From Monocercomonoides exilis PA203 (taxonomy: Eukaryota > Protista > Preaxostyla): a stretch of DNA of 64,000 nucleotides. The notes under the pieces were generated by a model. The model ran no database searches and had not been told where the DNA came from. It was given only the letters and a program-made list of their open reading frames with translations. This document shows positions 1-64,000 of this stretch, in pieces. The translations under genes and the position numbers were made by a program. Location: positions 349,565 to 413,564 of the forward strand of contig LSRY02000065.1 in NCBI GenBank assembly GCA_001643675.2, given 5' to 3'. Numbering within the stretch: the stretch's first letter is position 1; each line of letters opens with the position of its first letter.

Positions 1-388
1 CAAACAAAACAGAAGAAGCCATCACCATGGAGATTCACCAAATGAACGCTCTGCCAAACTGCATCCCTTGAATGTGAAACTTCAACTGGTTGTTATCTAC
101 GAAATTTGATCAATATACTTTGTTAATAAAACATTAAATATGTATTTCATACATTGAAGATGTCCACATGATAAGATCAAGGACTTCATGCTTAGCGCAT
201 ATTGATTTGGGATGTGATGTTGATGTAATCAATGTAAATATCATTTCCCACTTTTGCTGTGTTTGCATTGAACTTCATTTCAACAAATCCATATTCGAAT
301 CTCCTCTTTTTTGCTGCCAAATACACTTTTCCTCCTTTTCTTGTGCAGTTGTTGTTGCTTCAATAAATATCTTCTTGCATTTTGCATT
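1..388 (-). pseudogene. Degenerate fragment of a GG...FxxNxA-type (PMP/beta-helix-like) surface-protein family gene
   Basis: The minus strand translates to GGKVYLAAKKRRFEYGFVEMKFNANTAKVGNDIYIDYINITSQINMR*, which has a GG...F.N.A..G.DIYI pattern. It is bounded by stops and runs toward the window edge. Confidence 0.3.
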
Positions 389-1083
389 CTATCTTATTTC
401 AGAAGAAAATAAATTAAAATATAATGAAAATCGTTAAAATATTCTATAAATAAGTTAATTCATATGAAATTCAAACTTTGTTGGCGTCACCAGCGTTTCT
501 TAATTCAAGATCATCACGGCATAACATTAATATCCTCAAACTGCACAAAATTGATCAGCTTAAAAATCATAAACAAAATTCATTAAGGATAGAATGAAAT
601 TTTAATAATCTTTAATTGCACACTTTAATAATATTTCTAAACATTTGATTTGTCTCAGATTTACAAGCTGGGGTTCAATTCTTGACGAAAGAAAGTAATT
701 TCTTATTTTTTGGATATTAAAAATATAATTGTGGGATAGATCAAAATATTTTAATTTTTTAATTTATTTTTTTTTATGTTTTATTTTTTGAAAAATCATT
801 TTTATAATAAGAGTATATAATAATTAACAACTTCTCAGCTGCTTATTATTTTAAAATTATCAATTATTATCAAAATTTTGAAAAAATACTCAGATTTATG
901 GGTGATTTTTAAAAATAGTTTTTTCTCAAGGATCAAAAAGAATTTCAAAATTCCAGTCCATACAAATGTTTTATTATTAATTCTACTTTTTATTTATCAT
1001 AATGTTTTAAAACATTATCAAGAATCGAAAAAGGACATTAAATACACCTATGCCGAAAATATTATAATAGAGAAGAGAAATTA

Positions 1084-1490
1084 TCAAATAATTACAAAGA
1101 AAAGCGTTATGCATTGAAACTGATTTGAATAAACAAACTCGTATATACTTTGTTCTGAGGCTACACAAATACAAAGAATTAGGAAATAAATTGGGAAGAG
1201 AGAGAGAAAGAAATAGAAAAAGAAAAAGAAAAGGAGAAGGAGAAGGAGAAGGAGAAGGAGAAAAAAAAGAAAGAGAAAGAGAGAAGGAGAAAATAAATAT
1301 GACATGGATAAGTTAAAAAAGAAATAGAGAAAGACGATTAATTTGACACAAACATGTTGCTGTTGCTTTCTCGAATGCAGTCTTTGTTGAGCAGCTGATA
1401 CACTTTGCTCCATCCTCAATGGCTCAGATGTCAGCTCTTCTATTTCCTTTGACAAACTTGATGCAACATTTTCCAAATGCTGGAGGTGAA
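1084..1490 (-). CDS. Possible exons of a small coiled-coil protein; start not resolved
   Basis: A non-repetitive segment at about 1350-1490 (HLENVASSLSKEIEELTSEPLRMEQSVSAAQQRLHSRKQQQH) sits between simple-repeat tracts that look like introns. A TAG acceptor lies near 1161. Confidence 0.3.
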
Positions 1491-4360
1491 AGAAGAAGTA
1501 GAAGAAAAGAGATAAAAGAAAGAAATGCAAATATTCTGATGGAAGAAGAAGAAAAGAAGAATTAATAAGAAGTATTCGAAATGAGTTGATGGAAGATGAA
1601 TAATTGAATCAAGTAATATCGATACGAGGAGAAGGAGAAGAAGGAGAAGAAGAGAAAGAAAAAACAGAAAAAGATAAAGATAAAGATAAATCAAAATAAA
1701 AAAGTCAATGCGAATCGCTGTAATGATCACTAACTTTTCATTTGAACAAAGCTAAAACTATCACAAAAAATCAGAGCAACAATTAAATGAAAAAAACAAA
1801 TAAAAATTATAAGAGACTTAAATAAAAATGAACTTTTAATTCAAATCAGATTGTTTTTAAACATTTTCATAACAAATAAAATTTATTCATATTCATGGAA
1901 ATTGATTCTCTCAAGTCAATTTATTTCTGAACAACATATCAAACAAATATTTTTTGAAAAAATAAACAATTGTTAAATAAAAAGGAATGAATTTTCTTTA
2001 ACGAATTGCAAAAAAATGCAAAATAAAAATTTCGATAATTATGACACTCAGAAAAAACTTGTTAAACATGAAAAATCACTACGGTTTTAAGCCTTTGAAA
2101 AATGATAAATAATAAAAATGAGATACTGAAAATAATGCTTCAAAAACATTGAAAAATGAATTGGAAAATCTTTATGTGAATTTGCATAGAATGATAAGAC
2201 GTCTGTCAAAGCGAAAATAGTATTTTAATAAATGAAAATTTTGGTAAGGTTTATTGATAGTGAATTGTGAGTAAATTTTTGTTTTGAAAATTTTGAATTA
2301 TTGGAAAGTGTTTTATTTTTTTCAAAGCATAATTAAAAAAAATTGTTTGCTTTTATCTTTTAAAAAAAAACAGTGCCGGGCACTGACTGACGAGAGATCC
2401 ACATTTTTCAAGGTGACGCAGATGTTTACACAATCTAATCATGATAAGTCTTTCATTCTCATTTCAAAAAAAGCATGTGAAATTTTTCAAAATTGAAAAA
2501 TTTATTAAACGCGCAGAATGGAACAAAATTCATTGGGCAAAAATTTTTATCCCAGACAGGTGATTTATTTTTTTGAAATCATAAATTTATTGTCAAAATA
2601 TTATGTTTGAAAATTTGTTTTTCATTTTCGTGAAAGAACATTGAATAGTGATAACAATGTCTTCAAAAAAGAATTTTCATGAACGAATCTCGAATGAATG
2701 CTTTCGTGACAAAGGAAATTCAAAAATATATGGAAATGATGATTTCCAAGCCATTCACAAAAGATAACTATTAATTCATCTCCCCGAAAAAAGTTATGAT
2801 TGTTATTATTATTTCCAAAATTTAATTGAAATAATGCATGACAAAATTTTTGAATTAATTTGAAATACAACGAATTGTTCCAAACTTTTTCTCCATCGCA
2901 TCATTTTTTATCTATCATTCCCATGCATAATAATGAAAAAAAATACAATTAATTTGTCCAAATTTTTTGAAAAGTTCATTTTATTTAATTTTCAAATAAG
3001 ACAAAAATATCATATTTCGATCGAATTTCTGTTCCCACTGACAATACTTCACAAAAATGGAAACATAAGCATTGTCAAGATTTTGTTTTCATGGCAGCGA
3101 AATTTGGTGAGAGGGAACAGAAATTTGATCGAAATATGAAATTTTTATTTAATTTGAAATTTAAACAAAAGGAACTTTTCAAAAAAATTTAGCCATATAA
3201 ATGATAAATTTCATCTAAACCATTTCAAATACTAATGTTTAAGATGAAATAAAGAAAAACATTTGTTGGATAAGAATGTTCACTTTTCAGTGATCATTTA
3301 CAAATATTCAGATAAAAAATTTTTTTCAGTATTTTTTGATAGAAAAAATTGATTTCAAAAATAATCGCCCATATGAACACTAAAATAAATTATGCGCTTT
3401 TATTTGTCAGAGAACAAATAACAAAATAGGGCATGAAAGTGACAAAATCCAATTAAAAAGTGAAATCAATTAAAGCTTGACATTCTATTTGCAAATTTCA
3501 GATCGAAAGAAAGATGTTGATGAAATTAAGGACAAGGAAAGAAAGGTTGCATAATGATGTTATTATAGACGAAAGAAATGGAATTGAAAGACTTTTGAAT
3601 AAGTTTTCAAAAAGTTTTTTTAATTTTGAATTTTTTGATGATTCTATTCTTTAAATTTCCTCAGGTTATTAATAAAGAATTATTATTTTTTAAATGGGAC
3701 AAAACATTTGTCTTCAGGCATTTTAAATGGAAAATTTTTCATCTTTGATGAACTTTTTGTGATCAAAAATTTTGAAATAAACGGGTTTGTTTTTTGAAAT
3801 ACGTTTGATGTCACAAAACATAATGTTGTCATATCAATGATGTTTGTGTTCATATTTGAAAATCAAATTTATTTTGAAATCTGAAAGTTATTGAAAAAGT
3901 TATTTGTTAATCAATTTTTTCATGCATTGTACAAAAAAAGCTTGAAAGTCTATATTTTCCCTCATATTTTTTCTTCTTTTCATAAACTCTTATCTTTTAT
4001 AGTATTATCACTCCTTGACGCATATATGCGGTCCACAAATAATTATAAAAATTGTTTGTTGTTTTATTTTATTTTATGATACTGTTTATTTTCGAAAATG
4101 TCCAATATATATTAAAAATATTATCATAGAATTTCATCTTCGAACATTATTGAAATGTCTTTCATGTGAATTCTTATCCTGAAAAGGTGAAAAACAATAT
4201 TTTCTCTATGCATCATCTTAATTAATGGATTTTTTTATCACTTATAATTTGTTAACAGTATTCACATTCTTATTTTTGTATTTTTTTCGTTTTCCTTATT
4301 TTTGTTTAATTTTTCAATTTCATTTATTCAAACATGAACACTCACATACACAAACACATA

Positions 4361-4362
<2 letters not shown>

Positions 4363-4408
<46 letters not shown>
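4363..4408. repeat. poly(A) tract
   Basis: About 45 consecutive A. Similar tracts occur at about 29114-29148 (T) and about 30530-30587 (A). Confidence 0.9.
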
Positions 4409-4409
<1 letters not shown>

Positions 4410-4566
4410 ATTGACCTGACTTACATACATATATATTTTTCTCTTTTAGTTGTGCTCAAAAAATTGTTTTTGCGTTTTAAAAACGTTTCTTTAATATTTG
4501 AGTAAAGTTTCCTATGGGCATTGATCATATTGTTAACGGTTTTTAAATAGTCGATAAGACCAGGAA

Positions 4567-7500
4567 ATGGCTGAACAAATTGCTTTAGGTATTTTATTGC
4601 ATTCTCATTTACTTATTATTGCAACTTATGTGAAAAAATTTGAAAGCTGTTGCCGTTAACGATTGCACGCGATTGAAAGGATCAAAATCCGTTGTTGGGT
4701 TCGAATTTGGTGATGAATATTGCGAGGTTGCTCTTTTTTACATATTTTAAAATTGATTATTCCTTCAATATTACTGTGATTTTTTATTTTCTTTTTGTGA
4801 AGTCAAATGTTGTTGAATGTGTTCAAAATGGGACAGAATTTAGGGCAAGCTATGATTTTATAACGACATTTAGTGATATTACTGTTGATGAAGATTTTGT
4901 TAATCAATTAGCTTCGACTCCTTTGGTTTTTCGATTTTACGAATTTGTCGAACCAATTGGAAAGAAAAATGACAAGCAACAAAAGAATTCTTCAGGAAAA
5001 GCACCTCTTTCAAAGGGAGTGGGAGCGCCATTTCCAACTGGGAATCCTGCCGATCTTCCCCCAAACACTATTGCAAATCCGCAAATCGGTGATCTACAGA
5101 AGAATCTAATTGGCACTGTTGAAGTGTCGCTTCTGCCTTTTGTATCAAATGCAGGATTGCAAAGTATAGACACAGGAAGAGTTACTATTCAGCTAGCACC
5201 AGATTATGATTTACCAGCATTTGCAACGCAAAAAGATAGCCAGGTTGAAAAAAAGGCAGTTAGGTCTTCAACCGATACAAAAAAGCAGAAGGACTTGCAA
5301 CAACAGCAACAAGACTTGCCTGCGGCCATTGAAGAGGAGCTTCCTCCAGCTACAACACAAATACGGGTTGAGCTCTCTCAGGCGTTGTGCCGTGTTGTGG
5401 ATCTGCGTGAATGGAATGTGTTGACTGTTGCTGTTGGTGGACTATGCGGCCTTCCGCGTGCGTGGGAAGAAAAAGCCAAATACAATGTGGATGCGAAACA
5501 ATGTTTGAATGTTTATCGATTTTTTGATCATATTTATATTTCTGTTTGTTTTTCTTTCTTTTTTCTTTTCTTTTTTCTTTTCTTTTTTCTTTTCTTTTTT
5601 CTTTTCTTTTTTCTTTTCTTTTTTCTTTTCTTTTTTCTTTTCTTTTTTCTTTTCTTTTTTCTTTTCTTTTTTCTTTTCTTTTTCTTTTCTTTTTTTCTTT
5701 TCTTTTTCTTTTCTTTTTTCTTTTCTTTTTTCTTTTCTTTTTTCTTTTCTTTTTTCTTTTCTTTTTTCTTTTCTTTTTTCTTTTCTTTTTTTTTCTTTGT
5801 GTTCATATTTCCTAAATGAACTTATCTTCTTTTTACAAATTGAATATGATTTTCAATCAATTTATTAATTTATTTATTTATTTGTTAATGCAGTGCCTGT
5901 TTCATACACACTGGCCCTTCCGCTTCCCTTCACACGGCGCGACATCAGCGCTCTTTCAAGCGACTCTGCCAGAACACAAACGCAGACACAGACACAATCT
6001 CAATCACAATCTCAATCACAATCTCAATCACAATCGCAGATGCAGATTGCATGTTCACTCAGATCTTCTCGTGCAGGCACCGCAAATGGAGGAGATAATT
6101 CATCTTCATCGTCTTCTTCTTCTTCTTCACTGCTTAGCTCAAGCGAAACAATGCAAAGTCCACTGCCTGCTTCCAACTCTTCTTCTTCAGCTTCTCTCGC
6201 TCCATCTTCATCAAACGCAATTTCCTCTTCCATCACCATTCATTCATCATCATCATCATCTTCTTCTTCTTCTTCTCTTTCCCTTCTTGCCATCCCCTCC
6301 ACTGCCCTCTTCACAAACGGCTGCTTTGTCCCTCCTCCTCCTCTCCACAGCACCGACCCTTTGTCCTTCCAAAAGCCCTCTCAATTGCAATCCTCTCTGC
6401 TTCAGTCTCAATTCCAATCCCAATCGCAGTCAGCATCCCAATCAACTGCCCAGCTTCCCTCGCCTTTGCAGGCACAACTCACACAACTGTCTCAACCCAC
6501 TCCACTGACACAGCTGCCTGATGACCCTTCCTCATTCACAGATGCGGCGGGCGTTCCTCTTCCCTTTGAGGCTGCCATCCTCCCTTCTGCCTCTGCTGCC
6601 AGGACGCTTTCGTCGCAGCTGGCTGGGCAGCCAGAAAAGAGCGAAAAAGCAGAAAAAGCAGAAAAATCGGAAAAATCAGAGAAGAATGCAAAAGGAGACA
6701 AAGATGCTTCGCTTTTTCCCGGAGGAGAAAACGGAGCTGCAGGACTTGTGGATATTGCGTGGAATGTTGTGGATGATGGCCTTCCGCCAGTGGGAATGCT
6801 ACGCCTCGCCCCGCCACGCCCTCAGCTTCCTCAGTTTTCTCAGCTGGGGCAGTCAATGTCTGCCTCACTCTCGCGCAGCAACGGATCACATCTGAATGCA
6901 AGCAACGGGATGAATGGAGCTTCAGGTGCTGGTTCTTCTTCTTCTTCTTCCTCCTCCTCCCCTTCTTCTTATCCATCCGCCTTCTCCTCTCTCGATGCCT
7001 CGCACTCATCAGACACCAACTCCCCCTTTCTCGACCGTTCGCAGGGGCTGTCATTGGCAAGCACTGGGTTAGGTTCTCCTGCATTGAGCAGCATGAGCAT
7101 GCTGTTTGGAGGGGTGAATCCGCTTGTGGACGATCCAGACGATGAAGGATGCCTCAGCAGCCAGATGTTCATGGCAGCGCTTGCAAACCACGAGGGGGAA
7201 GAAAAGAAGGAAGTGGAAGGAGAAGGAGAAGGAGAAGTGGAAGTAGAAGGAGAAGGAGCTGCTTATGATTCGATTCAAATGAATCCATCATCATTGCCTT
7301 CTTCTTCTTCTTCCTCTTCCTCTTCCTCTTCCTCTTCAGAGGAGAAGAAGCAGAATGAGTCTTCTCTTCTGTCTATGTCCCTTCTCACTCTCCATCAGTC
7401 TTCTTCTGAATGGCGTCGCCCACACGTCGCCTTCCAGTCTGCCCTTCCTCCTTCAATGGCAGCTGTCTCAACAGTCAAACTGCCATCAACGATGATGATG

Positions 7501-10500
7501 TTGCCTAATGCTTCTGCTTCTGTGTCTGCTTCATCGTCATCTTCTTCTTCCTCTTCCTCTTCCTCTTCTTCTAATAATAATAATAATCAAAATACAGCTC
7601 TTCTATCTCTTCCTTCTCTCCTTCCACCAAAGGAGCATTTATCTGCCTCGCTCAACACCATTCCTCCATCAGTTGCTGCAAAGGAAGCCAGTTTATCAGC
7701 CAGTTCTAATCAGAATGGACAAAATGGATTGAATGGAATGAATTCTTCTCTTCTTCCTTCTGCTCTGATGGCAACCGCACAGCTGAATTCTTCGCAGAGA
7801 GGAGGAGGTTTGGATTCTTCTTTGGCTCAGACGAGCTTTTCGCTGTCAGCTTTTGCAAACACAAATGGATTGCGTTCATCAGCAGATGGAGGGAAAGAGC
7901 TGGGGAGAAGCGGGATTGGAGCACAGGGTGTATCAGAGGGGGAAGAAGGAGGAAGAGAAAGAGGAGAAAGAGGAGAACGAGGAGAAATGAATGAGGAAGA
8001 GGATGGGATGCATGGGTTGCCACTGTTTGTGCCTATAAACTCTTCGTCTGCTGTGCATGTTTCGTCGCTTTTTGCCTCTTTGACACCTCAATTGCCAAGT
8101 GTTTTGAGTGGGATGGTACCTTCTTATGCAGCAGAAGCAGGAGAGGAGGGGGGAATAATGATGGGACAAGGGCAGAGAGAAGGAGAAGGAGCTGGTGAAG
8201 ATGGGGCGAATGCGCAGAAGGAGGAGAAGAAAGAGGAGAAGAAAGAAGAGAAGAAGGAGGAAGGGAAAGGGAAAGGAAAGAAAGAAGGTTTGACTTTTTA
8301 TTTATTTTTTATTTTATTTTATTTATTTTAATTTTTATTTATTTATTTATTTATTTATTTATTAATCTTATTCTTCACTCACATATTCCATCTTCTTCTT
8401 ATCTAATTAATCCCTCCTGCCCAATAAATAAAAAAATAAAATAAAATAAAATAAAAAATAAAAAATAAAAATAATCAGCTCAAACAGAATCTCATTCATT
8501 GCATCCTTCTCTTCCCCAGTTCCCTTGTCTCTACCGTCGCATTCTTTCTCCTCAGTCAGTTGAAGCACTGAAGAATCTTGCACTGGAGAAGGAGAAGAAC
8601 GATGAGAAGGAAAGGATGAAGAGAGAAAGGAAAGAGAAGAAAGGGAAAAATGCGAAGAAGAGTAAGAAGATGACAGGAAAAGAAGGGAAAAGAAGCAGAA
8701 GAAGCAAATTAGAAGAGGAAGAAGAAGATGATGAGAAAGAAGAAGATGAAGAAGATGAAGAAGAATATGATGAACTTAATTCACAAAAGAGCAGAAACAA
8801 AAATTTGAATGGAAATCCATTTGAAGAGTCAACAATAGCCAAACAAGAGCGATCTTTGCTTCTTTCCTCAATGGGATTGGAAGATCCGATACATTCACAT
8901 CTTTCTTCCTCTTCCTCTTCCTCTTCCTCTTCTCATTCAATTCCACCAACAGCTGCTCCTCTTGCCTTCACAGGTGGCATTGGCCATCCTCTCATCCCCC
9001 CTCCTTCTTGTCTCTCTCTCCTCTGTGACAGAACCTCTCCTGTTACTTCTCTTCTGTCAGACAACAACTCTTCCTCCTCCTCCTCCTCTTCTTCTTCTTC
9101 TTCTTCTCATAACTCTTTTGTTCCTTCTTATCCCAATCCTTCTTCTTCTTCCTCTTCTTCTGCCTTCTCTGGTTATAACTCAACCACTTCATCAATTGCT
9201 CAGCTTCCATCTGTTGCCTCTTCATTCGTTGGAGAAAGAGGAGAAAGAGGAGGGTATTTGAACAGCAATTCGAATGTTCCCTCTGTTTTGCCTTACAGAC
9301 ACAGTTTTGCAGCTTATATCCCTCTTCAGCCATTAGCTCAGCCCGGAACGACTGTTGTGTGTGGGAGGTTTGATCTGTTTGACTTGAATGCCCAGGGGAA
9401 AAGCGTTAAAAGGGTGGAGTGGGAAGAGGAAGAGGCGGAAAGGAAGAGGAGGGAGAAGGAGAAGAAGGAGAAGAAGAGGAGAGGAGAGAGGGAGGAGAAT
9501 GGGGTTGAGGGAGGGGATGAGATGTTTGGGAGGGAAAACAAGAAAGCGGATGAAGGAGTTGATATCAGAAAGAGCACAGGATCAGTGGCTGGTGGAAGGG
9601 GCGATAAAGGAAAAGGAGAAAAAGAGAAAGAGAAGGAGAAGGAGAAAGAGAAAGAGAAGGAGAAAGAAGGAGATAGAAAGAAAGGAGGGGAGAAAGGGAA
9701 GAATGCAGAGCAAGACAAGAGCGATGCGTATGATGATGGCGTTGGAGGAGCGAAATGTGTTGAGAGAGCAAAATCCTTCGCAATTGTTGCATTGGGCTTG
9801 GAACACCCGCTTATTCCTGTTACTCCGCCTCCTGCGCCTCCTCTTCCGTTGGCAAGTGGCAAAAAACAAGGAAAAGGAGAAGAGAAGAATGGGACTTCGG
9901 GAAATTCGATGAAGAATGTGAAGGATGTGAATGGGCAAGTGTCAAATTCATCATCATCATCTTCTTCTTCTTCTTCTTCTTCTTCTTCAAATTCACAAAA
10001 ATCAAAATCCTCTTCCTCCTCTTCTTCTTCTTCCTCCTCTTCTTCTCTTCTCCCCTTCTCTTCCCCCATCGACCCCCACCATCTTCAGCAGAGCCCCTAT
10101 TCCCTCTCTCCTCTCCACTGCATATCCCCTCATGTTCTGTCTGACGGCCACATCATCGACACCTCTTCCACTGATGTTTCTTCTGTTCCTCCTTCTCTCT
10201 TGTCCAATTCCACTCTTTCATCTGACTCTGCCCTTGCCTCAACAATCAACCAGACAGTGGAGACATTCGCACACGCTGTGTTATCACAGACGGATCCTGA
10301 ATTTGTTGCGGCTTCTTCTTCTTCTTCCTCTTCCTCTTCTGGTTCTTCTTCTTCTTCTTTTGATTCAGAAACAGGTGGGTTTGGATTTCAGGGTATTGAA
10401 TTGCAATCACAGCAGACCCAACAACAACATCAAAATTACAATTCTTCTTCTTCTTCTTCAGTCTCCAACACACCACGTGGCATCTCCCGCACTCCTCTCA

Positions 10501-12896
10501 GCCCCTCTGCAGCTCAGCTCCAGAAGGGAATGAATCCTCAAAGCTCTTCAAAAGCCATCTCCTTCTCAACTCCTCCAACAGACAGAACAAGCAACGACGG
10601 CTTGCAAACAGTGCGTTCCTCTTCTTCTGCGCTGAGTGGCTTCTTCTTCCCTTCCTCTTCGTCTTCCACAGCCCCTTCCTCCTCTTCTTCTTCGAGTGGG
10701 GCGGTGGCAGAGATGAAAAGAAGCATCCGAAGAGCGCTGGAAGGGTCAGGGCAGATGGCGACAATACAAAGAGAGATGATGGCTATTCTTTTGATGCAGA
10801 TGAGGGAGCAAGGAGTGGCTGAACAAGCAGAAGGAGAAGGAGAAGGAGGAGAAGGAGGAGGAGGAGGACAAGAAGTGGCGGTGGCGAAGCTGTTTGCGAG
10901 TGTGAGGGAGAAGATGATGGTGCATTTGGAGAGGAATGTGTTTGGGGTGAGTGAGAAGGAGAAGGAGAAGGAGAGAGAGAGAGAGAAGAAAGGAATAGCT
11001 GGGCATTCAACAGGAATAGTTGGAGGGAAATCGCTTTCATCGTCTTCTCCTTCGATTGCTGGAGGAGATGGGAGAAGCGGAACAACAAGAACAGGAAGAT
11101 CACAGCAAGGGCAATCACAAAATACAACTTCTGCCATCTTTCCTTCGCAGAATGCTTCTTCTTCTTCTTCTTCAAGCTCATCATCTTCTTCTTCCTCCTC
11201 TTCTTCTTCTCGCAAGTCAAACATTCCCTCTTCTTACCCCACTTCATCTATTCCACCCACACCATCATTTATCACCTCCTCCTCTTCCTCTTCCTCTTCT
11301 TCTTCTTCTTCTTCTTCTTCTTCCGTTCTCTCTGACTCCCACCTCCTCTCTTTATACGATGAAGCCATCCTTCTTGGCCTCCACTCACAAGCAGAAGCAC
11401 ATCTGGATGAAGTGATTGCGAGGCATCCATTGAGTGAAGAGCTGTGGCTGATCAAAGGGAGCACAGCATTTCGAATGGGGGACACACCCAGAGCAGAGGA
11501 ATGCTTCAGAAGAGCTCTGCATTGCAATCCACGCTCAGGGATGGCGCTGTTGTGTGTGGGGTGTCTGAAATCAGCAAACAGAAGGAGTGAACAAGAAGCG
11601 GAAACGTTTTTGACTTCGCTGGTTGTGGAGAAGGATAGCAGGAATCCGATCTGCTGGGCGGTGCTGGGGCTGCATTATGCGTATGTGGGGAAAGAGGAAG
11701 AGGCAGAGCATGCGTTCTCAAGGGCAGCACAGCTAAGGAGGCATTTGTTGGGTGCGGCAGGGGTGGAAGGAGGAGGAGGAGGAGGAGGAATAACAGGGAT
11801 GGGAGGGATGGGGGGGAGTGTGTCAACAACAGTTATTAGGAAGCCTGTATTGCAGAGGGAGAACAGCAAGATTCGGATGGGCGAGCAGACAGGAGGGAAA
11901 GGGCAAGGGGGAAGTGGAGTGGGGTCGATGAGATCATCAGTGAATAGCGTGGGAGAAAGAGAAAGAGAGAGAGAAAGAGAGAGTTTGGTTGATTTGGATC
12001 CGTTTTCGCAGAGGAAGGATGTGAGAGGGCCGGGAATAGGTGTGAAGAGGGAGGAGAGGAGGGAAATTGGATTGCGATATTTGTGAATATGCATTAATTT
12101 ATATTGCATGAATTTGTGTTTTATGAATATTTTATCTGTTTTCTTTTTCTTTTTCTTTTTTCTTTTTTCTTTTTTCTTTTTCTTTTTTCTTTTTCTTTTT
12201 TCTTTTTCTTTTTTCTTTTTTTCTTTTTCTTTTTTTTTTTTTTTTTTTTTTTTAATGTTAATTTTCGATAAATTGCAATATATTCTTCATTCATCTTTTT
12301 ATGATTTTTATTCTTAATTTATGAATTCTTTTCTTTTCTCTTCTCTTCTTTTCTCTTCTTTTTCTCTCTCTCTTCACTTCTCTTTTGTTTCTCATTTTTT
12401 TCTTTTCTTTTCTTTTCTTCTTTTTTTCTCTTCTCTTCTCTTCTCTTCTCTTTTTTCTATTCTCTTCTATTCTTTTCTCCTTCATCCTTTTCTCCTTCAT
12501 CCTTTTCTCCTTCATCCTTTTCTCCTTCATCCTTATCCCTCTCTTCTCTTTTCCCTAACCCTTCTCTTCAGATGAGCCTAATTATGAGCGATTCCAGATC
12601 CCTGTTGTGGAGAATGGGCTGAGGAGGGAGAATGTTGGGCATGACCCCTTCTGCTTAGAAGTCGCTATGTTTCTGTTAGAACAGTGTGGATGCACTCATC
12701 TAGCTGAAGTGGCTGTGAAAATGGTTTGTATTCGAAAAAAAGAGAATAAATAAATATAAAAAATAAAAAAACAGAAATAAATTTAAAAAAGAAAAAGATA
12801 AATTTCGTTTTTTTTTTTAAATTATAACTAACATTTATGAAATCAACATTTAATTCTTTTCCTCTTTCTCTCTTTCTCTCTTTCTCTCTTTCTCTC

Positions 12897-12927
<31 letters not shown>

Positions 12928-13442
12928 GTCTCCTTCTCTCACTCAGGATCTCAACCACATTGGCCTCGCAGCGTACTTCCCTCTTCCCACAGCCACTCAA
13001 TCGAGACAATCCAAATTGCGGGTGACAATTCCAGGCGCCGGAATAAACGATGCACAAGGCGAAGAAGGGGATGTTGGGCAACTCCGAACATCAGTTACAT
13101 CAGCTGTGTCTGTTGGAGGAGAAGAAGAGGAAGAGGCAGGAAGAGGAGGAAGAGGAGAAGGAGAACAAGAAGGAGAAGGGAAAAGAAGTGCGAAGGATTT
13201 AGCATTCACTTATCCCTCAGCGATGGGGCTGTTATGTCTGGGGAAAGTGGCATATGACAGAGGAGAGGTGTCTTTTGCAGCAGAAGTGTTTGCGATGGGG
13301 CTGGCACTGGAACAAGAGAGCTATGACTTGCACAGATGGCTGGGCCATGCACATTACTTGATGGTGTGGACTTTATTTATTTATATAATTATTTATTTAT
13401 TAATATTATTATTATTATTTTTGTTATTGTTATTGTTATTAT

Positions 13443-13504
<62 letters not shown>

Positions 13505-13655
13505 ATTATTATTGTATATGTATATGTATTGTTTTTTCTTTCTTTCTCTTTAAATATCAAATATATTTCTCTTTCTCATTTCTCTTTCAAATCTTCTTCT
13601 CTTCCTTTCTTTCCATCTCCCCATCTTTCAATTAATAATTTCTATCTATCTACCT

Positions 13656-13690
<35 letters not shown>

Positions 13691-14218
13691 TTTTTTCGCC
13701 CCTCACCCTCTTCACCCTCTCCCTCCCTCTCTCTCCCTCTCCCCCAGAACCATTATGATGACTCCCTCCGTGAATACACCAAAAGCATGGGCATACACGG
13801 CATCACCAAAGACGCCTCAGTCTGGCTGCGCATCGGAGAAATTCAGCTGAGCGAGCAAAAATTGAGCGAAAGCAAAGATGCATTTCTCCGGTCTGTGGCA
13901 GTGTGGAGGACGTGGAGGGGGCTTTTGGGCATTGGCGTGTGCTGCGTGTGGGAAGGGAACTATACAGACGCTGAAGACGCTTTATGTGCTGCTCATACCC
14001 ATAATGTGCATAGTGCTGAAGTGTGGGGTTATTTGGCGCTGCTGCTGAGTCTGTGCTCGCGCGCGGAAGAGGCGCTTATTGCGCTGTCGGAGGCATTGTC
14101 GCTTGGTTTTGCGGATGGAATGGTATTGTCAAGAGTAGCTCAACAGCTGGCAGAATTAGGATTTGTAGAAGAAACAGAAAAAATTAAGAATAGAATTCAG
14201 GCTGCCCAAGAAGAATAA
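4567..14218 (+). CDS. CFAP70: Cilia- and flagella-associated protein 70 (CFAP70/TTC18) with large low-complexity insertions
   Basis: Phase-consistent GT-AG exons: 4567-4588, 4647-4726, 4803-5502, 5894-8287, 8479-12039, 12572-12723, 12947-13363, 13748-14218. The N-terminus (ASYDFITTF...QLASTPLVFRFYE...LIGTVEVSLLPF...NVLTVAVGGLCGLP) resembles the CFAP70 N-domain. The TPR blocks (LWLIKGSTAFRMGDTPRAEECFRRAL; WLRIGEIQL...AEDALCAAHTHNVHSAEVWGYLAL) resemble its C-terminus as recalled. Confidence 0.85.
5549..5795 (+). repeat. Intronic pyrimidine minisatellite with a unit of about 12 nt (CTTTTTTCTTTT)
   Basis: Directly visible tandem array inside intron 5503-5893. It generates the spurious F/L-rich and K/R-rich ORFs in the track. 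Confidence 0.9.
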
Positions 14219-14418
14219 ATAAATAAAATAAAATCATTTCTAATGTTTTCATTACATTCGTTTTCTTTCATGTCTCAATTTCGTTCTTATATCCACGTCA
14301 CATTAAAAATTCATTTGTTTGAATGTACGTATGGCTTAGATCATTTTTGATCAATATATCAAAATAAAGACACCGTTAGCGTCTTATTGTCAGGTATTAA
14401 AGCTACTCTGACTATGCC

Positions 14419-17400
14419 ATGATAATAGACAAAGTAAAAGAAGACCAAATTAAGCACTATTGTCATGTTCTTGACAGTACTGCAGTTGGAAAAATCATGA
14501 ATGACGATTCAATTGCTGCTGTTAAGCATTTATCACACACAATTATTGACTGTGAAAAAACTGGAGATGATTCTCTTTTTGGGTTTGTTGGACATTTTGT
14601 TTCTTAAATTTTGAAAGCCTAGTTATTTTTTTATTTTGAAATTATATCTTTCCTTGCTTTTTTGTACAGGCTTATGGAAACAGCAATTTTCAAAAGTTTT
14701 AAAAATGTTCTTTCATCAAAATGTAATCCATCTTTCAAAATGGAAATTTTGCAATCTTTGAGCCTTATTGTACAAAACTTTAAACATGAGACATCTCTCC
14801 TGTATATTCTGTCTGGAAATAGAATAAATGATATTATACGGATTCCATTTGACTTCGGAAATCATGAAATGGTTTCATATTATGTATCAGTTTTAAGAGC
14901 GCTTGCATTTAAAATGACTTTAAAAAATATACCTCTGTTCTTTGTAGATGTATGCTCATTTTTTTTAAAAAAATTGTTCATTTCTTAATGCTAAATTATT
15001 TGATTCTATTTGCAGCAAGCTACTGTCCAACAATTCCCTGTCTTTATGCTGACTTTACGATTTTTCTCATATCCTGACAATCTCATCAAAACTGCTGTAA
15101 GAACGACATTACTCACCATCTTAAAACTATCTAAAGATGAAATAATCGACTACGCAATGAGCACTCAAAGTCAGTTTCTGTCAACTGTTTGCCTCTATCT
15201 GATGTGTCTCAGTTTTGACATCGCCGAGGCCGTCTCAATAAACTCCCCTCACAACGGCAGCTCAGCTTCATCTCTCCATTCATTCAAGCCATATTCGCTG
15301 AAAGTGTCTGAGTGCCTGTCTGTTTCGTCGCTTGTCCAGTCGCCTCAAACGCAGCACAGAACAGCTGTTATTCTGTCACTCACTCAGCAGGCGTATGCCA
15401 CTTCACCTCTTTCATTTCAAAAGGAAACGAACACACTCAACATGTCAAATAGCACTTCACGTTCGAATTCTTCTTCAACTGCTTCTTCTTCCTCGTCTTC
15501 TTCTTCCTCTTCTTCCTCTTCTTCTTCTGCCATTGCCTCCCACATGCGTTCATTAGACGATCTTCTTTCAGACTTCTCCGAAGCACTTCTCTTCATCTGT
15601 GACTTATACCGTCTCAATCATTTGGAATTTTCATATACCCTTTCTCGTCAGTTCCTATCTTTGTTCCTTATCCCTCTCATTCGACACTTCTGGATGTTCA
15701 ACCTGAAAGTGAAGGAGGAAGAAGAAGAAGGAGGAGGAGGAAGAGGAAGAGGAAGGGAAGGGAAAAAATTCAACATTGGACAGAAAATGAGAAATAGCAA
15801 GAAATTATCGCAATCACGTTCTGAGGCGAAGATGGAACCGTATCATCCATTTAACTCCTCTCCCTTTGGATACCCTGCTCCTTCTCTTCTCAACCGATCG
15901 GGGACTTATTCTTCTTCTTCTTCTTCTTCTTCCTTTTCGCCTTTTTCTTCTTCTCCTCATTTTTCTTCCTCTTCTCATTTTCCTTCTTCTTCTTCTCACT
16001 CTTCTCACTCTTCTTCTGCTTACTCTGTTTATTCTGCTCTTGTTCAGTCATCTCCGCCTCGTGTGGCAGCAGCAGGGGCAGCAACAAGGCCTGTTTCATA
16101 TTCATTGACAACATCTTCATTGCCATCTGTTGAGAGGAGGATGTCTGATTATGATGTGAGGAGTGGGTGGATTGATAGGAAGGGGAGAGAAGGAAGAGGA
16201 GAAATGAATAGAATGTTGCAGTGGGAGAGAGGGAAAGAAGAAGAAGAGGAAGATAAAAATGAGCATATGCAAAAGCAAAATGAACAAAAACGTAAAAAAC
16301 ATAATAAAAAAGAGAAGGGAAAAGGAAAAGGGAAAGGGAAAAAGGAAAAGGGGGAAGCGAATGATGATTTAGATTTTGATGATTTGTTCAGTTTGATTCG
16401 GAGTTACAATAAGAAAGAATCAGAAAGAAAACAAAAAAATGAAAAGAAGAAGAAGAAGAAGGAAGAGGAGGAGGAGGAGGAGGAGGGTGTTGACAATGAA
16501 GAAGGAGAAGGAAATGGAAGAGAAGGAAATGATGAAGAAGAAGAGGATGAGGAGGAAGAAGAAGAAGGCGAGGAAGATGAGGAAGGCGAAGAAGAAGAGG
16601 AAGAGGAAGAAGAAGATGATGATGATGATGAAGACGAGGAGGAGGAGGAAGAAGAAGAAGAAGAAACCGAAGACTCCAGCACAGATGATAAAAGAAAGCA
16701 CGTCAATGCAAGTGGCAAAAGGGAATTGAAAACTTCTGAAAGTTTTTGTCTCTTTGAAGCCAACAGCTCCTCTTCTGATTTTTCTTCTTCTCTGAAAAAT
16801 TCTGCTAAGTCAAAAAATTCCTTTTTCAGCAGCAAAACCGAAACGAATGCGAAAATGAAGCAAAACTCAGGGGCAATCAACCACACGCCATTTATCCCTC
16901 CATCTGTCTCTCTCTTTTTGTTCTCGATGATTTTGACTTCTCCTCTTCCCCCTGTGATTATCCATTCGTTATGCACTTTGCTATCATTTCCTACTAACCC
17001 ACTGAATTTGGGTTCGATTTCTCTTTCTTCTTTGTCTTCTTTATTTTTGTCATCATCATCATCTTCTTCTTCTTCTTCTTCATCTTCTTCATCTTCTTCA
17101 TCTTCATCATCATCATCTTCTTCTTCTTCCCCTTCATCTTCATTTTCTTCTTCTCCTCTTTCTTCTTCTTCTTCTTCTTCTCTTTCTTCTTCTCTTCCTC
17201 AATTGTTATGTCTCAGAGAAGATGCTGTTGACATCCTCCTTCCAATTTCTGCCAAGTCAAACGAATTTTTCAGCTGGTTTGCCATCAGAGAAGAATTCAA
17301 CAGCAAAAAGAAAGCGAAAATTGATATTCATACAAATCCCATTGAAACAAGGTTTTTCAGAGGCATTATGAAGGAAAAGAAGGAAATGGAAGAGTTTGAG

Positions 17401-18829
17401 AAGAAGAAGATGATTATGAAGAAGAAAACTTATTTGAATGGTTTTTGTGCTTCCGAAGAAGAAAAAACAAATTTTGGTGAAATAACATCATCATCTTCTT
17501 CTTCTTCTTCTTCTTCTTCTTCTTCATTGTCATCTTCTTCATTTCCTCTTCCATTCTCCCTCTTCCTCTCTTGCTTAGAAGAACAACATCTTCTTCCACC
17601 TCCTCTTCTTCCTGATATTTCTTCACCATTCTCTTCTTCTTCTTCTTTCTCTCTTTCTTCTTCTCCTTCTTCCTTGTCTGCCACTTCTTCTTCTCCTTCT
17701 CCTTTCTTCTTCTTCTCTTCTTCTTCGGATATTCCACCATTGCTCAAAAGATATTCAGTGATTGATGAGTCAAATGTGAATGAATGGAGTGTTGTTCAGT
17801 GTGTTTACAGGGAGAAGTGGAAGAAGATGGTTGAAGAAGCTATAGAAGGATGGAAGATGTGGTCTGGAGATAGAGGAGAAGGAGAAGGAGAAGGAGAGGA
17901 AGAGGAAAGAAAAGAAGAGGAAAATAAAGAAGGGAAAGAAGAAGAAGAAGAAGAAGAAGAAGAAGAAAAGGATAACAAAGAAGAAGAAAACAATAGAAAC
18001 ATAGAAGATCATGAAGGCAGCACAAAAAAAACTGAAAGGAAAGCAAATAGTGAGCCATCATTTTCATCATCACGTTCTTCTTCTTCTTCTTTTCCAATTT
18101 TGCCTTCGTTTTCTTCTAACTCCTCATCTCCTTCATCTTTCCATTCATTTTCTTCTTCCTCCTCCTCCTCTTCTCTTCTTCTTCTTCCTCTTCTTCGCAA
18201 AACTCCTCTTCGTGTGCTTGTTGGCATTCCTTCTGCTTCTTTCTTCAGAAGAGCATTTTTCGAGTCATTTTCTTTGCTTTCTTCTTCTTCTTCTTCTTCT
18301 TCTCTAATTTCATTGGCTTCTTATTCTTCTTCAATTAATTCTTCTTCTTCTTCTTCTCTTCCTCTTCCTCTTCCTTCTGTCTCTTCTGTCTGCTCCACCA
18401 TTCGCTCTTCTCCTCATCTGTGGCTGTCTCTTTCTGGCTCTTTCCTTTCGTTCATCAGCAGGCAGAGGAAAATCAGGAGAGAAGGAGCGGAGTATGTGTG
18501 GAGGGAGGAAGAGGAAGAGGAAGAGGAAGAAGAAGAAGGAAGGATGAAGAAGGAGAAGGGGAAAGGGAAAGGAAAGGAAAGAGAAAAAGAGAAGAAAGAA
18601 AAAGAAAAAGCAAAAGCAAAATATAGATCATATGATATGGATGATGAATATAACAGATTTAAAAGTGAATGGAGAAAGAGCATAAATGTGGAAGGAAGAA
18701 GAACGAAAAGAGGAGAAGGAGAAGGAGAAGAAGAAGAAGAAGATGGAGAAAAAGAGAAAATTGCAAATGTGATAAGAAACAGAATGAGTATGAATTTAGA
18801 GAGAAACAAGAACTATCAGTTTGGTTTGG

Positions 18830-18860
<31 letters not shown>

Positions 18861-19245
18861 ATTTGCTCCTTCTTCTTCTTCTCCTTCTCCTTCTTCTTCT
18901 TCTTCATATTCTTCCAATAACTTCCTCAATTCACCAACACACAGAGAAATTTCAAGTAAAACCGAAAATCTTCCATTGAATGAAGAATCCGTATTGCTGA
19001 TACCTCATTCTGCTGATGTCCCTCAAAACACAGAAAGAACTGTTAATTCTTCTCTTTCTTCTTCTTCTCTTTCTTCTTCTTCTCTTTCTTCTTCTTCTCC
19101 TCCTCCTCCTTCTCCTTCTCCGTTATCTTCTTCTTCTCCTTCTTCTTTATCTTTATCTTTGTCTTCTTCATCGTCTTCTCCTTTATCTTCTCCTTTATTT
19201 CCTTCCTCTTCCTCCTCTTCCTCTTCCTCATCATCATCATCATCC

Positions 19246-19276
<31 letters not shown>

Positions 19277-22200
19277 CTTCTTCCTTTACTTCTTCTTCTT
19301 CTTCTTCCTTTACTTCTTCTTCCTCTTCTTCCTCTTCTTCTCCTTCTCTTTCTTCTCTCCCTCTCACGTTCTCTTCATTGCAGCGTTCTCTTCTTCCTCC
19401 TTTTGTTCCTTCTCTTTCTCCTCCAATGCTTGTTTCATTGTTGTCTTTCATCATCAACAGACAGAAGAAGAAAGAGAAGGAGAAAGAGAAGAAGGAGAAA
19501 GAGAAAGAGAAAGAGAAAGAGAAAGAGAAAGAGAAAGAGAAAGAGAAAGAAGAGAATTTCAATAAAAAACAAGGAAATAACATAAAAATAAACACAAATA
19601 AAAAATCAGATGAAAATTCTGTTGGAAATGTGAATGAAGAAAATAATAATAATAATAATACTTTAGCATCAACATCTTCTTTTTCTTCTTCTTCTCTTCC
19701 TTTCTCCTCTTCCTCTTTCTCCTCCTCTTCTTTTGCTTCATGTCACAGCAATCTTTCGTCTATCCCTTCTTCTCTTCCTTTCTCCTCCTCCTCTTCTTCT
19801 TCTTCTTCATTGGAAGAGAAAGAGGTATCAAATGATGTGTGGGGTGAAGCACTTGTTGAAGGGATAAGAGAATTGGCAGATGTGGAAGGAATAAGAAGAA
19901 TTATTGAATGTGGAAGAAGAAGAAGAAGAAAAGAAATGGTGAAGAAGAAGAAGGAAGAAGAGGGAGAAGAGGGAGAAGAGGGAGAGGGAAAGGAGGAAGA
20001 GAAGGAAGAAGAAGAAGAAGAAACAATCAATAAACCTCCTCAAAGCATTAAACCTTCTCTGAATTTCGCATTAAGCTCCTTGTTTCAGAAAGATGAGTGG
20101 GAAATGGCTCTTCTTTCTCTCCATTCATCAAGCGATGTTTTGACACGGCTGTTTCAAAAATTCATAAGTCAAGAGCCAAATTCAGTTCCGATTGGATTCA
20201 CACATAATGTTGAGATGAATGGTAATAATGATAATGATAATTCGAATTTTGCTTCTTCTTCTCTTTCTTCTTCTTCTTCTTCTTCTTCTTCTTCTTCTTC
20301 TTCTTCTTCTTCTTCCTTCGAGAAAAACGAAAGGAAAGGAAAAGAATCTAAATTGGAAGCGAAGAGAAAGAAAGAAATAGAAAAGGCAAAGAAGAAAGAA
20401 GACAAGCGAACGAAACAACTGCAAAAACAAGATTCATCTTTAGCTTTACCTTCTTCTTCCTCTTCTTCTTCCTCCTCCTCCTCTTTCTCTTCTTCTTCTT
20501 CCTCCTCCTCCTCCTCCTCTACTTCCTCCAAACCTTCTTTTCCCCAGAAATTCAATGAATGCGAATGCAACTGCGAACTTAACTCAGGTTATTCTTCTTC
20601 TCATTCCTTGTGCTCTTCTTCTGTTGATGACACCCTCCCCATCGCTTCTTTCCTCTTTCTCTCTGCTCTCCTCCAAAACTCCTCTGTTCCTTTCCTCTTC
20701 TTATCTGAAATCGGATTGCTTCCTCATAAACGGCTGGCTTCAGTGAAATTCTGCAGAAAAAAGGAAGAGGGAAAAATTAAACCAGAAATTGAGTCTAATT
20801 TAGAGATAAAACAAGAATTGAATCAAAAACTTGAGAAAAAACTTGAAAAAAATCAAAAAATTTCGAATTTTATTCCATTTTCTTCTCCATCCAATCTGAA
20901 CAATGTTCTTTCTTCTCAACAACATCAACAGCATCTTCAACAACAAACAGAAAGCAATAAGTTTATTTCTCCGTTCGAGCCTGCTTCTATTTCTCCGGAG
21001 TTACAAATTTCTCCGTTTGCTCCTATTTCTCCGTTCGAGAACAAACAAAACTCCGATTTGTATCTCATTTTCCCTCCAATTCATCATTCACATCTTCACT
21101 CTGCTCCAACTCAAATATCTTCTTCTTCCTCTTCTTCTCATTCTTCTCCTCCTCCTACTTATTCTTCATCATCATCTTCTTCTTCTTCCTTCTCTTCTTC
21201 TCATCGTTCAATAGATTGTCCTCTTTCTCTCTCTCCAAATGACCCTCGTTCCATTCAAAAGCGCAATTCTTCCTCTTCTCCTTCTCCTCTCTCGGAGAAT
21301 TATGAAAGTGCTATTTCTCCGCCTCCAGAGCCTCTTCCGATGCAACTGCCTACACCTCTTTCTCCTTCTATTAATCTTCCTTCTTATGCTTCTTCCTCCT
21401 CTTCTTCCTCTTCCTCTCCTTCTTCTTTTCCTTCCTCTTCCCCAACATCTTCCATTTCACCTTCTTCGTTACCTTCTCCAGTTTCTCCGATTTCTCCTAT
21501 TTCTCCGAACTCTCCTTCTTCTTCTTCTCCTTCTCCTTCTCCTTCTTCTCCAACTTCTTTGCCTTCTTCTTTTGTTTCTCCTTCTGCTCATCCTCTTTCC
21601 TTCTCTAATTCTGCTGCTTCTTCTTCTCCTCTCCAACATCTGTCACCTCAAAGAATTGCTTCTTTTCCTCTCATTGATAGAGAACTTCTGTCATCTTCAT
21701 TATCTTCTTCTTCTAATTCTTCCTCCTCATCCTCGTTTTCTTCATTATCTTCTCCTTCTTCTTCTTCCTCTTCTTCTCCTTCTCCTTCTCCTTCTCTTCC
21801 TCTCAACACTTCAGAGCCTTCTCAATCAAACATGCCATTTCCATTGAATTCTTCGATATCTTCAGAAAAACTATCACCTCAATTGATGTCTGAGAAAGAA
21901 GCCAGAAATTCATTGCCTTCTAATTCTCCTCCTTCTTCTTCTTCACCTTCTTCATCATCATCATCATTTTCCTCTTCCTCTTCTTCTCCTTCCTCATCCT
22001 CCTCTTCTCCTTCCTCTTCTCCTCTCTTCCTCTCCTCTCCTCTTTCTCAAAGACACATTCATTCTGTTTTCGATGAAGCACAAGGATCAGCCAGAAGCAA
22101 TGCAATTGATGCAATTTCATCTGAAATGTTATCTTCTTCTTCTCTTTCTCTTTCCTCCTCCTCCTCCTCCTCTTCTTCTTCTTCTTCTTCTTCTTCTTCT

Positions 22201-24045
22201 TCTTCTTCTTCTTCTTCCTCTTCCTCTTCCTCTTCTTCTTCTTCTTCTTCTTCTTCTTCTTCTCTTTCTTCTTCTCTTTCTTCTTCTCTTTCTTCTTCTC
22301 TTTCTTCTTCTCGTCATCAACATCATCAATATAATAATAATAATAACGTTCAAGTGAAAAAACGTAATGAAACAAGAAACGAAAGATTTTCTTTAGCTTT
22401 TGACCCTTCTTTCTCTTCTTTTTATTCTTCTTTATCTTCTTCTTCTTCTTCTTCATTACCTCCTCCTCCTTCTTCTTCCTTGTTTGTTGATGCATCCAAT
22501 GGTGACATATTTGAACTTACCTCAGAAGGACAACTAACAAAAGAAGAGGAAGAAGAGGAACAAGAAGAAGAAGAAGAAGAAGAAGAAATAAAAGGAGAAA
22601 TAAAAGGAGATAAAGAAAGAGAGAGAGAAAGAGAAAGAGAAAGAGAAAGAGAAAGAGAAAGAGAAAGAAGAGAAAGAAGAGAAAGAAGAGAAAATCGAGA
22701 AAACAATGCAATTTCTAAGAATTCGTCAGAAAAGGAGAAGATGAGTGAAATCATGGCAGATGTGGAAGCGATTGAAGATGAAGAAGAAGATTGGAAAGAG
22801 TTTTGTTTGAAAGGTCATTATTATCGGTTTCCTCAGTGTGAAAGGAAGAAAGAGGAAAATATGGAAAATATAGAAGAAATAGGAAGAAATGAAGAAGAGA
22901 AAGGGAAAGGAAGAAGAAAAGAAAAGGAAAAAGCAAATAACAATAAATATGAAAATCAATCTGGAAATGAATATGAATGCCAGCACAATCACAAATATGA
23001 GTGCAAAAGCAATAATAAATGTAATGATGAAAATAAATATGAATACGAATACGAATACGAATACGAATACGAATACGAATACGACCCTCGCCTTGTCTCA
23101 TCCATTGTCGATTTCCTGTCAAATTCTGCTTCTTCTCTTTCTTCCTCTTACAAACATTCATCCAACAAAAATATTCACTTCCCTTTTGTTTCTCGAAGAT
23201 TGTCTTCTCTTTCGCTCGCTTTCTCAACACTGAGCCAGATTCTGGAGTTGACTGGTGTGGCGACACGAATTAGCAAAGAAAAGAAGAAGAAGAAGGAAGA
23301 GAAGAAGGAAGAAAAGGAGGAGGAGAAAGAGGATAAAGAGAAAGAGAAGAAAGGAGAAGAAGAAGAAAGAAAAGATGCTGTTGTTAAATGCTCTGATACT
23401 CAAACAACAGAAAAATCAAATACTGATTCATCAAAACCCAATCCTATTTCTCCGGCTTCTTCTATTTCTTCTATTTCTCCGATTTCTCCGAAGTCTTCAA
23501 TTTCTCCGCTTTCTCATCTTTCGTGGTGGCATAGCGACATTATACGCCATGCATATAATTCTCTTCTGTCGGTTGCAATCCAACTCATTTCTTCCTTTTC
23601 TGTCTGCTCTTTCTCTTCTTTCTCTTCTTCTTCTTCAGCGTCTTCCTCTTCTTCTTCCTCTTCTTCTTCTTTATCCTCTTCCTCCTCTCTTTCTTCTTCT
23701 GATTCTGATTCTATTTCTTTTCCTCCTCTATCTTCGCTCACTGAATCTTCTCCCCTTCATCCTAACACTCTTCTTCTTTCTTCTTCAGATTCAGGTTCTT
23801 CTTCTCTTTCTCCTCTTTCTTCCCTTTCTCATTCATCTCCTTCTTCTTCTTCTTCTTCCTCTCCTTCTCCTTCTCCTTCTTTGAATTGCCCTGATTCTTC
23901 CATCCAACGCACTTTTCGGTCATTTCAAACTTTTCTTTCTCCTTTCTTCCCTCTCTTAAGTGAATACATTCCTTCTGATTTCCTTCTTCCCCCTCCTCTT
24001 TCTTCTTCTTCCTCTTCCTCTTCTTCTTCTTCCTCTTCCTCTTCT

Positions 24046-24083
<38 letters not shown>

Positions 24084-27000
24084 TTCTTCAGATTGGAGCA
24101 CAACTGACATTGAGACTCTTCTCCTTCGCTCTTCTTTGATTGCTCCTTGCGAATCTGTCGACACTTGCTTTGATCTTGTTCCTATTCATGTCACTTCTTC
24201 TTCTTCTCTTTCTCCCTCTTCTTCTTCCTCTTCCTCTCTTCCTTCTTCTTCTTCTTCTTTATCTTCTTCTCTTCCTCCCTCTCCTCTTTCTTTCAGAACG
24301 AGTTCTTCTTCTCATCCAAATGAACAAAACGAAAGAAACAAGAACATCACATCTTCTCCTCTTTCTTTCTCTTCCACTGCTCAAATCTCTTCTTCTTCTT
24401 CTTCACCTTCTTCCTCCTCCTCTTCTTCTTCATCCTCCTCCTCTTCTTCTCCTTCTCCTTCTCCTTCCTCTTCTCCTCCTTCCTCTTCCTTCTCCTCTCC
24501 CTCTAACAAATCTTCTGCTCCTTCTCTTCATCCATCTCCTTTCCGCCAGCCTCAAACTTCTCTTATTCCTTCTGCTGAGCCTGTTTCCTCTCTCTCTTTC
24601 TCTTCTCTCTCTTCCATTTCTTCTCTTTCTTCTATTACTTCTTCTTCTCCTTCTTCCTCTTCCTCCTCTTCCTCTTCCTCTTCTCCTTCTTCTTCTTCTT
24701 CTCTTCCTCTTCCCATTCCTTTGAACTCTTCTCTTTCTCAACCTCTTCCTGTCATCCCTTCAGAATTAGGCGATTCTTCTCCTGTTCAACCTTTTTCTTC
24801 TCAAATTGGTCCTCTTCAAGGCCAACCTTCTTCTCTTCCTCTTCCTCTTCCTCTTTCTTCTTCTTCTTCTTCTTCTTCTTCTCATTCTCTTCCTCTTCCT
24901 CTCTCTCAAACACATACTCCTATTCAATCTCAATCTCAATCTCAATCTTTACCTCTTCCTCTTCCTCTCCCCCTCCCCCTCCCCCCTTCCACAGCAAGAC
25001 AATCAAAACATTTCCCTTTCTTCTCTTCCTTCTCATCCTTTCCATTCTCCTTCTCTTTCCATTGCTGAGTCCATCAGCTCCATTCTCTCTGACTCTTCGT
25101 TTGTTCTTATTCCTTCGCCAAAATACGGAAGCGATTCGCCCCATTCAATGAACACGCTATCAACTATTTCTTCTTCTTCTTCTTCTTCTTCAATGGATTC
25201 TTCTTCTTCCTCTTCCTCTTCTCCTCCCTCTTCCATTTCTTCTTCTTCTCTTTCCTCTTCTTCTTTATCTTTATCATCCTCCTCTTCTTCCTCCTCTTCC
25301 TCAATAATACCTTCTTCTTCCTCTTCCTCTTCTTCTTCTTCTTCATCATTGAATAGCAGTGCCTCTCTCATTCTCTCTGCTGCCACCACCCTTTCTCCTC
25401 TCTTGTCCAACTCTTCTTCCCTCCAATTTTCTGATCAAACAAACAGATTTCAACTTCCATTCGATGAAGAAGCAGAAAAGATGAAGAAGCAGTTGGAATT
25501 GGCTGCGAATAAACCAATCAATAAAAGGTTTAGATCTTATTCGTTTTCTCTTTCTCTTTCTTCTTCTCTTTCTCTTTCTCCTCCTCTTTCTTCTTCAATG
25601 CTGTTAAGAGAACATCATTATTTCTCTCTCTTCTCACCATCTTCTCATCTATTTCAATCAAATTATCAAAATTCTTCTTCTTCTCTTTCTTCTTCTCTTT
25701 CTTCTTCTTCTTCCTTTCTCCTCCACCAAGCCAAGCTCCAAGCCCCGCCAAAGCAGCAGTCTTCTCTTCCTCCTCTGCGTTTTCGCCTCCCTCTCAATGA
25801 AATTGAGGTGTTTCAGTCAATTTTTGGTTTTTTGGCTCTTTTGAAGCAGGCAGTGCATTCTCTGAGGGATTATAAGAATCAATGTGCAGAGATGGGGTTG
25901 GGGCTGAAAGAGAAGGAATTCGATGAGGAAGGAGGAAGAGGAAGAGGAAATGGAAAGAATGAAGAGAGAGAGAAGAAGGAGAAGAAGGAGAAGAAGAAGA
26001 AGGGTGAAAAAGAAGTGAACGAAAAGAGAGAAAAGAAAGAAAAAGGAGAGAAAGGAGAGAAAGGAGAGAAAGGAGAAAAAGGAGAAAAAGGAGAAAAAGA
26101 AGAAAAAGAAGAAAAAGAAGAAAAAGAAGAAAAAGAAGAAAAAGAAGAAAAAGAAGAAAAAGGAGAAAACAATAAAAATAATAAAGTTATTGAAAATAAT
26201 GAAACGTCTGTGAATGAGTTTGGTTCTGAACAGCAAATGGAAAAGAAGCAGAACAAACAAGACAATCCAATGAAATTGATCAACCCAATCAATTTAATCA
26301 AACATTCGCAGCATTCACAGAAGAAAGATGATGATGAAAATTCCATTCAAAAATTAAGCTCTTCTCAAAATGCCATTGAAAAGCAGATGAATAGCACATT
26401 GCCCCCAAAAGTTGGAGATGTTGTTCCTTTTGACTCTTCTTTCTTTCGAGTGATTTCGTTTGTCAATCAGAAGAAAACACCAATGTTTTTGCAAGTAACT
26501 GCGAAGTTTCTTATTTCATGGGTTCCGTTTGTTCAGGAGGAGGAAGAAGAGAAGGAGAAGAAGGAGAAGAAGGAGGAAGAAGGAAGAGAAACGAATTCAT
26601 TAAGAACAAATGTGATATTGGGTGGAGGTAATGGTGAATGCAATGTGTTTGCAGGTTCTTCTTCTTCTTTGTCTCCTTCATTATCGTTAACACCTGAAAA
26701 CATAAACTTCAAGAAAGAAAAAGAAGAGGACAAAAAAGTTGAAAAGGAAGAAAAAGAAGAAAAACAAGAAGAAGAAGAAAAAGAAGAAATCATTTCCAAC
26801 TGCAAAATCTATTTGAAATGCCGTTCGGTTCTTCCTCTTTCGAACCTTTCTCTTCTCTCCTGCACGCCAAACACACCAGATTTGCTTGTCTTGTCATTCT
26901 CTTCTGACTCCATCTGCATTCTCCGCCACCTCAACAGCGCTTCCGTTAAGCAAACATCTACAAATGCAACAAAGATGCATATGAATAGCATACCATGTCC

Positions 27001-28726
27001 GAATTCGTTGTTGTTGAATGGAATTATTTCTTCTGATTCTTCTTCTGCTTCTTCTTCTTCTTCCTTCTCTTCCTTTTCTTCTTCTTCACATGTTATTCAT
27101 CCTCTTCATCTGCCTCATCTCTTCCCGCCTTTGATGCACCCAACACACAGACAAACACACAGCGTGGCACAAAACACTCAGAAATCAATGAATTCATTCA
27201 ATTCTTTGAATTCTTTGAATTCTATGAATATTCAAAACAAACAAAGTTCTATTAATTCATTGAATAAACAAGAGAAACAAGAGAAACAAGAGAAGCAGAA
27301 TAAACAAAGCAAGCAGAATTCATTGAATGCTCAATATGCCCTCACTCCACACGAACTGCTCTTTCTCCATTCTCTTTCGTGTGGCTGTTCTGAATGCAAA
27401 GACGCTTTTCATTCACTTCAGATTCAATTGCAAGCTCAATCATCTTCTCATTCTCAATCATCTTCTCATTCGAATTCGAACTCTTATTCAAATTATGATT
27501 ATCATTCGAATTCGAATTCGAATTCTCTTTCTCTTTCCTCTCGATGGGATTATAATGGCTCACATTCTCAAAACCCGTCGGCTCTTATTTCTGCTTGTGT
27601 TTATGCTCTTCCTCGTATTCCTTCTCTTTCTTGTTCTCTTTCTCCCCCTCTTCCTCTTCCTCTTATCAAAAGCAATATACATTCAAAGTCATATGTTTGT
27701 TCTTCTTCTTCTTCTTCTTCTTCTTCTTCTTCTTCTTCCAATTCTTCTTCTTTTCTTCCTCGCTCTCATTCCTTCACTTCTGATTCTTTCTTCTCCTCTT
27801 CCTTCAAGCAATCCATTTCACATTCATTTCATATGAACAGCTCTTTCACAGACACACACAACAAATGCCACATTTCAAATCACCAGAAATCTTGTTTGCC
27901 TCTTCCTCATTCGACAAATGAAGAAGCAAATTTGATTCATTCCTCTTCTTCTTCCTCTTCTTCTTCTTCCATTCCTTCTTCTTCCTCTTCTTCTTCTCCT
28001 TCATCTTCTTCTTCTACTGCTACTCCTTCTTCTTCCTCTGTACAGCCAACTCCATCCGACATCCACCACACCACCTCCATCTCCACCCCAGCCACTTCTC
28101 CTCTCTTCCACTCCATTCATTCTTCTTTCTCTTCTTTCGCTTCCCTCTCTTCCCTCTCTTCCCTCTCTCTCTGCAGCATGAACTCCCTCTCCATCTCTCC
28201 TGAAATGAGTCTGTTTCCTTCTCAATCAGACACACAGCGGATGTTTACTCTTCCTTTCATTCTCCGCCCTTGTTTGCTCCGCCCTCAATCAACAGCACAT
28301 TTTCTCTTTCCTTCTCATTCACACGCTGCACGGTTTATTTCGGCTGTGGTGAGGGCGCAGGCGATGGAGGACACAGAAATCAGAAGATGTGCTTCGAATG
28401 TTCTGACTCAGGAAAAAAGAGAGGTGAAGGGAAGTGTTCTGTTGATGGAGCGTTCTTCTTTCTCTGCTGTCGCCAGGCGTGCAGAGGAGGAAGTGCGTAA
28501 GATGGGGATAATCAGAAAAAGAAGTTCGGAAATATCTTGCGGTAAAGCCAATCGAACAGTGAAGTCGATAGAAAAGCAATTAGAAAGGTATTCTACAATT
28601 GTTACACAAAATGCAACTCTTGAACCTCCTCAAACAAAGGAGCAATTTTTTGAACTTCTTCATTCCTCTTCTCCTTCATTTGATTTTTTGTTTGCTGCGC
28701 TTCTTTCCGCGCGACGCTATGTGTAA
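14419..28726 (+). CDS. CLEC16A: CLEC16A/GOP-1/TT9-family protein (FPL domain), about 4,700 aa with poly-Ser and E/K tracts and a frame break near 24985
   Basis: Exons 14419-14582, 14670-14949, and 15016 onward. ILQSLSLIVQNFKHETSLLYILSGNRINDII..FDF...EMVSYYVSVLRALAFK...FPVF...FFSYPDNLIKTAVRTTLL matches the FPL domain. ORF 15010-25068 overlaps ORF 24806-28726 in the +1 frame, and joining them is an inference. Confidence 0.8.
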
Positions 28727-28813
28727 TATGTTTTGAATTTTTATTTTCTTTAAAATTATAACAATAGTAAATTAAAAAAAAAATTACTTTTGAAAAATAA
28801 CAAAATCAAAAAA

Positions 28814-28898
28814 TGCAAGCAGTGGGATTCGAACCCACGCACCCATACGAGTAGTAGATCTTGAGTCTACCGCCTTGGACCAGCTCGGCCATGCTTGC
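28814..28898 (-). tRNA. trnL-CAA: tRNA-Leu (anticodon CAA), no intron
   Basis: The reverse complement folds as a cloverleaf: acceptor stem GCAAGCA/TGCTTGC-A, D-arm GCCGAGCTGGTCCAAGGC, anticodon arm GTAGA-CTCAAGA-TCTAC, long variable arm, T-arm GTGGG-TTCGAAT-CCCAC. Confidence 0.97.
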
Positions 28899-29111
28899 TT
28901 AAAAAGATGAAATTTCGTTACAGTATTAATTAACAGCAAAATTTTGCAACAATTCTTCAGAAAAATTTTTTCAATTCATTTTTCTTAAACATTCGATCTG
29001 AATTATAAAATTACTATGAATCGAAAATTTTTATTCAAAGTCGAAAAAGCAACAAGGAATATTGATAAAAATATTTTTTAAATTTTCAAATCACTAACAA
29101 AAATCAATGAA

Positions 29112-29149
<38 letters not shown>

Positions 29150-30529
29150 CAATATAACCTCATCACTCATTCAATGAAAAATATTTTTTTTGTTCTGAGC
29201 GAGTTTTGATGTCAGTTTTGGTTTGAAAATACCAAAATTGGAAGAAAACAACAGTACAAACATTTTGAAAAGTGACAAAGAAAAATATATAAATAATTTT
29301 TTTATCTTGAAAAAAAATTTTTTTTTAAAGTTCATTATGTTTTTTTTAGGTGAAAACGAAAAAGGAATATTATTGTCATATTTTCATACAAACTCACCAA
29401 ATTTCACTTGCATGATAGTGAAATCATTGAAAAGTGATTGCTTTTATTCAGATGTATTTTTGTCAGTTTTAATGAATAATTGATGAAAGCATTCGATTTT
29501 TATTTTCACCAGAAAATAAAACAAAAGAAACTTTTCAAAAAAAAATTAGACACACATATTCACTTTTTGATACATTTGTTTTTTTCATTAAAAAAACATT
29601 ATCGATTTTGATTGATTGTATTTCGATTTTTTAAATTGTTTGGTGAGAAAAACAAAAAAAAGAATAATATAAAAAACAAAAATGATTAAAATTGATATCA
29701 AACTTTTGCACTTCAAAAATACGGTAATAAAAATATGTTATTAAAAAAGAATATAATCATCCAAGAAAAGGAAAACTTAATTAAACAGTTTCGAATTTTT
29801 TTTCACTCTTTCTTAAAGATTTGATGACAAAACAAAGCAAAGAGCATCTGATCAAAAATTTTCAAAATTGAAGATAAAAGCAATTCAATCATCCACACCA
29901 AAAAAGTGAATTTTATAAAATAAAAACACAAATAATAACATTTTTTAACAAAAATTATTTTTTTATAATTATTTTTTTTTCTATCTCAAATTTTCGACAT
30001 TTGTTTTAAAAAACTTTATATTGAAATAAGAATTTTTGAGTTTTCATGATTCAATAATATTTTTATCTAAGAGTTATGTTCGAAGAGTTATGAAAAATGA
30101 AAAACAACAGTTTTGAAATATAAAACATTTATCAATCAAATGATTCGAACATACTTCAATGTTACAGTTTCTGTGAAATTTCAATTTTTGTGGGGAAAAC
30201 AATTATTATGCAGATTTTTTTTTAATAAGAAAAAATGAGACACAAACTTGTTCATTGATGGAAAAAATAATGACTTGTATTTTCGAATTCAAAAATTAAA
30301 AATCAAAAATGTTATTTTTCTTTTCTTTTCTTATCTTTTTTTTTTTTTTTGATGAGCTGATTATTTTTTTATTATCATTATGAAAATTCACCAAATCAAC
30401 ATGCTTTTAATTAATTTTTGATTTAATTTTTATTTTGTGAATTAAATTCGAAAAAATTTTGGATAAATTGCAAATGGAACTTTTATTTGTTATCTTATTT
30501 TTTTCCAAATATTTCATTTTTCAAATAAG

Positions 30530-30589
<60 letters not shown>

Positions 30590-31417
30590 TAAAAAAATAT
30601 AAATAATTATTGGATGCATAATTATTTTAATTTGTTATTGCAAGTTCATTTCTCATTTTGATTTCATTAATGAAATCGATGGATTGAATGTTTCAACAAG
30701 AATTAATTTCCAAAACTTCTGAAACTTCTGCGATTATTTACAAAATATAAAACATTTTAATACAATAATAATCACTGAAATATTTAACACGAAAAAAAGA
30801 AACTTTCTTCATTTTTTAATGAATTCTTTTAATAAAAAAGAAACAAACCCAACTGCACATTTATTCACTCAACAATATCAATTACTTTTCATTTTGTCAA
30901 ATATGAAAAATTTGAATGGTTAATTACTAAAATTTATAAAAAAGTAGCAAAAAAAAGGAGAGAGGAGAAAGACAGCTCAACATGAAAACTGTAAATGGAA
31001 AGAATTGAAAAAGATTTGTTTCAACAATTACTTATTGCAAACAAATTCAAAAATAAAAAAAAATATATATATAAAAAACTTTCAGCTCACATTATCTTGG
31101 GAATCAATCAATAGTAATAATCAACATTTTCCCAAAATATCACAAACAAAATACATTTTTTATTTTCCAATCAAAAAATTCAACTTAATAAATAGTCAAA
31201 AAGCTAGGAATAATGCATATTTTTAGTTTTTTAAATTTTCAAAAAATAAAAATTATTCAACTTTTCGAAGATTAATCCAATGCAAACAAGTTTTTCCACA
31301 TAATTTAATGGAACTTTGAAGATATTTTTTTATTAATAATAAGTGAAAAACTGAATTTTAAAAAAGATTTTTTGTAAAATATAATGGGAAAAAGATAATA
31401 ACCCAATATATATTTGA

Positions 31418-32277
31418 ATGCCAAGAAGAAAGAAGTTGAAGGAGTTAACAAAGCCATGGTGCTGGTATTGCGATAGAATGTTCCAAGATTTACGTATATT
31501 GGTATCGCATCAAAAGGCCAAACATTTTTTGTGTAAGATTTGCCGCAGACGTTTCAATTCGGCTCCAGCGATGATTATTCATGCAAGGCAAGTTCATAAA
31601 GAACATATACCTCGGTATTTTCATAAAAATAATTTTACATTGAAAGCATTTAAATTTTTATTTATTTTTAATTGCTGAATAGTGTTCCTAATTCAAATCC
31701 AGGAACGGATTCTGTGGATATTGAAATATATGGAATGGAAGGTATTCCTCCAGAGGATCTTCAGGCACACAAATGTATGAAATCATTATTGGATGTTTGT
31801 ATTTCAAAAAACTTTTAGCCCAAATTTTCCATCAGACGAAAGAAAGGAGGCAAAGTGCATTAATCAAAGAAGATGAAAAAATAGATGACTATACAATTGA
31901 TTTGATGATTGAAGAAAAAGAAAAGGAAGTCAATTTTTTGCTTGCAAAATTTAAAGGAGAAGAATCCGAGTCTACGGAATCGATTGTTGGAAGACAAAAT
32001 TCTGAGCCTGAATCAAGGATCGGAAGGACTCTTCCATCTGATCTTGGTGGATCTCAGTTGGCTGTTGCGCCTTCAACTATGGATGTTAAATATATTTATG
32101 AAGACAATCTGTTTCAAATGGTTCTTCTTCTTCTTCTTTATAAATTAATTTTTTATTTTTATGATATATTTTTTACATTTATATAATAATTACAAAAAAA
32201 ATCAGGAAGAAAAAAGAGCAACACACCCCATGTATCAAGTGCTTGCACCACCTCCACCTCCTGCACAGGCTTCTTGA
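31418..32277 (+). CDS. ZNF207: ZNF207/BuGZ/SUF4-family C2H2 zinc-finger protein (about 220 aa)
   Basis: Exons 31418-31614, 31683-31774, 31819-32120, 32206-32277. KPWCWYCDR...HQKAKHFLCKIC...HARQVHKE..RVPN..PG...DIEIYGMEGIP is the family signature. The C-terminal YEDNLFQMEEKRA is GLEBS-like. Confidence 0.92.
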
Positions 32278-32913
32278 TTTTCCTTGAATTGACACATTAG
32301 CACGAATTGTTTTCTTGATTCCCCAATCACTAAAGCAAATGGCTGACTATTTTTATTGGAATTCAGTTTTGTTTACAATGTTTAAAAGCGAATTGTTTTA
32401 TGAAAATTATTTGCCAAATTCCTGCTTGAAAGTAATTTTATAATTTTCTTTATGACACTTCGTAAAAGCACTTCAAAATTTTTTTTTGAAAGAAAAAGAG
32501 GCTGCTCATATCAAATGAAAATGCAGTGACGTATGTTTCACTCAAAATTCTACATAATAAAGAGATTGAAAATTAATGAAACTAACATGATTTTGAATCT
32601 CACAATGGATGCACAAAATTCGTTTTGAATCTTCGGACTAAATTCCCATTCAATATCAAAATTATATCAGCAAGAAATAACTCGTATAATTTTTTCTAAC
32701 AACTATTTTCTCATTTCTCTTATTTGAAAATCTTGAAATATGTTTATCAGTAGTTAATCGCAAAATTTCATGTTATCAAAAATCATTACATTTTTTTTTA
32801 ATTACAAAAAGAAGAAATATGGTTAATGAACACGAAAATTATTCTTTTGTGAGTTTTCAGTTATAAACCAAAATCTTTATAAAGCATCATTATTTTTGTT
32901 CATACGCGTTGTT

Positions 32914-34336
32914 ATGCAAAAGTGTAATCAAGAAAGCAGAATCGATTTTTTTGGAGACTCTTTTTCTCCAGAGCTTAAAAGTTTTTAAGCAAGACAACGT
33001 TTTTTAAGCTTTAAAATTTAATTCAAATGATTTTTTTTCCAGATATTGTTTATGAGTTAAATAAATACACTTATTTGGAGCAAAATGGGAAGATGAAAGT
33101 AACTTTTGGTGAATTCGATGAAATTAATGAAAATATGTTGAAAGCAGAGATCAATGAAGAATTGTTCGATAAAATTGGAGAATTGATCGAAGAAAAGAAA
33201 ATATCTATGAATACAACCATATGGCTATTGAATCAAGTTGGATATTACAGTGCGTTGAGATACATAAACAATGATTGCTTCAGCGTTTCATATTTACGAA
33301 TTATCATTGAAGATATGATAACTGATGTTGAATTGAAACAAGAAGAGAAGAATGAAACACAACTGCTTGGACTATGTGAGTGCTATTCGCTTTTATGCAA
33401 AGATAGTCGCAGTATAGAGCACAATTTTCTTTCAATTTGCATTCGCAATCTTTTAAAGGAGGCACTGAAAAAAATGAAAATGAAAGAAATGCAAAAAGAA
33501 GTGGAGATGGCCTTACTAGCTTTGAGTTGTATTAATGAATTTCAAGTGTGAATATTGCATATCCTCGTAAAAAGCATTCAATATTTTTATGTACTGCAAT
33601 ACAGAAAATTGAAAAAGAATTATATCTGAAAGAGATCACAGAAATCATTAAACATCATCAGGAGAATCACAACCTGACACAACTTGCCAGTCAATCTGCT
33701 TGGCAGTTTTTGATTTTCAGATTGTGCAATGATGAAAATGTTGAAGATATTATTATGAATGAATTGCATTTTGCGAGAGAGGCAGAAAGAGATATAGAAG
33801 AGCTGCTGAGTTGCAAAGATTGGAGAAATAAAAGCGAAGAGATGAAAAGAATGAAAGAATCATGCATACTGATGAAGTGGTGCAAGGCGCTTGAAAAAAT
33901 CTTATTCGACAAATGCAAATGGAGAAACGAAGAACGTTTAAGATTGATTGAATGCATTGCAAAGATATGTTTGATTGTGAAAGAAAATCCAAAAACAATG
34001 CGGTTAGATCCTTTACGAATTTTGTTCAAAGCTCTCGAAATGAAATGTGTGAATGTTGAAGATTATGTGAGAATTGGAATAATTGATTGCTTTTTGGAAG
34101 TGACTTACCAACAAACACTAGAAAATGAGTTTTTAAAAATGTATTTGAACCTTTTCGATTATTTGTTGTTCATTATTGAATCTGAGACGGAGAAGAAAAA
34201 CGATAAAACAGAACTGAAGTTAGTGAAAAGAGAGATAGGTGAAAAACTTGAGGAAAAAGGTTTTGAAGACGAAAATCTTTCTTTTCAAGAAATTAGGGAA
34301 TGCATTTTCGAGCCTTTCGTTTATTCTGAAGATTAA
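32914..34336 (+). CDS. Lineage-specific multicopy helical protein (KEVEMALLALS / HNLTQLAxQSAW family), copy 1
   Basis: Phase-consistent exons 32914-32980, 33043-33545, 33605-34336. A clear paralog lies at 47505-48922. Confidence 0.75.
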
Positions 34337-34492
34337 CATTTTTTTTCGAGAAAACAAAATTGAAATGAAAATTTAATTTTTTTTTATTTCATTGACCAGA
34401 AGACACATTCAATTATTTCAAATTTTCACAATAAGAAAAATATACCAAAGAATTAAGAAATATTCTGAAGTCCTTCATCGTCTGAACCATAA

Positions 34493-36925
34493 ATGATAAC
34501 TGAAGATACACAAATCACTGAAAACTCAAATGCAACCAGAGAAAATATTTTGATTTTTGCTGAGCAATTAGACGTTAGTGCTTTTGCTAATTATATAACA
34601 ATCAAATTTAATTTTTATTCCTCATGGATTAAAGGGAAACGATATACCAAATCTGATTAATGAATATTTAGATTCTGACGAAAATGGAAAGATTGATATT
34701 TTAAATAAACTGCTCTTGCTAGCAGCATTTGGTATGCTTTTTATATCAAAAAATTTGCAGATTTAACGTTTTTTTTAGATAAAGATACAATTCCAATGTT
34801 TCTTAAAAACAACTTTTTAAAACAGTTGAGCTTTGATATTGTAAACAGCAGAAATCATTCATTAAAGGTTGACTATTTATTGGAAGATAAATTTTATAAA
34901 TTTCACTCTCACATATTTTTTTCAAAAATTTCACAATTTAGGCTCAATCATTCGATTTTTTAATTCTTGTTACAAATTTTTATTCAAGAATAAGCAGCGA
35001 AATGGAAGCAACAACATTGGTCAATTTTATTTGTGCATTTATAGAGGTGTTTTGACTTTTATTTATTTATTTATTTTTTTTTTTTGATGAACACAATTTG
35101 AAAAAAAATTCAGTCATCTGAGGAGAATGACAGCGTTCCTTTAGCATCACTGATAACAATTTTAGCTTCCAGTGCATTGCCGATGAGAGGTGCTTTGCTT
35201 CAACCATCATTTGCGGAGAAGCTGATCAAGATATTAGAAACAACATGTCCAACCACAAAAACGCTGAAGATGATTCTGAAGCTGGCCAAGCTGATGTGCA
35301 AAGCGCGCCCTCCGCAGCAGACGCGCGAGCGGCTTGTGAATGTGCTTCTCATTCTGTGTAGTGTGAGTGATGTTGATATAGCCTCGTCTGCGTGTGGGGT
35401 GCTGACTTTCTTCTTTCAGGACATGCTGCCTTCTCTTCCGCAAAGCGCTTACTCTTTCTGCATTCCTCAATTTCAGACAGCTTCTGCTGTCTCATTTCCT
35501 GCTTCTTCTTATTCATCATCATCATCTTCTTCCTCCTTATCAACTTCTTCTTCTTCTTCTTCTTCTTTGTATTCGAATTCTTCCTCTTTTCCTCCTCCTC
35601 TTCCTTCTTCTTCTCCTTCCTCCTCCTTTTCCTCCTCCTCCTCCTCCTCCTCGTCATCATCATCGTCTTCTTCTTCTCATATCCCCTTTCCCTCTTCCAT
35701 CTCTAATATATCAGACAATCATTCAGACTCCAACCAACCTGATTCTTCCTTCTCTCCCCTTTCTTCTTCATCCCACTTCCCTTCTGCTTTCCTCTCTTCC
35801 TCTTCTTCTTATGCCTTTCCAGACACAACCTCTGCTCATTCGACTGATTTTTCCCATCCTCTCTCTAATTCTCATCCTCTTTCTCATCCTCTTCCAAATT
35901 CTAATTCTAATTCTCATTCTCTCTCTAATTCTCTCTCTCAAACAGACAATCCTTTCTCTCTTCTTTCGACTTCTGCTGTCTCCTTCCATTCTTTCCCGCC
36001 GCTTCCTCCTCCTCCTCCTCCTCAACTTCAGCATTCATTAAATTCTTCTTTGAATTCTTCATTTCGTCCTTCATTTCAGTCTTCTTCTTCTTCTTCTTCT
36101 TCTTCTTCTTCTCCACAACAACAACAACAACAACATCGACAACCACCACCACCACCTCCTCCTCTCTCTTCTGCTCCTCATTCTTCTGTTCTGCAATTGC
36201 CTTCTTCTTCTTCCTCCTCATTACCTTCCTCTTCTTTTCACTTTCCTTTCTCTTCTTCTTCCTCATCCTCTTCCTCATCCTCATCCTCTTCTTCTTCCTC
36301 TTCTTCTTCTTCTTCCTCTTCCTCTCCCCCCTTTCCCTCCTCCTTCTCCTTCTCCTTCTCCACCCCCTCTTCTTTCTCTCTCTCCTCTCGTCTTCTCTCC
36401 ACCCCAACCAACCTCAACACAGAAGCTACTCCTTCTCCTCCTCCTTTCACTCCTTCTGTCCCCCTCCCTCCTCTCTCTGTCACCCCTCCTCACTCAACAC
36501 CTGAACTGCCATTGAATTCTATTGTTTCTTCTTCTTCTTCTTCTTCTTCTTCTTTAATTTCTTCTCCTTTGAATTCTTTTCCTATTAATTCATCATCATC
36601 ATCATCATCTTCTTCTTCTTCTTCTTCGTCTCCATCATCTTCTTTTATTTCTTCTACATTTAATTCTTCTTCTTCTTCTTCTTCTTCTCTTTCAAATTTT
36701 TCTTCTCAAAGTGATTCTTCTTCATTTGCTACTCCAACATTTCCTCCTCTTTTGCCACTACTTCCTAATCTGGCAAAGCAAAACACCTCATATTCTCTTT
36801 CATTGCTTCCATCTCCTTCCAATGCCCTCGAATCATCAGCCTCTTTAAATGCTTTGCATTTATCTCCTCCTTCTCCTCATTCTATGACCGAAGACCAGCA
36901 ATTTCAAGCCTCAAATCCATCATGA
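34493..36925 (+). CDS. Hypothetical protein with a helical (ARM/HEAT-like) N-terminus and a Ser/Pro-rich tail
   Basis: Exons at about 34493-34573, 34635-34731, 34779-34867, 34942-35046 and 35114-36925 join in frame through GT-AG introns. The ARM-like call rests only on the amphipathic pattern. Confidence 0.6.
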
Positions 36926-37151
36926 AATAGTATTTATCTGAAATGAAAATTTTCGTTTTTGCTTATGATTCAAAACTTTTCCGTTTTCGTTGTAATAATT
37001 GTGTTGCTTTTTTTTTAAAAAAAAAATAACACCAATTCATCTTTGATTTTACCGATAGTTAGCTTAAATTAATATTTCATATTTCTTTTAATCATTTTGT
37101 GATTATTTTATTCTGGGTATTGATCAATAGAAACATCGTTTCCTTTTCAAG

Positions 37152-39488
37152 ATGAGCACCAATGGTTTATTGCTTAAATGCTTGATTTAAATTTATTTTT
37201 TAACTTTTAACGACCAATTTATATCAATTTTAATTAAAGATGCTCATCTCAAAGCAGATGAAACACCTCCAACAAATATTATTGTCCCCACAGTTCATAT
37301 ACAAAGGCGTTGGCCACCTTCTGGACTTACAAATAATGGAGGATCTTGCTTTGTGAATGCTTCTCTTCAAATGCTTTTTCATATCCCGCTTATGCGTTGG
37401 GTATTCATTTTCATTAAAAAACAATGATTAAAATATCTTTTTTTGCGAATTCGATTGCAACAGGCAATTCTGAATTATAGTAGAAGCATTGTAGCTGCTC
37501 GTAATTTTTCGGATCATTTACTCAAAAGACCAGCTGAACAAGATCCAACCTTGCTTGATGACACTTTATTATTATTACAACATCTTTTTGAAGAGATGCA
37601 AGAGGGAAAACAAAGGTTTGCGTAGAGGGTAATTTCATAATTATTTGTTAATAATTTTATCATCAAAATAATCAATTTATTTAGTGTAAATACCGATGGA
37701 TTTGTTTATTATCCTCACTGGGAATCTTTTCCTTTATATGAGCAAAACGACACTCAATTATTTTTATCAATGCTTCTAGCAAGAATGAAAGAATTGTTCA
37801 AGGTTTTTCTGACAAAAAAATTTTCATCGAGTGAGCATATTTTCTTATTTTCAATTTTTTTTAGGCAACACCATTTCGGGGCTGCTGTGAACGTTTGCTT
37901 GGGGGAAAGGCAGTTTCAATACTGAAATTAGCTGGAAGCGAGACTGTAGTTGACGAGTCGTTGACACGTTACACGCAGTCTGTCCAATATATGCCATATT
38001 ATGTGATTAAGTTTGATCATTTTTTAAATAAAGTTAACAACTCAATTATTAAAATTTTTTATTATTTTTTGATTGAATGCTCGTTGTTTTAATTGAACAA
38101 TTTCATTTTTTTGATGAAACCACAATTGCAATTTGACATGTAAGTCTTCCAATTGGTGATGATGTGTCAGACATTCACACATCCTTGCAACGATATTGTG
38201 CTCCAACTCCAATTGAAGACGATGGGCTGAATCATTCTGATGGCAGTCCATATATCATTTCTTGGAAAGTGTGTTATTTTTGAAGTTTCTTTATTTATTA
38301 CCCTTTCTTTCCCCCTCTTTTTTTTTTTTGAATTTGCAAAATCATTCATAATTTCATTTGCAAATCGGTTTATTAACATGGATCCGCCTTTTGCTTATCA
38401 TTGCATTGCGTGAATAAATACTTAACCATTTTCACAACCATCAACACTTTTGAAAATTTTGTCAAACACAAATTATAACCATCACACAGCAAACATGCTT
38501 CCTGTCTTTCCCTCCAGTTCTCTTTTTCCAGATCCAGCGCTGGCGCTTCAACCCAACCACCTACGTGTTCGAGAAGAACACTTCATTCTTCTCGTATCCC
38601 TTGGAGCTCGACATGACTCCGTACTTAACCACTCTCACCCCGCAGCAGAAGGCAATGGCCGACGAACGGCGCAAAATCCTGCACTTTGAAAAGGAGGAGC
38701 GGCTGATGAGATCCTTCGGGCGTGTGAGGCAGAGCGTCGACTGGAAGACACAGCGGTTTCGCCCGCCGTTGTGCGACGAGATGGTGGAGAAGTTCTTTTT
38801 GGCGATGGATTCTGCATGGGATGAGAAGATGGAGAGGGAAAGCGAAGGAGTGGGAGCAGCAAAGAGCGTGCTGGAGGAGGCAGAGATAAAGTCAGAGCAA
38901 TATGATGGACTGTTTGAAGGAAAGAGGAAAGAGGAAAATGAAGAAGGAAAGCGCAAAAATTCGATGTTTATTGCATTTTCTCCTGATGATGTTCCTTCTC
39001 CGTCTCAGTCTTCATCACACCAAGAGTCAGATAACTCCACACACTCACTTTCATTCGAACGACCACACACATCATCTACTTGTCCATCATCATCATCATC
39101 ATCATTTTCACCTTCTTCTTCCAGTTCCTCCTCTTCCAGCGAAATGAAAAACTCTTCCTCTTCCTCCTCATCTTCTTCTTCTCCATCAAGTTCTTCTTCT
39201 TCAAGTGCTGCAAACAGCAAGTATTCGCTTCTTGGTGTTGCAGTCCACAAGGGGTCGTTGGACAGCGGCCACTATTACTCCTTTATCCGCCCGGACTGTG
39301 CTGACCGGTGGTTTGTGCTGGACGACACAAGCTGCGTGCAGGTCACTGAAGAGCACGCGGTCAGTGCCAATTTTGGAGGGCCGGATCCACGCGGAGAAAC
39401 GGGGACAGATGACAGACAGTATTCAGCGTATATGTTGGTGTATGTGGCAAAGCATCTCATACCCAAAGTGATGTTGTGGGGGGAATGA
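37152..39488 (+). CDS. Ubiquitin-specific protease (peptidase C19), USP7/UBP15-like catalytic domain
   Basis: Spliced exons give the Cys box GLTNNGGSCFVNASLQMLFH (about 37320-37385), EQNDTQLFL, YYVINLPI, FPPVLFFQIQRW...YPLELDM, and the His box GVAVHKGSLDSGHYYSFIRP...WFVLDD...NFGG...SAYMLVY. The start codon is less certain. Confidence 0.88.
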
Positions 39489-40320
39489 TGAAAGCTTGCT
39501 ATGCCGCATAACTTTTATTTTTAATTATTTTATATCCTTTTTGATTATAATTTCGTGTATTCAAATCGGATCATCGAATCTATTATTTTGTTTAATTGTT
39601 GTTTTCGAAATCTTTGAACTTTAATTTTTATATCACAGCACGTAACATTTTGGCATAAGATCATATTTTTGAATTTTTGTATTTTTTTTAAAAAAAAACA
39701 TTTTAAACATTATTCAGCCACTCAATCAAAATTGGGATTTATCATCACATTTACCCCTATGTGACTAATTTTTTGCTCAACGATTTTTGTTCAACTCAAT
39801 TTGATCTTTTATTTTTCTCAATTTTCTTTATTTTCTTGATTATTGTGCCTGGAAGTGTTGGACTTATAATGGTACGATAAAGGAAAAAAAATTGAAACAA
39901 ATTTGAGTTTTTTTTCATTAGCAAAAGAATTATTCCACATAATTAATATCGAGATTATTTTAATTTGTGTCCATATTTTTCAATATTCAATATTTAATAA
40001 CTTGTTCCAAGCTTTTTCAACAATCATATCATATTTATCAGACTTTATTTTTTACACAAAAACAAAAACAAAAAAAAAAAAAAAAAAAAGAAAAAAGAAA
40101 GAAAGAAAGAAAGAAAGAAAAAGTTACCGATTTATTTCTAGTTTATTCATGCCAGTTTCAATGATCGAATCTCCTCAAGGGAGGCTCTCATCAGAGATGG
40201 AGGAGTGGCACCCACACACACTTCCTCAATTCGGAGTTTTGGAACATGAGTTAAATATGGTCATATTTTTATTAGTATATATATATATATATATATATAT
40301 AATACAGACATTAATACGAC

Positions 40321-40552
40321 ACAATTTTCTCAATTACATCTCATAAGTACAAACTCATTTGATAAACGAGAATTTCAAAATAGCTTTATTTGTTCTCAGA
40401 GAAAATTATTATTAAAAACTCGGAGAAACTTAAAATCCTATTTCTCCGAGTTTTTTATAATAATTTTTTTCTGAGCACAATTGAAGCTGTTTTGAAAGTC
40501 TTATATGTCACGTGAGTTTGTACTTATGAGATGTATTTTGAGGAAAATTGTC
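40321..40552. repeat. Long imperfect inverted repeat (arms about 110 bp, 12-nt spacer)
   Basis: The left arm 40321-40428 (ACAATTTTCTCAATTACATCTCATAAGTACAAACTCA...AAAAACTCGGAGAAA) matches the reverse complement of 40441-40552 with scattered mismatches. Confidence 0.9.
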
Positions 40553-40684
40553 AGAATTATTCCTCTTGCAGTTATTGTGAAATCGATATTGTCCGGTATT
40601 ATGTGCGATGTCTAGTATTTTATACGATATCTAGATATTTAGTACCCATTTTTTTCGAAATGAAAAATTCAAAAAATAAAAAAA

Positions 40685-42295
40685 TCAATATATATATATA
40701 AATATATATATAAATTCAAAACTCGAATCAAATTTGCTAACGACTTTTTTTTTCCCCTTTCCTCTCTCAGTTTCATCAGACGATTCTTTCTCTATATCGT
40801 TCTTATCTTGAAGTATTCTGAAATTTCTTTTCAGCTTTTTTGAGAAATTCATTGTTTCATCATTTTCTTCATCAGAAATATTTTCAGTTTCATTTTCCAT
40901 TTCACTTTTCTTTTTCAAATATTCATCCCACTCGCTAAGCACCTTTTCTTCTTTATTTCTTTGATGTCGAAGTCAAATCGATTTTTATGTGAAGGAAGGG
41001 GATAAGTCGATGATAGAGGAAGCTTCATCAGAACTGTCTCCAACGAGTCTTTCCACTCTCAGTTGCATTTGAATGCTCTTTTGATAACCGAAGGTGATTG
41101 CACCGACTTAATTGATTTTTGAAGAGCCTCCACAAGAGCAGTTCTCTTCGCAGCTGAAGACAACGATGAAGGTGCTTCGTATTGGAAACTCATTTCTGAC
41201 TTCAGAACTGCAAAAGCTCCTCGGTTCAGTGGCTGGCAGATGTGTGTGCTGCGAGGGATGAACGTCACAACATCCACATTTTCTTTTTTGAACACTCACC
41301 AGATTGTTGTGCATGCACGAGAAATGATGGAGTCAGTTCAAGACAAGTAATGAAATTCGTCGAGAAACATGAGTTATCTTCTTTCTTTGATAGAAGGGAA
41401 AAGAATTGCGAGGGAAAATTCTCTGAACATAGAAGATACCATCCATCCGCGTTTGTTCGGCCAAATCTCAAGATCTGAAAACTGAAGAGTCTACAAGTCA
41501 TCAGGTATTTTGAGACTTGACCACAGAATCACTGAAGGAAGTGATTGACCATCAGCTGCAACCGCCGCAATCAGTGTAGAATTCGCTATTTGGACATCAG
41601 ATTTAGCGAAACCTGGTTTTGCATTTGCCGGATGAACAACATTCAAATTTGAGCTGTTGGGAACCCTGAGTGAAGACTCATCCACGTTAAATATCAGTGC
41701 ATTGTTGTTATTATTGTTCTGAAATAATCCATTGAGCATATTATCCCAGGGCTTCAGAACTTGTGGGCATGACACCGCAAGCATGTTTGTTTCACCAATT
41801 TACGGATTTGATGTCTTCAGCTTTGGATGTCTTTTGAAGAAATCCTATTCAACCAACGCAGAATCTTAAGCATCTGGAGTGTCTTCTGGTTTTTAATTAT
41901 TAACAACATTTTTAATCTTATTAATTTTAATTAAAACATTTCAAAAAACATCAATACAATCCAGTTCACTCATTTTCTTGATGGTTAGCTAGCTCCAGAT
42001 AATGATTCAATCATAATTTCGTCCGGCACTGTTTGCTCTTTTTCGCCAATGACAATAGCCGGTGTTCCCATTTTTAAACCAATCGGCCTTGCTGAACAGC
42101 CTTCACCGAACGCTTGATTCGAATTTTGCTAAATTTTTTGCTGTTGAATGCATCCGCCATTCGTGCAACTCCATCGTTAACTATATGCGCCATTCGCTCC
42201 AGCGGATTCATCAATTATCTCCATCCGAACGATAACATTTCCTCCCACAGCTTCAGCTGACCCGCAGTAGATTTCCTTGCAACTTCCTTTTTCAT
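40685..42295 (-). mobile_element. Decayed pogo/Fot1-type (Tc1/mariner, DDE_1/CENP-B-like) transposase pseudogene
   Basis: One frame from 41784 to 41059 reads IFNVDES...TLIAAVAADGQSLP...NKRGWM...DS..SR...FIPRSTHICQPLNRGAFAVLK through in-frame stops at 41493, 41376, 41340 and 41298. Upstream HTH-like remnants (GTPAIVIGEKEQ) and an ATG at 42295 are present. No TIRs were found. Confidence 0.78.
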
Positions 42296-42464
42296 TTTTT
42301 ATTTTTGGGTTATGATCATAAAGCCAATGTATTCATTTTATTGTGAAAAATTTCAATTCACGTTGATATTATATTTTTTGTCCATTGAAATGCATTTTTT
42401 TTTGTATTTTATTCCTTTGAACTAACCTATGACTGAATGAATTTCAACGGGAGCCTTTTATCCT

Positions 42465-42465
<1 letters not shown>

Positions 42466-42514
<49 letters not shown>

Positions 42515-42553
42515 AAAAACAAAACAAAACAAAACATAAAAAAAAACAAAAAA

Positions 42554-42584
<31 letters not shown>

Positions 42585-42630
42585 CATAAAAAAAAACAAA
42601 AAAAAAAAAAAACAAAACAAAACAAAACTA
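42466..42630 (+). repeat. poly(A) plus (AAAAC)n microsatellite
   Basis: Directly visible. Confidence 0.9.
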
Positions 42631-42830
42631 AATAATAATAGAATTAGTCATAATAATAATAATTATTATTGAAAATATTATGATAATAATATGTTAATTA
42701 TACTGAAAAGCTTACTGTTTGATTTTTTTCAAATTTTATAATAAAATTGTTTTTCTACTCACGATTGAAATGATTACACTAGATTAAAAGTGAAATTTTG
42801 ACAAGTGCCTTGAATGAGGACCACCATGCT

Positions 42831-42979
42831 TTTCCACCTCCCCTGCTTTTTGATTTCCACGTATCAGGTGGAAAGGATAAATGTGGTTGTCGTTGGACAA
42901 CCACTTGCACCCTCCCAGGGGTTGTAGACAAAGTTCCGCAGACAGAACACTCACTCTGACAAAAAAAAAAATTTTGTCA
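42831..42979. other. Cluster of consecutive hairpins (candidate structured RNA or element end)
   Basis: Stems: TTTCCAC/GTGGAAA (42854-42874), GTGGTTGTC/GACAACCAC (42883-42904), CCCT/AGGG (42910-42920), TGACAAAA/TTTTGTCA (42957-42979). Confidence 0.45.
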
Positions 42980-43067
42980 TCGACAAACATTTCTGACTTT
43001 GTGTTTTTTTCCAACTTCAATTTATGTTCTGTCTATTACAACACTTCATCCACATTCACTAAGTCTG

Positions 43068-43397
43068 ATAGTTAGTCATTCCTAGTGAATGCTATATGCG
43101 CCTCAATAATATAACCAAAAGTTAGTCTACGACTATCATTTCTAACTTAATCATTTTTCAATGACAAGTCGAAAAGTTAGTCAACGCCTAACTTTGATTC
43201 TCAAACAGACTTTTTGGTACCTCATATTAACAAAATAATTTTATCAATAAAAATACCAAAGTTAGTCATTCTATCACCAACCAACTTGATAGATTTATTC
43301 ATTTGATCCAAAAGTTAGGCAAAACCTATCTTTTATATACTTAGCATTTTCACCCTCTTTTCCCCAAAGTTAGGCATCACCTAACTTCTTCTAACTT
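43068..43397. repeat. Array of six interspaced short palindromic repeats, consensus about CCAAAAGTTAG(T/G)C-n-CCTAACTT
   Basis: GTTAG cores at 43071, 43121, 43176, 43261, 43314 and 43369 (spacing 50, 55, 85, 53, 55). Most are followed by a reverse-complement-like half-site CTA(A/T)CTT. The intervening sequences are unrelated to each other. Confidence 0.75.
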
Positions 43398-43868
43398 AGT
43401 TATTTTTAAAATAACTTTAAAAAATTCACCAAATAAGTCCAACGTAAAAAGGGGAGAAGCCATCATATTTCTATAATGACTTCTCCCCTGTTTATCGTTT
43501 AGCCTCATTTCCTTTTATTAATATCCTTTTATTTATATCCAATTATAATTAATTATTATTTGTTTTTTTTTAAACCTTTTTTATTTGTTTTTAATAACCT
43601 TTTTTCTTATTTTTTATACCTTAGAAAGAATCCATATTTCAAACACAATTTCGATTCTTGGGGCATTCGAATTGATAAAAGACGATAACAACTAAGTTAA
43701 AAAGTTTAAAAATTTAAAATTAAAAAAACAAAAAATAATAAATAAATTAAATTAAATAAAAGTAAATAAAAATAAATATAAGTAAAATAACTTTAAATAA
43801 TTCAAAAATAAAAATGTAATTATATTGGGGACTAAATACACACACTGCTCCCTGTTCATCGCTTCCTT

Positions 43869-45817
43869 TCATTGCATTGACTTCTTGTCCACTATTTCCT
43901 CCAGGTCATCTTCATCGTAATCATTATCATTATCATTACAATTATCATCATCATCTTTTTTATCTTCTTCATCTTTTTCGATCAAATATTTCTTCATATT
44001 CCATTTCTTCTTTTCTTTCTTTGCCTTCTTTTCCTTCTTTATCTTCTCAATCTTTCTTTCCTGTTCTCTTTCATCTTCCTTCTTCTCTCCAGCATGTGGG
44101 TCAAAACTGCATGGGGAATCAAAATGGTCGCAAATAAAGATATTGTTAGTTGATCCATAAATCTTATTCCTTTCCTGGCATCTTCTTCTGGAGAGGTTCA
44201 CTTTGTGATTCTCCACTGTGAGGTTCAACACATTCGGATCTGTATCTCTGTGGCTAACCTCACAACCGGATGGAATCTTAGCTCCAAGATTCATCCAGCG
44301 CCATGCTATGGCATGGACAACCACTTTCTTTAAGGATCTTTTGAGGAGAAGTTCCTTTTCTTCCTTTGTCGGTTCGCTCAAAAGATCCGGCTTCTTCAAA
44401 ACGAGCTTTCTAGTTTTCTTTTCCCCCTTTTTCCTTTCGTCCTTTTCAGCGATTCTTCTTTGTTCCCTTTCGCACTTTATTTCTCTCATCTGAATTACTA
44501 GCTCATTAATATCTTCATCATTCAATTTAGGGAACTATTTGTGCACCGTCAATTGGGGATACAATCCAGTCTTCGAATCACCTTTTCTGGTACCAGTTAG
44601 TTTTGTTTTGAAGAAGAACTCTTCACCTCTTCTGACCCATTCACCGTATTTCCTTGGGCCATTTATGTGGGAGCACATGAGACAGTGGAGCTCGACAAAG
44701 TTGAAAACATTCACCAGAGCATGTGGGAATGACGGATCATACTCAAAAAGGTACAGCTCTTTCCTTTTGTTGACTGGTTCAAAAGTTTTCCGATCAAATT
44801 TCTTATCACATGCCTTTTCGGCACTTTTAAGAAATTTAACCCACCAGTCAATATCCCGCACAGGCTCCTTCCTTGGAGCAAGAGCTGTCACATGCTCAGC
44901 TGGATCCAGCTTCACAATCTTCATCACCGTCTCAGCTAAGAATCGAGCCCATTTCTCGCACTTGGTATCATCCCAATATGTTAAGCCATGAACTTTCTTC
45001 TGAGCGGCATCCACAAGCTCTCTAGCCTCATCCATCACTTCGTCTGCATCGAAGCATGGAGGATCTGCATCCTTGAACCACCCAGGAAGAATTATTACAC
45101 TAGGTAACATCAAATCCTCGAGGTCTGCATCATAGAGTCCATGTACTTGGACAAGGGGATGTTTGTTCTTTTCTTCTTTTTTCTTCTTTTTCCTTCGACC
45201 CTCGTTTTTGTCACCATCTTCATCCCTTTCATTTTTATCATCAAACTGTCCAGGATATTTTTCCTCGTCGAAAAGAACAATCACATCATCCTTGTCTTCA
45301 TACGGAACACCCTCGATGATAAACAGAGGTTCAGGATCGATCTGTGTCTGTGCTGCAAAAGACACATTGAGGCTAGCCCTGTTTATCGATGGCAGATCAT
45401 CAAGCAAAGGGACCTGCGATGCTTGATGATTGTCTGCCTCTGTGTCATCCAAGCAATATAAAAATCAGCAGTTAAATAATTATTCAATCAGAAAAGCAAA
45501 CTGAAAGCACACACAGCTTCAGCTTCCACTTCAGCTGCTGCGCTACCAATCCGGCTGCCCTCGAGATCGGAAGAGCGAGCTTCCTTGTCCATCAGGACAA
45601 CAGGAGTCATCGGTTGAGCGAAGGGAGGCAATCCTTCGGACTGCTTCTCTTTCTCTTCCTCTTTCTCCTGGGTGAGATCTATGATCCCACCGAGAAACGA
45701 CATCTTCTTCTTCTCGAAGGGCAGATGTTCGTCTTTTGGACTGTCTATGTCAGTCCCGCTGCATTCAGTCTCAGCCTTTTCCTCTTCTGACTTATCTGAC
45801 TCAGCAGACACAGTCAT
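43869..45817 (-). pseudogene. Protein with a C-terminal His-Me finger (His-Cys-box/I-PpoI-like zinc-binding loop) endonuclease domain; one in-frame TAG
   Basis: ORFs 45452-44535 and 44525-43869 are the same frame, separated by one TAG (HK*FPKLN). The motif VVVHAIAW...CEVSHRD..P..LNLTVENHKVNLSRRRC...CDHFDSPC lies at about 44324-44108. The upstream ORF 45817-45515 is a probable first exon, but its acceptor is ambiguous. Confidence 0.65.
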
Positions 45818-47504
45818 TGGTGCAGGTCTTTTTTAATATCCATATATATAAATCCAATAACAGAATATGCCCATCACACACCACCCATACCCTCAATAAG
45901 AAAGAAAGAAAAATGACACACCAGGTGTAATTAATTTTCTTCGAAGTCCCATCCGGAACCGTCTAATTGGTGTATTTATAATATTCGTATTCATATCTAT
46001 TGATATAGAAATATAGACATATAAAGTGAGAGAGGGAAAGGAGATAATTAATTATGCCAACAAATCAAAAATTCAAAAAGAATCCAGATAGGCACAAGAA
46101 CAACAGATACTGGAGCAGATGGAAAGAGAGCGTGAGCATGGAGGATGGAGTTTGTTGCCACCGCCCTGAGCAGGCCCAATCCCACTCAGGTGAAGTGAGC
46201 GCAGTTTGTCTAAATCATATTCGACAAGAGGAATAAAAGGACCCTCTGCCTCATACGATAAACAGGGACTGCCAATGATCCATCACTCTTCCCAGATGTG
46301 CACAGTCACATTAATTGAAAAAAGAGATATGGGATTAGTAATATTCCAGTCGTTATTAATTTTCAATATTCAGATGACTTCGCTTAGCATTATGCTAACT
46401 ACACATCATCTTTCCTCCTGATACGGAGTCACAGCTGGCCCCCAACCCAATAGAAGTCCTGATCAAAGGAACTTCCACACACTGTGTTTCCACAGTGATC
46501 CCCCTTTTCTTCAATGTACAATGCACATGGTGTTCCCCCTCTCAATTCTACCTATTTCACCAATTTCCCCCCATATTTTTAAATATCAGAACATAATTAT
46601 TAAAAAAATAATTATATTAAAAAAAATAAATATTTTTGTTATTATTATTTGCTATTTCATTAATAAACCGCAATAATCTTTAATATCTTATTTATCGGAA
46701 AAAATATGCAAATTTGATAACATGGGCGAAAATATGGACTTTCAAGCTTTTTTCGCACTTGGCATAGAAAAATTACTTCTCTCATGACTTTATTTTGATT
46801 TCTCAGAATTCAAAATAAAATTGATGTTCATATTCGTAAACAGGCATCGTTGAAATTAAAACAAAAAGATTTCCAACATTACACGAATGTCAAAAAATGG
46901 ACCCAATATTATTGTGTTTTTTGTACTCAGAAAATCAACGAAATGTGCACAATTTTTCAATGAAAATGCTAAAAGTTAAATATTTTTCCACACATGAATT
47001 TTTCTTTGGAATAATATTTAATACTCATTGGAATAAGAATTCGTGCTTTTCATCAACATAAATAAAGTGTTGAAAATACTTTTTTTATTAACATTTTTTT
47101 AATTTAAAAAAGTTATTGTTTTCATCCTAAATGAATTTGTTTTCTCTTAAAAAATATTATCTTATCTTGAAATTCAACATTATTCATGAATTCTATGGAA
47201 AAATTTAAATGCAAAAAAAATAATACCCATAAGTATTTTCCAAATTTAATATTACTTATGGGGCGATGTGAGATCAAATGATCTGATAATCTAATAATTC
47301 AAAATTTTGAATCACAAAAAGTTTATTATTATTTTTATTTTCCCACAATTTTGTGATTTCTTAGGAAAAGCATCCACATTTGTTTTGACAATAAAATAGA
47401 TTTCTTCATCGTTCAGCCAAACAAATTTTCTGCTGAGAGCAGAATAAAGTGGAAATACAAAAAGTGAAATGATAAAAAAAAAAAAAAAAAAAAAAACATT
47501 TGTG

Positions 47505-48922
47505 TTACAGATTAAAAAAATAATCTTCAACATTAAGAACGAAAGAATATGAAAAATACTTATCTTTAATCCAGCAATGGAGGTACCCGTAGACGCAATC
47601 TTCAAATCCCTCTTCTTCCATCTTTTCGCGCACCACCCTTTTCTTCTCTTTTCGTTTTACCTCATCATTTTCTTTTTCCATTTCACTCTTCAATCCGAAT
47701 AAAAGTATCTTTAACATTCTCAATGAATTATCAACAATCCGAAGCTTAGCATTTAATTGGACAACTTTCTCCAAAACAGCTTCAATTGCCCCATTTTTCA
47801 AAAATGCATCAATTGCCTTGTCTCTTCTTCTTACTGCTTGTATAAAAAAATACATATTCACATTGTTTATTTCCCCATAATTATCATTTGCTTCTCTGAA
47901 TCGACTGACAAGGCAATGAATCAGTTCATCGCATTCATCATCCCACGATTTACACAAATCCAAGAATTTCCCCAACGTTTTCAGCCATCTCGAGATCACT
48001 ATTCCTTCTTTTCCCATCTTCATTTTCCCCTTTCTCTTCCAATTCGCACATTTTGCCAACTCTTCCACTTCTTTTGTTGCTTCTCTTGCAAAATGCAGTT
48101 CGTTCACAATCACTTCTTCCAAACTGTCTTCATTTCTTCTTCTTTTGATCAAAAACTCCCAAGCAGATTGATAGGCAATCTGTGTAAGATTGTGGAACTT
48201 TTGATGATACTCAATAATCTCTTTGATATCAGGAAAATATAATCTTTTCTCAATATTCTAATCAAAAACAAGGAGAAAAAAATGCAAAAATATCGTTAAT
48301 AATGAAACAGAAATTATCAAACAAAATCCTCGATAATGCAGCTCAAAGTCAGCAAAGCCATTTCCACTTTTTTCTGGACTTCCTCGGTTTCCTCTTTGTT
48401 TAATGCAATAATCAAAAGGCAAGACACACAGGTCGAAAGTAATTGATGAGGAACTTCGTTATAAAACAAAAGATAGCATTCGCAAATGTTAACAAAAACC
48501 ATTTTGTTCTTTTCTTCAATCTTCTTATATTCTTCAAAAATCAGCTCCTCAAATCTTTCGAGCAAAGAAGAATGTAAAAATTCAAAATCGTAACAATTGT
48601 TCAGTAAAGAACAATTCCCGATGCACTTCAGCAGCAAAAATGCATTATTCCAATTTAACTTCTTTTCTTCAATCATTCGGCTAATTTCGTTGAACAGATC
48701 TGTTGTGAAAACAGAATCCAAAGTTTCTGAGTTCATTTCTTCTATTAGTCTATTCATTTCTTTGATTTTCTGAATTTGTTTTGCTTTCTTGCAATATTCC
48801 AGTTCAGAAAACAATTCTATAAAAAATAACAAGTATTCACTTTTATCAAGAATTCAAATACAACAATTTCACAAACTATTAAATTTTTCACTAACAGTCA
48901 ACTCCCACATTTTCACAGACAT
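47505..48922 (-). CDS. Lineage-specific multicopy helical protein (KVEMALLTLS / HNLTQIAYQSAW family), copy 2
   Basis: Exons 48922-48877, 48816-48323, 48257-47505. Motifs and intron phases match 32914-34336. Confidence 0.78.
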
Positions 48923-48999
48923 TGTGCAACCAGCAAAAACACTCATTTTTAACATTCACATGTGAAACAAAACATAACAAAATTGCAGAAAATTTCGCA

Positions 49000-50220
49000 A
49001 ATAAAATCTCACTGCAATTATTAAAATTTAATGGCACACTCCATCCTTTTAACGCGAGTATTATTGGCAAGTAATTATGAAGAGAAGAAACGTTTATCTT
49101 TTCTTGCTTTGTTGTTATGGATTCAATGATCAAATTGATTTATATGAACAGAAAAATCAGTTTGCAAGATGATAGATAGGTGAGTGAACATTGACTGCGG
49201 AATTAGTAATATTATTTCCTGTATTGGAGCGAATAACCAGAAAGGCATTCCCAACAATGGAATAATGAATGATATTTTTTTGTTTTTGGTTTTCTGAAGA
49301 AATCTAACGATTTTATTGTTTAACAGAGGTATCTGTATGTGCGTATTTTTTATTGTTTTATTCATTGCGAAGATGTTTCCATCTATATCCTTTCCAATCC
49401 CCAGGAATCCTAATTATTGTTGAAATGGCCAATCTCCTCTTTACAGAGCATAACTATGGGAATGATGATAGCTAATGTGTTACAATAAGCAAATAAAAGA
49501 ATGTGCGCATCGTCAAGCTTTTTATAATGTATTTTTATTTGAAACGAGAAATATTCACAAATTGATTCAATTATTTATTGAATGAAGATTAAAGAGGAAG
49601 GAATTCTAATAGGAAGAAATCCACACAAAATTATATAGCATTTTTGTACATAAGGAAGAGGAAGCAGTTTGTGGTAGTTTTTTTTGGGCAAGGAAAGTGG
49701 TTTTCTATTTCCAGGAAAGTATATTAATTACGAAAAAGGGGAAAACAATGCAAAGCAACGCGATTGGAGCTCAGAAGAATTTCATGTTGAACCATCTTTA
49801 TCTTTTTTACGATCAGAAGAAAATGCTTGTGCAATATGGTATTTTTGCTGTTCATTCGAGAAGATAATCCATTTTGCTTCAAAACAGAATATGATAGAAA
49901 TATGTGAGTTCTTTTAAAATGAAGCATTTGATTGGATTCTCCAGAAAAAGAAAATTTGTGTTTGGCAAATGAAAATGCTGTTTCCTCATCTTGTTCATTT
50001 GGGGCATATTGAACTGGAAGGAGCGGGGGCACAACCAATTTACTTTGATCTGCTTTGACTGCATCAGGGCTGCCAGTATGTTTTGTCATCGCATTCTTCT
50101 TCTTTTTCTATTGTAATTTTAGCTATCTCACAACAACACGGTCAGTGTTGGAGTCAGATGTTTACCAAATTTCGAAGTCGGAAGCAAAGTGTGCAACTCA
50201 AAGTTTGTGCTTCATGACAT
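49000..50220 (-). pseudogene. Possible decayed gene (hydrophobic fragments, many stops)
   Basis: Coding-like complexity and short minus-strand ORFs (49724-50089, 49123-49365), but no consistent gene model. Confidence 0.2.
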
Positions 50221-50758
50221 TTTTTATAATATCGTTTATTTTCGTATGTTACAAGATATAATACTATTGTTGAAAATGCTTTTGAATTCGATATTCGTGT
50301 TCTGTTTTTTTTTTATTGAAACCCAAGTTTTTGAAAGATTCATAGATTTTTGAACGATGGAAATTATTGTAAAAAGAAAACGATTCAATAATGTTTCTCA
50401 ATAACAAAATTCCAGAAGAAAATAAATCTTGTTCCAGTTATTCACTGTGTTTTTGTTTTGAACTTTGTTTCAAACTGTTGATAAACAAATATTATTTCTT
50501 GATCTTAAAAAAAATAAAGTTTATATTATTTTGGGTAAAGTTTCAAAAATGTGAAGTTAGTGAGTTTTATAAGAAGTGAAAGGGAAGTGATTCAAAATAA
50601 AATTTTAAAAGTACATTTTAATTCTCGAAAAACAAGCACCATTAGATGATGTTTCAAAAATTCATCTGGTTTAAATTCAATACCCACAAAAGATTTGACA
50701 GAGACGAAAAGAAATGTTGAAAATTACTTTCACATCAGCTATAAAAAAATAAACCCAA

Positions 50759-53167
50759 TCATTGATCTTCAACCTCTTCCCACACATTTGGATCAAGCGG
50801 CTGCCGAACAAATGTCTCCCCATACGTTGTCTGGAACTGCCTTCCTCCATCTCCCAAATCGTAGTGATGCTTGCGGAGCGCCGTCTTCGTTTCCGGATCA
50901 GCTGAAGACGACGAAAGAATCCCTGTCGAAGTGCCCGCCTGCGGAACCGCATCAACAGCGCGCGGGTCGTGCTTCACAAACGACGCGCGCTGTGTGGTGG
51001 CAAAAGCTGACGACTCTCCCGGTGGGAGAAGCGCAGAAGGAACAGCACCCATGTGCGCTGTCGGGCCGAAGGAGCGCGACACCACACCTCCTCCACCGCC
51101 CACAGGTGGGGCCGAGTTTGCTGTCGAGCCCGATAGCGCCACGTGGCTCCGCCGCAGGTCGTCGCGCGTGTCCTGGTCGAGCAGCGACGGGCCGGCGTCG
51201 GGGTGCGCCACGAAGTCGCCTCTGGTGGTGGAGGCAAAATGCGACGGAGGCACAGGCCCTGTCTGGTCTCCCACGGACCAGTGCTCTCTCCGCAGCTGCG
51301 TGACCATCTCGCGTGTCTGTGTGTCGCCGCGTGGCAGAGGCTTCTTCGCAAAGTCTGTTCGCTGAGTCGACTGGAACCCGTCGCGGACAGCCTGCTGGTA
51401 GCCCTCGGGGGACGCATCGCCCAAGCTCAGATGGCTCTTCTGCAGCTGGATGGTGTCTACGTTGGGTGTGTGCTTTTCAGTCAGAGTGTGGGGAACGTAT
51501 GACTGAGTTGAGTGAAGTTTTGGTTATAATAATAATAATATAGAAAAAAATAGAAGTCGATATAAGAATAATAAATTTATAAAACAAAGTATAAATTCAC
51601 ACTCTTTGTTGTGTCGATGCAAAATCGCCCACTCCATCGCCCAGTTCAAAGTTGGATCTTCTGAGAACATTTCCAATTTCTGTGCGGTCGTCGCGCGTCA
51701 GCGACCGATCAATAGGATGTTTTGTGAATTGTGCCTTGTATTCGGGAACAGGCTGCTCTTCGTTGTGCGTTCTGTCTCCAACAGTCACAGAACTTCCACG
51801 CAAAAACTGGATAGAAAGCAATACATTGTAAATGACAGATAAATATGAAAGAGAAAAAAACAAAAAAATTAAAAAAAATTGATTTTCACATTAAACATCT
51901 CTTTTCTTTTTAAAAAACATAATCATCTTATTCATATGTCACATTTATATCCATAAGCATTTGCAACCCTCAACATTTCATACCCTTTCGTTCTCAAGTG
52001 GCTTCTTCCGATACATCATCTCTCCATTCTCGTCTCTAATAGCGTCCCACACATCTGGATCCAGTTCTTTTTTCACAAATGCATCTGAAGTGGTTGTAGA
52101 AAAGTGGCCAGTGCCATCTCCAAGTGAATAATGATGCTTCCGCAATGCCGTCTTCGTCTCCGGATCGCCTGCGCCAGGGAGAATCCCAGTCGCTGCGCCA
52201 GCCTCCGGTATGCCTCTTATTGAAGTGGGATCGTATTTCACAAAATCTGATCTTTGAGTCGTCGCAAATTGAGATGAATTGTCTCCAGGCTTCAGCTGCC
52301 CTGTTCCGCCCAGTCTGGCTGTGGGCCCAAAAGAGCGGGACACAACGCCTCCACCTCCACCCAGAGGAGCAAGCGAGTTTGGTGGAGCACCTGTCAGTGT
52401 GATGTGGCTTCTTCTGATGTCGTCTCGGGTGTGCGCATCAAGCTGGGCAGGACCTGCTTCTGGATGGGCAACAAAATCTCCACGAGCGGTTGTTGCATAG
52501 TGAGATGGTGGAACAGGCCCTGATTGATCTCCGACAGACCAGTGCTCTCGTCTGAGTTGAGAAACCATGTCTCTTGTTTGACTTTGATCACGTGGGATAT
52601 CTTTTTTCCCAAATTCAGCTCTTGTTGTGGTTTGGAACCCTTCTTTCAGAGTTTGCTGAAAACTTTCAGGCGACTGATCTCCTAACGAGATATGACTACG
52701 CTGAAGCTCGGTTGTATTAATTGAAGGAGTATGCTTCTCATCAAGAGGATGCTTTGTGAAAGCCTAAAAAAATTTTATGAAATATTTTTATCACAAAAAA
52801 ATTTGAAAATAATTCAAAATAAAACCTGCTGATTATAGCTAACGAAATCTCCAACACCATCTCCAAGTTCAAAACTGGACTTTCGCAACGTATTCCCAAT
52901 TTCTGTTCTTTCATCTTGTGTCAGTGAACGTTCAATAGGATGTTGACGATATTTATCCTTATATTCACCAATTGGTTGATGATCATAATGCGTGGAGTCT
53001 CCAACAGTAACGGAGCTTCCCCTAAGAAACTATTGGTAAAAACAGCAAAAATTCAAAATAAAAATAACAAAAAACAATCAAATGCACATAATCCTAAAAA
53101 AAAGAAAGAAAACCTTTTCATTTTCTAGGGGCTTCCGTCTGTATGATTTGTCTTCTTTGAATTCCAT
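50759..53167 (-). CDS. TEX45/SAXO-like candidate microtubule inner protein (about 661 aa) with an internal two-exon duplication
   Basis: Exons 53167-53114, 53029-52826, 52763-51984, 51806-51603, 51502-50759, all phase 0. Recurrent LRxS(H/N)(F/I)xLGD...(F/Y)xTTxxxxF motifs resemble Mn-motif axonemal proteins. Confidence 0.7.
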
Positions 53168-53718
53168 TCTATTGAAATTCAACCACCCAATTAATTTATT
53201 AACACTAATAAAGGTATGGTCAGATCAAATAATGAAATGGAAAACTAACTTTTAATTCAGTATGAAAGATTTCATTTCACCTTCTTTTTGATTTTTTAAG
53301 GATATTTCGAAGCTTATCTAGCCTCTTCACATGTTCATGTGAAGGATCGATGACTAGTTGAGTCAAAAGATATCCAAGATTTTCTTTTATATTTTTTGAT
53401 TTATTTATATTTATTAATCAATTATTTTCAACTGTTTTATTTCATAAAGCTACTCATTTTTGCTATATTATTCATATTTTTAGATTAAAATGATTCCATT
53501 GCTCACAAATTACATTTTTTATGAAGACTTCTATTTTTTAAAATTTTTGTGTTCAATTTTTTGTTCAAAAGCAAATACACTCACTGATTTTTTCAAAAGA
53601 ATATTTTTGTGCTCGAAAAACTAACATGTTTATCTCTTTTTTAAATAAGACATAAAATATTTAAACAAAAGAAAAAAGTTAATGAAATGGAAACAATAAT
53701 AACAATTCTAAAAACTTT

Positions 53719-55672
53719 TCACTTACAAATTTCTTCTCGAAGCGCTCGTTCAAACTGAACAAGATCATCTTGAGAAATTAGTCCCAAGTTTATAGAATTC
53801 GCCATGATTTTGAAGTGGGGAATTTGCGAATATTCGTCTGCAACTCCGCAATGATGTGTATAAATCTCAATCATCTTTTTGAAGAGATCCAGATCTTCAG
53901 TAACTTCAGCGGTATTTATAAGATATTTTTTGATGTCAGTGATTTGATTAACTTTTCCATTAGAATTCAAACGATTATTTTGTTTAAGAATATGTTTTCT
54001 TGATGCAAAGAAATCTGCCATTGCATCCGATCTGCTATCTGCCAATTTGACTTTAGATATTTCTTCCGAAAAAGCAGCAATTGTTTCGTGTGAGGGGTGA
54101 TCCACCGAAGCACGAAGAAGCTTGTGCAGAAGATGGATTCCTTGTGGAGTTGTTTCTTCAATTGATAAAAATGCAGTGCAAAAAGAAACGAAGACATTAT
54201 TGCGAAGATTTCAAATGAATAAATGATGTTAAAAGAAAATTGAGTAAAACCAATCGAAAAATTAAAAAAAAAAATAGAGTGGACAAATTAAATACTCAAA
54301 TAATGAAAGGAAATAACAAAATAACAAACCGAAATGGGAGAGATTGAGCTGTCCAAAAGAGCGTATGATCATTGGCTTTTCAATCAATTTGTCTAATTTA
54401 TTTGTCAGGGCAAAATTTTTTTCAGAGCCACGAGGAAGTGTGTTGATTATCTTCAATGGGAAAAATTCCTTTGGAAGCGTTTTCCAAGAACCTTCGTTTC
54501 TATCGCTCATTCTCAGCCTGTTCGTGCAAGGATATGGAGGCTTTGGCATTGTCTGCCTTTTCGTTCTTTCTCTCGTGAATATCGTATCGTTCCTAGCCTC
54601 AGGATCAGATTCCATCCCGTGCTTTGTATTGTTCCCGATCTGGTAAAAACCCAGCATATCCTGCAACATACTCTTCTGTCCGTATGTCTGAGGATGACTT
54701 TCTTCGACAATACGCAAAACTTCTTCGAATTGTGCTTGAATGTCTGTGGAGTTCAAGTCCACTTTTTCTGTGTGCTCCATCCAGGCACATGCCATCTCAT
54801 CTCCCAAGCAAAGCTCTTCCTTCGGATCGTCATCGCAGTACGTTGACCAACTATTTTCCTTTTCATTTGCCGCTGTCATTGCCAAAACGTTTATATCTTC
54901 TGGCAAGAGTTTATTGAACATTGACCCAGAATAACATGCTTCAATATATATCAACATTTTGTTATACTTTCGATGCTCATGCATGCTCTTTATTGTTTCG
55001 ATGAAATCTTTTGCATGAAGATAGCTACCCTGTGAATAAAAATAAATGAAGGAAGTGTGATATGTTGAAGAAATTAATAACTTACACACTGCTGGAAAAC
55101 TCAAAGTTCCCACTGATCCATGATCACTAAAAAATATAAAAATATTGTCTTCTTCGGTTGTATTCAAAACAGGGCCTTTCGCTGCTGTTGTATTTCCTGT
55201 TAATACAGCAAGAAAAGTTTCTGCCTTAACACGTTCACCTTTATAATGAATATTTTCGGAACCCTTTGGAGGATAAATGATAAAAAAATCAAAAATACAC
55301 AATAGCATACAGGGTAAACATCATCTCCTTCGGGATGGTTGTATACTTTTCCTGGAACAGGATTCTTGCTCCAACTCAAAACATCATCATACTTGTTAAA
55401 CATAAAATGATACAGTGCGATGATAAAGAAAAAATCATACTGCCATAAGAATAACATGATCCTTATCAAAGCCTCTTTTTGTCAGAAGTTGGTAAGCGTG
55501 GAACACGTCGCTTTGATGCCTTAAAAAACGAAAAATCATTCATCGAAGTAGGAGTATTATCAAACCTGTAATTTTTATAATTTCGAGAACCTGCTGCAAG
55601 CAAGGCCCAATTTGAGGCGCAGGTGTTTTGAATGAAGAGAAAAACAAAAGAAAAAATGAGTAGTCTCATCAT
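53719..55672 (-). CDS. LGMN: Legumain / asparaginyl endopeptidase (peptidase C13)
   Basis: Exons 55672-55566, 55519-55441, 55391-55311, 55263-55090, 55029-54330, 54155-53719. It has a signal peptide, NWALLAAGSRNYKNYRHQSDV, catalytic SDHG and EACYSGSMF, and CLGD. Confidence 0.92.
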
Positions 55673-55770
55673 TAAGGTTAACAGATCAATAAGGAAAAAG
55701 TTTATAATGGGCAAATTTTTTTGAGTGGTTAAAATTTTAAATTAGAGAAGCATTCTCCATTTAGTTTAGG
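55673..55770. promoter_or_regulatory. Putative bidirectional promoter (98 bp between divergent start codons)
   Basis: Legumain ATG at 55672 (-) and predicted LRR-gene ATG at 55771 (+). Confidence 0.45.
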
Positions 55771-58700
55771 ATGACAACAAAATGGGTTTGATTAAACATG
55801 TCAACTATGTGCTTTTTGTAAAAAAATGAATGAATTTTGATGATAGGTTGCACAAAAGTCGAATACTAATGTGTTTTCCCAATCCCCTTCTCAAAAGCCA
55901 GCTATCACATATTATCCAGATGGAACATGCTCTTTAAGTGCAGCGCTACATAATATGCAAATCCCAGCTGATGCAAAGCGATTAAGCGCAGTTGAAAAAC
56001 TTGTATCGAAAGTGTGCATTTTTAAAGGCAGTATAATTTTTTTAATTTGAGAATTTCCATTTACTTAATCGAAATTATGATTATAAAAACTGCTATGCAT
56101 GCGAACAACTTTATAGATCGATAAACTACCAGAAACCCTTCGAAATGTTGAGTCACTTTATTTGAGCAGCAATTCATTGAGCGATTTGTCAAATATTGAT
56201 CAATTTCGTAATCTCAAAATCCTTACACTTACTAATAACAAAGTTTGCTGCAGATTATTTTTTTGCAAAGTCATCATTGAAAAAATATGTTATTATTTGA
56301 TTTAAAAAAAAGATATCTGATTTTGATCGAATAAAAGCTCTTGGAAAATGCAAAAAATTACAAGCAGTAACATTAGACAATAACCCCATTACTGTTCTGC
56401 CAAATTATAGATTGCACATTATCCATATCTGTCCAACAATAAAAACATTAGATCAGGAAGTTTGAACTCAATTCTCAAAATTTTGTAAATTTAAAATTTT
56501 TATGATTAATTTTAAACAGCCGGTTACAGAAAGAGAAAGACTGCTTTCTCAAACGGTTCTTGAAAATGAAGAAACGAAATTAAATTTGATGTTTGGAAAT
56601 GACAAAGCAATTCGACGATTTGAACAAGTGTGCAATTTTATTTTTTGTTAATCTTTCATTAATAAATTCATTTTTTCTTTTATTTTTAATTTTCATTTAA
56701 AAAAATTTTTAATTATCATTTCTTCATTGGATATTAACTTTCTTTCTTATTCTTCAAATTGTGATTCATTTTTATTTATTTATTTATTTTTTTCAAATAA
56801 CTTTATCTCCTCTTCAACATCCAGATCAGCACAAAGCTGCTTCTGCACCTCGAATTGCAAGCGCTCTTTTTCGACAAGCGGTTTGCGCTCATTTCGAGGA
56901 AAAAAGCGCATTTCCTACCAGTTGACATTGACATTCTGATTGAGTCCTCAAAAAATGCCTTTTATTTGTGGAGGCAGTCTAAACAACAACAGCAACAGCA
57001 GCAACAGAAGAAGAAAAAGCAACAAAAGCAGCAGAAAACAAAGAAAACGAAGCTATATCGATCGAAAAGAGAAGAAGAAGAAGAAGAAGAAAAAGAAGAT
57101 AAAAAATTAAACACGAAAAAGCGCAAAAGCCTTCGAAGCAGCAAAAAAAGACTTCACAAAGGAAAAGAAGAAGAATACGAAGATGAAGTTGATTACGAAG
57201 AAGGCGACGAAGATGACGAAGAATATGAAGCCCAAGCAGAAAAAGCCGAAAATCAAGCAAAAGAAAGCTATTTCCATGCAGAAGAAGAAGAAGAAGAAGA
57301 AGAAGAAGAAGAAAAAGCAGCAGCAGCAGAAGAAGAAGAAGCAGAAAGAGAAGAGAGGAAGCGTGTGTTTGCGCATCTGCGGAGAGAAGTCTCGAAAGTG
57401 TGGCTGGTCCGCTGGCCACTCGGAATCCGGTCGCTTTCTGCGCTCACTCGCCATTCAAATACGAATTCTCGTTCTCGTTCTCTCTCTCGCTCGCCTTCTC
57501 CTCTGCGAAGAACACAGCCTGCTATCAATGCTCAGTCTTCATCGTTGTCTTCTTCTTCTTCTTCCTCTTCCTCTTCTTCTTCATCCAACTATTCAGCCAC
57601 TGCCACTCCTGCCCCGTTTCGCACGCCTCGCACTTCTCGTTCCCAAACACCCCGCCGTTCACCTGCTGCTACCCCTCGCTCTTCCTCTGCTTCTGCATCT
57701 TCTTCCTCTTCTTCTTCTTCCTCTTCTTTTCCTCTCTCTGGTTCCTATACAGCAAGAAGTCGATCACGCAATGGATTTTCTTCTTCTTCTTCTTCTTCTT
57801 CTTCAGCACTCACCCGCCGCATGTCAGCCGAGAGAGAAGAGCTGTCTGTTCTGGTTGAGCGTTCGTGGGAGATCGCCTTCAGCGACGTGATGTTGGCACA
57901 GCAGAGCGCAATGACACAGCTCCTGTCGTCGATTGAAGGTCTGGTGAAAGAGTTGAATGAGATGAGGAAGGAGAAGAGGGAGGGAGAAGGAGAAGGAGAA
58001 GGAGGAAGAGGAAGAGGAAGAGGGAGGAGGAGGAAGAAGGGGAAGAGGAAGAAGAGGAATGGGAAGGTGTATGATGATGAAGATTATATTGAAGAAGAGG
58101 AAGAGGAAGATGGCAATGACGACGACGAGGAAGAAGAAGAAGAAGGAGTAGGAAAAGATGGAAGTTCAAAGCAACTGAATGAAAGCGACTCATCATTTGA
58201 ACAAGAGAAGTCAAAAACCTCACAGAAATATGGAGTGAATGTGGTGGAAGAAGAGCTGGCGGAGGAAGAGATGCGGAGAGTGGCGCGGGAAAAGGAAAGA
58301 GAAGAGCTGATTGCACAGATGGCAGCGAAGATCAGCACGCTTGTTTCGTCGTTTGAGAGCGACTATATCACACAGGCTGAGCAGTATGACGAGCAGATAA
58401 GGCAGATGCAGGAGACGCTGGATGAGTATGTGAAGAGCATGGACAGCAGGAAGAGTGAGGAGAGAGAGAGAGAGAGAGAAAGAGAGAAAGAGAGGGAAAT
58501 GGAGAGAGAAAGAGAAAGAGCTGAAAGAGAAAGGCAATTGGAAGAAGAAGAGGAAGAAAGAGAAAGAGAAAGAGAAGAAGAAGAAGGTGGAGGAGGAGGA
58601 GTAAGTATTGAAAACATGGGATATTCGATGGAACAAGAACAAGACCAAGATCTTAGTGATATTTATGGGCAAACAGAGCTGCCATCAGAGTATGCAGACA

Positions 58701-61700
58701 AGCTGAGTGAAAGAGAAGCCAGAATTCTGAAGAAGCGGCTGAAGGTGCGGAACAGGCGGAGAAAAGACGAGAGAGCGAAAGGAGCGCCCATTTTGGCAGA
58801 GGAAGAAGGAAGACGGAATAAAAATGGAAGACATTTTGCTTCTTCTTCTTCTTCTTCTTCTTCTCGTTCTCCCTCTGGCAATGCATGCTCCAATGAACAG
58901 TCAGATGACTTCAATGAAGACAACACCAGCCAATACAACAGCAATAACAACAACAGCACTGACAACCGCAGTCCCTCTGAACAAGAGGAAGATCTGTTTG
59001 ACCCTCTTCGCACACACTCAAAAGCAGGAAGGCTGAATGAGTGGGTGAGGAAACCAACACCTCCCTTGAGAATACACCCGGCTGAGGTTGCTGTGCCTTC
59101 TTCTTCTTCTTATCCAAATTCTTCTTCTTCTTCTTCTTCTTCTCAGTCTTCTCAATATCCTTCGAATTCACATTCATCGAGTCATTCACGAACACATTCA
59201 AATGCCAATTCCAATGCGAATTACCAGTCGCAATCACCTTCACTTTCATCGCCACGTCACTCGCCTGCCCATTCTCCGAGGCATTCACGCTCTCCTTCTG
59301 CTGCTCAGAATCAAATAAACACATCATCATCATCATCATCATCATCTTCTTCTTCTTCTCCTTCTCATTCACCTCGTCTTCATCGTAATTCTGGAAGTTA
59401 CGGAAAAAATCCTTCCTCTTCTTCCTCTTCCTCTTCCTCTTCCTCTTCCTCTTCTTCCTCCTCCATCCACACTCCACACCTCTCCTGGGTCTCTCCTCCT
59501 TCTTCCCCCCGCCTCGGCTCATCAGGCATCCCAACCCCAACCCCTTCCTCTCCCCACACTCGCCCTCCTTCTCCTCAGCCAAGCACGCCCCGCTCAGTCC
59601 ACCAGACACAAAAACAGGAAGATCCATCGCAGATGCCTCGCTCTTCCCTCTTCCCCCTCACTCTGCAGACTCCACAATCCCCTCGTTCTCCACAATCTCC
59701 TCGTTCTCCTCATTCACCCCGCATCCCTTCCTCACCACACACCCCTCGTTCACCCCGTTCTCCTCTTTCTCCTCGTTCCCCTCGCCAATCAATGACACCG
59801 CAGCAGCTGATGTCTTCATCGATCTTCACCTCCTCTCCGCTATCGCCGCGCAACGCAGGGCTTTCCTCGCAGCTGGCGACGATCATTGCGGAGAAAGCGA
59901 GACTGGAAGAGCAGACAGCCCAGCTGAAGCAGCAGCTGGCAGCACTGGAGACAGGCAAAGCACTCAGCGAAGAAGAGGCGCGGTCGGCTTTGGCTGAGCT
60001 GGCCGCGAAGTTTGACGAGGAAAGGAGGCAGCTGGAGTGTGCAGTGACAACAGCGACAGATGCGCAGCGGGTGACAGAGGATGAGATGAGGAGAGAGGTG
60101 GAGAGAGAGCAGAAGGAGCACGAAGCGCTGCAGAAGGAGCTGGACAGGCAGATGGAGGCACTGGCGGCTGCGCAGGAAGAACAGGCGAATCTGCAAAGAG
60201 CGCTGGAGAATGCGTCAGAGCTGAAGACGCAGCTGGCGGGGAAAAGCGAAGAGGCAGAGACGGCGAGGCAGGCGCTGAGGGAGCTGAATGAGCAGATAGC
60301 GAGGGAGAAGGAGGTGTGGGAGGAGAAGCTGGTGAAGGTGCAGTCGGAGCAGAAAGAAAGGGAAGCGGAGATGCTGCAGATGAAGCAGGAGGAGCTGGAC
60401 TGCGAGAGGGAGGAGAAGAGAAGAGTGGAAGATGAACTGAAGGAGAAGGAGAATGAGTTGAAAGAGAAGGATGAAGAGCTGAAAGCGAAACTGGATGAAT
60501 TGGCACAGAGAGAGAATGAACTGAAAGGGAAAGAAGAAGAATTGAGAGGGAAAGAAGAAGAGCTTAAAGAGAAAGAGGAAGAGCTGGACGAGTTGAAAGA
60601 AGCGATGGATGATGAAAGAGACAGGAAAAAACGGTTTGCATTTCTTTTGATGAACACGCAAATTGCAATGAGAAGCTACAAAATGAAAGCGATGGTGATG
60701 AGCGAGTGGAAGCGGCATCACAGAGAATTCAATGAGAAGGAGAAATTGCTGAGCAAAGCAAGAGAACTGATCTGGAAGCGCCGAATGGCCAGCAGCTGGA
60801 GTGTTATGCGGGGTGCGTTTCTCGAACAGCAGCAGGAGAACAGGGCAGCAGAAATGTGGAAGCGGAAGAGTGTTAAGCTTCTGTTCTGCCAGTGGAGGAG
60901 GAGCATTCAGGAGCGAAAGGAAAGAAGAATACACAACACGCAAATTGTGGCGCTTTCGCAGCGGCTGGCGGACACCAGGCTGGTCCATCGGGTGTTCTTT
61001 GCGTGGCATTCTACGCACAAAGAGAGGAAGGAGGTCTGCTTGAGGTGGAAGATAGTAGAGCAGAGGAAAGAGAGGCAGGCAGCACGCAACTTCTTTTACC
61101 GGTGGCGTGTTTCGTATCTGGAGAAAGAGAAGATTCGCGCTGAGGGGATCAAAGAAGAGCTGTCGCAGCTGACGTCAGCGATGGCAGAGGCGAACATTGC
61201 CGCGTCGCCCAGAAGCCAAAGGATAAATGCACATGCGCCTTTCGCTGGAGTGCCATTTGCAGAGGAGAAGGAGAAGCAGCTGGATACTGAGCCACTAGGT
61301 GGAGGAGGGTACGATTCACTCCGGACATTCACTGCAAATAACACAGTGCGAACGAGCAGGCCTCAAAGCGCTTCTCGTCCCACAACACTGCAAACTCCCT
61401 CTGCTTCGCCCAGTTTGTCCGCAGCGCAGACGCCCTCGCTGTCCAGCCTGCCTGTGCTATTCCAGCAGCAGAGCGGCAACAGCGCCCTTGTCGACCAGAT
61501 CCACCGCCTGGCTGCAGAAAATGCGTCTCTCATTCTGCAGCTGAAGGAGTGTGACGAGCACATGGCTGATCTCGAGCGGGCGCTGGCAGAGGCACTGGTG
61601 AAGCAAGAGTCGCTGCAGGCACAGGCTGCGGAAGCCAAAGCAGACAGCAAGCGCTTTGAGCAGATGAAAACAGAACTGGAAGAGCAAGTAGCGTCGCTTA

Positions 61701-62854
61701 TGTCGAGCCAGTCGGAGGAGCAAGTGGAGTGGCTGATGGCGAAGCAGAAGATGGAGAAAGAGGTGGAGGAGCTGAGGGAGAAAGCAGAGCAGGCAGAAGA
61801 AGCGAGGATGAAAGCGGAAGATAGAGAGGCGCAGCTGAGCGAGGCGAGGGACAAAGATGCAGTTGAGACAGCACAGCGGATGAAGGAGACGACAGAACTG
61901 GCAGCGCAGCAGAGGGCGATGCTGCAGGAGAAAGAGGCGCAGAATGCTGAGCTGAAAAGGGAGAAAGAAGAGCTGGAAAAAATGTTGGAAGACAAAGACA
62001 CTACAGTGCGGGCGACGATCGAAGGAACGAAGGAGTATGAAGAGCAGATGGCTGCTTTCAGAAGTCAGATTGAGGAGCTGAGCGAGGCAAATGCTGAGCT
62101 GAAGCGCCGGATTTCGGATGCAGTTGATCTGAATGCGGAGAAGGAGCAGATGCTGCTGCAGCTGAACTACGAGGTGGAGCTGCTGCGGAAGAGAGAGAGT
62201 TTGAAAGTGGAGAAATTCATTTCTTCTGTCGCCTCGCAGGCGCGTGTGGCGTCGGTGAAGCAGGACAGAAAGATGGAAGAGCAAGAAAACAGAGAGGAAG
62301 AGAACAAGACAGAAGAAATTGAAGGGTTAAACCTGAAAACGAATGAGCAGAATATCAATGGAGACGAAATGGAAGCAGAAGCAAGCAACCCGCAACAGCA
62401 GTCGTCATCAACCAATTTGGCATCTTCTCTGCTTAATCCGCTGTCGACTGTTAATTTAGCAACAACTTCTTCCTCATCAAAACTATCTTCTTCATTATCG
62501 TCTTCATCATTATCATCATCGTCTTCTTCTTCTTCTTCATCAACCATGTCATCTCTATCTCCTTCATCAACATCATCTGCCTTGCCTTCTCAGTCTCCAA
62601 GCACAAAATCATCGCATTTCTCTTCTATTCCGCTGCTCCCAGCACAAGTCCCGCCCTCTTCTGCCAACCTGCCTTCTTCTTTCTCTTCGCGTTTTGGCCT
62701 TTCCGGCAGCTTGGCTGCACGCCGCATACGTCCCACTGCTTTTGAAACGAGCACAAGATACAAGCAGCTTGCATCTTCTGATAATGCATCTCACACTCCT
62801 TCGTTAGAATCTTCTCGCTCTAAACGTAGTTATTCGCTTTCCACTCCCTTGTGA
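55771..62854 (+). CDS. LRR (SDS22/U2A'-like with LRRcap), coiled-coil and Sfi1-like repeat protein, probably basal-body associated
   Basis: The 5' exons, absent from the ORF track, encode VESLYLSSNSLSDLSNIDQFRNLKILTLTNNK and VTLDNNPITVLPNYRLHIIHICPTIKTLD. They splice into the large exon 56825-62854, which has coiled coils and LLFCQWRR / VFFAWH / FFYRWR repeats. Confidence 0.75.
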
Positions 62855-63418
62855 GCAGTTTTTATCAACATAATTTTATTTTCTTTGTGTTTTTTTTTTT
62901 TTTTTTAATGTTTAAGAAATGAATATCATTCTAGTGATTTCGATATCATCCATTAATTCCGATAAAGAATAAAGAAATAAAATCTTAAAGAAAATTAACT
63001 TTCAAAACAATAATAAACTCCAAAATAAATAATAAACTTAGAATTAATATCAGAAAAGAATCCAAAAAAAGATTCTTCATCTAAATTTAAAAATGAAAAA
63101 ATGATGCTTAAAAGTCCATTATTAAATAAAGACAAATAAGTTAACTATGGTGCTTAACGTGGATGAAATATATAACTGTTCAAGAAGAATAGAATAAATT
63201 TTTCAATATTATTGAATAAACATTCTTTTCATAAAAAAATAAAAAATGTTGAATCGAATTTATTCACTTCATTTTCATTTTCCTCATAAAACTTTTTCTA
63301 ATATTATTTAAAAAAATATCAATAAACATTATTCGAATAAAAACTGAAGATCAAAATAAATAATAAATGGTTTCGAAAACAAAAAAATTTTATTTCATTT
63401 AAATTAGTTTATGAAAAT

Positions 63419-64000
63419 ATGTTTATTCCACCTGCAATACTCACGATCAAGTTGTTGTTTGTGATTTCTTTGTGTTGTTCCGAAAAGGGCACAAGCAGCA
63501 ACAAATTCCAAGGGGTTAGAGAATATTCTTCAAAATTCAAGTTTCGATTTGAAGATGATGCAGAGAAGCACAGCATCACCAAACGCAGCTTGGAAAATAG
63601 TTTTTCTCAGGTGTGGGTTCCATGTAGAAACTCAACAAGCGTCCTCAGTTCGAAGTGTGAAAAATGGATGAAAATGCGATCAACGGTTTTATCCTGCATG
63701 AAAATGAAAAACACAAGCGCGAATTTAAAAGAATTGGAATTCCGCCAATATGTTGATTTGAGTGTGATAGAAATGGATGGATGCGAAAAAGTGATTTTGT
63801 TTTCATGTGTTTTGAAACAGAACGGGAAAAGTGGAGCGAGTGAATTTATTGTGAACAATGGCGAGTTTTATCTTCAAAATGTGAAGATGGAACTGGATGA
63901 GCAGAATATGATTCAACACTCGATTGTTTCAGGAGGCGGTGAAAAGGCAGGATTTCTTCTGAGAAGAGGTGCATATTTTGATGGTTGCTGTGCTTCATCG
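63419..64000 (+). CDS. 5' part of a predicted secreted or surface protein (runs off the window)
   Basis: A 194-codon open frame from ATG 63419 to the window end, with a signal-peptide-like start (MFIPPAILTIKLLFVISLCCS). Confidence 0.6.
   Translation, partial: MFIPPAILTIKLLFVISLCCSEKGTSSNKFQGVREYSSKFKFRFEDDAEKHSITKRSLENSFSQVWVPCRNSTSVLSSKCEKWMKMRSTVLSCMKMKNTSANLKELEFRQYVDLSVIEMDGCEKVILFSCVLKQNGKSGASEFIVNNGEFYLQNVKMELDEQNMIQHSIVSGGGEKAGFLLRRGAYFDGCCASS

Follow-up and report, generated by a model that had tools for sequence, protein, structure and literature searches.

A probably decayed gene copy related to rDNA homing endonucleases, beside a probable local tandem repeat, in Monocercomonoides exilis

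The window, a 64-kb stretch from the genome of Monocercomonoides exilis (an oxymonad with a nuclear genome of 82 Mb), contains a minus-strand gene that encodes a His-Me finger as its C-terminal domain, akin to I-PpoI and other His-Cys-box enzymes. Three lines of evidence agree on this assignment (homology by profile, the matched fold and the conservation of catalytic residues), whereas the curated Pfam models stay below threshold. A sequence-only reading had united the nuclease with an adjacent palindromic array and several hairpins in one selfish element of about 3.8 kb. Our analysis supports the nuclease call but not the nuclease-plus-array system or the element built on it. With a probability of about 0.68, the features are instead unlinked and comprise a decayed gene copy derived from an rDNA endonuclease, a locus-specific tandem repeat, and a hairpin in a duplicated 3' flank. 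The homology, the fold, the structure of the gene copies and the uniqueness of the array are established by the comparisons below.

The window gene was identified as M. exilis MONOS_11364, annotated as a 406-aa protein (P0002). The gene and its immediate flanks, in window coordinates, consist of:

45818-46572, minus strand: upstream block duplicated with the gene on contig C54; the homology ends at 46572 in both copies
45502-45817, minus strand: exon 1 of MONOS_11364, an acidic N-terminal region starting with MTVSAES; an open reading frame with its boundary deduced by matching P0002 to the sequence
45440-45501, minus strand: spliceosomal GT-AG intron of 62 nt
44538-45439, minus strand: exon 2 of MONOS_11364, conserved with the paralogues on contigs C40 and C28
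44535-44537, minus strand: in-frame TAG splitting the frame
43869-44534, minus strand: continuation of the frame through its stop codon, comprising a linker of about 66 aa rich in Lys and Glu, the His-Me finger core and an acidic tail
44109-44330, minus strand: His-Me finger (beta-beta-alpha-metal) core of the I-PpoI type
43783-43865, minus strand: 3' flank directly adjoining the gene, also conserved in the copy on contig C16 (three-way alignment; the C16 homology runs to 43815)

The minus-strand gene with a His-Cys-box-like motif that had been read from the letters was confirmed: open reading frames occupy 45817-45488, 45452-44535 and 44525-43869, and the pattern SH...E...N...C...C-x-H...C falls within the core at 44109-44330. 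The two exons (316 and 902 nt) yield 406 codons once the intron is removed, as the P0002 reading ...AVCAF-K-ADNHQ... requires. Exon 2 encodes an N-terminal region without a known domain, followed in its last ~140 aa (NFVELHC...YPQLTV) by the N-terminal beta-strands of the endonuclease-like domain. ESM Atlas matches of the N-terminal region to fungal DUF6532 and DUF6698 scored below 0.9 and were taken as noise.

The reference annotation stops MONOS_11364 at the TAG and annotates the continuation separately as a 206-aa protein (P0003, 43872-44489). The two are a single reading frame that resumes after the TAG. In the C54 paralogue the matching codon is ATG (Met) and the frame runs on, and in the C40 and C28 paralogues both halves of the endonuclease-like domain are contiguous. 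Reading the Lys/Glu-rich linker, with the TAG, as a spliceosomal intron was rejected, because the linker is conserved as coding sequence (94% amino-acid identity with the C54 copy, dN/dS 0.17) and its removal would trim a loop whose length is greater in every relative; exon 2 has a dN/dS of 0.32 against the same copy. As the TAG cuts between the N-terminal beta-strands and the catalytic core, neither product would hold the whole domain. In the family alignment (A2), the window copy keeps 11 of the 13 near-invariant residues, all 13 of which are present in C40. Given the premature TAG inside the domain and the two lost residues, the window copy most likely represents a recent pseudogene, or would at best encode a crippled protein; the TAG could alternatively be an assembly error, or mark two real genes as the reference annotation assumes.

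The core of the window copy retains the Ser-His, Glu and Asn residues. Of the two zinc sites it has the second (C...C-x-H...C) but not the first. Across 46 sequences, six positions (C102, C118, H120, C125, H78 and N96, numbered as in the C40 core) show either no variation or a conservation of at least 90%, and their equivalents are all present in the window copy; alignment of the family gives the pattern VH..WR...SH...E....NESRK.C...CPH....C. In terms of I-PpoI, the second zinc site (C125, C132, H134, C138) and the catalytic H98 and N119 are accounted for, and the first zinc site (C41, C100, C105, H110) is not. In a register set by the canonical rDNA endonuclease of the same genome, D and V occupy the positions of C100 and C105, and a 3-residue deletion covers H110. 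This loss is common to the whole sub-lineage, rDNA-resident members included. The single Pfam match of the window piece is HNH_3 (E 0.004; 17 bits, below the cut-off of 24.8), the C40 paralogue scores 15 bits against PF05551, below the cut-off of 27, and by this curated cut-off the family falls outside PF05551.

The fold was modelled with AF2 on the C40 paralogue rather than the window copy; an earlier run on seven sequences was unusable (pLDDT 39.6). The C40 model (pLDDT 87.8) places a beta-hairpin and then a helix at the motif (strands 74-78 and 88-92, helix 93-111), with S77-H78 at the strand end and N96 in the helix. This is the arrangement of the His-Me finger superfamily, in which a beta-hairpin and a helix carry a catalytic His at the end of strand 1 and a metal-binding Asn or His in the helix. 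The structural matches of the model were headed by I-PpoI (Z 6.2 over 99 residues, a moderate value) and I-HmuI (Z 5.0), all others scoring at most 2.6. Foldseek against the PDB gave no significant match, with I-PpoI and I-HmuI at E about 1-2 only, and PDB sequence searches with a single paralogue and with the 46-sequence profile returned nothing.

A search with a profile of the paralogues produced 46 matches (E 1e-13 to 4e-4), 43 of them outside the M. exilis genome, and seven of nine external relatives sampled lie in nuclear LSU rDNA or beside group I introns. The remote rDNA relatives reach 18-24 bits against PF05551, several just under the cut-off, and the rDNA-resident sub-lineage is therefore probably under-annotated. 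M. exilis also has an rDNA endonuclease of its own, a 185-aa ORF antisense in the LSU rDNA on contigs C96, C97 and C6, with a canonical His-Cys box, both zinc sites and a match to I-PpoI at E 5.7e-14. The window family belongs to the same superfamily but is distant from this protein (hhalign E 0.0015, motifs in register). The window gene itself lies outside any group I intron of nuclear rDNA; neither rRNA nor a group I intron was found in the 64 kb, in agreement with the earlier remark that none was visible. Streblomastix strix has a homologue that likewise lies outside rDNA, among normal genes, and adjoins the M. exilis clade in the tree, on a long branch and with unsettled placement.

The rDNA His-Cys-box endonucleases (I-PpoI, I-DirI, I-NjaI, I-DsqI; PF05551) and the window family have in common the second zinc site and a beta-beta-alpha-metal core in which strand 1 ends with Ser-His and the helix carries the Asn; I-PpoI is the top structural match, and the relatives closest in sequence are located in LSU rDNA that has group I introns. 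The window family differs in its location outside rDNA and introns, in the replaced or deleted C100, C105 and H110 ligands, in an N-terminal extension of ~330 aa and the ~66-aa linker inside the domain, and in being multi-copy, mostly damaged and below the Pfam cut-off. KolobokP elements are animal transposons with a captured I-PpoI-like endonuclease (Kojima and Bao 2022, PMC9587614), and they share with the window family an I-PpoI-type gene that has left the rDNA-intron niche and occurs in dispersed chromosomal copies. KolobokP nucleases keep all eight His/Cys residues and are reported from animals, not protists (PMC9587614); the window locus, in contrast to KolobokP, has neither a DDD/E transposase nor long terminal direct repeats.

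Five loci carry the family in M. exilis (the window and contigs C54, C16, C40 and C28), in addition to one weaker fragment, and most of the four loci outside the window are truncated or broken by stops. The C54 copy is 85% identical at the DNA level over window positions 44323-46572 and breaks off at a short telomere repeat that lies 5 kb from a true telomere. Its upstream block has a mosaic identity to that of the window, 65-69% beside the start codon and 92-94% at 46023-46322. The C16 copy (76% identity over 43815-44535) contains stops, and its catalytic SH is changed to GR. The C40 and C28 copies have diverged from the window copy and have a 5.7-kb block in common; C28 reads NH at the catalytic site and carries a TAA. 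Between family copies dN/dS is 0.17-0.38. Word-based protein searches with the C40 core and with full-length MONOS_11364 returned M. exilis paralogues only. The family appears to owe its spread to ordinary duplication of DNA, which would also have placed a copy in a subtelomere.

We propose that the C-terminal domain derives from homing endonucleases of the His-Cys-box/I-PpoI type that reside in nuclear rDNA introns, through a sub-lineage that would have dropped the first structural zinc site while retaining the second, together with the catalytic Ser-His and the Asn that binds metal. In oxymonads, this domain would then have left rDNA and gained its N-terminal extension, and its copies were probably maintained as coding sequence over most of their history; most are now damaged. 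To our knowledge, nuclear His-Cys-box homing endonucleases have been described as confined to rDNA group I introns, with the KolobokP transposons of animals as the sole reported escape. A sub-lineage without zinc site I that occurs outside rDNA in two oxymonad genera, with an added N-terminal region and visible past purifying selection, would be a second, independent example, and its copies form a natural set for studying the decay or domestication of homing endonuclease genes.

Downstream of the gene lie the remaining features:

43407-43500, minus strand: second, diverged copy of the gene's 3' flank, 376 bp downstream of the first (direct repeats D14 and D15; alignment)
43060-43417, no strand assigned: array of six units of ~55 bp, five with the core CAAAGTTAG[G/T]C...CTA[A/T]CTT and one weak (direct repeats, motif search, unit alignment)
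42780-42960, no strand assigned: GC-richer single-copy segment with three short hairpins (local fold, genome search)

The array had been described as six palindromic repeats with unique spacers. The local cluster is real, whereas only two units contain perfect palindromes (43173-43195 and 43367-43387), the sixth, near 43065, is weak, and the spacers keep residual similarity (z 2.7, p about 0.01). The palindrome reads AAAGTTAGG-n-CCTAACTT. Six of the seven window matches to CAAAGTTAGKC (at most one mismatch) fall in 43117-43375, with about two expected across 64 kb; they represent five forward-strand unit cores and the reverse palindrome arm of the unit at 43172. The units start 55, 55, 85, 53 and 55 bp apart, one being 30 bp longer, and align beyond the core, with the inverted repeat in the first 25 nt. 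The repeats are only 65-76% identical among themselves, and the near-identical repeats, unrelated spacers and recurrence with a gene that characterize a CRISPR-like repeat-spacer array are absent. Tandem Repeats Finder did not call the array, as its units are under about 70% alike, and Rfam returned nothing for it. Elsewhere in the 82 Mb, the palindrome pattern has one chance-like match, and the half-site is not enriched genome-wide (20 versus 20 in the control). The motif was also considered as an rDNA target site and rejected, its match in the rDNA unit being at chance level.

Judged by its sequence, the array resembles a locus-specific, decayed tandem duplication of a ~55-bp unit rather than a repeat-spacer array. 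Minisatellites are likewise head-to-tail, and the spacing of 53-55 bp, the single locus and the decay between units are compatible with them; in contrast to them, the array's inverted-repeat core, a 22-23-nt palindrome, is preserved better than the rest of the unit. This exceeds what purely neutral decay predicts, so the core may still bind a protein. A unit with an inverted repeat in its first 25 nt would have been duplicated in tandem at this one locus and then decayed. The neighboring hairpin, placed by the sequence-only reading at 43450-43489, proved strong: it spans 43445-43494 inside the diverged 3'-flank copy, has an 18-bp stem and folds on the minus strand at -35.1 kcal/mol (z -10.8). 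An Rfam match to mir-965 was sub-threshold and taken as chance. This duplicated 3' flank belongs to the same duplication-prone intergenic stretch as the array.

A selfish and self-contained element of ~3.8 kb, whose array would supply binding, cleavage or origin sites of a dimeric nuclease or a partner repeat-spacer RNA, draws on the known behavior of I-PpoI-type enzymes, which cut pseudo-palindromic sites as homodimers (PMC9587614, PMC9548176), on the better conserved palindromic core, and on the position of the array on the gene's 3' side, next to a hairpin that is stronger on the gene's strand. We nevertheless consider it very improbable, and absent co-occurrence has already largely refuted it. 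The array and hairpins do not always accompany the nuclease: homologous genes without the array are found at C16, C40 and C28, in S. strix and among the rDNA-resident relatives. Because the C54 copy lacks its 3' part, co-occurrence can be judged only through C16, C40, C28 and S. strix, whose 3' flanks are readable, those of C40 and C28 being too diverged for base-by-base comparison with the window. Nor does the block have a second instance, the array, hairpin and GC-richer segment each being single-copy in 82 Mb. The sole long paralogous block (C54, 44323-46572) ends at a different boundary from that of the proposed element, and neither significant terminal inverted repeats nor ends common to the family loci were detected. 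One candidate pair (42860-42888 and 46397-46425; 29 nt, 76% complementary) was rejected as not significant in strand-specific BLAST and as internal to the block shared with C54. The modest likeness of the repeats, the similar spacers and the broken nuclease frame also count against this model. That the palindromes are recognition sites of the dimeric endonuclease-like protein, with the array as a decoy, a platform for autoregulation or a landing pad for self-targeting, is also very improbable; if true, the locus would be the sole surviving case, in a eukaryote, of an array of target sites paired with the nuclease that recognizes them.

A domesticated host gene or gene pair, in which an rDNA-derived protein has a cellular function as two proteins or by read-through and the array is a regulatory or terminator-region repeat, is suggested as possible by a dN/dS under 1 and by the presence of a homologue in another oxymonad genus, and would suit the conserved near-invariant residues and the two genes of the reference annotation. 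We consider it unlikely, as the TAG leaves neither product with a whole domain, the remaining copies show truncation, stops or altered catalytic sites, and the tree position of the S. strix homologue is unsettled. The gene might otherwise be cargo of an unrecognised larger, KolobokP-like transposon moved by a transposase encoded nearby. The animal precedent (PMC9587614), the 5.7-kb block common to C40 and C28 and the transposon-rich region, with a pogo-like element at 40639-42463 and a MITE-like repeat at 46722-46962, speak for it, but the ORFs of the shared blocks contain no transposase or integrase domain, the five family loci have no common ends, and the pogo-like element does not travel with the gene. 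At the locus, searches for a transposase, terminal repeats, rDNA and a group I intron found none, and we regard the cargo explanation as quite improbable.

The pogo-like (DDE_1) element, which ends at 42463 and is the sole remnant of a transposase in the vicinity, belongs to an independent family of at least 40 copies; the MITE-like repeat is 245 bp long. Upstream of the nuclease gene lies another gene (47505-48832), and this adjacency recurs on C40. A conserved two-gene unit was rejected, because the neighbor's family has more than 150 copies and the adjacency can be due to chance.

The GC-richer multi-hairpin segment noted at 42780-42960 is present with its three short hairpins, but its overall fold is weak, marginally better than shuffles (z -2.3 and -1.9), and Rfam gave no match. 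Further hairpins had been placed upstream of the gene, where 45800-46570 contains no local inverted repeats of note and discrete hairpins were not borne out. A conserved upstream RNA structure was rejected, the comparison comprising two sequences without informative compensatory changes. As a whole, the 741-nt upstream stretch folds better than shuffled sequences (z -4.4, with 20 shuffles only).

The window is the final 64 kb of contig C64 in the 82.3-Mb, 101-contig Monocercomonoides exilis assembly, and its AT-rich sequence contains long ORFs, spliceosomal introns and numerous repeats. Given the M. exilis origin of the sequence, bacterial readings of its features (CRISPR, intrinsic terminators) were ruled out as not applicable. 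The nuclease gene spans three consecutive ORFs:

45817-45488, minus strand: first ORF of the nuclease gene
45452-44535, minus strand: second ORF
44525-43869, minus strand: third ORF

In the reference annotation, the first two ORFs are spliced via a 62-nt GT-AG intron (45501-45440) to give MONOS_11364 (P0002, 406 aa), which terminates at a TAG (44537-44535), and the third, read from an internal Met, has its own entry as an unnamed 206-aa protein (P0003, 43872-44489). The TAG shares its frame with the downstream coding sequence. In the paralogue on contig C54, the codon at this position is ATG and the frame runs straight through, and in the more distant paralogues on contigs C40 and C28 the sequences flanking the break in the window form one contiguous domain. 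Together, these observations indicate that the window holds a single gene with a nonsense codon within its C-terminal domain, the halves of which the annotation splits into two genes.

Pfam matches were sub-threshold only (HNH_3, E 0.004-0.016; zf-His_Me_endon, PF05551, E 0.029 for the C40 copy). Because a word-based protein search found no relatives beyond the M. exilis genome (matches: MONOS_5383, MONOS_11364 and MONOS_16664), an exhaustive profile search was run with the paralogue alignment as the query. It yielded 46 matches (E 1.8e-13 to 3.6e-4), comprising three M. exilis proteins and 43 others, which are small (64-330 aa) except for one repetitive ORF of 1106 aa. The latter, metagenomic ORF P0013, consists of ~15-20 tandem copies of a ~57-aa unit, was matched by the profile over a short part and resembles a tandem DNA repeat read as protein, not a member of the nuclease family. 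Sharply conserved in the alignment of the 46 matches are VH..WR, then SH, E, NESRK.C and CPH....C.

The genomic contexts of nine relatives were sampled. Seven are in LSU rDNA of eukaryotes, next to group I introns detected by Rfam, or both; of the remaining two, one is on a contig too short to judge, and the other is at an ordinary chromosomal locus of Streblomastix strix, which is also an oxymonad. The contexts of the seven indicate that the nearest relatives of the window family are genuine nuclear rDNA-intron homing endonuclease genes. Half of the scanned relatives match PF05551 slightly under its cut-off, and the rDNA-resident NESRK sub-lineage, scoring under that cut-off, has probably been missed by routine annotation as a result. 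Metagenome contigs L040, L042, L043, L045, L060, L062 and L064 carry rDNA-resident genes with the pattern NESRK.C...CPH...PC and without the first zinc site; on L040, two NESRK-type genes are convergent within a single LSU insertion.

For structural comparison, the core of the C40 copy was modeled by AlphaFold2 with the 46-sequence alignment (pLDDT 87.8). The model contains a β-hairpin (residues 74-78 and 88-92) leading into a helix (93-111); the first strand ends in the Ser-His, and the conserved Asn lies within the helix. Foldseek alone gave no significant match to this model; exhaustive structural comparison gave I-PpoI as the best match (Z 6.2 over 99 residues at rmsd 3.9), followed by I-HmuI (Z 5.0), with all others at Z <= 2.6. 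A profile alignment with the M. exilis rDNA endonuclease fixes the register: Asp and Val occupy the C100 and C105 positions, and a three-residue deletion takes out H110 in the window family. With these ligands replaced or deleted, the first zinc site is missing throughout the sub-lineage, rDNA members included. The family alignment retains the second zinc site, along with the catalytic His and Asn; in the window copy, 11 of 13 near-invariant positions are intact, both changes falling in NESRK, which reads NLSRR. The sequence-only reading was correct in recognizing a His-Cys-box-like nuclease motif. The M. exilis LSU rDNA itself harbors a canonical I-PpoI homologue of 185 aa (E 5.7e-14 to I-PpoI), around which Rfam at the gathering threshold called no group I intron:

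C96:6871-7428, antisense: rDNA His-Cys-box ORF; identical on C97 and C6, degenerate on C5

Whole-genome DNA and protein searches recovered five family loci, plus a weak N-terminal fragment on contig C59:

C64, window copy: reference; in-frame TAG; two near-invariant residues altered
C54 copy: 85% identity over window 44323-46572; ends inside the Lys/Glu linker, directly before the His-Me core
C16 copy: 76% identity over window 43815-44535; stops; catalytic Ser-His changed to Gly-Arg; upstream part interrupted by MITE-like repeats
C40 copy: in a 5.7-kb block common to C40 and C28; core uninterrupted; 13 of 13 conserved residues
C28 copy: in the 5.7-kb block common to C28 and C40; TAA; Asn-His

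The C40 copy is the best candidate for one that still works. Pairwise dN/dS values among the copies (0.17-0.38) argue that the family evolved as coding sequence during most of its divergence. Per 100 bp, the window and C54 copies are anywhere between 53% and 98% identical, a mosaic that suggests patches of gene conversion. Their identity is mostly 76-86% in the coding region and 65-69% in the 200 bp adjoining the start codon, both below the 92-94% of an upstream non-coding block (46023-46322); this block contains a 60-codon plus-strand ORF, the C54 counterpart of which has a stop. The C54 copy breaks off exactly where a short interstitial telomere repeat, CCTAACCCTAACC, lies (~4946-4962 in the first 10,000 nt of C54), and a true telomere, a long CCCTAA array, is 5 kb away, as if a broken end had healed and was then buried under later subtelomeric DNA. 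The ORFs of blocks shared between copies contain no transposase or integrase domains, and no significant terminal inverted repeats were found.

In a maximum-likelihood tree of the family, the three M. exilis sequences cluster (84/26), and the S. strix protein falls on a long branch in an unresolved polytomy with them, near rDNA-resident members. This homologue (KAA6399083.1; SNRW01000824.1; L063 4001-4822) has an ordinary-gene neighborhood, not rDNA, and its N-terminal extension is likewise acidic and Lys/Glu-rich.

The array downstream of the window gene is built on the palindrome AAAGTTAGG-n-CCTAACTT. With at most one mismatch, CAAAGTTAGKC has seven matches in the 64-kb window against ~2 expected, six of them within 43117-43375. 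Of these six, five mark cores of units on the forward strand, and the other is the reverse palindrome arm of the unit at 43172. Unit starts are 55, 85, 53 and 55 bp apart, with a weak sixth unit 55 bp ahead of the first. Perfect palindromes with 8-9-bp arms occur in two units, the rest being imperfect, and the palindromic core is better preserved than the remainder of the unit. Outside the core, the units share a second motif, TAACTTAGT.ATTTT, and resemble one another more than shuffled versions do (z 2.7, p ~0.01). The earlier proposal of an interspaced palindromic array thus stands as to the local cluster and not as to its repeat-spacer nature, which was rejected because the non-core parts keep their similarity and motifs are shared unit-wide; the array looks like a decayed tandem duplication of a ~55-bp unit.

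The full palindrome pattern occurs genome-wide only in the array, plus one chance-like match; the 12-nt half-site is not enriched (20 occurrences versus 20 for the reversed control), and the 641-bp stretch 42780-43420 is single-copy. The rDNA unit contains no meaningful match to the array motif.

The proposed hairpin beside the gene (43445-43494) was borne out and is strong, with an 18-bp stem; folded as the gene's strand, it reaches -35.1 kcal/mol (z -10.8). The hairpin region is single-copy in the genome, and the ~90 bp surrounding it duplicate, in diverged form, the sequence immediately 3' of the gene (43783-43865), a flank that the C16 copy preserves too. This duplicate and the tandem array indicate that hairpin and array occupy a stretch with several past local duplications. 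The hairpin folds better on the minus strand owing to two G-U pairs; that both favor this strand (2/2) is no evidence of RNA-level selection. The GC-richer segment (42780-42960) contains three short stems, its overall fold being close to shuffled expectation. The 741-nt stretch upstream of the gene has a better fold than its shuffled versions (z -4.4, 20 shuffles only), and with two homologous sequences only, it offers no covariation to judge by.

Co-occurrence of the array with the nuclease had been set beforehand as a test of the claim that gene, interspaced palindromes and hairpins form one element. The array is absent at the C16, C40, C28 and S. strix homologues: neither its motif nor a comparable palindrome array was found downstream of the three M. 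exilis genes or in the surroundings of the S. strix homologue. Because homologues exist without the array and nothing similar occurs elsewhere in the genome, the single-element claim, which had made the locus look exceptional, fails. The nuclease assignment holds, and the gene belongs to a lineage of rDNA-intron homing endonucleases that lack the first zinc site. In oxymonads, this lineage has relocated to ordinary chromosomal loci, with an N-terminal extension acquired. The nearest case in print comes from animals, in which KolobokP transposons captured an I-PpoI-like nuclease (PMC9587614); otherwise, nuclear homing endonucleases are all described as His-Cys proteins of rDNA introns (PMC9548176).

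The surroundings of the gene and array include the following features:

40639-42463: pogo-like DNA transposon; DDE_1 remnant, frame with stops; at least 40 genome copies, 73-84% identity
46722-46962: MITE-like dispersed repeat, ~245 bp; copies on C40, C59 and C16 (several, both orientations)
47505-48832, minus strand: gene of a very large M. exilis family, without a Pfam domain

The pogo-like element stops short of the array, which is not part of it, and its right end adjoins a 160-bp poly(A)/(CAAAA)n run (42466-42627). Further copies of the MITE-like repeat lie in the window at ~2950-3200 and 29314-29543. The family of the 47505-48832 gene gave 150 scored matches at E < 1e-32, from 1713 candidates, and three of its members are clustered on C59.
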